Origin: a virus
IMG/VR virus record: IMGVR_UViG_3300045988_141012
DNA length: 64,000 bases
Strand: one strand, 5' to 3'
A model generated the notes under the pieces. The model did not search any database. It was not told the DNA's origin and saw nothing but the letters and a program-made list of their open reading frames with translations. Positions 1 through 64,000 of this stretch are shown piece after piece. The stretch's first letter is position 1. The number at the start of each line of letters is the position of its first letter. The translations under genes and the position numbers were made by a program.

Positions 1-1
1 G

Positions 2-1075
2 ACTGGCGGTTGTATTGGTTATTGTAACAACACTGGTTCTCTTACAATAACCAATGTGAACAGTATTATTGACGAACTGATGACTTCTAACACCGTGGCT
101 AAATTAGGTGGGCTTGTAGGAGAAGTTGAAATTAAAACTGGTTCGTATATTACTATTCAATACATATCTGTGTATATAAAAGATAGTGCTGGGTCAGGCT
201 CGTATTATGGAGGATTAATCGGATATGTTGTTCAATATTCGTCTTATTACACAACATATCTTAAAATTTTAGACTCCATAACAGACGTTACTTTAATTCT
301 ATCAAAGGGGACGTTTAAGACGTATGTTGGTGGTTGGAAATATAGTCCTGTAGAAAGTACCATTAAGTCAAGAATGAGTAATCTTTGGTATAACAGTAAC
401 TCAACAAATAATAACGGTGCATATAGTGGATTATTTACTTCGACTGATAGTACAGATGTTGTTACAGCGGTAGATTTTTCAGCAAGTAATTCGGCGACAG
501 TAAATTCAGACTGGAGCTCAACTCTACGAATTTATAACGCTGCATACCATCTTGCTTGTCGTAAGTTCTCGGTAGAAACGTTGCAGTCTGGTTCAGTTAC
601 TTATCGGAATATTATTTTGCTTAATGATATGTATACACGAAAACATTCTCTAGTTCCTATTAAAATGTTGTTGATTATGGATATGGGTGGCGACAATCCA
701 TATGAAGAAAATTTAACAACAGGAAAATATTTCTTGGTAACTGGAACTTCTTTTACATTGCCAAAAGCAGATAAATATTCGTATCTTGAACAAAAATTAA
801 ATTTACGTAGTTTAACTGACTCAGACAAATATTTATCTAAATCTCTAGAATCAGAAGCTACTTCTGTATATTATTCACCAAGTGATACGATTAACAATAT
901 TACTACGGATATTTATTTGTGGACAGATAGTATAGATACAACAAAGATACTTACCTACAAAAAAGACAACAGCACAATCGTCAATATTGAGGATATTTAT
1001 GATAAAACAACATCATCAACAATGAAAGTGATAACCGACTATAAGTACAGAAAAGATAGTTCAACAATGGTATAA
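2..1075 (+). CDS. phage structural protein, tail-fibre / host-recognition-like (5' end outside window)
   Basis: Frame is open from the window edge (TGGCIGYCNNTGSLTITN precedes the GTG of track ORF 56..1075). Gly-rich GGLVG/GGLIG motifs and a Ser/Thr/Asn-rich C-terminal half. Directly upstream of an XkdX-like gene, as tail-fibre genes are in Firmicutes phages. Confidence 0.5.
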   Translation, partial: TGGCIGYCNNTGSLTITNVNSIIDELMTSNTVAKLGGLVGEVEIKTGSYITIQYISVYIKDSAGSGSYYGGLIGYVVQYSSYYTTYLKILDSITDVTLILSKGTFKTYVGGWKYSPVESTIKSRMSNLWYNSNSTNNNGAYSGLFTSTDSTDVVTAVDFSASNSATVNSDWSSTLRIYNAAYHLACRKFSVETLQSGSVTYRNIILLNDMYTRKHSLVPIKMLLIMDMGGDNPYEENLTTGKYFLVTGTSFTLPKADKYSYLEQKLNLRSLTDSDKYLSKSLESEATSVYYSPSDTINNITTDIYLWTDSIDTTKILTYKKDNSTIVNIEDIYDKTTSSTMKVITDYKYRKDSSTMV

Positions 1076-1079
1076 AGGG

Positions 1080-1511
1080 GTGATTAATTTGTTAATTATT
1101 AATGATAAAATTCAAATTCAAGAAGGTGAAGAAATTTATGAAAGAGATTTTTTCACAAGAGGAGCTAAGAGAAAATGTATTCAAATAGAAATTCCAAAAC
1201 AAGATGGAGTAACATATGAAACACTTGTAAGTGCATTTACGGATGGTATTTCTATTGTTAGACGATTGACGGAAACAAGAATTGTTCCTCATCTTGTATC
1301 AGAGGCTACTGAAACAGAAGACGCAGTTTATGAAGATATTGCTGAAGAATATAATAAAGATTATTCTTTGACAAATTTTGTAGTAGCTGGTGATATTATT
1401 GATAAGAGAGATGGTTCATTTGTTGTTTATATGGGAGTTAAAACAGAGACTGAAATACTCGAGGAACAAAACGCTGAGCTTATGTTAACGCTTGTCGGAG
1501 GTGAAGAATAA
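1080..1511 (+). CDS. hypothetical protein (tail-fibre-associated position)
   Basis: Track ORF of 143 aa. 4-nt gap to the upstream gene and a TAATG overlap with the next gene. No recognisable motif. Confidence 0.5.
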   Translation: MINLLIINDKIQIQEGEEIYERDFFTRGAKRKCIQIEIPKQDGVTYETLVSAFTDGISIVRRLTETRIVPHLVSEATETEDAVYEDIAEEYNKDYSLTNFVVAGDIIDKRDGSFVVYMGVKTETEILEEQNAELMLTLVGGEE

Positions 1512-1666
1512 TGTATTACAATATGATACGAAAATATTATCTTGAAGGTTATGGTTATCCAAAGAAGTATTACACTGATGTTGATTTAGATAAGTTTGTA
1601 GTAAAAGGTATGATAACTCAACAACAGTCTGATGAGTTAAAAGCAGAAAAAGGAAGTGATAAATAA
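1511..1666 (+). CDS. XkdX-like small phage protein
   Basis: 51-aa ORF below the track cutoff: MYYNMIRKYYLEGYGYPKKYYTDVDLDKFVVKGMITQQQSDELKAEKGSDK. The Y-rich N-terminus followed by V.KG.IT...Y/ELK resembles the XkdX family. Start overlaps the upstream stop (TAATG). Confidence 0.6.
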   Translation: MYYNMIRKYYLEGYGYPKKYYTDVDLDKFVVKGMITQQQSDELKAEKGSDK

Positions 1667-1818
1667 TGGCTGAGACTGTTAAAAAGACAGTGGAGTTCCA
1701 AATAGAGGATATGAATGCTGTGATAAATTGTTTGAATGATATTAGTATTCGTGGGATAGATTGTATTAAATTTGCAAATGTTCTACATATTTTACAAAGC
1801 AAAGGTACTATTAAGTAA
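1666..1818 (+). CDS. hypothetical small protein
   Basis: 50-aa ORF (MAETVKKTVEFQIEDMNAVINCLNDISIRGIDCIKFANVLHILQSKGTIK). Its ATG overlaps the XkdX-like stop and AGGAAG lies upstream. Confidence 0.4.
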   Translation: MAETVKKTVEFQIEDMNAVINCLNDISIRGIDCIKFANVLHILQSKGTIK

Positions 1819-1835
1819 GACACCAAGGAGGGCTA

Positions 1836-2387
1836 ATGGAAGTAATATCAGAATTACAAAATATAGATTTGACTTCGTGGATTATTGTTGGTTTTATGAT
1901 AATGGCAATCATTGTAACATTCTATGAGATCATATGTAAAGTATGTGCCATTTTCAATAAGCCAATAGGAGCAATGAAACAACGAAAGGCTGACCATGCA
2001 TTGTTAGTTGAGACGGTTCAGGATTTAAAGCAATTACACGAAAAGCACGAAGAAGATACTAAGCAGTCAATTAAGCACGATAAGATTATCAAGGAAGATT
2101 TAAAAGATTTAAATGAAACCATCTTACAGATTAAAGATGAGGTAACATTAATGCGAACTCAAAGAGATGGAGATAAACTTGCCGAATATAAAGATAAAAT
2201 TGGTGAAAGCTACAGATTTTATTCAATGAGAAAATATTCAGATGAAGAACCTGTCCCTTATTGGAATCACATGGAGAAAGAAGCATTGAAAGGTCTTATT
2301 ACTCAATATGAAATTCACGGGGGGAGCAATAGTTTTGTACATTCTATTGTTGAACCTAAAATGGAAACTTGGAAGGTAATTGATTAA
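1836..2387 (+). CDS. membrane-anchored coiled-coil protein (possible lysis/holin-associated)
   Basis: Strong RBS (AAGGAGGGCTA-ATG). N-terminal TM helix (WIIVGFMIMAIIVTFYEII) followed by a charged coiled-coil. Last gene of the + strand late block. Function inferred from position only. Confidence 0.5.
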   Translation: MEVISELQNIDLTSWIIVGFMIMAIIVTFYEIICKVCAIFNKPIGAMKQRKADHALLVETVQDLKQLHEKHEEDTKQSIKHDKIIKEDLKDLNETILQIKDEVTLMRTQRDGDKLAEYKDKIGESYRFYSMRKYSDEEPVPYWNHMEKEALKGLITQYEIHGGSNSFVHSIVEPKMETWKVID

Positions 2388-2547
2388 AATCCAATAATCG
2401 AATATAGCACAAACAACACTTGAGGTTGTTTTGAACGTGGAAGCAAGATGTCGGTTCGCTTTCGGTGTCTTGTGGAGTTCTATGGAGGGTTGTGTGATAA
2501 CCACATAGCGAATAGGCATAGGCTGAAAGAAAACACATTACAATTTT

Positions 2548-2584
2548 AGGGTAGAGGAATTAAGTTTCCCCTACCCTATTTTTT
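2548..2584 (+). terminator. rho-independent terminator of the late operon
   Basis: AGGGTAGAGG...CCCCTACCCT stem (about 9 bp, one bulge) followed by ATTTTTT. Confidence 0.6.
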
Positions 2585-2659
2585 ACGCCTTTCAAGAATA
2601 ATTTATAGAAATATAGATTTATTTTCCTTTTACTTTTTAGATTATAATAACACCAATTT

Positions 2660-2681
2660 TGATACCAATTTGATACCAATT
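2660..2681. repeat. 22-nt direct repeat copy 1 (TGATACCAATTTGATACCAATT)
   Basis: Exact 22/22 match to 2884-2905. Itself a tandem of GATACCAATT. Further TTGATAC/TTGATAA copies at 2684-2710. Confidence 0.85.
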
Positions 2682-2883
2682 AATTGATAAAAGTTGATAC
2701 ATTTTGATACTTTTAAGCCTTTTAGAATTATTTTCCAATCTTTGAGCCCTTAAAAAATGGCTTAAAATAAGGGTTTCTGAGGATTTTAAATTATTTTTGA
2801 TATTATATCACTTTTTTTCTCAGTTGTCCACAGGAAGCTGAGAATGGCTTAAATACTATGTTTCTCGCATTTTTATATTTTTC

Positions 2884-2905
2884 TGATACCAATTTGATAC
2901 CAATT
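2884..2905. repeat. 22-nt direct repeat copy 2 (TGATACCAATTTGATACCAATT)
   Basis: Exact copy of 2660-2681, ending 1 nt before the int stop codon. Confidence 0.85.
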
Positions 2906-4057
2906 TTAAACGATATGTAATTCATTAATATAATTAAATAACGTATCATTTTGAATATGAGTATAAACATCTAAAGCTGTTTTAACAGAAGCGTGCCCTA
3001 AGTAATTTTGAACAATTTTAGGTGGTATATTTTTCTCAAAACATTTCGTGGCGAATGTATGACGAAACATATGTGGGTGTATATGAGGAAGAAATTGTGG
3101 TTCTCTATTTTCCTTTTGTGCTAAATCTTCCTCTTTTTTATTAAACCCTATTATTAAATTGTCTAAACTTCTATCCACAGAATTTTTTGACAATGGTTGC
3201 TTTCGTTTACCTACGAATACAAAATCATCACCTGAAAATTTAGTTGTTTTATGAAAATTCAATAACTCTAATAATTCATCCGAAATAGGCGTAAGTCTAA
3301 CTGATGATTTTGATTTTGGAGTTTGATTATATTTTTTAACTTTTACAGTTTGCATAAATGTTTTATTAATTGATATTACTCTTTTTTCAAAATCAACATC
3401 CGACCATCTCAACGCAAGGGCTTCTCCTATTCTTACTCCTGTCATAAGCAAAAATTTATACAAATCAATAAAACAATGTTTTTTGCTTGTGCCATATGTT
3501 AAGAAAGTATTAATCTCATCGTCTGTTAAGATTTTTCTTTTTTTATTTACATCTACTTCATAATTTTTACATGTTTCTAATAATGTTATTGGATTAACTA
3601 TCATATATTTTTGCTTTTGAGCCATTTTAAACATACCACTTAGAACTGTCTTTATATTGTTTATCGTATGAACCGAAACACTTTTTCTTTTCTCATTTAA
3701 AAATTGATTTATATGAAAAAGTTCGATATTATTTATTTTTAAAAGCCCCATTGTCGGTGCGACATGTTTGTAATAAATTTTTTCAGAATTATAGACCGTC
3801 GATGGTTTACAAGTCATTCTTCTTTCATTTATCCACATGCCATGTAATTCATTCATGGTAACAGTATTAGAATTTATACCTAATCCAACAGCATTCTCAT
3901 ATTTTGCTTTTGTGAATTTTTCCTTCACCTCTTTTAGTTTATGTCCATAAATTGTTTTTCTTTTTCCAAAAATATCAGTATATCTTGCCATATACCTTCC
4001 ATCTTTAATTTGACATAAACCTTCTCCTAATTCCTTTCCTTTTAAATCTTTTCCCAT
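2906..4057 (-). CDS. int: tyrosine recombinase / phage integrase
   Basis: 383 aa. C-terminal catalytic signature ...GVRIGEALALRWSDVD... HMFRHTFATKCF... LGHASVKTALDVYTH (R..H-x-x-R..Y). N-terminal SAM-like arm/core-binding domain. Confidence 0.9.
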   Translation of the reverse strand: MGKDLKGKELGEGLCQIKDGRYMARYTDIFGKRKTIYGHKLKEVKEKFTKAKYENAVGLGINSNTVTMNELHGMWINERRMTCKPSTVYNSEKIYYKHVAPTMGLLKINNIELFHINQFLNEKRKSVSVHTINNIKTVLSGMFKMAQKQKYMIVNPITLLETCKNYEVDVNKKRKILTDDEINTFLTYGTSKKHCFIDLYKFLLMTGVRIGEALALRWSDVDFEKRVISINKTFMQTVKVKKYNQTPKSKSSVRLTPISDELLELLNFHKTTKFSGDDFVFVGKRKQPLSKNSVDRSLDNLIIGFNKKEEDLAQKENREPQFLPHIHPHMFRHTFATKCFEKNIPPKIVQNYLGHASVKTALDVYTHIQNDTLFNYINELHIV

Positions 4058-4144
4058 AATTTATTCTCCTTAATCAAAAAGAAAAATAAATCATAATTTC
4101 TATAACGATTATATTATATAATATTATGATTTATTTTTCAAGTC

Positions 4145-4342
4145 TTATCTACCTGTATTTTGATCTATATATTTATCCAATATCGTTTTATTTGCAAATA
4201 CTCTACCATTTATCCTGCATACATAAGGACAATTTGGTTCAGAAAGCATTTTTCTAATAGTTGTTTTCCCCATTCCAAGATACTCACAAAGATCTGTTAC
4301 AGATAAAAGTTTTTTGTTATTATATCTATTATTAGTCGTCAT
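4145..4342 (-). CDS. xis: excisionase-type helix-turn-helix DNA-binding protein
   Basis: 65 aa. LLSVTDLCEYLGMGKTTIRKML... is the MerR/excisionase-like HTH. Immediately upstream of int on the same strand. Confidence 0.65.
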   Translation of the reverse strand: MTTNNRYNNKKLLSVTDLCEYLGMGKTTIRKMLSEPNCPYVCRINGRVFANKTILDKYIDQNTGR

Positions 4343-4374
4343 ATATCACCCTTTCTATAATAACAATCTCCTAT

Positions 4375-4986
4375 TTACTTATTTGTACTTCCAAAGCCAC
4401 CGTTTCTCTCTTCAACGACATCATCATCAATCACAGTTCCATACTGCACAAAAATGCCCTGTGCAAATTTGTCGCCCCGATTGATTCTTACAATTTTATC
4501 TTCAAGCGAATTGTTTGTCATCTTAATGAAGATATGACCCTCGTTATCACTATTACTGTAATCACTATCAATTATTCCTGTAAGATTGTCCAACCATAAG
4601 CGATACTTAAATCCCAAACTACTTCTCGAATAAATTTTTAACACCCAATTTTCATCTATCAACGCCCTTATGCCTGTTGGTATCTTAATTGTTTCGCCGG
4701 GCTTTAATTCAAATGAAATTGGACTTTCAAAATCATAGCCAGCAGAGCCCTTTGTAGCCCTTGTAGGAGGGTTTAAAAGGTCATAATAGTCTGAAAGTTG
4801 TTGATAGTCATACTTTGTACCAAAAGTGGCTTTCATATCGTTTATAAATTGGTCTTTGGTTACTTTCTTCAAAATAGCTATATCCCGATTGTTTTCTGGT
4901 TTATCTAAAAAATAATGAACCAGTATTAACGCAATAGCTATAATGAGAAGAATTGAATTAAAAGTTGCTATCATATTTTTTATCAT
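4375..4986 (-). CDS. dut: dUTP diphosphatase with N-terminal transmembrane extension
   Basis: dUTPase motifs GSAGYDF, IPTG, GIIDSDY, GGFGST in residues ~80-203. Residues 1-30 form a hydrophobic helix (FNSILLIIAIALILVHYF). Confidence 0.8.
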   Translation of the reverse strand: MIKNMIATFNSILLIIAIALILVHYFLDKPENNRDIAILKKVTKDQFINDMKATFGTKYDYQQLSDYYDLLNPPTRATKGSAGYDFESPISFELKPGETIKIPTGIRALIDENWVLKIYSRSSLGFKYRLWLDNLTGIIDSDYSNSDNEGHIFIKMTNNSLEDKIVRINRGDKFAQGIFVQYGTVIDDDVVEERNGGFGSTNK

Positions 4987-5000
4987 TCTTCCTTTCTGTC

Positions 5001-5588
5001 TTATTCAACTATTCTTCGTGCCGTAGCATAATCACTTCTTGCTGACAAGCTTGCAATTTTTACTACGTCACCTGTTTGAGGAGCGTGAATCATCATTCCG
5101 TCTCCTATGTACATTCCTACATGATGTGGAGATGAGCTATCACCGAAAAATACTAAATCGCCAGCAAGCAATTCATCTCGTGACACATATCTTCCTTCAT
5201 TGACTTGAGTGTAGGTTGTTCGGCTAATATTTACACCTATTTGTCCATAAACATATTGAACAAGTCCACTACAATCGAACCCACTTGGTGTTGTTCCTCC
5301 CCATACATATGGAACGCCTAAATATTGTTTTGCAGTTTCTACTGCTTTTTGATTTAAGGGTGTTGGCGTCGGTGTAGGACTTGGGGTTGGTTCAGGTATT
5401 GGTGACGGAGTTGGCTCTAATGCTTTCTCAATGACTTGTGTTGTATAGTGAACTGACCACACATCACTTATGTCATTCGTCACATTTTCGTTTATATTTG
5501 GTATCGCATATGAATTAATCATGCTTGTCGCAAAAAATAAACTTCCTAAAACTAAACTTACGGTTCTTTTTCCTTTCGTTACTACCAT
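5001..5588 (-). CDS. secreted NlpC/P60 peptidoglycan endopeptidase
   Basis: Signal peptide (LVLGSLFFATSMINSYA), Pro/Thr linker (PTPSPIPEPTPSPTPTPTP) and NlpC/P60 core YVWGG..GFDCSGLVQYVY..HHVGMYIGDG.MIHAP. Confidence 0.85.
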   Translation of the reverse strand: MVVTKGKRTVSLVLGSLFFATSMINSYAIPNINENVTNDISDVWSVHYTTQVIEKALEPTPSPIPEPTPSPTPTPTPLNQKAVETAKQYLGVPYVWGGTTPSGFDCSGLVQYVYGQIGVNISRTTYTQVNEGRYVSRDELLAGDLVFFGDSSSPHHVGMYIGDGMMIHAPQTGDVVKIASLSARSDYATARRIVE

Positions 5589-5657
5589 TAAATTCCTTTC
5601 TCCCGTTCGGATATAGCAGGTATATATCCTTTACGTTGTTCTTTGAATGTTCCAACA

Positions 5658-5687
5658 TTGACATCAATATCCATAATTTGATATAAT
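5658..5687 (+). promoter_or_regulatory. sigma-A type promoter (TTGACA-18-TGaTATAAT)
   Basis: TTGACA at 5658-5663 and TATAAT at 5682-5687, preceded by TGa (extended -10). About 80 nt upstream of the 5769 ORF. Confidence 0.5.
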
Positions 5688-5768
5688 TATTTTGCATATT
5701 CTACGAAGTGTGTTGAGCTCAATCTCAACCGACATTTTGTAAGTAGATGCAGAAAGAGAGGATAGTTA

Positions 5769-5987
5769 ATGTCAGATGTCTTGAACATTGCAGTGCAGTG
5801 TAACAGCCCTGAACAACTTATTGCTCTTATAGCAATAATGATATTTGTTTTTGCCTTGACAGTCGTCGTACTTAAAGGCATAATCAGATTTGCAGGGATG
5901 ATTCTCAGCACCATTTTGCATTATCACAATGCAACTGTGAAAATCAGTGGAGCTTCAGTTAACGCTGAGTTAGAGCTCCATAATTGA
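5769..5987 (+). CDS. small single-pass membrane protein (moron-like, opposite strand)
   Basis: 72 aa with RBS GAGAGGATAGTTA-ATG and a central TM helix (LIALIAIMIFVFALTVVVL). Has its own promoter and terminator. Confidence 0.55.
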   Translation: MSDVLNIAVQCNSPEQLIALIAIMIFVFALTVVVLKGIIRFAGMILSTILHYHNATVKISGASVNAELELHN

Positions 5988-5993
5988 ATTAAT

Positions 5994-6024
5994 GAGACCT
6001 CATTTTGATATGGGGTCTTATTTT
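5994..6024 (+). terminator. rho-independent terminator
   Basis: GAGACCTC...GGGGTCTT stem followed by TATTTT, directly after the 5769..5987 ORF. Confidence 0.55.
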
Positions 6025-6170
6025 CCATCTTCATAAAGTGAAGATAATTTATCTTGAACTTCATTATCAAGACAGTATTGTAGAAGCATTTCTTGATAAT
6101 GAGTAAGATTAACTTTGAATTGACTTTCTATGAAGTCTTTTACTCTGTTGTATGTATTTATGTCTGTCAT
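6018..6170 (-). CDS. hypothetical small protein
   Basis: 50-aa ORF below the track cutoff (MTDINTYNRVKDFIESQFKVNLTHYQEMLLQYCLDNEVQDKLSSLYEDGK), co-oriented with its neighbours. Weak support. Confidence 0.3.
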   Translation of the reverse strand: MTDINTYNRVKDFIESQFKVNLTHYQEMLLQYCLDNEVQDKLSSLYEDGK

Positions 6171-6201
6171 ATTAATCGCAATATAATGTTATGATGATTC
6201 A

Positions 6202-6972
6202 TTAAGAAATCTTCTTTCTTAATATTCTGCCTTTAACCCATCCATTTAAAAGATAACTGTCTAATTCTTCTGGTTTTACTCTCTTTGTATTTATTCCGTT
6301 ATTGACATAAATTCTACCCTTTTGGATATTGCTTATCATGTCTTTAGTTTCTTTATTGTGATGCTTGCCATAGAAGGGGTTATTTTCACCTAATGCAATA
6401 TTGTTTTTAATTCTAGTTTCAGATATTTTCTTTTTAGTATCTTCTGACCTAGATTTATTGAACCAATATGCTTCTTCATGTTTTCCATACATATGATTTT
6501 TACATCCAATTTGAGCTTCACTTATTCTACGTTTTGCATCTTCAGATTGATGTTTGCCGTACATAGGATTATTTTTGCCCTGTTTAGATTTACTCATTTT
6601 ATTTATAGATTCTTTTTTATGTTTTTTATTATAGAACGGATGATTTTCCCCTCTCAGTGCATATTTAGAATTACTTCCACCATATGCAAGATTATAAAAA
6701 TCTTTACTTGAATCAGCTTGATAGAAGTTAATCCAATAAATTTCTTTTAAGTTTAATTCTTCATATGTTTTACACCATTCAATAACTTCACATTTAAAAT
6801 TATCATGTCCAAATTCAGACAACGCTTCTTTTATGAGTTTTCCAGATCCATAATAATATTTATCAAATTCTTTTGAAGAATGCTGACCTATATATCTCAT
6901 TCCACTAACTAAATTTGTGGTTATGTAAATATATCCATAATAATCCTCATCATTACATTGACACTCTGTCAT
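6202..6972 (-). CDS. GIY-YIG homing endonuclease with NUMOD3-like repeats (free-standing)
   Basis: YGYIYITTN..RYIGQH (GIY/YIG), YYGSG, E..N core. Four repeats of G(E/K)N(H/N)P(F/M)YGK(H) are NUMOD3-like DNA-binding modules. Start placed at ATG 6972 (SD AAGGTGG 9 nt upstream) rather than track start 7014. Overlaps the nrdD exon 2 stop. Confidence 0.85.
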   Translation of the reverse strand: MTECQCNDEDYYGYIYITTNLVSGMRYIGQHSSKEFDKYYYGSGKLIKEALSEFGHDNFKCEVIEWCKTYEELNLKEIYWINFYQADSSKDFYNLAYGGSNSKYALRGENHPFYNKKHKKESINKMSKSKQGKNNPMYGKHQSEDAKRRISEAQIGCKNHMYGKHEEAYWFNKSRSEDTKKKISETRIKNNIALGENNPFYGKHHNKETKDMISNIQKGRIYVNNGINTKRVKPEELDSYLLNGWVKGRILRKKIS

Positions 6973-7043
6973 TAATCTCTGCCACCTTACTTTTATTATA
7001 TCTGGTCTGACCATGAACTCTTGTAAAACCTAGATAACCGTTC
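6953..7043 (-). CDS. nrdD: anaerobic ribonucleoside-triphosphate reductase, exon 2 (glycyl-radical motif)
   Basis: Encodes (M)NGYLGFTRVHGQTRYNKSKVAEINDRVSM*. This matches the class III RNR C-terminal pattern R-x-x-G-Y-L-G...N-x-x-K-x-x-E-x-x-x-R-V. In frame with exon 1 after removal of 7044-7328. Confidence 0.8.
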
Positions 7044-7328
7044 CAATATCTATCTACCGTTACTTTCGTAATATTTACATACGGTTTGGACTATACAATC
7101 TATGTAGGATTATAGTCTCTGAACGTCCCTCATCAGCTTTATCTGTTAAGAGGTTTCGCTGCGTCTGAGCAACTTCCATGCTCGATAATCCAATCCCAAG
7201 AATTTTTATGGTATGTGTTTTCACTGTTCCGCATTCACGTTTGTTGTTTCCAACTCCGTTGTAGCTTCTTGAGGCTCTAAGGACTTCTCCGCAATTTAAC
7301 CTATTTATACAGGACAAACGGATTTTTT
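7044..7328 (-). ncRNA. group I self-splicing intron (no internal ORF)
   Basis: Core elements in order: P AAAUUGCGGAGAAGUCC (7297-7281), Q ACGCAGCGAAACC (7164-7152), R GUUCAGAGACUAUAAUCC (7124-7107), S UUGUAUAGUCCAAACC (7098-7083). Internal guide CCGUUUGUCCUGU (7321-7309) pairs with the exon junction ACAGGAU|GAACGG. 5' splice site follows U and the intron ends in G. UUAC-GAAA-GUAA tetraloop hairpin near the 3' end. Confidence 0.85.
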
Positions 7329-9433
7329 ATCCTGTCAATCTTAGTAATCATACTGCTTCCGCATTTAGGACACTTATCCATTTCTACTTGTTGATAACCG
7401 CAATCTTCACAATAGCACATCGCAAGATTAACACCTTCATAGAATCCTTTTTCCATTGCTCTCAACACAAGAGTTTTAATTGCTAAAATGTTGTATCCTA
7501 AATTATATCTACAATACTGTATCTTGCCACCATTAAACAAATCCCAAAATCTTTCCTCTTTATCTTGCTTTTCTATTGGTGACATTTGTTCTGACACATG
7601 ACAATGGAATGAATTGCTTACATATGGTTTATCAGATACGTTTTCAATAATTCCATATATTTTGCGGAATTGCTCAACTTGAAGTCCACAAAGACTCTCT
7701 GCCGGCGTTCCATATATTGCATAAAGAATATGGTCTTCTTCTTTAATTCTGTTCGTATAATCATTGATATATTTCATAACTTCAAGAGCAAATTCACCAT
7801 CTTCACGAATTGACTTGCCATTATAAAGCTGTTGTAATTCATTTAATGCAGTTATACCGTAACTCATTGTCATAGGTGGTAAAATTGATTTAATCTTATC
7901 TGTTGGTTTTAAATGTCCACCATATAAACCACCCTCGCAAAAAGCGACAGGATTTACACTTGCTCTCAATTCACCAATATAATCATATGTTCTTTTATGT
8001 AGATTTCTAATCATTTCAAGATAATAATCTAAAACTTCATAAAAATCTTTTGATTCTTTTCTTGCCTTTGCAAGTATCATCGGCAGGTGTAAAGAAACGA
8101 CCCCTAAATTACATCTTCCGTTAAAAACAGGTTTGTCATTTTCATCTAACGGGTGCATACCACCCTTTTCGTACCAAGGGGATAAGAATGCCCGGCATCC
8201 CATCGGACTAACCACTCTGCCATATTTCTTATACATTTCTGGTACATATCCTTCGCCGGTCAAAGATAACCAATCAGGATACATTGTTTTACTACTACAA
8301 TCAATACCAGCATTAAAAACATCAGCACAAGGATATTTTTCACTTCCGTCTCCATGAAGATTTTTATCATACAAAAATACTATTTTAGGGAATAAGACGG
8401 GACGTTTAAATCCTTTCTTACCTTGTCCTTCCGAATGAACTTGCAATAGAGTAATTGAAGCCATTTTACCGAATCTTGACGTTGCAAGTCCTAATGTCAT
8501 CGTAACAAAGGGATAATCGCCTCGACTTGAGCCAACCGAATTTAACTTCATTTCAATGCCTTGCCAACCCTGTTCAAAATCTCTTTTTACTTTGTTGATG
8601 GCATATTGTTCAGCTTCTTTTTCAAATGTTACATCGCTGAAAGCATCTATTATTACTCCATCAGTATTATCAATTATACGTTCTACTTTATAAAACTCAT
8701 CTACGTATTTTTCATATGATTTTTCTGCATATGGCTCTAAAATTTTGTCCACTTCTGGAACAGTGAAGCCACCATACTGTTGTGCAGCGGTAGATAATAT
8801 AATATCCCCCATTACATCAAATGCAGTATCAAGATAATTGGGTTCGTTATACCATATATTACCCATTTCAAAACCACCACGCATGACTTCACCCACTCTA
8901 AACAAATCGCAGTTAAATGAATCCAATCTTGCACTTCTATCATGAATGTAAATATATCCATCTTTCATTGCTTGTTTTTCAGTATGAGTTAAAAAGAACT
9001 TCTTATATAATTCTCCACTTAGTTCGTTATATATTAGACTTCTTTTTGTTGCCACTAACGCTGAGTCTGTATTGGCATTATTTTTATCACCGATATATCT
9101 TATTGTTTGGCTACGTTCATATACTTTGTCCATCATATGTACGAAATCTTTTTTGTAATTTCTGTATTCTTTATACATTTTAGCGACTGCTGGGAAATCT
9201 TCTTCAAGAACAGATTCAACTATATTATGCATATCATAAATTTCAATATTGGTATTATCATCATAGTTTTCTTCTATTCTTACCAACACATCATTTAAAA
9301 TAGTAGCATAATCGGCATCTGAAAATTCATACATCGCCCTTCTTGCTGCTTTATTACAAGCATTGATTATTTTTTGTTCATTATATTCTTCGACAGTTCC
9401 ATCTTTCTTAATTACATTAAACAAACGTATCAT
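7329..9433 (-). CDS. nrdD: anaerobic ribonucleoside-triphosphate reductase, exon 1
   Basis: About 700 aa with an ATP-cone-like N-terminus (VIKKDGTVEEYNEQKI), class III RNR core and C-terminal Zn ribbon CEDCGY...CPKCGS. The unspliced frame runs on to a stop at 7301 without a glycyl-radical motif. Confidence 0.9.
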
Positions 9434-9999
9434 TCCTCCATTAACTCATATTCCTTGATTATATCGTCCAAATCCATAGCAAACGCCCTTAAATCAGAAT
9501 GTCTCGTATTTTGTATAATGCAATCCCATTGTTGATTCTTGGCATTTGCAAAAGCTTCTTTGTCATTTTTGATTCTTTCTTCAATTTTTTCTTCGCTATC
9601 TCCTCGCTCCTCCATACGAAGTCTACGAGTCGCCTCATTTGTTTCCACATATATAGGGATAATTTTTCTGTCTCTATATGTATCTTGTAGATGTTTTAGC
9701 CCCTTTATGTCTATAATATAAAAATCAGAATTATTGACTTGTGTTTTTGTCGCCCAATAAACATTTCCATTAAAAAAAGTTTCTGCTACTACTTCATTAT
9801 TCTCTTTATCTTTTAGATATTGTTCAACATTCGAGAATATATGATTAAACTTATCATTTTCATCATTTGTTCTTATTGGACGAGTGGTATTAGATATAAC
9901 TTTTGTATAACCATACCGATTACACATATAATTTACAATTGTATCTTTACCACTGCCACTTTCGCCAACTACACAATACAAGTTTTTTGTCATACGCAT
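9430..9999 (-). CDS. guanylate-kinase-like / dNMP kinase
   Basis: P-loop GESGSGKDT followed by NTTRPIR (the guanylate kinase TTRP.R motif). ATGA overlap with the nrdD start. Confidence 0.65.
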   Translation of the reverse strand: MRMTKNLYCVVGESGSGKDTIVNYMCNRYGYTKVISNTTRPIRTNDENDKFNHIFSNVEQYLKDKENNEVVAETFFNGNVYWATKTQVNNSDFYIIDIKGLKHLQDTYRDRKIIPIYVETNEATRRLRMEERGDSEEKIEERIKNDKEAFANAKNQQWDCIIQNTRHSDLRAFAMDLDDIIKEYELMEE

Positions 10000-10010
10000 T
10001 TCTCCTTAAA

Positions 10011-10268
10011 TTAAGCTATCATTTTGTTAATAACTGACTTTAGTTCTTCATCTATATCACCTTCTATCTCAACCTTAACCGGAGTAGACAAATCAAGACT
10101 ATACAAACCAAGTATCGACTTACCATCAATTCTATACTTATATAATTCTTTGCCGTCCGCAATATTTCTACCACTACAAACCGTAACATCACCTATATGA
10201 TGTTGGCATGCTACATTGAACTTCTTAATTTTTTCCATTGTATCTATTAAAACAATCGTTTCTATCAT
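10011..10268 (-). CDS. HPr-like domain protein (degenerate, no His15 motif)
   Basis: 85 aa. The C-terminal DGKSILGLYSLDLSTPVKVEIEGDIDEELKSVINKM resembles the HPr pattern ..KSIMGVMSLGV..G..I.I.A.G.DE..A. The N-terminal GIHARPA phosphorylation motif is absent. Confidence 0.4.
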   Translation of the reverse strand: MIETIVLIDTMEKIKKFNVACQHHIGDVTVCSGRNIADGKELYKYRIDGKSILGLYSLDLSTPVKVEIEGDIDEELKSVINKMIA

Positions 10269-10441
10269 AGCAATTTTAATCCCTTTCTTTTTCGTGTTAT
10301 ATTCGCTATTGCTCTGTATTTTTTCAATTCTTCAGGAGAAGCCTGTCGAATGACGACTTCTCCACTTTTACTCTTATATGCCCTACATTCACGTTCCAAA
10401 TCAGCGTGTGCAAGCTCTCTCAATCGTGCCTTAGTTGCCAA
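10265..10441 (-). CDS. hypothetical small basic protein
   Basis: 58-aa ORF with TTG start after GGAGAAATTTCATAA. Its stop overlaps the next ATG (CTATGA). Below the track cutoff. Confidence 0.35.
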   Translation of the reverse strand: MATKARLRELAHADLERECRAYKSKSGEVVIRQASPEELKKYRAIANITRKRKGLKLL

Positions 10442-10460
10442 TTATGAAATTTCTCCTTTC

Positions 10461-11093
10461 TTATTCTGCAAGATAAACATCTTTGTACACAACACCCATG
10501 TCTAATGCCATTGAATGAGTTGGTACTGCTACGTCAATATGATTTCCTCCAAAAGCTCCACAATCTTCGGCTCGTCTATAACCATAGCCATCTATGTACA
10601 CCCATTGTAACTTTCCAATTACAGATGAATCGACTGCAATGGTTTGACCAGGAATAATTTGTCCTGCCCAAGCAGTACGACCACTATTTGAGCCATTACA
10701 CGTATAACATGGACAATAATGTGTAATTTTAAATCTACCAAGATATTTGCCTTTTGTTTTACCATTTGAATCACTTGCAACTTCTTGTTTGTCCAAATCT
10801 TCTTTATTATCAACAAAATATGTACCATAGCAATATCCTTGAGTCTCACCGTCCCAAACTTCATACCACTTACCTGTTTCATCAACACCTATAACTTGAA
10901 GTTCAGTTCCTTTCGGGAATACCTTGATTATTTCACTATCTTCTGTGCTTGGCTTGATTCGACAGTTCAAACCGTTTTGAGCAGAAACATAATGTGTTTC
11001 CCACTTTGTTTCGTCTGCACTTACGCCTATCATTCCTGTTGCCATTGATACAACTGCTATTACTCCACATATTACTTTTCTTAAATTTCTCAT
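10461..11093 (-). CDS. secreted SH3b + 3D-domain cell-wall hydrolase (lytic transglycosylase-like)
   Basis: Signal peptide (VICGVIAVVSMATGMIGVSA). SH3b-like GLNCRIKPS..EIIKVFPKGTELQVIG..GKWYEV. C-terminal 3D/RlpA-like module (FKITHYCPCYTCNG..GRTAWAGQI..GQTIAVD..YIDGYGYRRAEDCG..NHIDV). Confidence 0.7.
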   Translation of the reverse strand: MRNLRKVICGVIAVVSMATGMIGVSADETKWETHYVSAQNGLNCRIKPSTEDSEIIKVFPKGTELQVIGVDETGKWYEVWDGETQGYCYGTYFVDNKEDLDKQEVASDSNGKTKGKYLGRFKITHYCPCYTCNGSNSGRTAWAGQIIPGQTIAVDSSVIGKLQWVYIDGYGYRRAEDCGAFGGNHIDVAVPTHSMALDMGVVYKDVYLAE

Positions 11094-11109
11094 TGTTTAA
11101 ATTCCTTTC

Positions 11110-11313
11110 TCATTCGTTTTCATAAGTTTCTTTTATACATTCATTACATCCAACAATCTCATTATTGAATATGTTCTTATATAATACTTCTGCCTCTTCG
11201 TTACAAATTGGACAAATTATCGGAGAATCATCATAATCATATTCCCCATAGTTACCTGTCCTTGCAATCTCCATAGCTGAAATTGCCATTGGATCATTGT
11301 TTGAATAAATCAT
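11110..11313 (-). CDS. hypothetical zinc-ribbon protein
   Basis: 67 aa with CPICN...GCNEC (CxxC...CxxC). 4-nt overlap with the upstream gene. Confidence 0.5.
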   Translation of the reverse strand: MIYSNNDPMAISAMEIARTGNYGEYDYDDSPIICPICNEEAEVLYKNIFNNEIVGCNECIKETYENE

Positions 11314-11678
11314 TTTCTATTTTTCTCCATCGGTTTAAAGATTGTTATTTCAACCTCATCACCATTTTTCTTTGTATCCTCCCATACATTTACGTTGTAT
11401 TCCTTTTTACTGTCTTTCCATGGTACTTTATAAGTTTCGCCGTCAATAGTAATTGATGTAATATCTTTAAGTTCTTCAAGTTTATATATACAATCTTCTC
11501 TGTCAATGCATTCATCTTCGCACAATGCATTATTAGACGGCTTAATCTTCATATAAACTTTGTTGACGTATCTCTTTATTTCTCTACCGTTAAAGTAAAG
11601 ATTAGTAGAGATATTAATACTGGCAAAATCTTTCTTTGGAATATCTATTCCCTCATTACTTTTCTGAATATGAATCAT
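11310..11678 (-). CDS. hypothetical protein
   Basis: Track ORF of 122 aa, tightly packed between ligA and the Zn-ribbon ORF. Confidence 0.55.
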   Translation of the reverse strand: MIHIQKSNEGIDIPKKDFASINISTNLYFNGREIKRYVNKVYMKIKPSNNALCEDECIDREDCIYKLEELKDITSITIDGETYKVPWKDSKKEYNVNVWEDTKKNGDEVEITIFKPMEKNRK

Positions 11679-11679
11679 A

Positions 11680-13671
11680 TTATTTTTCTCCTTCTATCAT
11701 TTGTTTGAATTTGACTTCGCTAATAATTGGAATACCCAAACTCTTAGCGGCTTTATTTTTTGACGACACACTTTCGGTATCATTGTTGATTAAATAATCT
11801 GTCTTTTTTGTGACAGAACTTACAACTTTACCACCACGACTTTCAATCTCTTTAACTAATTCGGCACGATTAGAGTAACTGATTAACTTTCCGGTAATAC
11901 AAAAACTTTTACCTTGAAGTGTATCTACTGTACTATTCTCTTTTTCTTTTTCAAAAATGAACTCATTTGCTAAATCTAAAATATCTAAATTGTATTTATT
12001 CCAATAGTCAGTCATAGACATAGCTAACTCAATTCCAATACCATCAATATGCGTAAATGCTTTTCTCTCCTTGTTTGACAATACGTTCACAAATATATTA
12101 AAATCATTTTCACATACTTTTGAAATATCTTTGCTTGCGTTTTTCCCCAACAACGGAATGCTTAATGAATACAAGAACTGAGCCAATGTCGTATTTCTAC
12201 TTTTCTGAATTGCTAATAATAGCTTTTCGACAGATTTTTGACCGAAGCCTTCAAGAGATTGAATTTGTTCTTTAAAATCTTCAAGATGATAAATATCTTT
12301 GATGGACTTTATATATCCAAGTTGAATAAATCTTTTTAGAGATGCTTCTGATAAGTTTTCAATATTAAGAGCATTTTTTGAAACTGCATGAGACAGTCTT
12401 TTTAATAACTTTCCCTCACAATATTCATTTGTACAAATCAAAACTTCTGAGTTATTGTCCTTCTTGATTGTGGTCGGTTGATGACATATAGGACAATGTG
12501 TTGGGATTGGTATGTATTGTCTTTTTGTAGTGTGGTTATCTATTTCGCCCCAACGAATAGCAGGAACGATGAGATTTGCTTTAAATACTCCGATTTTCTG
12601 ACCAATCCAAGGATTTCCTAATAATTCTTTCATTATTGATATATTATGTAGAGTTGCTCTTTCAACAGTAGTACCTTCAATTTCTACTGGCTCAAATACC
12701 GCCGTTGGAGTTAATACTCCTGTTTTACCGATTGTATATTCAATATTCTTCAATGTGGTTTCTACTGAATCATTCTTAACCTTAAAGGCGATACCATTTC
12801 TGAAATGGTGGCTTGTGTTGCCAAGAGATTTACCATATTGCACATCATCAAATTTAAAAACAACTCCATCTTGTGGAAGGCATTCTTGTTCCGCAATGTC
12901 CAACATTTTATCTATAACTACCTGATAGTCCATATGTACGTTTTCAAACGAAACAACATCAAAAAACGGAACTACATCAAACCCTAATTCGCTTGCTTCT
13001 GCGAGTTGATTATGGAATGAAAGGTTCGTTTCATCGACACTATCATTTTCGATAACTTCCCACGCAAACCAACTCAATCGTCTATCTTTTACAACTGACG
13101 TATCAAGACTTGATAATGTACCGGCAGCAAGATTACGACTATTTTTAAATTGTCCGTCTTTATTTATCTTGGCGAAATCATCAAGTGTTATCAATGCCTC
13201 ACCATCAATAACATAAGTTCCTTCCTTATTAATATGTAACGGAACATTTTGAAATTGTTTTACTGCCTGAGTAATATCATTACCTTCTATACCATTGCCC
13301 CTTGACTCAGCTCTTACCAAGTCACCATTCTCATAAATCAATCTACACGACAAACCGTCTAATTTTATAGAAGCAACAAGAGGACGATAATTTGCAAACT
13401 TCTCAATTTCTTCGACTGAGTGGCATTTATTAAGTGATAGCATTGGTGTCTTATGCACTACTTTAGCGATACTATTCAATACTTCCGTTCCAACTTTTTG
13501 TGTTGGGCTATTTGCCATTGTTATATTTGTTTCTTCTTCCAATGAACGTAAATCTTCAAGTTTTGAATCAAATTCCGCATCGCTCATTATCGGCTTTGCC
13601 GTATTATAATAAGCATTTGCCGCATTATTTAATTCAGCAATTAATTCTTTCATTCGTGTTATTTTATTCAT
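11680..13671 (-). CDS. ligA: NAD-dependent DNA ligase
   Basis: 663 aa. Adenylation motif KLDGLS, OB fold, Zn finger CPICHQ...CTNEYC, HhH repeats and a C-terminal BRCT (GKSFCITGKL...). Confidence 0.92.
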   Translation of the reverse strand: MNKITRMKELIAELNNAANAYYNTAKPIMSDAEFDSKLEDLRSLEEETNITMANSPTQKVGTEVLNSIAKVVHKTPMLSLNKCHSVEEIEKFANYRPLVASIKLDGLSCRLIYENGDLVRAESRGNGIEGNDITQAVKQFQNVPLHINKEGTYVIDGEALITLDDFAKINKDGQFKNSRNLAAGTLSSLDTSVVKDRRLSWFAWEVIENDSVDETNLSFHNQLAEASELGFDVVPFFDVVSFENVHMDYQVVIDKMLDIAEQECLPQDGVVFKFDDVQYGKSLGNTSHHFRNGIAFKVKNDSVETTLKNIEYTIGKTGVLTPTAVFEPVEIEGTTVERATLHNISIMKELLGNPWIGQKIGVFKANLIVPAIRWGEIDNHTTKRQYIPIPTHCPICHQPTTIKKDNNSEVLICTNEYCEGKLLKRLSHAVSKNALNIENLSEASLKRFIQLGYIKSIKDIYHLEDFKEQIQSLEGFGQKSVEKLLLAIQKSRNTTLAQFLYSLSIPLLGKNASKDISKVCENDFNIFVNVLSNKERKAFTHIDGIGIELAMSMTDYWNKYNLDILDLANEFIFEKEKENSTVDTLQGKSFCITGKLISYSNRAELVKEIESRGGKVVSSVTKKTDYLINNDTESVSSKNKAAKSLGIPIISEVKFKQMIEGEK

Positions 13672-13782
13672 TTAACCCACCTTATCTATCCATGTTATCC
13701 CTAAATTTTCGCAAAAAATTAAAGCCTCCTCTTTGGTCTGGAAGATTTTATAGCTTCCACAACCATAGAATACAACATACAT
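13672..13782 (-). CDS. hypothetical small protein
   Basis: 36-aa ORF (MYVVFYGCGSYKIFQTKEEALIFCENLGITWIDKVG) that exactly fills the gap between the ThyX-like stop and the ligA ATG. Confidence 0.35.
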   Translation of the reverse strand: MYVVFYGCGSYKIFQTKEEALIFCENLGITWIDKVG

Positions 13783-14469
13783 TTATATATTCTCCCTCTC
13801 ATCAGGAAATATCAATTCCTGTGCATACGGAAGTGTTCTTGCCCAACCGATGAATGACTTTGACCATTCTGTCAATTTGTGAAATCTTCTCTGACCTTTT
13901 GAACACATCGCCAAAAGATTTTCGTATGTCATTGTAACGGTTCTTGTCTGCTGCCACGCTGACGGCAACCATCTGATAAGTTCTTTCCAATATGCCTTAT
14001 CCTTTGTTTCAAGATACTTTACACGCATACTCTCCAAAAATTCTATATGCTTGTCTATCACATCACCAAGTTTTGTGCCGTCATAATCAAGATCTGAATT
14101 GTAATCGTCAATTTCAAAACACTCGGCAGTAATAGGTGTTGACGCAAGTTTGTGCATTGTCGATGTGCTGTTTGCGGTTGTACCAACCTTATACGTATCA
14201 AATTCTTTCCACCAGTAAAGCGGAGCAGTAATATCAACAGACACAAAAATCTGACGCATAAATTTTCTGTGTTCGCTGCCTGCTTTTATAAGTCTTTGTG
14301 CAAGTCCCAAATCATTTTCGCCAATATGATAGTATTCATCAGGAACAAACAAACTACTTAAGGTCGATGCTCTCCATCCGCTATCGCTTTTACGATGACT
14401 TTTCAATGGATTTCTCATCCCACGCAAGCTACCTTCAAAATTAAATACTTCTGTATTTTCAAATTTCAT
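13783..14469 (-). CDS. ThyX-like (flavin-dependent thymidylate synthase-like) protein, divergent
   Basis: 228 aa. LIKAGSEHRKFMRQIFVSVDITAPLYWWKEFDTYKVGTTANSTSTMH parallels the Thy1 core (..gHes.fEh..ftF.i.g.SR....ql.RHR..s..q.SqRY). The canonical RHR...S residues are not conserved. Confidence 0.45.
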   Translation of the reverse strand: MKFENTEVFNFEGSLRGMRNPLKSHRKSDSGWRASTLSSLFVPDEYYHIGENDLGLAQRLIKAGSEHRKFMRQIFVSVDITAPLYWWKEFDTYKVGTTANSTSTMHKLASTPITAECFEIDDYNSDLDYDGTKLGDVIDKHIEFLESMRVKYLETKDKAYWKELIRWLPSAWQQTRTVTMTYENLLAMCSKGQRRFHKLTEWSKSFIGWARTLPYAQELIFPDERENI

Positions 14470-14487
14470 TTTATGTATTCTCCTTAT

Positions 14488-14631
14488 TTATATATCTTTA
14501 AAAATGCTACTTATAATAACCAAAATGCCTATTATCCAAATTGGGCTAAGTACCCATAACCATGACCACTGTATTAAACCAATTATTTTCAAAACAATAA
14601 AAATTATTGCCAATACATCTAAAATTCCCAT
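14488..14631 (-). CDS. small two-helix membrane protein
   Basis: 47-aa ORF MGILDVLAIIFIVLKIIGLIQWSWLWVLSPIWIIGILVIISSIFKDI with RBS GGAGGCGGAAGA-ATG. Below the track cutoff. Confidence 0.4.
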   Translation of the reverse strand: MGILDVLAIIFIVLKIIGLIQWSWLWVLSPIWIIGILVIISSIFKDI

Positions 14632-14649
14632 TCTTCCGCCTCCATCTTT

Positions 14650-14949
14650 CTATCTGCTCTTTTCTTCGTTTGTATTTTCTACATCTTCTATCATTACTTC
14701 CGTTTCTAATTTCAATAACCACTCATTAATTGTTTCTCTTAGAATCTTGTAAATATTTTGATTACCTATGCTACCAGAATGTTGTGCGTTAAAATCTTTG
14801 ACAATTTGCTTTATATTATTAGACAAACCACATCCTATCTTTGTACCTGGATATTCTGTTGAGATACTTATTATTTGATTGGGGAAACCTACCCCCTCTA
14901 AAGACTGTGTAATTATTCCATTAAAGCCTATTTCTACTGAATATTTCAT
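14650..14949 (-). CDS. hypothetical protein
   Basis: Track ORF 14650..14979. Start moved to ATG 14949, preceded by AAAGAAAGGAGAA. Confidence 0.55.
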   Translation of the reverse strand: MKYSVEIGFNGIITQSLEGVGFPNQIISISTEYPGTKIGCGLSNNIKQIVKDFNAQHSGSIGNQNIYKILRETINEWLLKLETEVMIEDVENTNEEKSR

Positions 14950-14979
14950 ATAATATATTCTCCTTTCTTTAACATACAA

Positions 14980-15243
14980 TTAATCTTCAGGAATAATAAT
15001 TTCATAAATATCTTCTGATGATTTTATATATTCTTTTGTTTGTCGCTCTTGAATTTTTCGAAGCAATTCATCTACCAACGACATATTTACACTATTTTCA
15101 TATTCTTTCATAGAAGAATAACGCCAGACGCCAAATCCATTTATATGATTTCCAAGTTCATCTATACATTGTACTGGCATATATACATTACACAAACCGT
15201 CTTCATTTTCTCTTATGTATTCCGCTGGAAATAAATTCAACAT
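14980..15243 (-). CDS. hypothetical protein
   Basis: Track ORF of 87 aa, co-oriented and tightly packed. Confidence 0.55.
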   Translation of the reverse strand: MLNLFPAEYIRENEDGLCNVYMPVQCIDELGNHINGFGVWRYSSMKEYENSVNMSLVDELLRKIQERQTKEYIKSSEDIYEIIIPED

Positions 15244-15277
15244 ATTTCTCCTTTCTTTGAAACGAAAGTTTCGTTAT

Positions 15278-15802
15278 TTAATCTTCAAGTTTTATATTAA
15301 ACTTTTCAGCAATAATTTTTATTAATTTGAACGGAATTGGATCAAGTCCACCGCCTGTTTGTTCAAATCCTTCTAACTGAATTCCTTCTAATTTTGTCTT
15401 ACCAATATTCATAACCGCTTGTAATATTTGTTCATATTTTAATTTTACTGTTTCTTCGTTATAATTGTCAGGAAGCATTTTGTTTATTGCAAAATTTAAA
15501 TTAGTGTCATTAAATTTTCGAAAAACATATACAAATTCTTTACTTTCCGAATCATCATCCTCTTTTGACAGACGCTGAAATGTATAGATAGGAAATGACT
15601 GACCATTAATTTTGCCTTGTATAAGAACTCGATTGAAAGGTGTGTAAGTTTTATCATCACTGTAATTACATTCTTTAATACTACAGTCAATATGACAAGA
15701 ACAATATTCTTCCGCTTTCTTACGATTTTTAAATACAGCTCTTACCTCTTTAGTAGTTTTTTCACCATAAAATAATTCTTCAACCACATAAACTTTTTCC
15801 AC
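15278..15802 (-). CDS. hypothetical protein
   Basis: Track ORF of 174 aa with no recognisable motif. Confidence 0.55.
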   Translation of the reverse strand: MEKVYVVEELFYGEKTTKEVRAVFKNRKKAEEYCSCHIDCSIKECNYSDDKTYTPFNRVLIQGKINGQSFPIYTFQRLSKEDDDSESKEFVYVFRKFNDTNLNFAINKMLPDNYNEETVKLKYEQILQAVMNIGKTKLEGIQLEGFEQTGGGLDPIPFKLIKIIAEKFNIKLED

Positions 15803-15826
15803 AATTAAATATTCTCCTTCTGTTCA

Positions 15827-16153
15827 TTATAATATTTCTACCACAATTCCAAAGATATTGTTTTTATTAATTGTCCCATTCACATGCCCATGATTGTTAG
15901 ATATTTGATAACTAACACAATTTTTGATAGCAGAGATTTTATGTAAATAATAATTGCCCTTGACCTTACATAATACAATATCATTTTTCTTTAGTGGTGT
16001 ATCTTTTGTCACTGGTTTGCAAATTACAGGTTGACCAGATTTAAGAATAGGGGTCATAGATTGTCCATATCCAACAACTTTGCAAATTTCACCATTCTTT
16101 AAATGTTCTGCCGTAATTGCATTTTCTTTTCCCTCAAAATCATAATTGATCAT
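15827..16153 (-). CDS. stand-alone S24/S26-like peptidase-fold protein
   Basis: 108 aa. GYGQSMTPILKSGQPVICKP...NDIVLCKVKGNYYLHKI resembles the G.SM.P.l..Gd...gDiv...Kr pattern of LexA/UmuD/signal peptidase. No HTH domain. Confidence 0.4.
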   Translation of the reverse strand: MINYDFEGKENAITAEHLKNGEICKVVGYGQSMTPILKSGQPVICKPVTKDTPLKKNDIVLCKVKGNYYLHKISAIKNCVSYQISNNHGHVNGTINKNNIFGIVVEIL

Positions 16154-16198
16154 TTTAATAAAAATTTTTCCTCTCTTTGAAACCGAACTTTCATTTGG

Positions 16199-16459
16199 TC
16201 ATTCCCAACTGATTTCATATGCCGTCGAATAAGATGATATATCAAAAATATTATAACCAAGACTTTTTAATTTGTTGACTGTTCCATCACTCAGTTCTCC
16301 TATATACATTATAGAAACTCCACCTCTGGCAACCGTCTCTTTAATTCGTTTTGAAATTTCACTTAGTTCTTGACTGTTATAATTTTTAAGAACTTCTTTC
16401 GTCTTTTGTTGTGCTTCTTGTGCTGACCACAAAATATCTGATGATATTAAATTATCCAT
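16199..16459 (-). CDS. hypothetical protein
   Basis: Track ORF of 86 aa. Confidence 0.5.
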   Translation of the reverse strand: MDNLISSDILWSAQEAQQKTKEVLKNYNSQELSEISKRIKETVARGGVSIMYIGELSDGTVNKLKSLGYNIFDISSYSTAYEISWE

Positions 16460-16480
16460 ATTAATATTCTCCTTCTATTT

Positions 16481-16894
16481 TTATTTTACAAATTCATAAG
16501 TTCCATCTGTATGTGTTTTCAACTTCCACCCTTTACAATCAACCAATATCTGTTTATATCCATATCGCTTAATCCATTTCTTATTTATTCTTTTCTTTTT
16601 GTGTTTACGGGCTTGTTTAAATTTTATAATCTGAAAATTGTATTTATCTGGTGCGTTAGCAACGTCAATTCCTATCAGTGATGTTAAACTTATTGTACCA
16701 ATAGAAATATCTATCGACAAGCTACGTGCAGAAAGGTCGATAAAAGAGCTCAAAGCTTTCCTATCTTTATCAAATGAATAATTTCTCGATTCAACACTAA
16801 ATAAATTGTCTTCCAAATTATCTATGTAACAAAGTTCTTCTCCTGTTTCTGAATTAATCAAACTAAGAATAAGATTTTCTTCTTTTATTGGCAT
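16481..16894 (-). CDS. hypothetical protein
   Basis: Track ORF 16481..16957. Start moved to ATG 16894 (SD GAGGTG 6 nt upstream), which removes the overlap with the upstream gene. Confidence 0.5.
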   Translation of the reverse strand: MPIKEENLILSLINSETGEELCYIDNLEDNLFSVESRNYSFDKDRKALSSFIDLSARSLSIDISIGTISLTSLIGIDVANAPDKYNFQIIKFKQARKHKKKRINKKWIKRYGYKQILVDCKGWKLKTHTDGTYEFVK

Positions 16895-16907
16895 TTGTTC
16901 ACCTCTT

Positions 16908-17321
16908 TTATCTTTCTTTGACAAGTTCTCGTTTGAAGTAATCATGTAATCCCACATCAGTTAAAATTTCTTCTTTATCATCAGAGTTGTGTACTTTATG
17001 ATGAGGATATTTATAGCAAGCAAGTTGATAAGCAAGAGCATCAATTACTTCAAGGAGATGATCTGCGTCAGTTGGTTCGTCCAAATCTACAACTTCAACC
17101 TTTGCTCCTTTGATATCTATACTGAAATCATTCACATAAAAAGTTTCACAATTTTTTATTTTATCAAAATTTTTATCTATCTCTCCATATGTCTCTTGAC
17201 TATTTATTTGACTTATGACCAATTGTCTTGCATATACATCAGAAAAGACTGCTCCTTCTGACTTTTCAGACATCATTATAGGCATCGTTATCTTTGATAT
17301 ATGATTAATACTTTTCTTCAA
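16908..17321 (-). CDS. hypothetical protein
   Basis: Track ORF of 137 aa. Confidence 0.5.
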   Translation of the reverse strand: MKKSINHISKITMPIMMSEKSEGAVFSDVYARQLVISQINSQETYGEIDKNFDKIKNCETFYVNDFSIDIKGAKVEVVDLDEPTDADHLLEVIDALAYQLACYKYPHHKVHNSDDKEEILTDVGLHDYFKRELVKER

Positions 17322-17355
17322 AGCAAAACCTCCTTTGTGAATATTCTTCTCACAT

Positions 17356-17673
17356 TTATTCGTTTACATATTCATAATATCCCTTATCAAAACACATAAA
17401 ATCAATAATGACATCTTGTATATTAGCTGTGTCACATTCCATATATTCTCCGTATAGATATTCCAATGTGTTGTCTTTTTGAAGTAGGTCATTATAATAA
17501 TCATTCCATTCTTCATCATCACAACCGTCAAAAAAATCAATGATCTCGTCCTTAATGCAATATTCATATGCATAAGCTGATAATAATTCACGTTTTGGTA
17601 AGTCGGAGTCAGTGACCAAATCACTAACCCAACTCTCCATTTCTTTATATAATTTCTCCCTTAATTTATCCAT
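17356..17673 (-). CDS. highly acidic small protein (DNA-mimic/anti-restriction candidate)
   Basis: 105 aa with about 29 Asp/Glu against about 9 Lys/Arg. 13-nt overlap with the downstream adenine methyltransferase gene. Confidence 0.5.
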   Translation of the reverse strand: MDKLREKLYKEMESWVSDLVTDSDLPKRELLSAYAYEYCIKDEIIDFFDGCDDEEWNDYYNDLLQKDNTLEYLYGEYMECDTANIQDVIIDFMCFDKGYYEYVNE

Positions 17674-18290
17674 TTCAATTCACTCTTTCCTTTATATCCT
17701 TTCTCAAACTCAAACCACGCATAAGCCACCGCACTACCACCACCGGCTTTCATCTCATCAAACATTGCGTTCTTTGCACAAAGAATTCGGCTGCTTGATA
17801 CATAGACACATTTAGGCGGATATTTTTCAAATAATTTTCGACGAGTCTTACCTTCAAGAAACTGTACTTTTAAAAACATAAATACTCTACGACCTTTAGG
17901 AATTATCTCCATTGCATGTTCAATAAACTCTTTTGCATATTTATATGGCGGATTAGTTAGAACATCTCCCTCCCAAACACCATCATATGTAAGAAAATCA
18001 ATTCCACCTTTGCCATAACCTCTATAAACTAAATCGGTGGAATACACATCGTAACCATAATCTTTTAATCTATCAGATAAATCCCCTCGTCCACAAGCAC
18101 ACTCCCAAATAGGCTTATCAAATGTCACTTTGCCATCTCTGATAAGAACATCTATTGCGATAGGGTCAGTGGCATAATAGTCTTCATTTTGCCTTTCTTT
18201 ATCTGTATGGTTGCTTGCACCAAGTGTTTTAAACACACTGTTTTTGTTGCCTGTCCAATCTTTTTCTATTTTATTCTTCAATTTGTTCAC
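17661..18290 (-). CDS. N6-adenine DNA methyltransferase (orphan)
   Basis: SAM motif I-like WECACGRGDLS and catalytic motif IV LTNPPY. No adjacent endonuclease. Confidence 0.7.
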   Translation of the reverse strand: MNKLKNKIEKDWTGNKNSVFKTLGASNHTDKERQNEDYYATDPIAIDVLIRDGKVTFDKPIWECACGRGDLSDRLKDYGYDVYSTDLVYRGYGKGGIDFLTYDGVWEGDVLTNPPYKYAKEFIEHAMEIIPKGRRVFMFLKVQFLEGKTRRKLFEKYPPKCVYVSSSRILCAKNAMFDEMKAGGGSAVAYAWFEFEKGYKGKSELKWIN

Positions 18291-18495
18291 CTATAATTAG
18301 TATCTACGTAGATTTACTCACTGTGAACGTTTTATCCTTTCGTATATTTTTTGTAATTACATTTATATAATTCTCTTTATTTTCCGGAAAGTTTGAGCAG
18401 ATTTGCTCATTGAATTAAAAACAATTTATTAGATGAAAAACATAATTCGTTAGTTGTTTTCATCTCTACATTTTTCAAATTTTCTAATAATTATT

Positions 18496-19206
18496 TCAAC
18501 TTTCACATTCATCTTCTAAATTCATTTCAAGTTTATATCCCATTGCTACACGTTGACAACTCATTAAATATTCGTCTGCTGTTAAACTTGGAACAATTCT
18601 ACAGCCACCTTTTCTGCCGATTTTAATATCAAATGGAATAAGCTTGGTTTTATTATTTTTATTTATTGTACTAATTCTAATGGAGTCTAAAATAATATTT
18701 TTATATGTACTATAATCTATATCATAAAAGTCTCCCGTAAATCTTGTAAGACTTGGAACTATAACAACTTCTTGTTTTTCATCTACTATTTCACTTTTGG
18801 GGTCGTCAAATCCTAAAATACCTTTATCGAGTAGCATATTCAAATATTTAATTGTGTTGATTTGTACATATAAATCGCGTTTTTGTTCAATATCCTTAAT
18901 TTTATAAAATTCGTTGAATATATAATCTTTACAGCCAAAATATGTTGTAAACCCACAAATAATTTTATTACTTTTCTCATTAAAAGCTATTCGGAATTGA
19001 GAATAATCATCATATTTATCATTATCAAAATTACAACCTTCAAAATGTTCCCACCATACACCATCCTTCAAAACTATCTTATGACGTAAATACTTTTTCA
19101 GTTCTTCCCAATTCAATATCTTTAATTTTTCGATGTTCGATGGGGTTAAGTTGTATTTGTTTGGATATTTCTTTATTAAATTAAAATCTATGTAGAAATT
19201 TGCCAT
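18496..19206 (-). CDS. hypothetical protein
   Basis: Track ORF of 236 aa. Confidence 0.55.
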   Translation of the reverse strand: MANFYIDFNLIKKYPNKYNLTPSNIEKLKILNWEELKKYLRHKIVLKDGVWWEHFEGCNFDNDKYDDYSQFRIAFNEKSNKIICGFTTYFGCKDYIFNEFYKIKDIEQKRDLYVQINTIKYLNMLLDKGILGFDDPKSEIVDEKQEVVIVPSLTRFTGDFYDIDYSTYKNIILDSIRISTINKNNKTKLIPFDIKIGRKGGCRIVPSLTADEYLMSCQRVAMGYKLEMNLEDECES

Positions 19207-19221
19207 ATCTTTCTCTCCTTA

Positions 19222-19461
19222 TTAATAATCATCTTCTTCATCGGATCTTTCTGGTTCTTCCAACTCCATTCCCAATATTGTTCCGATGTCATAAGCAGCC
19301 CATGCAGTTGCACAATCATATCCGTCATTAAAGACATCTGGGAAATTTCCTTCTGAGCGTTCCCATGTCCAACCAGTAGCATATTGTTTATAGTTTGCTT
19401 TTACCCAATCCTTCAAATTTGTTTCTATATTTTTATCCATAATTTTATCTCTCCTCTTCAA
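19222..19461 (-). CDS. hypothetical protein
   Basis: Track ORF of 79 aa. Confidence 0.5.
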   Translation of the reverse strand: MKRRDKIMDKNIETNLKDWVKANYKQYATGWTWERSEGNFPDVFNDGYDCATAWAAYDIGTILGMELEEPERSDEEDDY

Positions 19462-19756
19462 ATTTTCCTATTTTACATTCAGGCACATCACAAAAATGTT
19501 CTGCAAATACATTGTTGTCACTATATATGAATTTATTATCTTGAAATGGGCATCTATAATCAACGCAATCAATCTGACCGCTTTCAAATACCTCTACAAT
19601 TGCATGCTTACAATTAATACAAGTCTTAGCTTTCATAAAATGTTTACAATTATCCAAATCATTATAATCCGGGACTTCTTGTTCAGTAATTGCACAACAA
19701 CATTTCCCGTCATAAGAAGAATACATATTCTTACAGTTATTGCTCATGCAATTCAT
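19445..19756 (-). CDS. hypothetical Cys-rich protein
   Basis: Track ORF 19445..19780. Start moved to ATG 19756 (AGGAGG 6 nt upstream). 15 Cys in about 103 aa. Confidence 0.5.
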   Translation of the reverse strand: MNCMSNNCKNMYSSYDGKCCCAITEQEVPDYNDLDNCKHFMKAKTCINCKHAIVEVFESGQIDCVDYRCPFQDNKFIYSDNNVFAEHFCDVPECKIGKFEEER

Positions 19757-19796
19757 GATTTTCCTCCTCTTGAAACTCACATTTCATAATATACTT

Positions 19797-20057
19797 TTAA
19801 CTGATAGAAACATAACCACAACTGTTCGGTGCAATCAAATTCAAATCAATAATCATTTTCCCGTCAACATACTCTTTGTTGATTTCAATATTTTTGATTA
19901 TAATTGCATCTTCTGTTATTTCGGTTATTTCACCTATGTAGTGGTTATGACAATTTGATTTTTCATTATATATCATAAATGCAATATCCTGCCCGACAGA
20001 AAATTTCAAATTATTATCTGCATTTAAAGTCTTTGTAGTTTTAATACTATATTTCAT
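19797..20057 (-). CDS. hypothetical protein
   Basis: Track ORF of 86 aa. Confidence 0.5.
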   Translation of the reverse strand: MKYSIKTTKTLNADNNLKFSVGQDIAFMIYNEKSNCHNHYIGEITEITEDAIIIKNIEINKEYVDGKMIIDLNLIAPNSCGYVSIS

Positions 20058-20093
20058 ATGTTACACTACCTTCCTAATAAAGTGTCCTAATCC

Positions 20094-20573
20094 TTATCCA
20101 AATGTAATCACTCCGTCGGGATATTTTTCAAAGAATTCTGAAACCTTGTCAAGTTGTTCTTTGGTTAATTTAAAATAATCCTTACGCATCCAACGTCTTA
20201 GATTCCTACGGTTTGTAATTACTTTTCTTGGATAATGTTTAACTCTAAAAATATCTTCATATTCTGGGATATCGACAAACAATCCGCTACGACCTCGTAT
20301 CTCATAAATATAAGCAGAACCATTTAATAATTTTGGATTTCCTGTACCGTAACCAAGTTGCCACCAATACTTTCCATATACACATGGAACATTTTTAATA
20401 AACGATTTCATCAATTGTTTATATAAAAATTCATTGTTTAATCCCAATTCAATATTTTCTTCCGAAGAGCCAGTCAAGTCAAATATTTCTATTGGAGCAT
20501 ATTCTTTCATTAACTGAAATTCTTTATCTGTTATAGGTCTACTGAATGATGTATGACATCCCATTATTTTCAC
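20094..20573 (-). CDS. hypothetical protein
   Basis: Track ORF of 159 aa. Confidence 0.55.
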   Translation of the reverse strand: MKIMGCHTSFSRPITDKEFQLMKEYAPIEIFDLTGSSEENIELGLNNEFLYKQLMKSFIKNVPCVYGKYWWQLGYGTGNPKLLNGSAYIYEIRGRSGLFVDIPEYEDIFRVKHYPRKVITNRRNLRRWMRKDYFKLTKEQLDKVSEFFEKYPDGVITFG

Positions 20574-20609
20574 TCTCCTCTAATCCCTATGAAAGTTTTA
20601 TTTGCAATC

Positions 20610-20846
20610 TTATTCGTCATCTTGCTCCATTGGATAAATATTGCCGTCTTCCGTAACATAATACATTTTAAAGTAAACACCACAATCTTTATCAACAGAG
20701 GTAAGAATTATCTTTACCGGTTTTTCGCCCTCAAAGTCATCAGAAACTTTCACACCCACTTGATTAAGGCTTAAAGTTGTAACCGATACATTATTCGGAT
20801 TTTCACATGCCACTGGCAGAACAACTTTGTTTTTATTTTTCTTCAT
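20610..20846 (-). CDS. hypothetical protein
   Basis: Track ORF of 78 aa. Confidence 0.5.
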   Translation of the reverse strand: MKKNKNKVVLPVACENPNNVSVTTLSLNQVGVKVSDDFEGEKPVKIILTSVDKDCGVYFKMYYVTEDGNIYPMEQDDE

Positions 20847-20848
20847 AT

Positions 20849-21172
20849 TTAATATTCTCCTAACACTAACTCAATATTGTTAATAAAATTTTCATTGCCT
20901 GTCTCTTTCGTCCAACAAACATTTGTACCTCGATATTTCACTTTTCCGTCAGACGGAAGAATACCTATATTAATAAGAAGCTTTTTGATTACTTTTGCTT
21001 GGTCATCAATGTTTTTGATACAACCTTGTCCATGAATATACGAATTTTTAGGAAGAGAAATGTAAATAGTATTTTCACCCACATTCACTCTCTCAACACA
21101 TATTCCATGTTTTAAAAATGTTCCTAATAATGCTCTAAATGTTATTTCATATGCCATAAGCACCTCCGTCAT
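20849..21172 (-). CDS. hypothetical protein
   Basis: Track ORF of 107 aa. Confidence 0.5.
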   Translation of the reverse strand: MTEVLMAYEITFRALLGTFLKHGICVERVNVGENTIYISLPKNSYIHGQGCIKNIDDQAKVIKKLLINIGILPSDGKVKYRGTNVCWTKETGNENFINNIELVLGEY

Positions 21173-21309
21173 GTTTTACTCATTTTTAACCACTATATAT
21201 TGTATTTACATTTTAAATATCATCTATATATAGCATTAAAATCTCTTTGAAATCTCAGTTTCAACCATTAGTCATTTCTTTGGTTTTTAAATTCTTCAAA
21301 TTTGTCTTG

Positions 21310-21576
21310 TTACCAGTCCATAAACTCGTCTTTTGACATTCTTATCATTTGAAATATTATGATAACGCCCGATATGTTTAAAATAGGAACAAACATTAGT
21401 AGGATAAGAGAAATAAATGATCGAATAAACCTAAGATAATATCGAATATTTTTCTTACCTTTAATATCTTCCACATACCCATTTCGTTCCAAAACATTTT
21501 TCGAAAACATCATAACTCCAAAAAATGTAATCATGCACAATATTGAAAATGCAAAATGCAACTTTAATAACCACAT
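21310..21576 (-). CDS. hypothetical membrane protein
   Basis: 88 aa with two predicted TM helices (FAFSILCMITFFGVMMF; FISLILLMFVPILNISGVIIIF). Confidence 0.5.
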   Translation of the reverse strand: MWLLKLHFAFSILCMITFFGVMMFSKNVLERNGYVEDIKGKKNIRYYLRFIRSFISLILLMFVPILNISGVIIIFQMIRMSKDEFMDW

Positions 21577-21637
21577 ATACTTATTCTCCTTCCTACCAAT
21601 CGCAATGCAATTTTCTATTGGCCTATTACAAATTTCT

Positions 21638-21862
21638 TCATTCCAAGTCCTCCATATTATAATTTTTTCTTATATATTCACACAAATCTTCCATTGTTCT
21701 TTTAATATACCAATCATTCTTGAATAACTTATTAACTCGACAAGTACAAGAATATTTTGATCCATATTTTTTGAAGAATTTTAGATTAACACTAATACTC
21801 AACAACGGCACTTTAGTGAATCCATCCGTTAGCCACTTCTTAAACCACTCCATGATTACCAC
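21638..21862 (-). CDS. hypothetical protein
   Basis: Track ORF of 74 aa, abutting the HD-domain gene stop. Confidence 0.5.
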   Translation of the reverse strand: MVIMEWFKKWLTDGFTKVPLLSISVNLKFFKKYGSKYSCTCRVNKLFKNDWYIKRTMEDLCEYIRKNYNMEDLE

Positions 21863-22603
21863 CTATATTTTTGTCAAAAGAGTTCTAAGTGGTTCTCTTG
21901 TTATATTCTCTTTCGCCCACGAGATATAACTTGGATCAGTATGAACAACATCTGTCAATTTTTCACCGCTATGTTTGCCAAAGGTCAATATGTATGTATC
22001 AAGCGATGGTGTTGTATTGGATGTCTCATATCCATTAAACAGAACTTCAATATCTTTTCTACTCGCCAAATAGTCTGCCAAATGAAGAATTTTTTGAAAT
22101 TTATTCGTTGGTAAAGGCAAGACAGTTGAACTTCTTTTATCTGTATTCCATTCGCCCATATGACTTTCGATGGTTGTAGCAATCATTTCAACTTCATCGT
22201 CTGCCAACTCATGACCTCTTAAATTTCGAATAACATCTCCTGCAAGTAATGGATGATTAAATTTTGTGTATTTATTCTTCTGAAAATCTTCATTACTTCC
22301 ACTCTTTCGTGAATCGTGCATCATTCCGGCTACTCTCATTAAATCTTTCTCTCTTTGTGTAAAATTCTCGCCGAAACATTTAACTGCAAAGATGTGATTT
22401 AAGAATCTGACCAATGCACATGTATGTCTTGCCAATCCTAAATCTCCAAGAGCATATTGAGGATGGTATCTTCCCGTACTTGATGCTCCTACATCCCAGA
22501 AATAATCTGGGATTGTTTGGATACATCTTTCTGCGAACTTTCTAATGTCTTCTGACTCAATCGTATCTAAAATTGAATTAAATATACTTGACTTACTATT
22601 CAT
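21863..22603 (-). CDS. HD-domain phosphohydrolase
   Basis: H...HD signature (GRYHPQYA...ARHTCA...AGMMHDSRKSG). The C-terminal FGKHSGEKLTDV...DPSYISW resembles the small FGK..G..l......Y..W module seen at the ends of some exonucleases. Confidence 0.7.
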   Translation of the reverse strand: MNSKSSIFNSILDTIESEDIRKFAERCIQTIPDYFWDVGASSTGRYHPQYALGDLGLARHTCALVRFLNHIFAVKCFGENFTQREKDLMRVAGMMHDSRKSGSNEDFQKNKYTKFNHPLLAGDVIRNLRGHELADDEVEMIATTIESHMGEWNTDKRSSTVLPLPTNKFQKILHLADYLASRKDIEVLFNGYETSNTTPSLDTYILTFGKHSGEKLTDVVHTDPSYISWAKENITREPLRTLLTKI

Positions 22604-24941
22604 TTGTTTGAACTGTTTCCTTTCTTATTTTGTTGTTTTCAGCATTTGTCAATGATTCGCCAATCTTTTTGCATATATCTTTCAGCAATTTTTGCATAAA
22701 TGTATTCCTAGCAAAATTCGCCTTCTTCTTAACAGCCAAATTCACCGTATCTACATTACCTAAATGGAAACATTTTTCTTTCATTCTTGTCAATCCAACA
22801 TATATTAGATTCGAATTGAGCATAAATGTATGAGCTTGAGGAGTAAGTAAGATTACAACTTTAATAGAACTGCCTTGTGATTTATGAATTGTGATACAAT
22901 ATCCAAGCCCAACCATTTGCATATCATTTCTAAAATATTTAACTATTACGCCGTCAAAATCAATCAACAAATATTCTTTTTTGATTGCTATAACAACTCC
23001 CGTCTCACCATTTGCAATAAAAGTTTCGTCCATATCTTCATCTAAGCAGAATTCATCATCTACATATAATTGTGCGTGATAATTATTGACATTTTGAATT
23101 ACAAGATCACCTTTATAATAAACCGTATCTCCAATTTTCATATATTCATCGCAGCCATAATTCTTATTGGCAACTTTCTGAATGGCATTATTAATCGAGA
23201 TTGACCCAATGTCACCTTTTTTGTATGCAGTTAATACTTGAATTTCTTCTGCTTTGTAACCTTGAGAAAGTAACTTGCTATATAATGCAACTGCATTTTT
23301 GACCATAATATCACTACCAATGTTCACAAATGCATAATCTTTATTGTCGCCAAACCATGTAAATCGTTCACATACATTATTAAGATACGGTTTACAAAAA
23401 CGGACATCTGTTGCTACTTTCATTAACCCGCCTTCGCCATAACGAAACACCTTTGTTAATGTAACAGTTGGAATAATATGTGATTCCATAAAATCATGTA
23501 ATAAGTTTCCACATGATACTGATGGTAATTGGGCATTGTCTCCAATCAATAATAATTTTGTTCTACTAAAATCAATTGCATCTAATATTCTTTTAAACAA
23601 GAAAATATCTGTCATAGAAAACTCATCAATAATAAGTACATCACAATCAAGTTTATGTTCTTCATTATAACTCCAAGTGTTAGGTGGCATATACCCCAAA
23701 CCTCTATGTATTGTTGTGGCATTTTCTTGCGTGTAATCTGACAGCACTTTTGCAGCTTTGCCAGTTGGTGAAAATAATTTAAATGATTTATTATTGTCTT
23801 TAAGCATATTAATGACTGCTTGTGTACAAAATGATTTTCCTGTACCGCCTGCACCATTAAGAATGCATATGTTATATCTACAAATATTTTTTACAATCTC
23901 TAATTGTTCATCTGACAATTCACAACCATTTACAATATAATATTTTGCACAATCAAAGTCCCATTGATGATGTAGATTAATCAATCCTAACATTATATTC
24001 TCTGCTATATATTTTTCTATTTCATATGTAGACTTCAATGATACAGCCATGGAATCTTTATTGTAATAAATACTTTCATGTTTCATACATTCAACAAAAT
24101 GATTAGAGCATGCCGGAACCATTTTCATACATTGATTTCTTAAATCATTAATTGACATCAATGTATGTCCTTCTTCTTCATTTTTTTCTAAAAGATACAA
24201 CATACACGACAAACATCTATGCTTGCTGGTTTTTAAATCTGTATCAAATTCAATAATAATATCTTTATTATTTTTTTTATTCTCTTTTGATATTTTTTCA
24301 AGTTCTAATAGAATTCCGTCGGCAGTTGTAAACCCAACCTTTGCCAATCCACACAAACATTTATATGGGTCTTCACGAAGTTTTTTCTTTATCATATTAA
24401 CAGAAGTATATTTCTCATATAATTTCTTTAACATGGAAAGACTTAATAAGCCTTGAAACTCAATTACTAACTCAGCCAAGCAAAAATTCTCAATAATTTT
24501 TTCTTTAATAATATTGAATGTGTACTCTTTAATACCAGGCAATTTATTTAAGTCTATATCTTCAAGGCGGTCGTTCATTACCCTGTCAACAATATCAGGG
24601 TAAATTTCATATAATGTGTTTGTCTGTTTCAAAGTGAGTATCTCCTCTAAAAATATATACATATCTGAAGCTGATTTTGGCTTGTCTCTTCTTATATTAA
24701 GAACTTTATAACTATATCCATATTTTGTATTCTGTTCGATTGCTTTGATTTCATATTCTATACCAATTCCTAATTCATGCATTTCTCCTGTTATTGTTGC
24801 GTTTCCGTACTTTGTAAATTTAATTTCTGGGTAAATTTCTTTATCAACATCTAGTGCATAAATTTTATAGTCGCCACCATCATAGGTTTGTCTTATAACT
24901 CTTCCTTTGAAAATAATTTCCTTGTCTTCTTTTTCTTTCAA
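22596..24941 (-). CDS. RecD-like SF1 DNA helicase
   Basis: Walker A NGAGGTGKSF, Walker B VLIIDEFSM, motif III LLIGDNAQLPSV and motif VI TIHKSQGSS. TTG start overlaps the dnaE stop. Confidence 0.85.
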   Translation of the reverse strand: MKEKEDKEIIFKGRVIRQTYDGGDYKIYALDVDKEIYPEIKFTKYGNATITGEMHELGIGIEYEIKAIEQNTKYGYSYKVLNIRRDKPKSASDMYIFLEEILTLKQTNTLYEIYPDIVDRVMNDRLEDIDLNKLPGIKEYTFNIIKEKIIENFCLAELVIEFQGLLSLSMLKKLYEKYTSVNMIKKKLREDPYKCLCGLAKVGFTTADGILLELEKISKENKKNNKDIIIEFDTDLKTSKHRCLSCMLYLLEKNEEEGHTLMSINDLRNQCMKMVPACSNHFVECMKHESIYYNKDSMAVSLKSTYEIEKYIAENIMLGLINLHHQWDFDCAKYYIVNGCELSDEQLEIVKNICRYNICILNGAGGTGKSFCTQAVINMLKDNNKSFKLFSPTGKAAKVLSDYTQENATTIHRGLGYMPPNTWSYNEEHKLDCDVLIIDEFSMTDIFLFKRILDAIDFSRTKLLLIGDNAQLPSVSCGNLLHDFMESHIIPTVTLTKVFRYGEGGLMKVATDVRFCKPYLNNVCERFTWFGDNKDYAFVNIGSDIMVKNAVALYSKLLSQGYKAEEIQVLTAYKKGDIGSISINNAIQKVANKNYGCDEYMKIGDTVYYKGDLVIQNVNNYHAQLYVDDEFCLDEDMDETFIANGETGVVIAIKKEYLLIDFDGVIVKYFRNDMQMVGLGYCITIHKSQGSSIKVVILLTPQAHTFMLNSNLIYVGLTRMKEKCFHLGNVDTVNLAVKKKANFARNTFMQKLLKDICKKIGESLTNAENNKIRKETVQTNE

Positions 24942-27900
24942 CTTTTTATCACCTCATACTCCGTTAAGACATCTTCGGTTTCATCTGTTACACTCCATTT
25001 ACCATCAGTAAACTTCTTTTTAAATTCTGGCATAAATTCTTTTATTTTTAATACCGAATATAAGCCAAATGGATTTTCCTTAAATATTTTACTTTGTTTA
25101 ATCCTAGAATGAACTTCTTCACCGGTCTTTATTTTTCGAGCCGTAAAATATGGTTTAGTCGTATCTTTGTAGGTTTTATAATCTACAATAATATAATAGT
25201 CATTTCCAACTTGTTTATTTGTATAAACGACCATCTCAAGATGTTCCTTTTCAAACTTAACCATTTCAATAATACCCATTTCTATATTTTCTAAATTCTT
25301 GCACAATTCTGTAATCAATCCTATATTATCAATACCTTTGAATAAAGAAGGTGTTTCTTTTTCAGAATATTTTTTTGCAATAAATTCTGAAATTCCCAAA
25401 GATTCTAATTTTGATCTGTTAATTTGTTTACATGATGAGAATTTATTATAGATATTTATAACATTAAGAAGATATTTGTTTTTGCCAAACTCAGAGAAGA
25501 AATTAAGACCTGTTAATATTTCTAATTGTCTAGTATTTACAGATGTTTTACTTTTAATATCCGCAATCAATTCAATAAATGAATTATATTTATTGTTTCT
25601 TAATGAATATAATTCATCAGCTATAATACTGTTACAAAATTTGATAGAAGCGATTCCTTGATATATTTTATTATTCTCTTTATCAAATTCATATTCCGCT
25701 CTTGATTTTCTGAATTTAATTGGCTCAATTACATATCCTTTTGATATCGCATATTCTTTTATATTCAATGATTTTTCTTTGTCTGATACATAGATGTTTA
25801 AAGCAGATGTGATAGTTTCTAAAGTATAATAATGTCTAAGATAGGCACAAGCAAAGCCAAGAAATGTGTATGGATCAGCATGGTTTTTTGAGAACAAATA
25901 ATCCGATGCATCAATAATAACTTGCAAGAAATTTCCGATAAGTTTTTCAGCCTCGCCCTTTTCTACTCCATATTCTTCTTTCATTGTTTGCACAAAGCCT
26001 TTAATGTAATGTGTTTTGTTACTAGTTAAATATCCTCCATCTTTTATAATAGGGATATCAGTCTCTGTTCCTGTTTTCTTACTAAAATGTCTTCTAACGA
26101 CATCGGCTTCGCCCATTGTAAATCCACAAAACTTATGTAAAAATTCAATAATCTGTTCTTGATATACCAAATAACCTAATGTTGGAGCAAGGAAATCATT
26201 TAATGCAGGATGTCCATTATCTCTATAAATTCCTTGTGATAATTCTGTTCGATACGATTCGCCTGCCGGTCTAATAGCACCATTTGCCATGCTCATCAAG
26301 TCAATATATGAGAAATTTGGATTATTCTTTTTTATGTTTTTAATTGTAGATTCTCGAAGAATATCTCTAAGGTACGAACCTGCAAAATCTGACTCAAATT
26401 GAAAAATAAGAGTCGTGTCTTTCGAAATATCATCCCATACAGCCTTGTCATTAAAATCAAGATTGTCAGGTGTTAAAAATGGAATATTTGCTGCCTTGCA
26501 AGTCCTATCTATAAGTCCCACACAGTCCAAACCCAACACGTCTAATTTAACATAATTAAGCGAATCAATTTCTTTCATATTTATTTGTGAAATAGGTTTA
26601 TCGTCAGAAGAAATATATAATGTTCCAAATGCCTTGTCCACTTCATGTGGAGAAACCACAAGTCCCGCTGCATGTCTACCCAAAGAAGTGATAGTTCCAG
26701 TGACTATATCAACATATTCGAATAACTGCTTATGTTTTTCTCTAATCTTATCTTCAACAAATTCCTTTTTGTTTTCATCTTCTTGTACTAAATTACACAA
26801 TTCTTGCGTTTCTTGGAGTGTCATTCCTAAAGCTCTGCCAACGTCTTTAATTGCGCCACGCATTTTAATTGTATTAAATGTCACAATATTGCAACAATAT
26901 AAGCCATCTTTTTCAAAAAGATATTTTCTAACTTTCCATCGATCTTCGCTAAACCAATCAGAATCAACGTCAGCAAGACTTATACGTTCTTTATTCATAA
27001 AACGCTCAAAATTCAAGTTATATTTAATACTATCTACATCAGTAATTCCCAAAAGGTATGCTATAATACTTCCCGAAACTGAACCTCTTGAATATCCATA
27101 ATGAACACCTTGTTTTCTAAGTTCTCGCTTGTAATCTTCTTCTAATAGCATAAAGTCAATAGCATCATTATGTTTATACGTTTCAAGTTCATATATAATT
27201 TTATCTTTATATTGCTGAAAATTTTTATATTTATCAACCCCACGTTGCTTTATGCCTTCTAAAATTTTTTGCTTAAATACTGCCATTGAATCGTTGTATA
27301 ATTTAGGATATTTTTTAGAATAATCTAATGAAAATTCTTCAATACTATCAGCCATAACATTTGTATTTTCAATTGCTGTTAGATAGACATTTTTTGATAG
27401 TGCATCTTGTTTTTCATATGCAGACACTAATTCATCATAGGTTTTAAAAGTCAAATCCCAATTACTTTCCGAATCAAAATTAACACCTTTAGACTTCTGC
27501 ATAATTGCTCTACCTCGTAAATGATTATCATTTAAAGCATGTGTATCTGTGCCTGCAATTAGTGGAATGTCGTATTTTTGAGAAATCACATTTAAAAATT
27601 GATTATATTTTATTTGCATATCATCATTGTGATGCTGTATTTCAAGATAGCATCTATCCTTATTTTCAATAAGAAACTTCAAAAATGCCTCTTTAATTTT
27701 AGGTGTGCCACTAGCCAAGATGCCTCCGATACAAGCAGTACATATAATAATATTATTAGAAGTAGACACTAACTCATCAAATGAAATTCGTGGATTGTAA
27801 TAAAAATGTCCATCTCTTTGAAAGGCTTTTGATGATAGGTGATTTAATTCAATTACACCATCATAATTTTTAGCAATCAAAACCACATGATAATTATCTC

Positions 27901-28261
27901 TCTTTTGAGTTCTATTATCTTCAATATATTTTTTAATTTTGACTTGCATTTCTTTCTCATCAGTATCTGCCGTAGATTCATACATTTCATTTGGTATTTC
28001 TGGTTCAAAATACAATTTTTCAGTTACATAAAATTCTTCTGCATGAATATATTTCATTCCGTTTTCTTCTATTTTGTTTTTTTTATGTACCCATTCAAGT
28101 ATTGAACCGTGTTCAGCAAACCCCATTGCTTTCATACCACATTTTTTTGCTGCTTCGATATATTCATAATATTTAGTTACGCTATCAATATTTGTTACAC
28201 CATTTGACAAATCGCTATGTAAATGATATATTGTGTAATTCTTATTCGATATTGTTCTCAT
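24938..28261 (-). CDS. dnaE: DNA polymerase III alpha subunit (DnaE-type, with PHP domain)
   Basis: 1107 aa. N-terminal PHP (YHLHSDLSNG...FAEHGS), palm motifs GYSRGSVSGSIIAYLLGITDVD and ISLADVDSDW, and a finger/beta-binding region. Confidence 0.9.
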   Translation of the reverse strand: MRTISNKNYTIYHLHSDLSNGVTNIDSVTKYYEYIEAAKKCGMKAMGFAEHGSILEWVHKKNKIEENGMKYIHAEEFYVTEKLYFEPEIPNEMYESTADTDEKEMQVKIKKYIEDNRTQKRDNYHVVLIAKNYDGVIELNHLSSKAFQRDGHFYYNPRISFDELVSTSNNIIICTACIGGILASGTPKIKEAFLKFLIENKDRCYLEIQHHNDDMQIKYNQFLNVISQKYDIPLIAGTDTHALNDNHLRGRAIMQKSKGVNFDSESNWDLTFKTYDELVSAYEKQDALSKNVYLTAIENTNVMADSIEEFSLDYSKKYPKLYNDSMAVFKQKILEGIKQRGVDKYKNFQQYKDKIIYELETYKHNDAIDFMLLEEDYKRELRKQGVHYGYSRGSVSGSIIAYLLGITDVDSIKYNLNFERFMNKERISLADVDSDWFSEDRWKVRKYLFEKDGLYCCNIVTFNTIKMRGAIKDVGRALGMTLQETQELCNLVQEDENKKEFVEDKIREKHKQLFEYVDIVTGTITSLGRHAAGLVVSPHEVDKAFGTLYISSDDKPISQINMKEIDSLNYVKLDVLGLDCVGLIDRTCKAANIPFLTPDNLDFNDKAVWDDISKDTTLIFQFESDFAGSYLRDILRESTIKNIKKNNPNFSYIDLMSMANGAIRPAGESYRTELSQGIYRDNGHPALNDFLAPTLGYLVYQEQIIEFLHKFCGFTMGEADVVRRHFSKKTGTETDIPIIKDGGYLTSNKTHYIKGFVQTMKEEYGVEKGEAEKLIGNFLQVIIDASDYLFSKNHADPYTFLGFACAYLRHYYTLETITSALNIYVSDKEKSLNIKEYAISKGYVIEPIKFRKSRAEYEFDKENNKIYQGIASIKFCNSIIADELYSLRNNKYNSFIELIADIKSKTSVNTRQLEILTGLNFFSEFGKNKYLLNVINIYNKFSSCKQINRSKLESLGISEFIAKKYSEKETPSLFKGIDNIGLITELCKNLENIEMGIIEMVKFEKEHLEMVVYTNKQVGNDYYIIVDYKTYKDTTKPYFTARKIKTGEEVHSRIKQSKIFKENPFGLYSVLKIKEFMPEFKKKFTDGKWSVTDETEDVLTEYEVIKS

Positions 28262-28267
28262 CTCCTT

Positions 28268-29461
28268 CTACAGTTGCTCCAACCAAGACAAATCTTCTTT
28301 TTCAACTGTATTATTCTCTGTTGACAACTTTTCTTTTTTTACATCTGTTCCTAAACCATCGAAAAAACTTCCCCCATTTTTCTTAGATTCTAGTTTATCT
28401 AAATATAATTTATATGGCTTATGGAGTTTTGGCGAATATGCACATAATGTTGAAAAATAATAACTTTGCTTTGCTACCTGCTCAGGAGAGTCGTAAAAAA
28501 TCATTTCATCATGACTTTCATAATATTTATTCTCCATATTTTCAATCTTATCAATTGTATTTATTATATCTGCCGTCCACCTATCAATTAAGTCTTGTGT
28601 TAAATCAACATAAACTATACAATCATGAAATACAAAATTTGCTTGTACATCTTGAGGCAAACAGTTAATATCATTTGTCTGTGCCAACATATCAAGATAT
28701 TCTATAAGTTTATCTTCATAACCACATTTTTTTAACCACATTTTTGCACTTGATTGTAATTTTGAACCAATCTCACATCTTTCGATTTCTCTTGTTGTCC
28801 ATTTGCCATTAGCCTGTTTACAATCTACTTTTACATATTTTAAAAAGTCCCAACAGATTTTTATTTTCTCAAACGGCACACCCATTTGATGTAATCCAAT
28901 AGCATATACAACCAATTGCCCACATTCATTAAGTGCCTTTTCGCCTTTATAAATACTACTAGTTTTCCAATCTAAAATATTGTAATTGCCGTCTTTATCT
29001 TTATAACATGCATCTATATATCCTTGAAAGACATTTTTGCCAACTAATGCAGTAATAAATTGCTCAATTTGCATTTTGTGAGGAATCATAATATGATGAT
29101 TAAAGAAGTGTTTAAGATTTTTATAATACTTATCAGATATTTTCTTATTTTTTCCAGAGTCATTTCTATCGAACTTTAATTCTGCAATATTAGCAGTAAT
29201 CCATGCATCTTCAAAATCTGAATCCATATTTTCATATTCAATTTTACCCGTGTATAAACTCTCCATAATGTCATGAGCCATACCACCGGTTGTTGTATAA
29301 ATACAATCTTGTCTATCTTCTGGTTTCTTGATTATATATTTTAAATAATACTCATATGGACTATTATGATAAGTATTAAATTTACTCCAACTCCACAAAC
29401 GATTTACATTATATTTCTTTGTTATTTCTTTTAATTCTTCTTTCGTCTTTCTTCCCATCAA
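28268..29461 (-). CDS. PD-(D/E)XK family nuclease (RecB/Cas4-like)
   Basis: GYIDACY...YNILDWKTS (D...D/E-x-K) followed by QLVVYA (QxxxY). Replication-module context. Confidence 0.7.
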   Translation of the reverse strand: MMGRKTKEELKEITKKYNVNRLWSWSKFNTYHNSPYEYYLKYIIKKPEDRQDCIYTTTGGMAHDIMESLYTGKIEYENMDSDFEDAWITANIAELKFDRNDSGKNKKISDKYYKNLKHFFNHHIMIPHKMQIEQFITALVGKNVFQGYIDACYKDKDGNYNILDWKTSSIYKGEKALNECGQLVVYAIGLHQMGVPFEKIKICWDFLKYVKVDCKQANGKWTTREIERCEIGSKLQSSAKMWLKKCGYEDKLIEYLDMLAQTNDINCLPQDVQANFVFHDCIVYVDLTQDLIDRWTADIINTIDKIENMENKYYESHDEMIFYDSPEQVAKQSYYFSTLCAYSPKLHKPYKLYLDKLESKKNGGSFFDGLGTDVKKEKLSTENNTVEKEDLSWLEQL

Positions 29462-30549
29462 GCACCAACCTTTTTTAAATTTTTTATATGTTTTTTATGT
29501 TCATATTCGTCATAAAGAATTCTATATTCAAATAAATACTCATATATTTTATTGATAGCATCCGCAGGACTATCCTTCTTGTCTAACAAATCATATTTGT
29601 CCCATATATAAGATACTTTTCTTATCCCATAAAACTTTTCACAACAATATCGAATATGTTCAATACTTATATCCTTATCGAATGCTATTATAATTTCGCA
29701 ATTCAATCCAATAAGTATTTTGGCTTGTTCATCTGATATCTCATGACCACTAACTGCAACACCGGTCGGATCATTTAAGCTATCTCTTTTTAAAACTGAT
29801 TTTTCCGCTTCGAAAACGACCACATGCCCTTTTTCTTGGATACTATCTTTGTTCTCCCATAAGCCAAAAAGGTTCATTTGTTTTGGATATCCTGGTGTTA
29901 TATAATATTTTTTTATATCAAATAATTCGTAATTCTCAATTGATGTCCTCATATTAAATCCAAGCAACTCACCAGTTAACCAATATCTTAATGGAATTAC
30001 ATTTCGTTTATATCTATAACTATATGCAAGCCCGAATTTTTTGATAGTCCATGGCATTATTCCTTCTCTAAATAAATCAATATGAATATACGGAACAAAA
30101 TCATGCAATTTGCTTTCGTTTAATATATTGAAATCAAGCACATTTTGTCTTTTTTTTCGTAGTTTAACCTTTTTAAATATATATAGGGGATCATTTTTTT
30201 TCTCTTCTTTATTTTCTTTTTTTAAAGTTAATGGAAGTCCTAATATTTTATGCAAATATTTAATCGTATCAAAAAAAGAAAATTTTTTATCTTTTAGGCT
30301 TTTATTATACTGTACAAGAGTGAGCAAATCCGAATTATCGTCAAAATACTTTTCTCTTGTATAATTTTTGCAGCCTAAATATTCATTATTTTTTATATTG
30401 ATAGCCGTTTTATTATCGCCATCACAATTTGAACAACTATAATATTCTTTGGCTGGGTGGTATAATATATGACCGCACCCAATCTCATTTAAAATAAATT
30501 CAATTTTACCTTTTTGGAAAATATATTTTTTTAACTCCAAAACGGTCAT
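29458..30549 (-). CDS. DNA primase (zinc finger + Toprim)
   Basis: N-terminal Cys/His cluster CGHILYHP...CSNCDG. Toprim residues VVVFEAEKSV and IIIAFDKD. Confidence 0.7.
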   Translation of the reverse strand: MTVLELKKYIFQKGKIEFILNEIGCGHILYHPAKEYYSCSNCDGDNKTAINIKNNEYLGCKNYTREKYFDDNSDLLTLVQYNKSLKDKKFSFFDTIKYLHKILGLPLTLKKENKEEKKNDPLYIFKKVKLRKKRQNVLDFNILNESKLHDFVPYIHIDLFREGIMPWTIKKFGLAYSYRYKRNVIPLRYWLTGELLGFNMRTSIENYELFDIKKYYITPGYPKQMNLFGLWENKDSIQEKGHVVVFEAEKSVLKRDSLNDPTGVAVSGHEISDEQAKILIGLNCEIIIAFDKDISIEHIRYCCEKFYGIRKVSYIWDKYDLLDKKDSPADAINKIYEYLFEYRILYDEYEHKKHIKNLKKVGA

Positions 30550-30564
30550 ATAATACTCACCACC

Positions 30565-32097
30565 TTAAAAATCAACAGGCACATTTGTGATACCAATTTC
30601 ATGCATAATATTTCTTGACATATCATGCGAAAATACTACTTGATATCTATTAGCAGAGCCTTCTCTATTTTTAATAATAAAAGCAATTTGATAATGTTTG
30701 TCCTTGTCTAACTTAACTGGAATTTTCGTTTTGCCGTTTTTCCCTTCAAGCCTATATACTTTTAATTCTCTTTTTTCGCCAGTATATTCATCATCATATA
30801 AATCACGAATCATAATACAAGTCGAAGCGGGATCGATAATATTCTTTGACATTCCAATATTATCTTGAGTATAGTATCTTTGTTTTACACTTCCTTTTGC
30901 TAATTGGAATGTAATAAGAATATGTAAATTCTTCGATTCGGGTTTAATTACATCATTAATTTCAACCATGTTCTGTTGCATTTCAAGCCAAGATTTGTCG
31001 CTTACATCACCAGCATCCATTTTAAATGTATCAAGAATAAAGTATTTTACACCCATACTCGAATATTTTTTTATAATTTTAATTGCATTCTTTGTCTTAT
31101 ATTGTTTAAAAGGAACAATTGTAAGTATATGATTTTGTGTTTGTTCTTTAATCCAATCAGCGGCTTTATAGAGCAATTCCTTTGTGTCGTCTTGATAATG
31201 TCCATCTCTGACGATATGCTTTTGTAAATCCTCTTTAATTATGTTATTTGCAACAAATATAAGAAGTTCTCTTTGCCACTTTTTTAAGTTATCTTCGTTA
31301 ATCATTGCAACAACACGTTCTTTTTCTTTTATTGCAGTTGGGACTGTAGCGTTTCTAGCAAATGTAGACTTTCCTACATTGCTTAATCCCCCAACTAATG
31401 TAATAGAACCTAAGTACTGCCCACCTGTTTCTTTTGTAATCATATCCATATTATGATATGGAAGCCCGATCGCCAGCCCCTCATCAAGTTCTTCGATTAA
31501 ATCATAAATACCATCGCATATATCATAACTTTTTACATCGCAATCTATATTTACAAATATATCATTAATAAAAGCCTCCCATTCATTATAGATTTCCTCA
31601 GCCGCCATATCACAATAATCACTTAATCTATCTCTCACAGGGCAGCCACGTTTTGCTAATTTTATAACACTATTCCACTTGCGTAATTCCTGAATATATC
31701 CATATAGATTTTCTGTATTTACATAAGCACTTGCACTTACAATGGTGTCATATCCACCATATTCTTCATATTTGCTTCTTAATTTGGGATGTTTTTCGAG
31801 ATACAAACCAACTGTAATATCATCAAGTGCATTTTTCTTTTCAATTTTTACTATATCATTTGCAATAGTCCAATACACACGCCAAATATTATTATGAAAT
31901 TCTTCCAATGTTAAATTGGTTTCAAATATTGAATCTGGCTTTTTATATAAAATACTTACCACATTAGCTTCGCAAGCTTCTTTATATTCATTTATCTTCT
32001 TTACTGTCTCAATTAGCTCCTGTTCAAATGGAGTTATCTTGTTGCCTTTTGTAACATTTTTCGTTGCTATTGTCCTCGCCGCCTTACCATAACTCAT
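30565..32097 (-). CDS. dnaB: replicative DNA helicase (DnaB family)
   Basis: 510 aa. Walker A GGLSNVGKSTF, Walker B YFILDTFK and a DnaB-like N-terminal domain. Confidence 0.75.
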   Translation of the reverse strand: MSYGKAARTIATKNVTKGNKITPFEQELIETVKKINEYKEACEANVVSILYKKPDSIFETNLTLEEFHNNIWRVYWTIANDIVKIEKKNALDDITVGLYLEKHPKLRSKYEEYGGYDTIVSASAYVNTENLYGYIQELRKWNSVIKLAKRGCPVRDRLSDYCDMAAEEIYNEWEAFINDIFVNIDCDVKSYDICDGIYDLIEELDEGLAIGLPYHNMDMITKETGGQYLGSITLVGGLSNVGKSTFARNATVPTAIKEKERVVAMINEDNLKKWQRELLIFVANNIIKEDLQKHIVRDGHYQDDTKELLYKAADWIKEQTQNHILTIVPFKQYKTKNAIKIIKKYSSMGVKYFILDTFKMDAGDVSDKSWLEMQQNMVEINDVIKPESKNLHILITFQLAKGSVKQRYYTQDNIGMSKNIIDPASTCIMIRDLYDDEYTGEKRELKVYRLEGKNGKTKIPVKLDKDKHYQIAFIIKNREGSANRYQVVFSHDMSRNIMHEIGITNVPVDF

Positions 32098-32554
32098 TTA
32101 ATCGTTCATTCTTTAGGTCTTCTGTTTTTTTCTGATATGTACCACCGTTATGAGAAAGAATATCCGTGTCCATATTCTGAATGCTTTCTTGCGTCTTTTC
32201 TGCGTTCTTTAATCTCATATATATATTGGGAATATCATTTTCAATAATTTTACATATATATCTCATTTGAGAAATCTCATTAGTAAAATTTTTCCCTTGT
32301 ATGCTATTTAATATTTTATTTTTGTTTATTTGAAATGCAATGAGAACAGATTTAATTGGATACTTACTTTCTCCGTTATATTCTCTATGTCCAAAATCTT
32401 TGCCATTTACAAGACCTCTTAGTTGCAAACAGGATGCTTGTTTTAATTTTTGATTTTCATCATATTTGAAAATTTCTCTTTCTATATATTTACATAAATC
32501 AAAAAATTCTTGATTTTTATTTTCCTTTTTTCTTATTTCTCTCATAAAAATCAA
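32084..32554 (-). CDS. hypothetical protein (replication-module; possible helicase-loader/organiser position)
   Basis: Track ORF of 156 aa overlapping the dnaB start by 14 nt. Function inferred from position only. Confidence 0.45.
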   Translation of the reverse strand: MIFMREIRKKENKNQEFFDLCKYIEREIFKYDENQKLKQASCLQLRGLVNGKDFGHREYNGESKYPIKSVLIAFQINKNKILNSIQGKNFTNEISQMRYICKIIENDIPNIYMRLKNAEKTQESIQNMDTDILSHNGGTYQKKTEDLKNERLNELW

Positions 32555-32608
32555 CCTCCTATTTCATGGGGACAACATATATCGTGCATATTGTCCCCAT
32601 ATAGAATT

Positions 32609-33748
32609 TTACGAAATAAGTTCTAATACTATTTCAGCATCTTCAACCTTACTAATTGTTGTCGGATTTTCATATCCAAGTTCTTTTGTCTTGGCAATAA
32701 TAGGCTTAATCTTGTCCATATCGGACTTATTATTTTTAATATAATCTGTAATTTGTGTAACTACATCTTCAAGTTTTTTGGTTTCTTTTTTTACCTGCTC
32801 TGCTTTTGCTACTTCTTTCAACTTTTTTGCTGTTTCTAATTCTTGCTCAGCCTTTGATTGTTCAAAAGTTTTGCCTGACTTAGATTGTTCTGCTTTAATT
32901 GCATCGGTAATCGCTTTTATAAGTGCGTCTGGAGTAAATTCAATTTCAGGAACAATATCTGCGAAACGACTTTTGCTATCAATACAATAAGAATCATCTC
33001 TAAAAGTAATCTTTCTGCTTTCTTTAGCAACTACGCCTTTCATCTTTTCATTACCTTTATTGTCTTTTTTGCCTGTTTTTTGCTGAACAATTTCTCTATC
33101 AATGGAAGCCACTCCCAAAAAATGAAGCTTTGTTTTTATTGCATTAAAATCTCTTATTGACATGTTTGTTGTCAACGAACGATACTTTTGGTCAGTAAAC
33201 ATATCTTCTTGGTCACGTCGTTTAACATGTCCAATAATGATAAATGAAACACCAACTCTTTTTAAATTCCATAACTTTTCTAAAACCATATCTACAGCTT
33301 TGTCTTCACCAGCCATATAGCCACCAAAAGCAGCCTTAATTGATTTGACTGGTTTGTCGGGATTTTCACGGTTATGCATTTCAATAACCTCTGCTTTTGC
33401 GATATCAATCAATTGGTCATATGTATCAATGACAACCGTTCTCAACAATGGATATTCTGTAGTTTTATTATCAATGATATCATCAACCACATCTTCGAAA
33501 CCAATAGAATTTTCTATCTCATCATAGTCGGCAGACCATTCACGGCAATTAATATAATTAATACCTTGAATTGCGTCTGCACCATCTTCCTTGCCGCATT
33601 CCAAAAACAAATAACCATCATTTGAACCCGTAAGCTTTTCACACATTTCCTTAATAATTGTCGTTTTACCAATTCCACTTTCTCCTATCAAGCCAATATT
33701 ATAAGCCAATGGATCAATTTTAACTACATTTTTTATTCCGTATGCCAT
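32609..33748 (-). CDS. Sak4-like / RecA-fold AAA ATPase
   Basis: Walker A GLIGESGIGKTT and Walker B VVIDTYDQL. Start moved to ATG 33748 (GGAG 8 nt upstream). Lys/Glu-rich C-terminal tail. Confidence 0.7.
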   Translation of the reverse strand: MAYGIKNVVKIDPLAYNIGLIGESGIGKTTIIKEMCEKLTGSNDGYLFLECGKEDGADAIQGINYINCREWSADYDEIENSIGFEDVVDDIIDNKTTEYPLLRTVVIDTYDQLIDIAKAEVIEMHNRENPDKPVKSIKAAFGGYMAGEDKAVDMVLEKLWNLKRVGVSFIIIGHVKRRDQEDMFTDQKYRSLTTNMSIRDFNAIKTKLHFLGVASIDREIVQQKTGKKDNKGNEKMKGVVAKESRKITFRDDSYCIDSKSRFADIVPEIEFTPDALIKAITDAIKAEQSKSGKTFEQSKAEQELETAKKLKEVAKAEQVKKETKKLEDVVTQITDYIKNNKSDMDKIKPIIAKTKELGYENPTTISKVEDAEIVLELIS

Positions 33749-33831
33749 ATAAAAATCTCCTTTGTTTAATTTGTTTTGAGGTCGCATTTTACGACCTCAT
33801 TTATATTTTTTATTCGTACTTATATTTATAT

Positions 33832-35013
33832 TTACAGTCTATTTAACCAATCGTTGTCATCGTTAGATGTACTTTTATTTTCATCTGAATCTGTATCATC
33901 ATCTATCTCATTTTCATAATCCTCATCTTCTGTGCTATACATAAAATCAGGGATTAGGTCTTCTTCTTCGTATTTTCGTTCAAACTTCTGAATAACAGGA
34001 GTTTTATTACCCTCTTTATCTTCGACTAGTTTAATAACTGGCTTTCGAATAACCATTCTTTTTTCTCGACCAGAGTTTGCAGTGCACTTTGCAAGTGCCT
34101 CTTCAAGCGTAAATACATTAATTGCAATAAGTGCTTTAATATCATCGGGAAGGTCGTCTTCTGTTGCTGTGACCAAAGCACCACCCTCAATAAGATCTCC
34201 TTCAAAAGTCACTTCTGTAACATCTTTTCTAACTTTAAATATCTTATCTATGACTTTTTGTGCAATGTCAGGTGTTGATAAATCAAGTTCGAATTCAAAT
34301 GTCTTATTATACGGAATATTAGCTCTTACTTCCTTACCTTTGTATTCCTTAATATAGTCCAACACCTTTGCATAGATTGGAAGAATGCCAGTTGTCTTAT
34401 CTACCTTGCCGAGACTATCTTTTGTTAATAGCATTGTCTGTGTGAATTTAGCACAATACTTACTTGAGTCATTAACTTTAGAAAGAACAACGCTATTTAT
34501 CTCCTTTTTAACTTGCAATTCATCATTATACATAGAATATTTCAAGTTGCCCTTTACATTAACAACCATTCCATCTTCAAGATTTTCATTAATATACGCA
34601 ATCATGTCATATGGTGCTAGAAATTTCTTATAGTAAACCTTGCCACCCTTATCTCTCTCAATGCCTACAGTTAAGTAACAAAGATCACCCACAGATTCTA
34701 GAATTGTTTCATCAAATCTGTCTTCCCAATCAATAGTAAATTTATTACTAAAATCATCTTTGCCGTTTTCGTCCTTGCCATGAACATAAATAACATTATC
34801 TCTTTCTGCACCGTAACCACCCATAAGTTCTGCATATACAGTTCCACAAGTTTCACCACAGTACACACCAAGATTCAAACTGTTATAAATCCAATCGGAT
34901 TGTCCAGCTTTTGCGTCTAACTTATATGTATAATCATTAATTTTTGCTTCTCCAATAAGCATAAACGAGTTAGACCAATTTTTTTTCTCTAGTATTTTCT
35001 TTGTTTTCGCCAT
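33832..35013 (-). CDS. putative single-stranded DNA-binding protein (acidic C-terminal tail)
   Basis: Start moved to ATG 35013 (AGGAGG upstream). Strongly acidic C-terminus ...DEDYENEIDDDTDSDENKSTSNDDNDW, as in SSB tails. First gene of the replication block. Fold not verifiable by eye. Confidence 0.35.
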   Translation of the reverse strand: MAKTKKILEKKNWSNSFMLIGEAKINDYTYKLDAKAGQSDWIYNSLNLGVYCGETCGTVYAELMGGYGAERDNVIYVHGKDENGKDDFSNKFTIDWEDRFDETILESVGDLCYLTVGIERDKGGKVYYKKFLAPYDMIAYINENLEDGMVVNVKGNLKYSMYNDELQVKKEINSVVLSKVNDSSKYCAKFTQTMLLTKDSLGKVDKTTGILPIYAKVLDYIKEYKGKEVRANIPYNKTFEFELDLSTPDIAQKVIDKIFKVRKDVTEVTFEGDLIEGGALVTATEDDLPDDIKALIAINVFTLEEALAKCTANSGREKRMVIRKPVIKLVEDKEGNKTPVIQKFERKYEEEDLIPDFMYSTEDEDYENEIDDDTDSDENKSTSNDDNDWLNRL

Positions 35014-35184
35014 TAAAATAAAATCCTCCTTGAAATAAAAATTAACGTAATAAAATCTATCTGAACGTCCAAATGGACGGAACATAGAATTAAATTTATG
35101 TGAACTATATGAACAGTGGTTTATGGACACAAATAGTCCAAGGGTATGCTAATTCCCACCCAAACAAAATGATAAAAATAACAC

Positions 35185-35213
35185 TTGATATTTCTGCAAA
35201 ATTATGTTAGAAT
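35185..35213 (+). promoter_or_regulatory. sigma-A type promoter (TTGATA-17-TGtTAGAAT)
   Basis: TTGATA at 35185-35190 and TAGAAT at 35208-35213 with an extended -10 TGt, on the strand opposite to all flanking genes. Confidence 0.45.
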
Positions 35214-35219
35214 ATAAAA

Positions 35220-35308
35220 GTACAGACTAATGGCATATCCCATTACGAAGTATCCTTTTATATAGGCAATCAACTCCTCGACCAAAATTTGTTGATTGTC
35301 TATTTTTT
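35220..35308 (+). ncRNA. candidate small RNA (about 90 nt, promoter-to-terminator unit)
   Basis: Lies between the promoter above and the hairpin CAATCAAC-N16-GTTGATTG + TCTATTTTTT (35267-35308). Internal hairpin AAUGG-CAUAUC-CCAUU (35229-35244). The terminator loop exposes CUCCUCG. Only an 11-codon ORF without RBS is present. Confidence 0.35.
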
Positions 35309-35397
35309 ATATACCATATATAGTAGTTGACATCATCTTGAAGCTGCTATATATGGTTTTTCTTGCTGTTGAAATTTAATTTTCATTAGGTTACTAA

Positions 35398-35568
35398 TTA
35401 TTCGCATACTTTTGTAAAAAACAAATACATAACATCTATGTCACATTCATTCTTTGCAATAAGCGTTGAAACCAAATTAAACCCATAATCTGAATATTGA
35501 TTTAACACTTCTTCTAATTCGCCAGTACAATAATTACTAACTTTACAACAAGTATTGTATACTTTCAA
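35398..35568 (-). CDS. hypothetical small protein
   Basis: 56-aa ORF with TTG start after AGAGGTGATAGA. Below the track cutoff. Confidence 0.3.
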   Translation of the reverse strand: MKVYNTCCKVSNYCTGELEEVLNQYSDYGFNLVSTLIAKNECDIDVMYLFFTKVCE

Positions 35569-35647
35569 TCTATCACCTCTATAATCTTATCCCTACTTAT
35601 AGTTTTCCAATTAGACCTTACGAACATTTTCATCATGACGCCCTATC

Positions 35648-36214
35648 TTATGACTCTAATATCCATCCTGTTCTAATCTCTTCTAGTGTTCTCGGCGTAT
35701 AATCCATATACTTCATCATCGCACCGACATTGTACATATGACAAGGTTTATCATACAAAGTTCCCATTTCATATCTAAAATGTTGTATCATATTTTCTTC
35801 AAAGCTGTTATGTACATGCCCATAAAGATGTACCCAATCATAATAATGATTTTTAAAACATGGCATTGGATAATGACATAGAACAACTGAAACTTCATTG
35901 TCAATTTTTAGTTCCTTGTAATCTACAACCTCGACAAACAAGTTGTATAATTCTTTATTTTTTAATATTCTATTGTCATGATTTCCTTGAACTAAATGTA
36001 TGTGCCCTTTTAACTGTTTAAAAATTTCAATAGTTTTGGTGGCATTGTGCCAAGATATATCTCCAAGAACATATACGTCATCATCAATTCCTACTACACT
36101 GTTCCAATTATCAATAATTGTTTTGTCATGTTCTTCTATATTGATAAATGGACGATTATCAAACTTTAAAACATTCTTATGACCCAAATGTAAATCTGAA
36201 ATAAAATAGTTCAT
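35648..36214 (-). CDS. metallophosphoesterase (calcineurin-like)
   Basis: Motifs DLHLGH, GDISWH, GNHD and GHVH. Confidence 0.75.
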   Translation of the reverse strand: MNYFISDLHLGHKNVLKFDNRPFINIEEHDKTIIDNWNSVVGIDDDVYVLGDISWHNATKTIEIFKQLKGHIHLVQGNHDNRILKNKELYNLFVEVVDYKELKIDNEVSVVLCHYPMPCFKNHYYDWVHLYGHVHNSFEENMIQHFRYEMGTLYDKPCHMYNVGAMMKYMDYTPRTLEEIRTGWILES

Positions 36215-36216
36215 GC

Positions 36217-36624
36217 TTAATTATTCTCCTTTAACAATCCACTCTTGACTAAATGCTGATGGATAATTTCTATAATCTGATTTTCTAAGAATTCATCAAC
36301 ATTATCTCGATCTCTAACATAATCCAATTCATCATTGATAAAATCTTCTATTATAGAAGTAAAGTCCATATCCTCAATTGTTTTTACAATTTTCTTATGA
36401 ATAAGTTCTTTATGTTCTTTTGTAAGAAATTCTTTAATATCATTCATATCAATATATTCTCCTTCTTGATAAACTCTTTTGAACAGTTCCGTCAATTTTC
36501 TCAAATCGTCCTTGTCTAAGAGAAGGTATTTCCCAGGTGGATGTTCTTTCCTTATAGCCTGATACAAAATATCCATATACTCATCCCGAAACTTTTGTTC
36601 TCTATTAGATAACTCTTTACTCAT
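36217..36624 (-). CDS. hypothetical acidic protein
   Basis: Track ORF of 135 aa, between the kinase-HD and metallophosphoesterase genes. Confidence 0.5.
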   Translation of the reverse strand: MSKELSNREQKFRDEYMDILYQAIRKEHPPGKYLLLDKDDLRKLTELFKRVYQEGEYIDMNDIKEFLTKEHKELIHKKIVKTIEDMDFTSIIEDFINDELDYVRDRDNVDEFLENQIIEIIHQHLVKSGLLKENN

Positions 36625-36636
36625 ATATTTCCTTTA

Positions 36637-37521
36637 TCACCTCTGTATATCGCATTCATGAAAATCCATAAGTATCTTATACTTATATTCTCCGAATCTT
36701 TTTCGCCAGCGTTGTTTCGTTTTTTCACTTTCCCAACTAAACGGCAACATATGATAATTGATAAGGAAACATATGTCTAATACTTCTAAATTTTGAGGTA
36801 TTCGACTCAATACAAAATACGAACCGTATGCGTGATGGTCAAAGTAATGAGCTATGCCAAGATCATCAAATGTTTGAGTTGACAATTTACCTAAGTCATG
36901 CATCATCGCACCGCCCAGCCAAGGATTTTCATAACCCTTTTCTTTCATTAATTTCTTAGTATTTAAACAATGCTTGTACAAATCCATTGTGTGATGAGGA
37001 TTCTTTTGGTCGAAATCTCCCATATAAGCTATTTCATTAACCAAATTTCTCACATGATTTTTAAATTCATCATGAATAATAATCTTGCTCCACCCTTCCT
37101 CAATGAAAGGGATTTCAAATCTTCTAATTTGCTTTTCCAACACTTCATCGGGAACAGGGTGTGGTCTATTTTTATTATCTTGTTGACACCACTCGAATGG
37201 TTTCGGTATTATGTAACAAATCTTTTCTATGTCTAATCCGTTAACCTTATTTAGAATTGCCCGGCGAGATTTCATTGTAATATTTGTTGCATCAGCTATC
37301 ACATTGTATTTATTCTCCAAACGCTTTCGGATTAGTGTATGAAAAATTTCAAAGACTTCATCATTCTGAGATTGGTCTCCGATTTCGCCGGTTAATTGTT
37401 CTCGTATCATATCAGTTGATATAATAACTGTATCAGGATTATCATTTGTAATCTGTTTTGCAATAGTAGATTTGCCACTTCCGGACAAACCACACATAAC
37501 ATATAGTTTTGGTTTACTCAT
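36637..37521 (-). CDS. P-loop polynucleotide-kinase-like domain fused to HD phosphohydrolase domain
   Basis: N-terminal YVMCGLSGSGKST + ISTDMIRE (P-loop kinase). C-terminal NPHHT...MMHDLGK...FDHHAYGSY (HD). Start moved to ATG 37521 (GAGGTG upstream). Confidence 0.7.
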   Translation of the reverse strand: MSKPKLYVMCGLSGSGKSTIAKQITNDNPDTVIISTDMIREQLTGEIGDQSQNDEVFEIFHTLIRKRLENKYNVIADATNITMKSRRAILNKVNGLDIEKICYIIPKPFEWCQQDNKNRPHPVPDEVLEKQIRRFEIPFIEEGWSKIIIHDEFKNHVRNLVNEIAYMGDFDQKNPHHTMDLYKHCLNTKKLMKEKGYENPWLGGAMMHDLGKLSTQTFDDLGIAHYFDHHAYGSYFVLSRIPQNLEVLDICFLINYHMLPFSWESEKTKQRWRKRFGEYKYKILMDFHECDIQR

Positions 37522-38317
37522 TCCTACACACCTCATTTTTTATACTGAATGTAATTAAGTTTGTCATCACCTTTTCCATAACATCTTTTGCTTCAGTATT
37601 AATCTCCAATGGATTATTCTCCATATACTCTTGTTTATATTGTTTAATCCACTCACACGTTTCTTTTGCTAAATTTTTTGAATATTCTAATTCATAATGA
37701 TAATTAGATTTAATATCGAGCAACATATCCTTATTTTTAGGGATTAAAATAGTACGGTAACTTTCGCCATTACAATATCTTTCGATAAAATCTTTCAAAC
37801 GTAAAATATGATGTAATTGTTTGGGGTCACAACCATATTTCTCAATCTTATCTACAATACTTGGATACGGATATGTAAGAGCTTTGTACTTTTCAAATGC
37901 CATTCCGCACATACAATTAACACTTGCGTAATTGTTGTACCTTGCAATTTTTTCGGCATTATCAAGCATAGGTGCGAATAGTTCTTCATAAATTGGATTT
38001 AAAATATAATATTGAGTAAACAAAAGTTCAACAAAGTTAATATTTTGTTTCTTAAAACACTCAAACATTTTACGAATATCTTTCACATCACATAAGCAAC
38101 CATTCCCCATATCAAGTGTCGTACTTACCGGTTGACGATTAAACACAATATCGTTTAATGTAGGAAGAATTATTGCTTTTGAATCGACATCTGAACCAGA
38201 GTAATCCAACTCATAATTTTGTGAACCGTATAAAAATACACCAACAACATTGTAGCCTAACGATATAAGTTTGTCATAATGTTGTTGAATTTGATTTTGC
38301 ACTTCTTGTTTAAACAT
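37514..38317 (-). CDS. Pol-beta superfamily nucleotidyltransferase (RNA-ligase-associated type)
   Basis: VFLYGSQNYELDYSGSDVDSKAI is the G-S...D-x-D nucleotidyltransferase motif. Overlaps the RNA ligase and kinase-HD genes. Confidence 0.6.
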   Translation of the reverse strand: MFKQEVQNQIQQHYDKLISLGYNVVGVFLYGSQNYELDYSGSDVDSKAIILPTLNDIVFNRQPVSTTLDMGNGCLCDVKDIRKMFECFKKQNINFVELLFTQYYILNPIYEELFAPMLDNAEKIARYNNYASVNCMCGMAFEKYKALTYPYPSIVDKIEKYGCDPKQLHHILRLKDFIERYCNGESYRTILIPKNKDMLLDIKSNYHYELEYSKNLAKETCEWIKQYKQEYMENNPLEINTEAKDVMEKVMTNLITFSIKNEVCRNE

Positions 38318-39617
38318 CCTTCAATTCCTCCTTGAAGAGTACAGAATAATCGTCTACTCCCATTTCCTTTAATTTTTTATATCGAGGTGACTTTTTGTTG
38401 CCACTTTTTAAAACATTGATATCATGACCATAATATAATTCTCTACAATATACTTGATACTCCTTAGGAACATTTTCTGAAACATATATCATAAAATCTT
38501 TTTTATTGGTTTTGGGAGCATCATCATAGTATTGTTTTATATTTTTTGTGGTCTCATTAATATACTTCATAACAACGGTTGCTATCTTCTTAACATTTTC
38601 ATGATAAGCCTTTGGTAATTTCGATAGTAAATCATCATAACAGCCGTCGGCGATAGAAGAAATCACTAAATTGATAGACGATAACTTAGATAATACTTTA
38701 TGAATATGAACATAATCATTGTATTTTAATTTAACCTTATAACCGTCAATGTTGATTACAAAACCTTCCGCTTCATCAGATGACTTATCGTCTAATTCGG
38801 TCATAACATCATCCAAGGTCTTGTTGAAGATTTCTGTTGTTGGAATATTGTATAATTTTGCGAATTTGAGAATTGATTCATATGAATATTCTTCGCCGGT
38901 CAAATTACTTCTCATGCCGATAAGATATAATCCTTCTTGCTCTTTTGTGTATTTAACGACATGTGTATCTTTCAATGAAATGTACTCAAAAACAAAAGTG
39001 ATATCGGGATATTCTCGCAACATTTGCTCATAACCAGGTAGCTGATATATCATTTTATAACCATCTTGTAATCTCCAAGACATATTTGGGTCAATAGATT
39101 GACTCCCTGCCATTATAATTTGACCGTTATACCAAGTAGCTGATTGCATAGAACCGTCCAACTTATTTGAAAATTCAACTGTTTTTGCATTATCAATTCT
39201 ACTTTGTATATTCTCCAAACTTGTTTCTTCAAGTTCATTAATATTAAAGAATTTAGCAAAGGGACACAAAACTATTTTGTCATTTACTATATCAATTACT
39301 ATACTTCTACATTCACGATAAAATCCATCATATATACTCCATAATTCCTCACCAGAATTATCAATTTCTCCATTGTAGATGTCACTATATTGACCATATC
39401 TCAAAAGAAGAAAGTGTCCATTTTGATTTAGTTCTAATCGTGAAAGTAAGTCCGCATATTCAGAATATTGATTTATGGGTTCAATACTATTTAAACATTC
39501 GACCCATAATTCCAAACATGTTTTCTTCTCATCCATGTTATATGTAATATATCCCATTCTTTTATGAAACTCATTTTTTATTTCAATGAATTTATTCATT
39601 ACTGGATTCCAACTCAT
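38310..39617 (-). CDS. ATP-dependent RNA ligase (T4 Rnl1-like covalent nucleotidyltransferase)
   Basis: Motif I KLDGS (EFSNKLDGSMQ), motif IV EGFVI and motif V KVKLK. Confidence 0.7.
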   Translation of the reverse strand: MSWNPVMNKFIEIKNEFHKRMGYITYNMDEKKTCLELWVECLNSIEPINQYSEYADLLSRLELNQNGHFLLLRYGQYSDIYNGEIDNSGEELWSIYDGFYRECRSIVIDIVNDKIVLCPFAKFFNINELEETSLENIQSRIDNAKTVEFSNKLDGSMQSATWYNGQIIMAGSQSIDPNMSWRLQDGYKMIYQLPGYEQMLREYPDITFVFEYISLKDTHVVKYTKEQEGLYLIGMRSNLTGEEYSYESILKFAKLYNIPTTEIFNKTLDDVMTELDDKSSDEAEGFVINIDGYKVKLKYNDYVHIHKVLSKLSSINLVISSIADGCYDDLLSKLPKAYHENVKKIATVVMKYINETTKNIKQYYDDAPKTNKKDFMIYVSENVPKEYQVYCRELYYGHDINVLKSGNKKSPRYKKLKEMGVDDYSVLFKEELKDV

Positions 39618-40161
39618 TAAACAACCTCCTCAATAATCCTCTTGGTCTTGGTTTGCTCCACCAACCCGACACAAAATCATAATTATCTTTATCATGAGTA
39701 TAATGACCTCTGTATGTTTTCAATTCAGGAGTAAGCTTATCTATTACTTTGTCATATTCAATATGGTCAAATGGAGCTTTTATATCATAATCGTCTTTTG
39801 TACTTATATCAAAACGAATATCGTCTAAGTCGGATTCTTGAGCATTATACTTCATATACTTGACTTCCTGACATTCCGCCCAATTTATTAACTCATCTTC
39901 TAATTCATTTAAAGTAAGAAATCGTTCAGATTCATCATATATAGAAATCTTATCGGAATTTGTGGATAAAAATTCTTTCATTTCTTCAACAGAAGTATAT
40001 GCATCGTTGTGTTGATTAAACAAAGGTTTCCATCCACCACTTCTATGTCCAATACAAATCTCATAGCCGAAACAAGGTTCGTCCACAAGTCTATACTCAT
40101 TAAAGAAATATTTCTCAACAAATTCCTTGTTTTGCGTATGTATATAATATCTTGTACTCAT
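39592..40161 (-). CDS. hypothetical protein
   Basis: Track ORF of 189 aa, overlapping the RNA ligase start by 26 nt. Confidence 0.5.
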   Translation of the reverse strand: MSTRYYIHTQNKEFVEKYFFNEYRLVDEPCFGYEICIGHRSGGWKPLFNQHNDAYTSVEEMKEFLSTNSDKISIYDESERFLTLNELEDELINWAECQEVKYMKYNAQESDLDDIRFDISTKDDYDIKAPFDHIEYDKVIDKLTPELKTYRGHYTHDKDNYDFVSGWWSKPRPRGLLRRLFNELESSNE

Positions 40162-40221
40162 TATATTTTCTACCCTTCTACCTATACATTCTCCGTTTCA
40201 TCCGATGAAAAGTTTATTTAC

Positions 40222-40719
40222 TTATACAAATTTAACACCTAATTTTGCACTTGCCTTTGCCACATTCCTAAAAAGTTCATCTACTACATCATATTTCATT
40301 TGACGAATTTCAGAATTAACCATGTCTTGAAGAATTTTTATAAACAATCTATTGCTTGCTAGGAATAAACCTATCTCCTCATTATATGTATCATCTTTAT
40401 GGCAACAAGCCTCTGCTTTATATTTCCCACTTCGTACTTGAATCTTTTTGCCATCGGTTCTGTATTCATAAACAAATGCATAAAATCTTCCATCACTGTT
40501 GAAGTAATTCCCACCATTTTTCTTTCTCCATTCGCTCCACTTGTGAACTTCATCAAAATATTCTGCACACACATCTTCTGAGATACAGCCTTCATATTTA
40601 TTTTTGTATCTAAAAGAAATTATGCCGTCTTCTGACACATCAGTCACTTCGCATATTGCACCAATATGTCTAAGTGTACCTATTCCCTTTTTCAATTTTA
40701 TCTTATCGCCCTTCATCAT
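40222..40719 (-). CDS. hypothetical protein
   Basis: Track ORF of 165 aa. Confidence 0.5.
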   Translation of the reverse strand: MMKGDKIKLKKGIGTLRHIGAICEVTDVSEDGIISFRYKNKYEGCISEDVCAEYFDEVHKWSEWRKKNGGNYFNSDGRFYAFVYEYRTDGKKIQVRSGKYKAEACCHKDDTYNEEIGLFLASNRLFIKILQDMVNSEIRQMKYDVVDELFRNVAKASAKLGVKFV

Positions 40720-40750
40720 GTCACAACACTCTCCCTTTGAAACATTGTTT

Positions 40751-40933
40751 TCATCTATTTATATTCTCCGAATCAAAACCATAATCGCCAAGCTTCTTAT
40801 CAATCACTCTATCAATATCATCAGAAAATCTTCTCAAAAGCTCTTGCTTAGCCTTCATGATATTCTCTGCTATGATCGTATATTCTTCATTAATTGTCAG
40901 CTTATATAGCCCATTCATACATATAATATCCAT
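40751..40933 (-). CDS. hypothetical small protein
   Basis: Track ORF 40751..40990. Start moved to ATG 40933 (AAGGAG 7 nt upstream), just after the upstream stop. Confidence 0.45.
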   Translation of the reverse strand: MDIICMNGLYKLTINEEYTIIAENIMKAKQELLRRFSDDIDRVIDKKLGDYGFDSENINR

Positions 40934-40937
40934 AACA

Positions 40938-41294
40938 TTACTCCTTTGCAGTTGTAAGAATTGCACCATCACCATAACTCCACGACACATTGAATGAAGT
41001 CATATTATCTGTATTAATCTTTTCGCCACGATGTATAATCATTGGCATTTGACCCATATCACTCATCTTTTTTGATGGTATAAGAACAATTGAATCATAT
41101 GCCTTTCCATCTTTAAAATTATTTTTGATAAGGCAATCAACTTGTTCTTCAAGCAACTTTACTCTATCTGAATCTTCAGGCTTATCAATTATAGTTTCAT
41201 TAATTATTTTTAATTGATCTCTGATAACAGTCATATCCCACCGAATATCACAAATCACTTTTCTTATACAGTTAATGTTTCTAAAAAATCCCAT
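40938..41294 (-). CDS. hypothetical protein
   Basis: Track ORF of 118 aa. Confidence 0.5.
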   Translation of the reverse strand: MGFFRNINCIRKVICDIRWDMTVIRDQLKIINETIIDKPEDSDRVKLLEEQVDCLIKNNFKDGKAYDSIVLIPSKKMSDMGQMPMIIHRGEKINTDNMTSFNVSWSYGDGAILTTAKE

Positions 41295-41335
41295 AATCTT
41301 TATCCTCCTAGTTATCTATTCTCCATTTGTGTAAA

Positions 41336-41647
41336 TTAAGTTGCCTCTTTTAAATCAACATATCTATCAATGTAATCAAGAAGCTTATCTTTATTTTCTT
41401 CTTTTGTAAATTCCCCTACATATTCAATAGAATCTACATCTATACAATTAATCATTTCATTAATGTCCAAATCTAAAATACCAGCTATTTCTTCTATTTG
41501 TTTTGGAGATAAAAACAATCTTCCGTCTAAAATTTTTCCGATATCTTTTGTAGAATATCCGCTTTCTTCAGCCAACGATTGAATGCTCTTATTCTGTTCC
41601 ATCATTTTTAGTTTAATGAAACTTCCTATTTTGTGAAAATCATTCAT
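41336..41647 (-). CDS. XRE-family helix-turn-helix protein
   Basis: KSIQSLAEESGYSTKDIGKILDG is a classic HTH_3. Directly downstream of tnpB. Confidence 0.7.
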   Translation of the reverse strand: MNDFHKIGSFIKLKMMEQNKSIQSLAEESGYSTKDIGKILDGRLFLSPKQIEEIAGILDLDINEMINCIDVDSIEYVGEFTKEENKDKLLDYIDRYVDLKEAT

Positions 41648-41710
41648 AATTTACTCCTAAATTCTTCCTTTGAAATGTTTCATTCATCAGCTTTTGTCTG
41701 CCATTCATAA

Positions 41711-42943
41711 TTACAAATTTATAATTACAGGATGTGAATATGCACCCACTATCTCATTTGCTTTCACATTTGAGAATACTTTGCGCATTATTTGAAATGC
41801 CCCATTAACATCGGCATTTATATATTTTCCGTTGTTGCTTCTAAAAAGCCCTCTATAGACTCTTCGTAATTTGTTGTAATTTTCTTTTATAGGTAATTCA
41901 TCATCTAAGAAAGATGTTCCTGATGTATAAGTCTCTTCTGTTTCAATTAAATCAATGCCAACCTCTTCACATTTGTATTCAAGTTTTTTAATGAAACTCT
42001 CATACGGTATTTGAGTAAATGTTTGATTAACAACCTTATGCATATTTGATTTCTGTTTCCAACCATCGTTTTTACCAATAATAAGTGTTCCAATATTATG
42101 ATTTACACAATAGTCAACGACCCACCTACTTGTACAATGCATGAAATATTCCATCTTGAAATATCTTTTATTCGTGAGATTTTGCATCCGTTTAGTCCAA
42201 TCCGATCCATTTATAGCTTTCGCAATTCTTCTTAGATTAGAAACTTTCTTATTCCAATATTGGTTATAAGATTTGATTCCTTTGCCATTTATAACAATAG
42301 AAGGTTCTTCTATGTTATTTACCATTGTTACAAAGTTGTTTATTCCTAAATCAATTGAGGAGATTCTGTTTCTATCCAAATTATTTATAAACTGCTTTTC
42401 ATCCCTATAGACAATTTCAATAATGTAACAACCACCCTTAGGAATAATTCTTGTCCCAAGATGATAGCCTATAACTTTTGTGTGAATAAGATTATTGTAC
42501 TTCTTCATTCTTTTAAAAGAAAAATATAAATATCCATCTTTAATATGTGTCTGCATATTAGTCAATGTGCAAATAAATCTGCCATCTTTCTTTTTATAAG
42601 CAGGAATTTTAGGTTTACCCAAATACTTTTTGGGATGCATCGTGTAATCTTTAACTGCTACAAGAAATGATTTCCATGACTTACATAAAGATTTTGTAAC
42701 CATCTGTGCTGCATTTGATCCAAGTTCCACAAAAGCGTCAGTATGCTTTAATTCCTTATTCAAGACACCATACTTCTTAACTGTCTTTGTTCTGAAGAAC
42801 TCTTGCCGAATTGTATAATTACAAAGGTTATACATGTTCTTTGCCAAAAAGCATAAATTATCACAAGCTAAATACATTGGATGATTTTTGTTGATTATAT
42901 GTCTCTCTACTTTATTAAAATTAATACCCCCTTTACTTAACAT
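41711..42943 (-). CDS. tnpB: TnpB (IS200/IS605-family RNA-guided nuclease, OrfB)
   Basis: RuvC-I SIDLGINNFVTMV, RuvC-II ETEETYTSGTSF and RuvC-III INADVNGAFQIMRK. The track ORF extends to TTG 42994. ATG 42943 is preferred because upstream codons overlap a methyltransferase remnant. No tnpA in the window. Confidence 0.8.
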   Translation of the reverse strand: MLSKGGINFNKVERHIINKNHPMYLACDNLCFLAKNMYNLCNYTIRQEFFRTKTVKKYGVLNKELKHTDAFVELGSNAAQMVTKSLCKSWKSFLVAVKDYTMHPKKYLGKPKIPAYKKKDGRFICTLTNMQTHIKDGYLYFSFKRMKKYNNLIHTKVIGYHLGTRIIPKGGCYIIEIVYRDEKQFINNLDRNRISSIDLGINNFVTMVNNIEEPSIVINGKGIKSYNQYWNKKVSNLRRIAKAINGSDWTKRMQNLTNKRYFKMEYFMHCTSRWVVDYCVNHNIGTLIIGKNDGWKQKSNMHKVVNQTFTQIPYESFIKKLEYKCEEVGIDLIETEETYTSGTSFLDDELPIKENYNKLRRVYRGLFRSNNGKYINADVNGAFQIMRKVFSNVKANEIVGAYSHPVIINL

Positions 42944-42948
42944 ATTCT

Positions 42949-43252
42949 CTATTTTATAAAACTTAATATATGAGATATTACTGAAACCGTCCAACCATTA
43001 CCAATACTTGTGCTTCGGAAACACCGTCGCAGAATGTATAATTATCAGGCAATGTTTGCAATCGATCTGCTACTGTTGTATTTAATTTTCTCACCTCATT
43101 TCACATCAAATACAATCCAGTACATGCACCAAGTCCACCGCCATTCGTTGTAATCGAACAGGCAATGCCCTCACTGCTATATACTCTGTATCCTTGTTTA
43201 TAATTTCGTGAAAGTTGTTTACCGTCCTTTAACCACATATTACTATCAACTC
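42949..43252 (-). pseudogene. C-terminal remnant of a C5-cytosine DNA methyltransferase
   Basis: Motifs in order: QGYRVYSSEGIACSITTNGGGLGACTGLY, in-frame TGA (43091-43093), RKLNTTVADRLQTLPDNYTF, then a frameshift into IGNGWTVSVISHI (motif X). No N-terminal catalytic half. Confidence 0.65.
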
Positions 43253-43264
43253 CACCAACAAAAA

Positions 43265-44767
43265 TTAATTCATTGGCGGTTTCTGAAAATTTATCATTTT
43301 CTCATCGGTACAAACATATGTATTATCGTACTGAGCTTTATAAAGGTGTTCTGCTAATAATGAAATAACAGTTGTTACAATACTATTTCCCGACTGTTTA
43401 TATCCTTGAGAATCTGACATACCGACCGCCTTACATCTTTCATAATCAATGTCATCAAAACCCATAAGTCTATGTGCTTCTTTAGGAGTAAGTTTTCTCA
43501 CCACTCTAAGGTTATTTCTTTCAACCTTTGGCTCTGTATTGCCACCTCCACAAGTATGCATTGTTGGTGCAATACCGTCTTCGCTATATACTCTGCGAGA
43601 TTGTTCATTCGTTTTTTGAAATCTTTCGCTACATAAATCAGCAATATGAATTAAATTATTTGAATCTGCAAAAATCTGTTTAGGTTGTTTATAATCTGTT
43701 GCCACCAATGCACCCATAATTGCATCTTCCTTATAAACTAAATCCCTCTGACCTATAGTTCTAAATTCAGGTTTTGTTGTGCCAATAATATTCTTCTCGA
43801 ATTTGGAATCGGTAATTTGAAGTCTTTGTTGTACCTCATCAGATAAAAAATATTTTTCCAAAACATCTTTATCTGTTTCTAATAAATCCTTTAATCTGAT
43901 TCCTGTATCAAATGGTTTTGGAAATGTAAATAACTTTGTATCAATATCTTTACGAATTGATATACAAAAAATTCTATTACGATTTTGTGGAATACCTGCA
44001 TTCTTCGCATTAATTGTTTGATAATATGAATTGTATCCAAGATTATCAAGTCTACCAATCCAATCCTTAAAACTATCAATATATTTTTTCGATATAAGAG
44101 CATCGACATTTTCCATAAGTAAATATTTTGGCAATGTATTATTCTCTTTTGCCGTTACAAGAAGTCGTTCAACTTCATACAACAAACCCGAACGAGTTGA
44201 TTTAATATTATGGCTACCACAATTGGGACAAGTATAACGAGTATCAACATCTAATTCTGATGGATTATATTCACACTCACAATCTTGACAAGTCCATTTT
44301 AAACCCTCTTGTTTGCCAGCGATTGAAAGATCAGTACAGGGTGTAGAGTATGTAAGTAAATCGCTATATGGAAGGGATTTTATTTGCATCATATCTCCAA
44401 GATTATGTGATAGATAATCTGCTAACCAATATTTTTCAATTCCTTTTGTTTTATCTTTTCTTCGCGATAATTTTTCCCAATCATATGGCTTGTCTTTCTT
44501 AAAATCATATCCAAGTCTTTTATCTGTTAGTTCTTTGACCATCATTTCTTTACTCGGATAATCTGCATAATTTTCTATCATATCAGTGGTTAAGCCACAA
44601 TGTATTGCAGCGTAACTGACTACTACTTCTTTATCCAAATCTGCTGTTGCAATCATATTAGCATTGAACAAGTGAGTATTATTTATACCTTTCATCTGTG
44701 CTCCAATGCCACTACAAAGTTCAATAACTGTTAAATTTTCTAATAAATTATTTTTCTCTGTGTTCAA
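43265..44767 (-). CDS. C5-cytosine DNA methyltransferase with zinc-ribbon insertion (orphan)
   Basis: Motif I ELCSGIGA, motif IV STPCTDLS, motif VI LMENV, motif VIII QNRNRIF, RKLTPKEAHRLMGF and GNSIV. A CxxC...CxxC insert (WTCQDCEC...CPNCG) lies between motifs IV and VI. TTG start. Confidence 0.85.
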   Translation of the reverse strand: MNTEKNNLLENLTVIELCSGIGAQMKGINNTHLFNANMIATADLDKEVVVSYAAIHCGLTTDMIENYADYPSKEMMVKELTDKRLGYDFKKDKPYDWEKLSRRKDKTKGIEKYWLADYLSHNLGDMMQIKSLPYSDLLTYSTPCTDLSIAGKQEGLKWTCQDCECEYNPSELDVDTRYTCPNCGSHNIKSTRSGLLYEVERLLVTAKENNTLPKYLLMENVDALISKKYIDSFKDWIGRLDNLGYNSYYQTINAKNAGIPQNRNRIFCISIRKDIDTKLFTFPKPFDTGIRLKDLLETDKDVLEKYFLSDEVQQRLQITDSKFEKNIIGTTKPEFRTIGQRDLVYKEDAIMGALVATDYKQPKQIFADSNNLIHIADLCSERFQKTNEQSRRVYSEDGIAPTMHTCGGGNTEPKVERNNLRVVRKLTPKEAHRLMGFDDIDYERCKAVGMSDSQGYKQSGNSIVTTVISLLAEHLYKAQYDNTYVCTDEKMINFQKPPMN

Positions 44768-44869
44768 ATTTATTTACCATACAGAGATTGTACAATCATT
44801 TATAACCGGTGTTTACTGTTTTATCCTTTCTATATTTTTATTTCTATAAAATAAACACGTCTGCTTATT

Positions 44870-45654
44870 TTATTTTGAATAATGCTGTATGTATTTTAAA
44901 TTATTTTGATGTACAAACAATTTTTCTGTGACTTTAAACTGATTGTTTTTGTTTACATCTAAAGTTCTTGTAAATGGTTTACTCCAAATTGCCACAAAAT
45001 CATCTGGTGCATTTTGTTCGGAGATAAACACAATATGATCTTTGCTTGTTTCTCTCATATAATTCCAAAATTCGTTTGAGTCAAATTTTTCTTTTCCATA
45101 CCCTGTTGTTCCATTATACGGAGGATCGGCATATACTACGCAATTTTGCGGAAGTTCTACCTCACGATAATCTTTGCATATAAATTCCGCATCCATAAGA
45201 GTATTCATATCCTTTAACAACGATCTTTTGCTCTGGGCTGCATAATTTGTTCCTGTTTTATTCCTTGCATATCCGCCAAACCATTTACCTCCAAACGAAC
45301 ATCCAAATCCTACAAACCCAGCTAAAACTTTATCCTCGTCCTTATGTTCTTTTATATACTTATAATCATCTACAGATATATTCTCTGGCAAATCATATCC
45401 ATGTTTAACCCCATTTAAGAGTTCAATCAAATATTCATGTTTATCATTTAATATTTTTCTTGCAAATCCATCAACTTTACTTTCTATTGAACAACTTCCA
45501 CAGAAAAGACTTACAAATGTCAGATTATCCCCCCCCAGTTCCTGTTATTATCATTGCAATTTGTTTCGCTATTCTTGATTTTCCACCTTGGTATCTCATT
45601 TATTACCTCCGAAATTTGTTTACTAATTCGACTTTTACCGCCTAAATATTGCAT
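44870..45654 (-). pseudogene. Dam-family (D12 class) N6-adenine DNA methyltransferase, frameshifted in a G8 tract
   Basis: The N-terminal fragment MQYLGGKSRISKQI... stops 3 codons after the G8 run. The C-terminal fragment (track ORF 44870..45430 and upstream codons) carries TFVSLFCGSCS, ILNDKHEYLIELL and DPPY. One extra G (or two fewer) joins them in frame. Confidence 0.75.
45529..45536. repeat. C8/G8 homopolymer inside the Dam-family gene
   Basis: ttatCCCCCCCCagtt on the + strand. The downstream frame opens only 5 codons before the run, so the frame change must occur here. Confidence 0.9.
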
Positions 45655-45846
45655 ATTATATTCGGAGCGTGTACACTTTAAAACGTTACTCAATACCTTT
45701 CTTAATATTGTTATAGATGTTTGCAACCATCTAAATAAAATTTATAATCTAAAATTGAATTATCGGGCGAATAGCCCAAAGACGTAGTAAATACTACATG
45801 AAATTATTCTCTATTTAAAAATCAAAATGAAAGCAAAATTTCAAGC

Positions 45847-46218
45847 TTAAATATATACTCTTTTGCCTTTTACTTTAATGTATCTGCCTTTTGTGTTAAA
45901 ATAACAATCCTTTAGAACTGTTTGTTCTATATAACCACCACTTTTATATTTTAAATAAACAGAATCACCAAAGTCTTTAACCACCGTACCATCAGGAATA
46001 TCAAACGGTGTCTCTTTTATATATTTTTCAATACATTTTGAACAATACTTCACTGTTTCCAAATCAATAATTAAAACATCTTTTTTCCCTAAAGAGTGTC
46101 CACAATTTTCACAAAACAATTCTGCTTCTCGATCCGGAAATTTTGATTGCGGACATTCTTTATATTTTCTTTTACTTTTGTCCAATTTGTTTTTCGCTCT
46201 ATCACATAACAAACTCAT
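45847..46218 (-). CDS. hypothetical zinc-ribbon protein
   Basis: 123 aa with CENCGH...CSKC. Confidence 0.5.
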   Translation of the reverse strand: MSLLCDRAKNKLDKSKRKYKECPQSKFPDREAELFCENCGHSLGKKDVLIIDLETVKYCSKCIEKYIKETPFDIPDGTVVKDFGDSVYLKYKSGGYIEQTVLKDCYFNTKGRYIKVKGKRVYI

Positions 46219-46236
46219 AATAATTCCTCCTTATAA

Positions 46237-47097
46237 TTAAACTCTCACGCCAACACATTCATAAAATATATCAGCATCAAAATACGGTAATGACTTAATA
46301 AATTCTTTATCATCATCGCTAACATCTTCATCCCACCATTTTTGCTTGTCAGCTTCAACTATTATTGTTTTGATATATCCGCCAATAGTTTCACATTCAG
46401 GGTGTCTAATAATTTCTTCTTCATTCATTTCGCTTTTGTCAATAAAATCCGAATATTTATATGATTGAGGACAATCCAATAAAATCTCGTTAAATCTAAC
46501 TATTGACTTATCATTAAAATCAAATTCAGTTTCATGATTAAACATTCTCACTTTAAGTGAATTTGTATTACAATATCCGCTGTTATAATTTCCGCTGTTC
46601 CAATTTCCACTGTTCCAATATCCGCTGTTATAATCTCCGCTGTTACGATTTCCGCTGTTACACTTTCCGCTGTTCCAATATCCGCTGTTATAATCTCCGC
46701 TGTTACGATTTCCGCTGTTACACTTTCCGCTGTTCCAATATCCGCTGTTATAATCTCCGCTGTTACGATTTCCGCTGTTACGATCTCCGGAATTTCCTTT
46801 TCCAGTATTACACATATCCAACACTTCACTCCACTTCAATTCTTTTAAGATAACTATCTTATTTGTGCAACACTTAGAGTTGGTATCATCAAAATCAATT
46901 TCTCCTATTGCCTCAATTTCAGCCACCTTATTGTTTGGGTCAAATGAATAATAATTAAAGCAATCTACCAATTTTTCACAAAAATGAAAACCTACCTTAC
47001 AACACTTTGGATTTTCTATTATCTCATAAGTCTTTCCAATTTCATATTGATAACCTCTGCATGTCCAATCTGAATTAAATACTTTATAACCTTTCAT
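46237..47097 (-). CDS. pentapeptide-repeat protein (NSGxx repeats)
   Basis: Start moved to ATG 47097 (AGGAGG 7 nt upstream). The central ~85 aa are GNSGDRNSGNRNSGDYNSGYWNSGKCNSG... with strict 5-residue periodicity. Confidence 0.7.
   Translation of the reverse strand: MKGYKVFNSDWTCRGYQYEIGKTYEIIENPKCCKVGFHFCEKLVDCFNYYSFDPNNKVAEIEAIGEIDFDDTNSKCCTNKIVILKELKWSEVLDMCNTGKGNSGDRNSGNRNSGDYNSGYWNSGKCNSGNRNSGDYNSGYWNSGKCNSGNRNSGDYNSGYWNSGNWNSGNYNSGYCNTNSLKVRMFNHETEFDFNDKSIVRFNEILLDCPQSYKYSDFIDKSEMNEEEIIRHPECETIGGYIKTIIVEADKQKWWDEDVSDDDKEFIKSLPYFDADIFYECVGVRV
46561..46800. repeat. in-frame tandem repeat (15-nt unit; perfect 60-nt copies)
   Basis: 46621-46680 and 46681-46740 are identical, and 46741-46781 continues the same unit. 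Encodes the pentapeptide repeats. Confidence 0.9.
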
Positions 47098-47170
47098 TTT
47101 AAATTCCTCCTTATAATTGATTACAATCATCTTCATTGAATATAATTGTATTCATATATACATTCTCTTT

Positions 47171-47398
47171 TTATTTAAACTTAAATAAAACTTTAGCAAA
47201 TTGAATTGGCTGTATAATTTCTGCTCCACATTGAGAGCAATATAATTTTTTAGGAATATCTGTAATCACTTGATAGCTTCCTTCTGTTAAATTATCACAA
47301 CATGGACAACAAATTTTTATATATGGTTTGCCTCCAAGATCGAAACATGTTTTTATTAATTCATATTTTTCGTCTCTATCTTTTATATCTTTAACCAT
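47171..47398 (-). CDS. hypothetical zinc-ribbon protein
   Basis: 75 aa with CCPCC...CSQCG. Confidence 0.5.
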   Translation of the reverse strand: MVKDIKDRDEKYELIKTCFDLGGKPYIKICCPCCDNLTEGSYQVITDIPKKLYCSQCGAEIIQPIQFAKVLFKFK

Positions 47399-47425
47399 TA
47401 CAATATTCTCCTTGAAATCAGGTTT

Positions 47426-47695
47426 TCATTCTTTTGTCTCTATAACTGTCACCGTGCCTTGAATGATTCCCAAGTTAGACGACTCTTTAAATGTATGCGT
47501 TTCTGCAACATCATCCTTTGTCATTGGACGTGTAAGATACCACAACGAATCATCTTTCCACGTTATTTCCTCTAATTTCAGATTTGGATCTAATTCAATA
47601 GTTGTAGATCCACCCCATTTTCTTGTTGTTGCTTGACAACCTGCCAAACTCAATGTTGCCATAATTGCCAATGCTACGCAAATTTTCTTTTTCAT
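47426..47695 (-). CDS. lipoprotein
   Basis: MKKKICVALAIMATLSLAGC: signal peptide with an L-A-G-C lipobox. Confidence 0.7.
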   Translation of the reverse strand: MKKKICVALAIMATLSLAGCQATTRKWGGSTTIELDPNLKLEEITWKDDSLWYLTRPMTKDDVAETHTFKESSNLGIIQGTVTVIETKE

Positions 47696-47715
47696 AAGTT
47701 TATTCTCCTTTTTAT

Positions 47716-47928
47716 TTATTCGTCCAAAATCACTTCACAAATGATGGATTCCGGTGATTCATTTACAGGTACAAATGAATTTTTATCATCTTTTAATACT
47801 CTTGGAAATATTGTTGTGCCATTAATTTCTTCTCCATTCAAATCTTTAAAAGGACAATTATGTACCTCTATTCTATATGTCCCATCACTATTTTTTATAA
47901 GAATCATTTCTTCGCCATAAACATTCAT
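47716..47928 (-). CDS. hypothetical protein
   Basis: Track ORF of 70 aa. Confidence 0.5.
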   Translation of the reverse strand: MNVYGEEMILIKNSDGTYRIEVHNCPFKDLNGEEINGTTIFPRVLKDDKNSFVPVNESPESIICEVILDE

Positions 47929-48003
47929 AAATTATTTCCTCATATCATAATTTGCAAAATTCAAATTCCTCACCACAACTACATTGAATTGTGCCGGAAA
48001 TTC

Positions 48004-48150
48004 CTATGCTTGTCGGAACAAAATGATAAGTGTATCTACCGCAATCGCCCAACCGAATGTATGTAAAATCATATTAATCCACCATAGAAGACCACTATTT
48101 CTAAATTCGTCCCATGATTTTTCAACGACCATATTTTTACTATCGTCCAT
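48004..48150 (-). CDS. hypothetical small protein
   Basis: 48-aa ORF (MDDSKNMVVEKSWDEFRNSGLLWWINMILHTFGWAIAVDTLIILFRQA). Its ATG overlaps the upstream stop (TAATG). Below the track cutoff. Confidence 0.35.
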   Translation of the reverse strand: MDDSKNMVVEKSWDEFRNSGLLWWINMILHTFGWAIAVDTLIILFRQA

Positions 48151-48593
48151 TAAACATTCTCCTTTTTAATAGATTCTCTATTCCTTCTAATTTTGAACAA
48201 TTCATAGAGTATTTTTTGTTTTATATCAAAAGTACCTCTTTCCCAATTGTCCATCTCGCCGACGGTATTTATTTTAGATTCAATAAGTTTACTGTCATTT
48301 ATTAGCATAATACATTTTGCTCCCTCAAAACTATTTCTTGCTACCCATAATCGAGTTGCATCAAGAACTACTTCCGAGTAGGTTATTATAACGATATTCT
48401 TATTTTCTTCATAATTCTTTTGTATAAATTTTAAAATGTAATCACATAGATCATATGAATGGCAAATTTCTGTTTCAGGAAATTTAAGAATATTTTCATA
48501 TCCTTCAAAATCCCTACCATATTCTTGCAAAATTCCTTTTATATCCATACCTCGTCGACCAGTAATAATTTTGATATTCATATTAATCGCCAT
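48150..48593 (-). CDS. hypothetical protein
   Basis: Track ORF of 147 aa. Confidence 0.5.
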   Translation of the reverse strand: MAINMNIKIITGRRGMDIKGILQEYGRDFEGYENILKFPETEICHSYDLCDYILKFIQKNYEENKNIVIITYSEVVLDATRLWVARNSFEGAKCIMLINDSKLIESKINTVGEMDNWERGTFDIKQKILYELFKIRRNRESIKKENV

Positions 48594-48864
48594 CTCCTCC
48601 CAACATTATATCCCTATATTCTTCGCTGAAAATTTTGCCAAGCTTCATATCTACATAGGCAGCCAATTCACGAGTACGAATAAAATCACAATCCTGTAAA
48701 CAATCTCGTATAATATCACAAGCGTCCGTTGAATGGATATCGCACATACTTTCTCTCACAAGGGCGTTACTCATTCTAAGTGTTGCCCTACGGTATTGTT
48801 CGATGATGTAAATAAGTTGTTCTTTAGATAGCTTTGTTAATTGTCCTAAAATATCTTCCCACAT
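48583..48864 (-). CDS. hypothetical protein
   Basis: Track ORF of 93 aa. Confidence 0.5.
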   Translation of the reverse strand: MWEDILGQLTKLSKEQLIYIIEQYRRATLRMSNALVRESMCDIHSTDACDIIRDCLQDCDFIRTRELAAYVDMKLGKIFSEEYRDIMLGGDGD

Positions 48865-48868
48865 ATGA

Positions 48869-49300
48869 TTATTCTCCTAATTCTAATAACTTATTGACCA
48901 AATCTTGTAATCTTGAATTATTCGGATATTTCTTTGCCATATCTTCATAATACGCAACTGTTTTGTATTTATTGATTTCTTGCTCCAGTTCCGTTTTAAT
49001 TTTAGTTTTCTTTTCTGCTGTCTCTTTTAATCTTTGTTCTTCCGTAAATCTTTTGTTATATGCATTCATATTCACGACTCCAACAACTTGCCCCACTATT
49101 TCTTCATTACAATCTTCAATAGGAATAATTCGTTTAATTTGTCCAAGTATTCTTGTATTTTCATTTCCCCAACCATTTACAACAACCAACCATGGATTGC
49201 ATAGTAATCCTACCTCGTCTTCATATAATGCAACTGCATAATCGTAGTGTGCCAAATCATCAAACAAATTAACAATTGCCACTCTATTAAAATCTTTCAT
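48869..49300 (-). CDS. hypothetical protein
   Basis: Track ORF of 143 aa. Confidence 0.5.
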   Translation of the reverse strand: MKDFNRVAIVNLFDDLAHYDYAVALYEDEVGLLCNPWLVVVNGWGNENTRILGQIKRIIPIEDCNEEIVGQVVGVVNMNAYNKRFTEEQRLKETAEKKTKIKTELEQEINKYKTVAYYEDMAKKYPNNSRLQDLVNKLLELGE

Positions 49301-49454
49301 ATCGTACCTCCATAAATTGTACTTTTAAATTAAATTATTGAAATATCATTTTTGTATAATTGCAATTATGACATATAATACGATCATTATTACAAATACT
49401 GTAAGCAATATGCTGTCCAGCACTTTCCTCACCCCTTTGTCTTGAAATTAAGCT

Positions 49455-49805
49455 TTAATCGAATATTTCAATTTTATCTCCAATGTATTTCTGAACATAT
49501 TCTTGAACATTCTCAGGATACGAATCTACAACATAATCTGTATCAATTGTTATCTTCGTAATAATATTCTCCGTCTTATCCAAAAATATATTGCCAACCG
49601 TACCACCTGGAATTCTTATGTACAAAAGTCTTTGTTTCATATCCGCTTCAGTTGCCAATATATAATGTCCATATTCATATTCATCAATCATTTTCTTATC
49701 AAAACCAGCCAAATCATCAAGTTCTTTGGTTAGCTCACAATGATATTCATGAGAAAGATATTCGTTTAATTCTAAATAACAATCATATCTATGAGTTAGT
49801 TTCAT
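49455..49805 (-). CDS. hypothetical protein
   Basis: Track ORF of 116 aa. Confidence 0.5.
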   Translation of the reverse strand: MKLTHRYDCYLELNEYLSHEYHCELTKELDDLAGFDKKMIDEYEYGHYILATEADMKQRLLYIRIPGGTVGNIFLDKTENIITKITIDTDYVVDSYPENVQEYVQKYIGDKIEIFD

Positions 49806-50095
49806 TTCTTTTCACCCTTTCTGTAAAGCCATATAAAACCATACATTGTCCAAACCACCACTTGCCCTATTAAACAAAACACCAAAGATGTAAATTGTAA
49901 TATAAAACAAATAATACCGATAATAATTCCAAATGCATTTTTATTAAAAAATAATTCTTTGAATACATTCTGCCATATATTAAACCCAAACATTCTTAAA
50001 TCATCAGTATCACTAAATCGTAGTAAAGTAAATGAATATAAAGCAGATGCAATTATGTATACTGCCATAAATCCTCCGAATATATCATTATTCAT
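49802..50095 (-). CDS. hypothetical membrane protein
   Basis: 97 aa with three hydrophobic segments. Confidence 0.5.
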   Translation of the reverse strand: MNNDIFGGFMAVYIIASALYSFTLLRFSDTDDLRMFGFNIWQNVFKELFFNKNAFGIIIGIICFILQFTSLVFCLIGQVVVWTMYGFIWLYRKGEKK

Positions 50096-50097
50096 AA

Positions 50098-50550
50098 TTA
50101 ATTCTCCTTATTATATTGATCCCATGCATCTAACACTGTAAGAAACATCTCGCCTTTTTCAGTCAACCAACAGCCGCCGATACTACTACCATGCTCTGTA
50201 AAGCCACGGTCGTCCAAAATATATGCCATGAATTGTAATAAGCCCCACTGTATATCATCTTGAGCATCTATATTCAATTCTGTCTTATACCTTTGTTGCA
50301 CTTCATCATAATCACACTTGTTGTCCTTCCAATCTTTTCGAATATGAAGATATTTGCGTATGACATCTAATGTGTCATTAGGACAACCGCAACCGCACAA
50401 TCTTAATACGTCATATGAATAATAGTCTATTAATGGGTCGATTAGATATTCTTCATACCCTTCTTCTCTATTACCAACTATAACCTCATTCTCCAAGGAA
50501 AGATTAGATTCTTTTTTTATAATCTTTTCTGCAATTTCACTCAATAACAT
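50098..50550 (-). CDS. hypothetical protein
   Basis: Track ORF of 150 aa. Confidence 0.5.
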   Translation of the reverse strand: MLLSEIAEKIIKKESNLSLENEVIVGNREEGYEEYLIDPLIDYYSYDVLRLCGCGCPNDTLDVIRKYLHIRKDWKDNKCDYDEVQQRYKTELNIDAQDDIQWGLLQFMAYILDDRGFTEHGSSIGGCWLTEKGEMFLTVLDAWDQYNKEN

Positions 50551-50559
50551 ATTTTGTTT

Positions 50560-50787
50560 TCACCCTTTTATATATTGCTTAATTTCTTCATTCGTTGCAA
50601 TCTTCACTTCACTAAGCAAATATTCTCCACACCAACTTTCTTTATAACCCGAAACCATAACCACATCTTCTTCATCCTCCTCTGTTACGCATTGGTAACA
50701 AGCCACTGTACCCAATCTCTTTGTATTTCCTACTTGAACAACAACAAATGTTCCTGTATTGATTGGGAATGTTTTTGTAAAACTCAT
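50560..50787 (-). CDS. hypothetical protein
   Basis: Track ORF of 75 aa. Confidence 0.5.
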   Translation of the reverse strand: MSFTKTFPINTGTFVVVQVGNTKRLGTVACYQCVTEEDEEDVVMVSGYKESWCGEYLLSEVKIATNEEIKQYIKG

Positions 50788-50807
50788 AATGATACTTCCT
50801 TTCTTAA

Positions 50808-51020
50808 CTAATTATTTACTTCCCTGAAATTGCTATATCCCAAAAAAGAAATTCTTCCGTCCTCTTTCTGCTTATAATTCTTATTCACTTTGAATTTTCT
50901 GTCACATTCCCTACATACAAAATAATCCGTACTATTTAATGTTCCTTCAAAATGTAAATGACCAGTACAATATGGACAATTATTTCTCTCTTCGAATTTA
51001 TAGAATTCGATATCTCTCAT
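50808..51020 (-). CDS. hypothetical zinc-ribbon protein
   Basis: Start moved to ATG 51020 (AAGGAGA upstream). CPYC...CREC. Confidence 0.5.
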   Translation of the reverse strand: MRDIEFYKFEERNNCPYCTGHLHFEGTLNSTDYFVCRECDRKFKVNKNYKQKEDGRISFLGYSNFREVNN

Positions 51021-51024
51021 ACAA

Positions 51025-51237
51025 CTATTCTCCTTTTTCGTAACCATTTCTAATAATTTGTAGTTCTCTCATCAAATTAGAAGTTGAGTACAAAGCTGAT
51101 TCATCACTTAATTCTTTTAAATTCTGCAATGTATCTTTCAAATTTTTATCAATTTCTTTTTGTGATAAATCATTATGCGATACTTGTTGTTCTTCAATCC
51201 TTTCTCGCAATGTCTTATATTTCATAATATCATCCAA
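51025..51237 (-). CDS. hypothetical protein
   Basis: Track ORF of 70 aa. Confidence 0.5.
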   Translation of the reverse strand: MDDIMKYKTLRERIEEQQVSHNDLSQKEIDKNLKDTLQNLKELSDESALYSTSNLMRELQIIRNGYEKGE

Positions 51238-51239
51238 TC

Positions 51240-51518
51240 TTAATGTCGATTAATCCATGCCTTGAACTGATGGAATTCATTTTCCGTCATACAAATATCT
51301 GAATAATAAAAGTCTTTATTGAATATAATCGCCCAAATCTTCTTTAACTTTTTAATGAATCCAAAATCTTGCTCTGCATAAAATTTGCCATTCGTAAATA
51401 ATAAAAAGGCATAGTGAGATTTATCATATTTATCAATTTTAATATGTATTCCCTCATCGCAACCGCAAGTGCAACTTACGCATAATTCGTTTCCATCAAA
51501 ATTCTTCAGCACCGCCAT
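51240..51518 (-). CDS. hypothetical protein
   Basis: Start moved to ATG 51518 (GGAGAAATTCACT-ATG). Confidence 0.5.
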   Translation of the reverse strand: MAVLKNFDGNELCVSCTCGCDEGIHIKIDKYDKSHYAFLLFTNGKFYAEQDFGFIKKLKKIWAIIFNKDFYYSDICMTENEFHQFKAWINRH

Positions 51519-52041
51519 AGTGAATTTCTCCTTCCATTGCAACCTTCTTTTTAAAAATTGTTTTGCTCGCTACCTTTTTCACTCTAAAATTTACTGGACA
51601 TTTATCATATATCTTTTTGTCAGTTACCGATACGATTCCTGTCCCATATTTTGTTTTGCAAAGTATTACATCGCCAATTTGGACATTATCTCTGAATCTC
51701 ATCCAATTTGAAGGAACTCTCCACATGTATGTTTTATTATCAACATCATTTTCATTAATATGTCTACCGTAAATATACATCGTTCGTTCATTTCTATAAC
51801 TACTTGCTCCCCAATCTTCGACTCTGACTTCTACGTCTTCTATATTATTCTCTTTGTAAATAAGATACATAATATAGCCGTCGGTAAGAATTCCGTCGGA
51901 AGCAACCACAATTTCTCTATCTGGCTTTCCGAATTTTTCGAAATAATTCCTACATTTCTGAAGTTTTCTTTCGGACACATGAGTCCTTGCAAAAGCATCC
52001 GAAATCTTTATATCTGATAGTTTCATAGTTTTTGTTATCAT
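51496..52041 (-). CDS. hypothetical protein, weak ParB-N-like N-terminus
   Basis: LSDIKISDAF...REIVVASDGILTDGYIMYLIY loosely resembles the ParB/Srx N-terminal domain but lacks the DG.HR motif. Confidence 0.3.
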   Translation of the reverse strand: MITKTMKLSDIKISDAFARTHVSERKLQKCRNYFEKFGKPDREIVVASDGILTDGYIMYLIYKENNIEDVEVRVEDWGASSYRNERTMYIYGRHINENDVDNKTYMWRVPSNWMRFRDNVQIGDVILCKTKYGTGIVSVTDKKIYDKCPVNFRVKKVASKTIFKKKVAMEGEIHYGGAEEF

Positions 52042-52061
52042 AACAATATTCTCCTTTGTGT

Positions 52062-52355
52062 TTAATTTTCGGCAATCGAAAGGTTAAGTTTTAGATTTAA
52101 TTTTTCACATATATCACAAATTTGAGAAAGAGAAAAATCATAATCACCACTTTCATAATTGGATAGCATTGAAGAACTTACTTCCAAATAACTTGCCATA
52201 TCTTTTAAGGTCAAGTTATGTTTTAACCGATATTCCAATAATGTTGTCGAAAGTGTATATTGAATATCGTAATAGTATGATTTTGATGCACTCATATCAG
52301 CACATAATTTGTTGAGATACTCGCCAGCATTGACCAATTCTATATCATCACTCAT
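52062..52355 (-). CDS. XRE-family helix-turn-helix protein
   Basis: LTLKDMASYLEVSSSMLSNYESG is an HTH_3. Confidence 0.7.
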   Translation of the reverse strand: MSDDIELVNAGEYLNKLCADMSASKSYYYDIQYTLSTTLLEYRLKHNLTLKDMASYLEVSSSMLSNYESGDYDFSLSQICDICEKLNLKLNLSIAEN

Positions 52356-52374
52356 TTATACTACCTTACTTTCC

Positions 52375-53409
52375 TTACATCACAATACCAATGTTATTAA
52401 TTTGTCTATTCTCACTTGTACTCTTTTGAATTTCTCCATTGATTTTACAATAGAAGCTTCCACCACCATCAACTTTAATAACATCTGAAAATCCACAGTC
52501 TTTAATTTTGTCGTAAACTTCTCCACTTGTAATACAATTTGAGGTCTTTGTTTCAATGTAAAAATAATAGATATAATTGTCTTTGATACCAAGAAATCCG
52601 TGAACAGTTGGTCTAACTATTGAATTATCCCAACCTTCGTCCAAATATTCTGTCGTTGCTCTCAATTCATCAATTATAATCGGAGCACCCGAAACGGCAT
52701 ATTTAACATCTTCATCATATAAACTGTTGTACTTATCAATAAAAACTGTATTGTCGTTACAAATAATCAACGTAGACACGTCTTTCTTTTTAAACTGGTC
52801 AGACGCATTTTGACTTGCATAGAAATAAACCTTATTATCCTTGACTTTTCGTTCCCTCAAATACTTCAAACATGGCGATGAAAGTGTGTTTTCATCTAAA
52901 TCAGCAACAAGGTTTGCAACGGGCAAAGTAAAGAAAATTCCGTCCTCTTTGAAGTTTGCAAAATAACCAAGATTAAAATATGTATCTTCGTCCAAGTTGC
53001 TCTTTGATTTATCAACCAATTTAATTTGAAATCTATTCGCCGGCACTCTTAACATACAAATACCATTATGTGAAACTATCTTTGTTTCATTCTTATTTAA
53101 CAGTTCAGAATATCGGTTAATAATCACATTTAAATCATCCAAGTGAACGAGTTTCTTCCTATTAAATATATCATTCCAATATTCAATTTCGTCATCAGGA
53201 ATAACACCATCGTTCTTCAATACCTTTGTTTGTTTTTCCAATGTAATTGGATAGACAATTTTACCATCTGGGTCAAATACTTTATATCCCTGTTGAACCC
53301 TTTCTTCTGTGCATTCTTGAATAGCTTTTTGCTTGTCCGTATATGCACAAATTTGTGAACTATCCCACTTGCCATTGTTCCAATTTTTACGCACTCTGTA
53401 ATATCCCAT
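52375..53409 (-). CDS. phosphodiester-glycosidase-like (DUF2233-type) protein with N-terminal wall-binding-like repeat
   Basis: Start moved to ATG 53409 (AAGGAGAG upstream). C-terminal AVSGAPIII...VHGFLGI...GFSDVIKVDGGGSF resembles the ..sggP.L...R...G...A.nLDGGGS pattern. N-terminal YYRVRKNW...GYKVFDPDGKIVY. Confidence 0.4.
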   Translation of the reverse strand: MGYYRVRKNWNNGKWDSSQICAYTDKQKAIQECTEERVQQGYKVFDPDGKIVYPITLEKQTKVLKNDGVIPDDEIEYWNDIFNRKKLVHLDDLNVIINRYSELLNKNETKIVSHNGICMLRVPANRFQIKLVDKSKSNLDEDTYFNLGYFANFKEDGIFFTLPVANLVADLDENTLSSPCLKYLRERKVKDNKVYFYASQNASDQFKKKDVSTLIICNDNTVFIDKYNSLYDEDVKYAVSGAPIIIDELRATTEYLDEGWDNSIVRPTVHGFLGIKDNYIYYFYIETKTSNCITSGEVYDKIKDCGFSDVIKVDGGGSFYCKINGEIQKSTSENRQINNIGIVM

Positions 53410-53413
53410 TTGT

Positions 53414-53977
53414 TCACTCTCCTTGTTCTTCATCAAGACGTTGTTGATATTTCGTAAAATACCATATCAGTTCATCTTTGAATACTTCGATAGCTTCTTC
53501 GGCTTTTTGGAATGTTGAGAAATATATAGCATTCGGTCGTCTTAATTTCTGTTCTATTCCTATGCTTAATTCATTTAAACTATAATTATATGCAATACAA
53601 TATTTATTGATTTTATCATTTTTCCAATCAGACACAGAAATAACCTTGTCATTTTGCGCCTGCCACTGTCTTAACTGACGGAGCAATCTGTCTGCACGAG
53701 CATTGTTCTCGGAAATTATCTTGTCACTGTAATAGTTTCCTGTGCTATAACATTGCTTATCACCTTGGTCATTATCTTCTGTAACTCTCATTATATTATT
53801 GTATATATCGACAAGATAATACATTTCACCTTTTTCAACCCTCTCATACCCAGTTCTAGGTTTATCCTCAATCAATCCCAGCTTTTTTAGCTGTTCAAAC
53901 AATACTGTCTCTTTTAACTGTTCCTCAGGTATTTCAGCCTGAACGCTTTTATCGTTCACTTTCAACTCTACTTTCAT
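53414..53977 (-). CDS. hypothetical protein
   Basis: Track ORF of 187 aa. Confidence 0.5.
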   Translation of the reverse strand: MKVELKVNDKSVQAEIPEEQLKETVLFEQLKKLGLIEDKPRTGYERVEKGEMYYLVDIYNNIMRVTEDNDQGDKQCYSTGNYYSDKIISENNARADRLLRQLRQWQAQNDKVISVSDWKNDKINKYCIAYNYSLNELSIGIEQKLRRPNAIYFSTFQKAEEAIEVFKDELIWYFTKYQQRLDEEQGE

Positions 53978-53991
53978 TACTGTTCCTCCGT

Positions 53992-54279
53992 TTATTTTTC
54001 TTGAAATTCCTTTAATCTGTCCTCTAAATATTTAATCTCATCTTTCCAATGCTCAATTAGCATTTCTTCGATTTGTTGCTTTGCGTCATCTATACTATCA
54101 GCCCACAATATATCGTTATCTGCATTTAATTCTTTTGTTGTGTAATAAAACACCTCGCTATCTGATTCATCTTGCATCAAACTTGCGATTATATCCTCGT
54201 CATCTCCATAAAATTGATCGAAATGCAGTTCGTGCCATTCTACACCGATTTCATTCTTTTTGACTTTCCATTCTTTCAT
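53992..54279 (-). CDS. hypothetical protein
   Basis: Track ORF of 95 aa. Confidence 0.5.
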   Translation of the reverse strand: MKEWKVKKNEIGVEWHELHFDQFYGDDEDIIASLMQDESDSEVFYYTTKELNADNDILWADSIDDAKQQIEEMLIEHWKDEIKYLEDRLKEFQEK

Positions 54280-54487
54280 TGCTCTGTTCCTCGCTGTCTT
54301 TTTTATAACCGAGCATAAATGACATCATCAATGCCCCAAATTCAAAACTTGCCTCTTTATCATCGAAATTCGCCAAATATTCTTTGATGATTTCAACAAT
54401 CAATGCGCGTATATGTTCTGCTTGACCGTTAAGATAAACATTTGACGTAGCTTTTTTATTAGCTCGATCACTAATCCTCGTTGCCAT
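54251..54487 (-). CDS. hypothetical protein
   Basis: Track ORF of 78 aa. May be the 3' part of a longer gene (see the C6 tract finding). Confidence 0.45.
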   Translation of the reverse strand: MATRISDRANKKATSNVYLNGQAEHIRALIVEIIKEYLANFDDKEASFEFGALMMSFMLGYKKDSEEQSNERMESQKE

Positions 54488-54582
54488 TATAACGGCATTT
54501 TCGGGGGGAATTCATACCCATCGCCAGTTTTCCTGCAAGTCTTTTATAATCGTTTGTCATTTTTTATTCCTCACTTTCTTTA

Positions 54583-54729
54583 TCACAAAATCACTTCTTT
54601 GCTATCTTCGTATATCTCTGCCTTTTCAGCTACTAACGGAGCAAGTCCTGCGTCAGTTGACACCGTATATTCGCCATATCCTTGTTCCATTAATTCTTTG
54701 AATTTTTTATAAAAATCTGCGACTGTCAT
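54583..54729 (-). CDS. hypothetical small protein
   Basis: 48-aa ORF (MTVADFYKKFKELMEQGYGEYTVSTDAGLAPLVAEKAEIYEDSKEVIL). Below the track cutoff. Confidence 0.35.
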   Translation of the reverse strand: MTVADFYKKFKELMEQGYGEYTVSTDAGLAPLVAEKAEIYEDSKEVIL

Positions 54730-54733
54730 TTTT

Positions 54734-55372
54734 TTATTCCTCAAACAATTCGGGATTATCATTCATATCGTGTATATTGCCTATAACACTGGCTGATTTC
54801 CCGTCACCGCACCAGTATAATAAATCTTCTCGTAGCGTCATTAACGGCTCATGTTGCCACTCTATGACAAAACCACAGTCATTACACGCACGTTGTCTGT
54901 CGTATGTATTTCTGTATTTAACTATTCCTAAACACGCTTTCTCCGTTGTGAAATGCGGTTCATATCGGAATATACTTCCCTCAAAAACTCGGTTTCCTTT
55001 TTTGTCGGTAACTCCTGTAAATTGTCCTACTGTTTCAGGTATAACCCTATGTGCCCAGTCAACATCATTTGATGAATTATCAATTATATACACTACTTCA
55101 TCTTTTACATCATCAGCTTTTTGCTGAAATATACCGCCTGTTATCCATTCTCCGTTATCTATTCTTTTACCTCTGAATAATATCTCACGCATTTCGATTT
55201 CCTCCATTATTTCATCTACACATTTTGCACAATAACAGCCTTCAAGACCTTCTATTTTGTATAGAAAACTCATCCACATTCGATTCCATATGCCTTTATC
55301 AACACATCTTTTGCAAGAACCTTGACCTTCGCCCTCGCAACATGTAACTTTTACTTTTTTTAAATCATTCAT
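54734..55372 (-). CDS. YopX-family protein with N-terminal Cys-rich extension
   Basis: MREILFRGKRIDNGEWITG...IPETVGQFTGVTDKKGNRVFEGSIF is the YopX signature. The first ~60 aa carry CCEG..C.RC...C..C. Confidence 0.7.
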   Translation of the reverse strand: MNDLKKVKVTCCEGEGQGSCKRCVDKGIWNRMWMSFLYKIEGLEGCYCAKCVDEIMEEIEMREILFRGKRIDNGEWITGGIFQQKADDVKDEVVYIIDNSSNDVDWAHRVIPETVGQFTGVTDKKGNRVFEGSIFRYEPHFTTEKACLGIVKYRNTYDRQRACNDCGFVIEWQHEPLMTLREDLLYWCGDGKSASVIGNIHDMNDNPELFEE

Positions 55373-55514
55373 TTATTTTTCCTTTCAATCTTTTTACAAT
55401 CTCTGAACACTTGTTAATATAAGATCTTGTTACTCGACCACCGTTTATTTTCTTTTTATCTTTTTCGTTAATAAATACTTCAAAAACATTAGATTTGCTT
55501 ATTTCTTTCATCAT
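55365..55514 (-). CDS. hypothetical small basic protein
   Basis: 49-aa ORF whose ATG overlaps the upstream stop (TAATG) and whose stop overlaps the yopX-like start. Confidence 0.35.
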   Translation of the reverse strand: MMKEISKSNVFEVFINEKDKKKINGGRVTRSYINKCSEIVKRLKGKINE

Positions 55515-55813
55515 TAATATTCTCCTTTTTTTATTTTCATTTTTAACGCTTCTTTAAATTCTTGTTCGGTCATCTTATCGCTGTTTCCGATGTACCTTGT
55601 ATATCCCTTATTTATATTCTCTCCCATTGTTTGAAAAGCCATTGCCATGCCCTCAAAACTCTTAGCACATACTTCTGTCGGTACATTATTCTCTTTCTTT
55701 GAAACAGATTTTTCATCGTTGTCATTACAACAATTAAGAATCAAAGCAAACACACCTACACCGCCGGCAAATCCAACAATCATTGCAACCAATAGCATCA
55801 ATACTTCACCCAT
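55514..55813 (-). CDS. hypothetical membrane protein
   Basis: 99 aa with an N-terminal TM helix (LMLLVAMIVGFAGGVGVFALIL). Confidence 0.5.
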   Translation of the reverse strand: MGEVLMLLVAMIVGFAGGVGVFALILNCCNDNDEKSVSKKENNVPTEVCAKSFEGMAMAFQTMGENINKGYTRYIGNSDKMTEQEFKEALKMKIKKGEY

Positions 55814-55814
55814 A

Positions 55815-56327
55815 TTATTTATCCTCCAATTCGAAGTGGATTTTTACCAAATCAATTAACGCAAGATATTCTTTGGCAAACTTACTATTACCGTGTGTTT
55901 CTTTTACCTTGTCAACAAATTCGGCTAATGTTCCGTAAAAGCAACCGCATTTAACAGCTATATTTTCCTTTGTTTTGAAAATGGTTGTATTTCTATATTT
56001 TGAACCTAATCCTTTTATTGTTATATAGTCAGCCTTGCCAAACACCTCTGCCTTGCCAAACACCTCTGCATTACCGCACACCTTTGCATTGCCGTACACC
56101 TCTGCATTATCATACACCTCTGCATTATCATACACCTCTGCATTATCATACACCTCTGCATTACCGCACACCCAACAGTTACCTTCTTGAGATAAATTGT
56201 GTTCGCTTTCAACATAACCTCCAAGCTCTCCTTTTTTTACATTACCAAAATCTTTTAGAGCTTTAATTCTGTGTAATGCTGTTCCATACACCTCTATTGT
56301 TTCATCAGTCAATTCATATTTTTTCAT
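55815..56327 (-). CDS. hexapeptide-period repeat protein (beta-helix-like)
   Basis: GNAEVYDNAEVYDNAEVYDNAEVYGNAKVCGNAEVFGKAEVFGKA: eight 6-residue units flanked by globular N- and C-terminal parts. Confidence 0.65.
   Translation of the reverse strand: MKKYELTDETIEVYGTALHRIKALKDFGNVKKGELGGYVESEHNLSQEGNCWVCGNAEVYDNAEVYDNAEVYDNAEVYGNAKVCGNAEVFGKAEVFGKADYITIKGLGSKYRNTTIFKTKENIAVKCGCFYGTLAEFVDKVKETHGNSKFAKEYLALIDLVKIHFELEDK
56032..56175. repeat. in-frame 18-nt tandem repeat (8 units, 3 identical)
   Basis: gcattatcatacacctct occurs three times in perfect tandem (56104-56157), flanked by diverged units. Confidence 0.9.
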
Positions 56328-56447
56328 ACTGTTTTACCTCCAATTTACTTAGTTTTCTTTACTTTTTTCTTTAATTTGACTTTTAATCGTTCCATTTGCT
56401 TATATTCTTCACTATCCCACAATCCATGTGCCAATAAGCTGTCTTGT

Positions 56448-57233
56448 TTATTGCACACCAGTTCTAATAGTTTTTGATACTCTTTTTGTTTCATGTTTTT
56501 TCTCCTTTCTGTACTTTCCATTACAATAATCTATAAATAAACTCTTAGATATTCTTCTTGGTTTATGTGGTGTAGTCATAATCTTATGTATTTCGTTTGA
56601 TAAGTTTTTATCTTTAATTTTATTTATATCATCTTTAATTAACTCAAGAATAAGTCTATTTCGTTTAATCTTTTTTCTATATTGATCTACTTGTTGTCCA
56701 TAATATCCTCCACGTTGCATTGCAACACCACTCAATTTTGTTTCATCCTCTACAAGAGTATGTCTGATATCAAAAATTCTTAAATCCATTTCTCTTTCAA
56801 GATATTTTATACTTTCATAATATCTGTCCAAATTTGAAAGTATTTTGTTCGCTGATTGCAATACATTTGCTATATTCTCCAAATCCAATTCAGCATCTCC
56901 ATAGTAAGTATATGGATTATATTCATCTGGTAAATGAGGTGTCTTTAACAATCTGTCTATGTCCATTGATTTAATATCATCAACATCATTTAAATTTTCT
57001 TCGCAACAATTCTCTGGTTTTTCAACGGGCATATAACCATCTGTCAATTCGATAACACAACTTCTTCTTGAATTCCCTTTCAAGAAATTTTGTACTCTTT
57101 TGGTCTTTAAGAAACCCAATGCAGCTGGGAAGGTCTCAAACGAGTTGGCTAAAGTCGGATTACCCGACCATGCCAATCGTCCATTTGGATTGGTTCTAAT
57201 GTATTGTTCTCCATTCGTGATTACATATATCAT
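56448..57233 (-). CDS. hypothetical protein
   Basis: Track ORF of 261 aa. 4-nt overlap with the upstream phosphoesterase gene. Confidence 0.55.
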   Translation of the reverse strand: MIYVITNGEQYIRTNPNGRLAWSGNPTLANSFETFPAALGFLKTKRVQNFLKGNSRRSCVIELTDGYMPVEKPENCCEENLNDVDDIKSMDIDRLLKTPHLPDEYNPYTYYGDAELDLENIANVLQSANKILSNLDRYYESIKYLEREMDLRIFDIRHTLVEDETKLSGVAMQRGGYYGQQVDQYRKKIKRNRLILELIKDDINKIKDKNLSNEIHKIMTTPHKPRRISKSLFIDYCNGKYRKEKKHETKRVSKTIRTGVQ

Positions 57234-58003
57234 TGAGCATCGCCACCAATCTCTATAATGTTATGATACAAAACAGTTATATTATCTTTGTAACGATTAT
57301 TCTCGTGCATATGTCCACAATACCAACTACTATATTGGACATCTTGTTGAATTTCTTGAAGATAATTTGTTAATCTATCTGGTTTCAATTTATTAAAGAA
57401 ACCTCTACTCATATTCATTACATCTAAAGTCTTTGTTGGTGGGCAATGTGTTATAATATAATCCACCTTATTACCGTATTTAACTAAATTTTCAATACCT
57501 TCGTCCATTTCCTTTTGGGAAGGCAATTCTTCCTGCCACCATGATATATGATTTATACGAAACATCTTGCAATAATCATATTGCCATTCCGCAATTCTTG
57601 GGTCATCAGTTTCCAATATACCATCTCGAATATCATGAGATTGTGCTCCACCGAAAGTAAAAAATTTCTTACCATCAATAGTAAACACTTGTCCTCTCAT
57701 CAAGTGAATTATATGTGGACGGATTTTATGTACTTTTCCTCCGTTCCATTCTTCAACCGGCAATTTCTTTAGTCGGTCAAAGTTACTATGGTTCCCGTCT
57801 ACAAATAATGTAGTCCATGGTTGATTTTCAAGCCAATCAAGGTTATTCCTTTCAATATCAGTGTCGTGCCAATAACCAAAGTCACCACACACAATGACAT
57901 AATCACTTCGATTTAAACTTTGTCCTATCGGAAAACATTCAGGTTTAAACCGATTTTTCCAATCTCCATGCGTGTCTCCTGTTATAAATATCATTTGTAT
58001 CAC
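57230..58003 (-). CDS. metallophosphoesterase (Ser/Thr phosphatase-like)
   Basis: Motifs ITGDTHGD, VCGDFGYW, DGNHSN and CGHMH. Confidence 0.75.
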   Translation of the reverse strand: MIQMIFITGDTHGDWKNRFKPECFPIGQSLNRSDYVIVCGDFGYWHDTDIERNNLDWLENQPWTTLFVDGNHSNFDRLKKLPVEEWNGGKVHKIRPHIIHLMRGQVFTIDGKKFFTFGGAQSHDIRDGILETDDPRIAEWQYDYCKMFRINHISWWQEELPSQKEMDEGIENLVKYGNKVDYIITHCPPTKTLDVMNMSRGFFNKLKPDRLTNYLQEIQQDVQYSSWYCGHMHENNRYKDNITVLYHNIIEIGGDAQ

Positions 58004-58009
58004 TCTCCT

Positions 58010-59461
58010 TTACGCCACATTCTTTTCTTGATTAAGCATATACTCAATGAAAAGTTTCTTCATATTATTATAGTTCTCTGTTTTATTGTTCGAAATTAAT
58101 ACACTTTCGTCTATCGTTTTTAACCATTTTTCTAACGCCATATCATAATCTTTTTCACAAGAATAATCTATCAGCTTAACTAATTCGTCGTGTGCTTTTT
58201 GTGCCAGTTCGGAATTACTTGGCAACACGTCTTCAATCATTGTTTCGTAAAATTCTATATCTTCTTGCTCAATTCCTTCTAATATATTATTCTCTATTTC
58301 CTGTACACTGTTTTGAGTATTGTCGCAAACATCATTTTCAACATTTTCTTCATTTGACAATGCATCATTATCTTCAATACCCAAAAATTCTTTCATTAAA
58401 TATAGAATATGGTCTACTTTGTTTTTAACAACCTTCTTATCTTTAGTGCTTTTGTTTTCATCGAGTTCTTCCCAAGTAATGCCATTCACTTCTTTGTTTC
58501 TCATGCTCTCAAAAGCATTTAAAAATTCTCCAAAATTCTTATCATCTAAGCCAAGCTTATCAAATTTATCAAATGCCATTATCCATACCACTGTATCTTT
58601 TAATGTGAATAAATCTGCTACTTTTCTATTTTCAAGTTTATCTGAATATGGAGCAATCCTGTTAAAATACTGTTCAATTTGTTGATATTCTTCCATTGTA
58701 GAATTGAAGTTCAAATAATCACATATTTTCTTAGGAGCTTTTTTCCAATTATCAAAATGATACACGCCCATAACACACTCTGAAATAACTCTTTCCCATA
58801 TTCCGTCATTCTTTTGTTTTTCTGTTAAAATTGTACCGTCTTTCAAAAATTCATTGGTATTTTTTATTTTTCTTATTTCTTTTGCAAAATTTCCTACATA
58901 CGTAAGGGCTTTCTGTGAAGCATTCATTGCAATGTGATTATTATAAATGTTAACAAGTGTGGGTAAATCTCCTTGTTCACAATTTTGATAAATTGTTACC
59001 GCTAACTGACCTTTGTTCAACTGTCGTTTTAATTCCGTTGGAAGGTCTTCATATGTTTTACCTCTCAAATCATATTCGACTGTTTCCCATATAATATCAC
59101 CATATTGATTTTTTACCACTTTACCTTCTTCATTGAGTTTCTTCCTATTATATCTGACTATAGGCTCACGAATTTCATTAGTAACTTTATATTCACCATA
59201 TCTAAATCTTCTCAAGGCTTCTGTTCTGTGACCACCATCTACAATATATGTAGACTTTATACCGGATTCAGACTTTGTTTCAGCAAGAATTAAATTTGGA
59301 ATAAAAACTATCCCACTGACAGCTGACCATATTAGTCCGTTTAAAGCCTCTTTTGTCCAAGACCAACCACGTTGTACTGTTGGTTCAGGCTGTATTATTT
59401 GTGTATGTACATCGTCCATATATTGTTCTACCGACCATCTTTCAATTCTATATCCATCCAT
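58010..59461 (-). CDS. ParB/DUF262-like N-terminal domain protein
   Basis: PTVQRGWSWTKEALNGLIWS...YIVDGGHRTEAL resembles the DUF262/ParB-N pattern (..QR.y.W....LI.S...iDG.qR). Long helical acidic C-terminal region. Confidence 0.5.
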   Translation of the reverse strand: MDGYRIERWSVEQYMDDVHTQIIQPEPTVQRGWSWTKEALNGLIWSAVSGIVFIPNLILAETKSESGIKSTYIVDGGHRTEALRRFRYGEYKVTNEIREPIVRYNRKKLNEEGKVVKNQYGDIIWETVEYDLRGKTYEDLPTELKRQLNKGQLAVTIYQNCEQGDLPTLVNIYNNHIAMNASQKALTYVGNFAKEIRKIKNTNEFLKDGTILTEKQKNDGIWERVISECVMGVYHFDNWKKAPKKICDYLNFNSTMEEYQQIEQYFNRIAPYSDKLENRKVADLFTLKDTVVWIMAFDKFDKLGLDDKNFGEFLNAFESMRNKEVNGITWEELDENKSTKDKKVVKNKVDHILYLMKEFLGIEDNDALSNEENVENDVCDNTQNSVQEIENNILEGIEQEDIEFYETMIEDVLPSNSELAQKAHDELVKLIDYSCEKDYDMALEKWLKTIDESVLISNNKTENYNNMKKLFIEYMLNQEKNVA

Positions 59462-59467
59462 GTTATT

Positions 59468-60088
59468 TTACCTCCTAATAAGCATTCGTATTTTTCTTTT
59501 ATTTTTTTCATCTTTAATAGCCATAATGCTATCTTTGTATAAAAAATCATCAATATTTAACATATCAATAATTTCTTCTTTTTTATATCCATCTGCTAAA
59601 TGGATAAGAATTTTTCTTTGAACTTTTGATAGCCCATTTAGATATTCCTCCATTTGCGGAGATAATTCTTCCTCATCAGTATTATTCTCCACACATGCTA
59701 TCTTTTCTGCTAAGTCAATTCCGTCTTCCGTTTTCACATCTAATGATACATTGGGAATTGAAATAGTTTGTCCTCGTTCATTCTTCTTTAAATTACCACG
59801 TTCATCAGTTTCAAGATTACACCTTTTCCAACGATGCCTATCTCGCAACCAATCTTGAAACGAACGTTTAATATTGCCAATAAGAAATGTCTTGAATGAA
59901 CAATTGCGTTCTTGATTAAAATTTTCGACACTTTCCAATACAACATTCATCGCATCGGAATATAAATCATCATATTCTGACAACGGAACATTCATTAATC
60001 GAATAATCGGATCGCAAATTTCTCTCAATTGTTTCATTTTATTACCACAATATTGACTTATTAAACCTTCTTTTTCTTTATCGTTCAC
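59468..60088 (-). CDS. sigma-70 family (ECF-like) sigma factor
   Basis: Region 2-like FKTFLIGNIKRSFQDWLRDRHRWKR and region 4 HTH LSKVQRKILIHLADGYKKEEIIDMLNI. Start placed at GTG 60088 (AAGGAGT 8 nt upstream). Confidence 0.6.
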   Translation of the reverse strand: MNDKEKEGLISQYCGNKMKQLREICDPIIRLMNVPLSEYDDLYSDAMNVVLESVENFNQERNCSFKTFLIGNIKRSFQDWLRDRHRWKRCNLETDERGNLKKNERGQTISIPNVSLDVKTEDGIDLAEKIACVENNTDEEELSPQMEEYLNGLSKVQRKILIHLADGYKKEEIIDMLNIDDFLYKDSIMAIKDEKNKRKIRMLIRR

Positions 60089-60323
60089 TCTATACACTCC
60101 TTGTCTCAAATTCTATGATTATTCTCCACTAATAATCTTGCAGTTTACATGTCAACACTATACCAATGCCGACACCTGTTATAGCCAAGCCAATTAAATA
60201 CATACATTTCACATCCTTTCCCTTTTATCATATACATAGCAAAACTACTTTTTTGTCTTTCCGCTCGGAAAAGTATAACCCGTATAGGTGAGTGTTTCAT
60301 TTCAACGCTCAATATAATATTCT

Positions 60324-60596
60324 CTACGAAAAATATTTTTTATTAATATATTTTCGCAATTTCCAAACCCATTCATCCACATCAATCTGAATTTCGGGAT
60401 TAAAAATATTGAATAAATCACCTTGTTTAATAGTTCCTGTTATATTATTCTCCGTTTTCTCTAACATGAAGATATAATTCGGATTGATTTTAATTATGTA
60501 CTTTGAACCATTACACAAACAAACATTTTTGAATGTGTTAATATCTGACTTACGTCGTATTTTAAAACTGACTGGTTTTTGAATTATTGAAATCAT
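60324..60596 (-). CDS. hypothetical protein (first gene of the leftward block)
   Basis: Track ORF of 90 aa with SD GAAAGGAAG upstream. Confidence 0.5.
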   Translation of the reverse strand: MISIIQKPVSFKIRRKSDINTFKNVCLCNGSKYIIKINPNYIFMLEKTENNITGTIKQGDLFNIFNPEIQIDVDEWVWKLRKYINKKYFS

Positions 60597-60637
60597 AGTT
60601 TCATCGCTTCCTTTCTTGTTACAATTTCTTTTCTTTT

Positions 60638-60667
60638 ATTACATTTTCTTTACAAAATTTACGTCAA
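60638..60667 (-). promoter_or_regulatory. candidate leftward early promoter (TTGACG-18-TGTAAT)
   Basis: On the minus strand, TTGACG is at 60667-60662 and TGTAAT at 60643-60638. Lies back-to-back with the rightward promoter. Confidence 0.4.
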
Positions 60668-60672
60668 TATGA

Positions 60673-60701
60673 TTGACATTTCCCTTATAATGTGCTATAA
60701 T
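60673..60701 (+). promoter_or_regulatory. consensus sigma-A promoter (TTGACA-17-TGcTATAAT)
   Basis: TTGACA at 60673-60678, a 17-nt spacer and TATAAT at 60696-60701 with an extended -10 TG. About 215 nt upstream of the CI-like gene. Confidence 0.6.
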
Positions 60702-60922
60702 AAACACATAAAAAGCAAGGATATTTCTTTTATCCATTATGAAATAAACGTGTTGGGGAACACATTTATTCAAGGATTTCAATATGGGGATATTGAAGTG
60801 AGAAATATTTAGTTTTTAAAACCAACATAATCATATTATCACATCGCGGAGGGATAGTCAATATAAAAATCAATCTGCGATGGGATTTTGTGATTTTTAA
60901 ACAACTTTTAGGAGGGATTTTT

Positions 60923-61531
60923 ATGCACAATTCACAAACTATTATAGATAATATAAAAAGAATTGCGAACGAGCAAAACATCTCTTTAAGTAAACTTGCT
61001 GTTATCAGCGGTCTTGGAAAGAACACAATCACAAGTATGACAGCTAAAACAAACATCAAAATTGAAACTTTAACGGCTATTGCTAAAAGTCTTAATGTTT
61101 CAATCCATGACTTAACAGGCGAAGCCCCAACTGAAGAAATGGTTGAACTTCCTATACTGGGTGAAGTTTCTGCTGGTTTTGGTGTCTATGCAGACAATGA
61201 TGTTATAGGTACAAGATTTGTCCCTCAAAAATGGATAAGCGGTGATGAACCTCATGTTCTTCTTAAAGTTAAAGGCGATAGTATGATTCCAAAATTTGAA
61301 GAAGGTGATATTGTACTTGTCCGCTGCCAAACTTCTGTTGACAATGGTAGTTATGCCGTTGTTATGATAGATGGCGAAAACGGAGTTATAAAAAGAGTTA
61401 TATACGATCCAAACAGTATTGAACTCCAATCACTTAATCCGATGTATGCACCAAGACGATTTGAAGGTGAAGATGTTACTCGTCTTCGTATATTTGGTTT
61501 GGTGCGTAAAATCGCCGAGAGAGATGTTTAA
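60923..61531 (+). CDS. CI/LexA-like repressor (XRE HTH + S24 autopeptidase)
   Basis: Start at ATG 60923 (AGGAGGGATTTTT-ATG). HTH ISLSKLAVISGLGKNTITSM. Ala-Gly site (VSAGFG). Catalytic Ser in KGDSMIP and Lys in VIKRV. Confidence 0.85.
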   Translation: MHNSQTIIDNIKRIANEQNISLSKLAVISGLGKNTITSMTAKTNIKIETLTAIAKSLNVSIHDLTGEAPTEEMVELPILGEVSAGFGVYADNDVIGTRFVPQKWISGDEPHVLLKVKGDSMIPKFEEGDIVLVRCQTSVDNGSYAVVMIDGENGVIKRVIYDPNSIELQSLNPMYAPRRFEGEDVTRLRIFGLVRKIAERDV

Positions 61532-61545
61532 ATACCACGCGCTCA

Positions 61546-61591
61546 TTTCCTTAAAGACACAAATTTAACGTTTTGTTTCTTTAAGGACACA
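61546..61591. promoter_or_regulatory. two 16-nt direct repeats (candidate operator pair)
   Basis: TTTCCTTAAAGACACA (61546-61561) and TTTCTTTAAGGACACA (61576-61591). 14/16 identical with 30-bp spacing, just upstream of a promoter-like TTGTCA-18-TAATAT. Confidence 0.35.
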
Positions 61592-61616
61592 TATATATTA
61601 ACACCATGAGTTTTCA

Positions 61617-61646
61617 TTGTCAACAATGATTTCTCTTTTGTAATAT
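61617..61646 (+). promoter_or_regulatory. candidate promoter (TTGTCA-18-TAATAT)
   Basis: Positions 61617-61622 and 61641-61646, about 25 nt upstream of the XRE gene start. Confidence 0.35.
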
Positions 61647-61671
61647 CATTGTAATATAAGGAGTTGTCATT

Positions 61672-62013
61672 ATGTCATCTATCGGAAATATCATCAAAGA
61701 TAAAAGACAAGAAAGAAATATGTCTTTAGATGAACTCAGCAAGTTAATAAACGTTGGCAAAAGCACCATTAGTAAATGGGAAACTGGTGTTATAACGGAC
61801 TTAAAAATGTCTAGCATAATCTCTTTATGTAAAGTTTTCAATATGACACCTAATGAAATTTTTAAATTAAATCCCAATAAAAATTATTTGTCTTATGGTG
61901 GGGAAAAAATCAATGCCAAAAAAGAAAGCCTATTGAAAGAAATTGCTGAAACAAATATTCCTGATTCAACAATAGATTTAATTAAAAACGTTATTGAACA
62001 ATACAAAAAATAA
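61672..62013 (+). CDS. XRE-family helix-turn-helix regulator
   Basis: RBS AAGGAG. MSLDELSKLINVGKSTISKWETG is an HTH_3. Confidence 0.8.
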   Translation: MSSIGNIIKDKRQERNMSLDELSKLINVGKSTISKWETGVITDLKMSSIISLCKVFNMTPNEIFKLNPNKNYLSYGGEKINAKKESLLKEIAETNIPDSTIDLIKNVIEQYKK

Positions 62014-62041
62014 GTATCTGATATAGGTGCTTATTTTTTTT
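62009..62041 (+). terminator. rho-independent terminator
   Basis: AATAAGTA-N11-TGCTTATT stem followed by TTTTTT. Confidence 0.5.
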
Positions 62042-62147
62042 GTATTTCTAATTTACTACCAAACTCAACACTATTATTGCCATAGAATACATCTACGTTT
62101 TTTGGGCACAATAAGATATAATCTTATTAGTAAAGGAATAGATTTCT

Positions 62148-62507
62148 ATGGATGAATTTATAGTCAACCAGCACATTGTGGAGATTTGTAAGCAACGAAA
62201 TCTGTCTATATATAAACTTGCAAAAATGTCTGATATGCCTTATTCGTCACTCAATAATATGATTAAACATAGACACGTCCCGACGATATATAATTTAATG
62301 AAAATCTGTAATGGTCTAAATATTTCCCTTTCTCAATTCTTTGCAGGAATTGAAAATAATGCGGATAATAATGTCTTGTTTTCTGAACAACAAGACGTTC
62401 TGTCATTGTGGAATCTCTTAGACTCAAAATCAAAACAATTTGCATTAATCTATATGAAAGGGTTGGCTCACTTGCCAATAATAGGTGTCGAAGATGAGAA
62501 GTTTTAA
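62148..62507 (+). CDS. XRE-family helix-turn-helix regulator (ImmR-like position)
   Basis: LSIYKLAKMSDMPYSSLNNMIKH is an HTH. Overlaps the downstream ImmA-like gene. Confidence 0.7.
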   Translation: MDEFIVNQHIVEICKQRNLSIYKLAKMSDMPYSSLNNMIKHRHVPTIYNLMKICNGLNISLSQFFAGIENNADNNVLFSEQQDVLSLWNLLDSKSKQFALIYMKGLAHLPIIGVEDEKF

Positions 62508-63045
62508 ACAATTATTGGATATTACACAAATCTATACAAAACAGTTTACAAGTTTCCCTTGTAATCCATTTTTACTATGCACTCAATTACAAATATCTTT
62601 TAAAGTAAGATCTCAAGCAGTAGAAGATTTTGCCGGTACCAATCCGTTAATCTCCACTCCTGCTATTCTTTACAAGGAATCAGGTAAAGTGCCTTCATAT
62701 ATAATTTACTTTGATGAAACGTCTATGTATTGGCGTTTCTACATATTCCACGAGATTGCTCATTATGTGTTGGGACATACTTCCGATTCTCTACAAGAAG
62801 AACAAGAAGCAAATTTAATGGCTTGTCTTTTAATTGCACCAAAAGATAAGCTTCCTACATATCTCAAAAACGCAAGAGACTTGTCTGTATTTGCTGAAAT
62901 TCCTATTGCATATGCAGAAGAATATTGGAATTACTTACATAAAAAAATAATTAAACCAAAAATGATTTTTAATATAATGATTTCTGTCTGTATTCTTACG
63001 GTGATACTTGACATAGTATCATTCGCATTAATATTATCAAATTGA
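62494..63045 (+). CDS. ImmA/IrrE-family zinc metallopeptidase with C-terminal TM helix
   Basis: HEIAHYVLGH (HExxH) followed by EEQEAN. C-terminal hydrophobic segment IFNIMISVCILTVILDIVSFALIL. Start taken at ATG 62494. Confidence 0.7.
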   Translation: MRSFKQLLDITQIYTKQFTSFPCNPFLLCTQLQISFKVRSQAVEDFAGTNPLISTPAILYKESGKVPSYIIYFDETSMYWRFYIFHEIAHYVLGHTSDSLQEEQEANLMACLLIAPKDKLPTYLKNARDLSVFAEIPIAYAEEYWNYLHKKIIKPKMIFNIMISVCILTVILDIVSFALILSN

Positions 63046-63063
63046 ATTACACAAAAAAATAAA

Positions 63064-63098
63064 GGCGACAGTCAATTCGCTGTCGTCTCTATTTTTTT
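63064..63098 (+). terminator. rho-independent terminator between convergent genes
   Basis: CGACAG-N8-CTGTCG stem flanked by an A-run upstream and TCTATTTTTTT downstream. Confidence 0.5.
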
Positions 63099-63305
63099 AC
63101 TCCGATTATTTTCTTTTTCTTTGTCCATAGTGAGAATTTCTTTTGCCTTGTTTAAGCAATCGACTCTCCATTCTTCAAAATCTTGTTCATTATTGAACAT
63201 TTGATTATCTCCCTTACAATATAATATATCTATTATACCAAAGAAGATATTTTTCGTCAATATAACAGTATTTTCTTCATAATACCATTTCCTTTCGCCA
63301 AACAA
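63072..63305 (-). CDS. hypothetical protein
   Basis: Track ORF of 77 aa. Confidence 0.45.
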   Translation of the reverse strand: MFGERKWYYEENTVILTKNIFFGIIDILYCKGDNQMFNNEQDFEEWRVDCLNKAKEILTMDKEKENNRSKKIETTAN

Positions 63306-63563
63306 TCAAACTTTCTTATTATATCCTTTCCAAAAATTCATTCGTAGTTCCATTGAAACTGGTTTATTTATAAGTTCGTCCATTTCATCGACATCCAACA
63401 TATCCATTAGTTTGCCAATTTCCTGATTTAATTCATCGGATATATAAGGCATTGTTCTTTTAATCATTGTTGTGATACTTCTCATAGGAAACATATCACA
63501 TTGTCCCTGGAACGGATCGTTAAATCCTTTTAGCTGAGTTAATTGGGCATATACACTGCCCAT
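63306..63563 (-). CDS. hypothetical protein
   Basis: Track ORF of 85 aa, abutting the next gene. Confidence 0.45.
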   Translation of the reverse strand: MGSVYAQLTQLKGFNDPFQGQCDMFPMRSITTMIKRTMPYISDELNQEIGKLMDMLDVDEMDELINKPVSMELRMNFWKGYNKKV

Positions 63564-63608
63564 CGCCTCTAAATTTTATACTGTATACATTATTAATTTC
63601 TCCTTTTC

Positions 63609-63884
63609 TTAAAACAAATCCGAATGGCTACCTGTCCTGGTTAAATATAAAATTGGTTCGTCCTCTGTATATCTATATATAAGCAACCAATCAGGTTGAA
63701 TATGGCATTCTCTATGACCATTCCAATTGCCAGATAAACTATGATCTTTATACTTTTCTTCTAATGGCATACCATTAGATAATTTTTTTATTACCTTTTT
63801 TATTATCTCAGTATCCCAACCTCGACTTTTACATAGTTTTAAGTCTTTTGTAAATCTAGTAGAAGGTTGTACTTTATATTTCAT
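63609..63884 (-). CDS. type II toxin, YafQ/RelE-family mRNA interferase
   Basis: 91 aa. F.KDLK...RG.D...I..VI..L....PL..KYKDH.L.G.W.GHRECHI.PDWLLIY......L.L.RTGSHSDLF matches the YafQ pattern closely. Confidence 0.85.
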   Translation of the reverse strand: MKYKVQPSTRFTKDLKLCKSRGWDTEIIKKVIKKLSNGMPLEEKYKDHSLSGNWNGHRECHIQPDWLLIYRYTEDEPILYLTRTGSHSDLF

Positions 63885-64000
63885 CCCAGCAAATCCTCCA
63901 TCATCAAATCCACATCATCATATGTTTTTCTTGCTTCGGGATGTTCTATTAAATACTCAGTTTCCATCATTGCTTTTAATGTTTCAAAATTCGGTGTTTC
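63881..64000 (-). CDS. antitoxin (C-terminal part; 5' end outside window)
   Basis: Open frame to the window edge: ...ETPNFETLKAMMETEYLIEHPEARKTYDDVDLMMEDLLG*. The stop overlaps the toxin ATG (GGATGA). Confidence 0.6.
   Translation of the reverse strand, partial: ETPNFETLKAMMETEYLIEHPEARKTYDDVDLMMEDLLG

Follow-up and report, generated by a model that had tools for sequence, protein, structure and literature searches.

Phase-variable methyltransferases are a textbook bet-hedging device of bacteria, and they include the phasevarions of Haemophilus, Neisseria and Moraxella, which rest on Type III mod genes. A Type IIG methyltransferase of Campylobacter, cj0031, is phase-variable as well (PMC4889913). 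A different elaboration of the same principle is described for lic2A of Haemophilus influenzae, in which start codons are present ahead of the repeat in two of the three frames (a 2007 study, as cited in PMC3116884). For phages, the first experimental demonstration of contingency loci concerns T2 agt and T4 rIIA (Gomez, Barrick & Waters, bioRxiv 2025, PMC12633550); the same paper mentions poly-G in Fletchervirus receptor-binding genes and in the methylase gene of one phage. In the literature that we searched, we found no phage Dam-family methylase with a simple-sequence-repeat switch, and no gene in which a dual-coded, duplicated catalytic N-terminus serves a frameshift switch.

Here we describe a methylase gene in a 64-kb stretch of viral DNA, which we refer to as the window (64,000 nucleotides in all). 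Comparison of its sequence with those of its relatives makes it very probable that the locus is a slipped-strand contingency locus with a dual-coded N-terminus, and that the gene is not dead. The gene appears broken in the window because the record captures what would be one of three heritable states.

Results

A poly-G tract at the junction of three reading frames

The locus lies on the minus strand. A tract of eight guanines (G8) occupies positions 45536-45529 and breaks the reading frame, as an earlier sequence-only reading of the window had proposed and as the letters themselves bear out. This putatively hypermutable simple-sequence repeat falls in the linker that connects motif X to motif I, and in the window it is in the OFF phase. 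It is the sole G/C homopolymer of at least 7 nt in the 64-kb window, whose GC content is 31.5 %, and an analytic estimate from composition gives about 0.1 G/C runs of at least 8 nt per window. Because the tract is the only such run, so few are expected, and relatives carry repeats at the same spot, chance is no explanation for it.

Two frames lead into the tract and a third leads out of it. Frame A (45654-45520) starts at ATG 45654 and encodes the motif X copy MQYLGGKSRISKQI, after which it passes through the second motif X copy out of frame, as linker. Its translation is MQYLGGKSRISKQISEVINEIPRWKIKNSETNCNDNNRNWGGII, and in the G8 state it ends at TGA 45522-45520. This stop is the third codon past the run, in agreement with the earlier placement. 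Frame B (45599-45525) was overlooked in the sequence-only reading, which assumed a single upstream frame with a single start. It begins at ATG 45599, eight nt downstream of a Shine-Dalgarno sequence (GGAGG, 45610-45606) that lies inside the frame-A coding sequence. Frame B encodes the motif X copy MRYQGGKSRIAKQI, translates as MRYQGGKSRIAKQIAMIITGTGGG and, in the G8 state, ends at TAA 45527-45525. The two start codons are 55 nt apart and one frame apart, and the same N-terminal motif (Y-x-G-G-K-S-R-I-x-K-Q-I) is encoded by both upstream frames. We refer to the copies as motif A and motif B, after their frames.

Frame C (45544-44870), the methyltransferase body, is intact down to its stop at 44872-44870. 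It opens at Q 45544, three codons (QEL) ahead of the Gly codons and not five codons before the run as first reported, and it continues DNLTFVSLFCGSCS ... ILNDKHEYL ... VVYADPPYNG. Within it, motif I (FCGSCS) is at 45505-45488, ILNDKHEY at about 45448-45434 and motif IV (DPPY) at 45127-45116. When the window sequence is read through the tract with altered lengths, loss of one G joins frame B to the body and yields a 242-aa protein. Gain of one G or loss of two joins frame A to the body, as had been recognised, and yields a 261-aa protein. The form previously taken to be intact, G9 read from the first start, is thus one of two: the canonical in-frame form is G7 read from the second start, and two of the three phases are ON.

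A promoter-like TTTAAA-16-TATAAT (45682-45655) ends 1 nt short of the start codon of frame A. It is a consensus match only, and TTTAAA/TATAAT-type matches near this start codon were no commoner than in shuffles of the region.

A Dam-family adenine methyltransferase

Profile, motifs and predicted fold together identify the product as a putative D12-class (Dam-family, alpha group) N6-adenine DNA methyltransferase, in agreement with the sequence-only reading. The read-through of frame B and body scores 63.4 bits against Pfam PF02086 (cutoff 22), with profile positions 1-64 contiguous. The form that joins frame A to the body scores 50.7 bits, and PF02086 is also present in intact relatives. The motifs follow the D12-class order X - I - IV, with YxGGK at the N-terminus (twice), FCGSCS and DPPY.

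The AF2 model of the short isoform (B + body; pLDDT 82.5) has the same core as that of the long isoform of the window clade (A + body; pLDDT 81, pTM 0.82). In the long-isoform model the helix formed by motif A (residues 8-23) is placed with confidence, and the out-of-frame motif B (residues 26-39) scores below 50, which is consistent with a loop. The top Foldseek matches were E. coli Dam, T4 Dam and DpnM, each with a probability of 1.0 and a TM score of about 0.5, so that the predicted fold is that of these enzymes. T4 Dam is also the best sequence match among solved structures (E 4e-6), and identity to the solved GATC enzymes is 15-21 %.

Three predicted states

We propose that polymerase slippage alters the tract by one G at a time and would thereby move the gene between three heritable states, each corresponding to one value of tract length modulo 3. 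At n = 1 mod 3 (G4/G7/G10), start B would be joined to the body, giving the canonical 242-aa enzyme. At n = 0 mod 3 (G6/G9), start A would be joined to the body, giving an enzyme of about 258-261 aa with a 19-residue loop. At n = 2 mod 3 (G5/G8), translation from both starts would end 1-3 codons past the tract, and no enzyme would be made. The window would represent the OFF (G8) state, from which a one-base slip either way would restore an enzyme.

The repeat would occupy a dispensable linker between motif X (YxGGKSRIxKxI) and motif I (FCGSCS). In Dam-type enzymes, motif X contributes to the cofactor/DNA pocket. With an essential part of the enzyme encoded ahead of the repeat, an extra start codon of the kind found in H. 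influenzae lic2A would not suffice, and motif X itself would have to be duplicated. Translation from start A would then read the second motif X copy out of frame, as a floppy linker. Both isoforms would be active, and switching would be fast within a clonal population.

Tract length varies among near-identical genes

The 90 %-identity protein cluster of the window gene has 294 members. It contains proteins that join frame B to the body, reading ...ITGTGDNL (G4), ...ITGTGGDDL (G7) or ...ITGTGGGDDL (G10), and proteins that join frame A to the body, reading ...NRNWGDNL (G6) or ...NRSWGGDDL (G9), together with interrupted variants. The same cluster holds N-terminally truncated OFF ORFs of 183 or 186 aa, as gene callers report them, and the 186-aa ORF of the window itself was recovered letter for letter in other assemblies. 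All lengths from G4 to G10 (G4, G5, G6, G7, G8, G9 and G10) were found, covering all three phases. When the exact protein sequence of each state was sought in public collections, it was present in 106 index blocks for the OFF form, 61 for the long form and 69 for the short form.

Individual contigs show the same variation on an almost constant background. Over 230 nt, ten OFF contigs drawn from different samples match the window at 99 % identity; eight of them have G8 and two have G5. The BOOL22/SAYO22 metagenomes are among the samples with G8. An ENA metagenome scaffold, possibly from the same sample as the window, carries the exact allele of the window with G8. Logan contig L191 (SRR13837355) is identical to the window over 270 nt save for a G6 tract, which would specify the long isoform. 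Unbiased pattern scans of IMG/VR and JGI metagenomes recovered 19 contigs of the window clade: 13 with G7, three with GGAGGGG, one with G8T (in frame), one with GGGAGGGGGA (in frame) and one with G8 (OFF; contig L011).

These data bear on the possibility that the tract is a homopolymer sequencing or assembly error, in which case the real phage would have G7 (or G6/G9), the gene would be intact and nothing would be switched off. Poly-G runs are error-prone on several platforms, and most window-clade contigs in the IMG/VR and JGI metagenomes do have G7. Counter to this, the exact G8 allele recurs in the ENA scaffold, although that may be the same sample, and G8 is found in eight further contigs from different samples and assemblers as well as in L011. 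Moreover, lengths from G4 to G10, and the many-unit (GA)n variation seen in relatives, go far beyond the error behaviour of Illumina sequencing. A variable tract at the locus would stand even if this one record were wrong. The span of tract lengths across many assemblies and assemblers is, on this comparison of sequences, not sequencing noise, and we consider the error explanation very improbable.

The claim of phase variation made in the sequence-only reading is thus strongly supported by comparison, with tracts of G4 to G10 in near-identical genes from dozens of independent assemblies, and it is incomplete in treating the switch as a simple ON/OFF device. As to the pace of change, no sample with two states was seen among the matches listed (up to 10 places each for the OFF, long and short alleles). 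Some states correlate with sub-lineages: contigs with the G9 long form differ from those with the G7 short form in their downstream gene. Differences from assembly to assembly could be slower, lineage-level change.

Different repeats occupy the same site in diverged relatives

In diverged relatives (55-80 % identity), the site between motif X and motif I is occupied by G6-G13, (GA)4-(GA)14, (AT)8 or C8. The peptides that these repeats encode are unrelated (GGG, ERERER and IYIYIY). In other words, the DNA repeat is conserved and the peptide is not. That different simple repeats have converged on a single position in an orthologous gene is the signature of selection for hypermutability.

All phases are represented among these loci. 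The 58 distinct IMG/VR loci with a dual N-terminus comprise 27 in the short (B+C) phase, 14 in the long (A+C) phase, 16 that are OFF and one with both starts in frame; GTDB genomes provided 12 OFF, 5 long, 4 short and 3 with both in frame. In a homology search with the hypothetical A+C protein, the best 120 cluster representatives include about 60 long forms and 46 short forms. The long forms contain a diagnostic segment, EIPRWKIKNSET, that results when motif B is read in the neighbouring frame. In some lineages a further poly-G tract lies between the starts, and with it the possible states would multiply.

The locus thus combines an in-ORF repeat that shifts the frame between expressed and non-expressed states, length polymorphism among near-identical alleles, and a repeat that is maintained by selection and not by chance or peptide constraint, as contingency loci do. 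It also has initiation codons in two frames upstream of the repeat, with both fusion products found in nature, as a two-start gene of the lic2A type would.

Both N-termini are maintained

The alternative that the gene is a plain pseudogene, frameshifted and decaying, would make the upstream motif X copy the stub of an older Dam gene, left behind by a cassette swap. The out-of-frame body, which neither start reaches in the window, would fit such a history, as would the mosaic neighbourhood (a PF01555 methylase in relatives, a Dcm-type gene and TnpB in the window). The body, however, has no further lesion, its OFF ORF is found letter for letter in 106 index blocks, and it is intact through DPPY in 16 of 16 OFF loci among the IMG/VR relatives. 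The supposed stub, for its part, is fused in frame to the body at 14 loci in IMG/VR and in 5 genomes, as well as in about 60 of 120 protein clusters. Its variation is biased to third positions in its own frame, and frame A is stop-free across motif B only in loci that have motif A.

The pattern of substitution can be followed in 22 distinct sequences with the 55-nt spacing. Codon-position entropies (first/second/third position) are 0.57/0.36/1.17 for the A-only region in frame A and 0.45/0.22/1.21 for the motif-B region in frame B. Each motif X copy thus shows purifying selection in its own frame. Since the motif-B region varies at frame-B third positions, the frame-A reading of motif B is an unconstrained linker.

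Stop codons give a further view of the same overlap. We defined a hazard site as a B codon at which a third-position T creates a frame-A stop because the next codon begins with AA, AG or GA. T is present at 1 of 84 hazard sites in dual loci, compared with 15 of 41 in relatives with a single N-terminus (Fisher, 9e-8) and with 34 of 215 sites in those dual sequences at which it would do no harm (1e-4). In 77 of 78 loci, no stop interrupts frame A before the repeat is reached. Frame A is thus kept stop-free across motif B, and such avoidance of stops rules out motif A as the stub of an older Dam gene. A decaying pseudogene is, on all of this, an extremely unlikely account of the locus.

A third alternative places the correction at the level of RNA or the ribosome: transcriptional slippage on G8, or programmed ribosomal frameshifting, would restore the protein, and changes in the DNA would be secondary. 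Homopolymer runs of at least 8 can cause RNA-polymerase slippage in bacteria, although this is best documented for A/T runs. A usable N-terminus exists in both neighbouring frames, so slippage in either direction (+1 or -1) would be productive. On the other side, heritable length differences are directly observed in the DNA, and the (GA)n or (AT)n of many relatives are substrates of DNA slippage and not known signals for frameshifting or RNA slippage. We regard such correction as highly unlikely to be the primary mechanism; at most, it would add leakiness to the OFF state of the DNA-level switch.

The two ON states may differ

Initiation signals are not equal at the two starts. Of 65 distinct dual loci, 42 have GGAGG or GGAG ahead of the frame-B start codon. 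Start A of the window clade lacks a Shine-Dalgarno sequence, and TATAAT stands directly before it; most other lineages have a Shine-Dalgarno sequence at start A. Because of these two features, the long form may be poorly made in the window clade, and with a Shine-Dalgarno sequence at start B but not at start A, the two ON states of this clade may differ in expression level.

The N-termini themselves also differ. The residue before the invariant Tyr is Q in one copy and R in the other in 39 of 43 distinct motif pairs (35 Q/R and 4 R/Q). By motif alignment (K9-W10-A-G-G-K14 against R/Q2-Y3-x-G-G-K7), this residue is in the position of Lys9 of E. coli Dam, and PMC6567924 carries a report that the K9A mutant of E. 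coli Dam methylates sequences other than GATC. The long form also carries its 19-residue loop beside this contact. Given the Q/R difference at the Lys9 position and the K9A phenotype, the isoforms might differ in target or stringency. One could go further and propose that the two N-termini, beyond rescuing two frames of three, specify two enzymes with different DNA recognition, such that one repeat would toggle a phage or lysogen among a first specificity or stringency, a second, and none. We hold this tentatively and think it rather unlikely; shared ancestry of the arrangement could also account for the Q/R pattern.

Genomic setting and distribution

The window is a piece of a large phage that encodes a DNA polymerase, a DnaB-like helicase, exonuclease V, an NAD ligase and NrdD. 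Downstream of the methylase it has a Dcm-type C5 methylase and a TnpB-like gene, where relatives have a PF01555 methylase. The four larger neighbouring ORFs were scanned with Pfam or PHROGs, and none is Res-like: they encode the C5 methylase, TnpB, a zinc-ribbon protein and a DUF7666/pentapeptide protein. The methylase is orphan-looking, and it is located in a large phage or prophage of gut Clostridia. With an alpha-class D12 enzyme and no Res-like gene among the four scanned neighbours, the locus does not belong to the Type III mod phasevarions. We also considered a second switch in the downstream PF01555 methylase of relatives, which is annotated as 247 or 261 aa, and rejected it: the DNA is identical and only the starts chosen by gene callers differ.

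Human-gut metagenomes contain close relatives of the methylase, as do IMG/VR contigs 60-158 kb long, and one close copy is inside a 2.0-Mb NCBI contig. More distant relatives are found in genomes and metagenome-assembled genomes of gut Clostridia. Three of these carriers are isolates: Ruminococcus sp. YE282, which has G8 and the short form; Flintibacter muris DSM 110149, with G11 and the long form; and Acutalibacter caecimuris M00118, with G8 and the long form. A nucleotide search of the INPHARED phage collection gave no match to the gene, and a protein search of the same collection gave relatives at no more than 42 % identity. The two nearest records to the window among those searched lack the gene. 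A homology search with the hypothetical A+C protein returned 2,917 proteins at E <= 1e-20. Across these collections, the proposed dual-N-terminus switch has a wide distribution among the phages and prophages of abundant gut Clostridia, among them Ruminococcus, Oscillospiraceae, Flintibacter and Acutalibacter.

Several candidate restriction sites are scarce in the window. GGCC is under-represented (1 observed, 52 expected), as are GATC (53 observed, 191 expected), GCGC, CGCG and CTAG. Such strong avoidance of GGCC, GCGC, CGCG, GATC and CTAG implies that the phage is under heavy restriction pressure; for GATC, the under-representation indicates pressure on GATC sites and says nothing about the target of the methylase.

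Discussion

We suggest that the purpose of the switch is bet-hedging of phage or lysogen methylation, with some hosts restricting unmethylated DNA and others methylated DNA. Whatever its purpose, phages and prophages of gut Clostridia carry what is very probably a contingency switch on their own methylase. The locus would also be a natural example of selection that maintains overlapping coding purely for the sake of a frameshift switch.

The proposed switch predicts heritable methylome heterogeneity in gut phage populations and in lysogens. Such heterogeneity would affect restriction escape, sensitivity to Type IV restriction, and the use of m6A for linking phages to hosts in metagenomics. Since cultured isolates carry relatives of the gene, the prediction is directly testable. 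The switch would also explain a frequent oddity of annotation, in which these genes are entered as pseudogenes, as truncated ORFs or with products of unusual length.

As a protein, the methylase resembles T4 Dam, E. coli Dam and DpnM (1YF3, 2G1P and 2DPM) in fold and in the motif order X, I, (TRD), IV DPPY. The resemblance is distant, at about 15-21 % identity and a TM score of about 0.5, and motif I of T4 Dam is FCGGLS where the enzyme described here has FCGSCS. Unlike the methylase, those three enzymes have neither a repeat tract nor a duplicated N-terminus.

As a mechanism, a close parallel is with lic2A and lic1A, as these genes are presented in PMC3116884. There too, a simple intragenic repeat lies near the 5' end, two phases are translated and one is off, and differential expression from the two starts is possible. 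The analogy is one of mechanism only, as the lic genes are bacterial LOS genes that are not homologous to the methylase. In that account, the residues upstream of the repeat are dispensable in the lic genes, whereas in the methylase the repeat follows an essential catalytic motif, which is duplicated and dual-coded. The methylase products, unlike those of lic, differ by a 19-residue loop and a Q/R residue, and the methylase repeat has a unit of 1 or 2 nt.

The phage contingency loci T2 agt and T4 rIIA share with the methylase the use of in-ORF homopolymers that frameshift reversibly, giving heterogeneous progeny and a hedge against host defence. The loci studied in PMC12633550 are, however, A/T or short homopolymers with a simple on/off outcome, in genes of coliphages and vibriophages, and no methyltransferase was studied there. 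Neither rescue in two frames nor different repeat types converging on a single site was described for them.

Like the phasevarions, the locus described here would toggle a methyltransferase by slippage of an intragenic repeat, poly-G included, and would thereby create subpopulations with different methylomes. Phasevarion enzymes are beta-class Type III Mod or Type IIG proteins, encoded on bacterial chromosomes and switched between two states. In contrast, the methylase is an alpha-class D12 enzyme of phages and prophages, with two N-termini and, as we read its sequence, three states.

Poly-G tracts and starts of the Dam-like gene

The Dam-like adenine methylase gene (minus strand, 44870-45654) has two N-terminal copies of motif X in overlapping frames, motif A and motif B, each with its own start. 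In some lineages of relatives an additional poly-G tract, seven to twelve residues long (G7-G12), lies between motif A and the motif-B ATG, just upstream of the second start (loci L031, L087, L094, L098, L100, L101, L113, L149, L151, L152, L156 and L162). In these same relatives it overlaps the ribosome-binding site of start B. Having two tracts multiplies the possible states of such loci.

Within the window, a promoter-like site of the form TTTAAA-16-TATAAT on the minus strand (45655-45682) ends 1 base before ATG-A, the start of motif A (45654). Matches of this type around 45655-45682 showed no excess over shuffles of that region. If the site were used, transcription would begin within ORF A, leaving start B as the sole start available for translation on such transcripts.

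The methylase block and its neighbours

In the window, the Dam-like gene is followed downstream (41711-44767) by a C5 cytosine methylase of 500 aa that contains a zinc-ribbon-like insert, together with a TnpB-like gene, whereas the close relatives compared (contigs L054-L063 and L202-L211) have a PF01555 N4/N6 methylase in that place. This difference marks the methylase block as a swappable cassette.

Contigs with the G9, long-form tract (motif A joined to the body; L192-L201) lack the downstream PF01555 gene and are all shorter than 50 kb, whereas those with the G7, short-form tract (motif B joined to the body; L202-L211) possess it and extend to as much as 125 kb. The state of the tract thus correlates in part with sub-lineage, and claims about how fast it switches have to be tempered accordingly.

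A separate candidate for length variation lies near the methylase: a DUF7666 protein gene (46237-47136, minus strand), whose pentapeptide-repeat centre of NSGxx units is encoded by near-perfect tandem DNA repeats.

Palindrome avoidance

Compared with maximal-order Markov expectation, short palindromes are strongly under-represented across the whole window: GGCC occurs once against 52 expected, GCGC 5 times against 28, CGCG 5 against 23, GATC 53 against 191 and CTAG 24 against 69. This deficit is the imprint that restriction by hosts has left in the phage genome.

The two N-terminal copies

At a few loci (L098, L152, L154 and L167), and in protein P0144, motifs A and B lie in one frame and are translated in tandem. 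When the copies were compared in the window (45654-45579) and in 43 distinct relatives, they differed systematically at the residue preceding the invariant Tyr. Of 43 distinct pairs, 39 combine a Q copy with an R copy at this residue, the order being Q then R in 35 and R then Q in 4. The motif alignment places this residue at the position of Lys9 in E. coli Dam.
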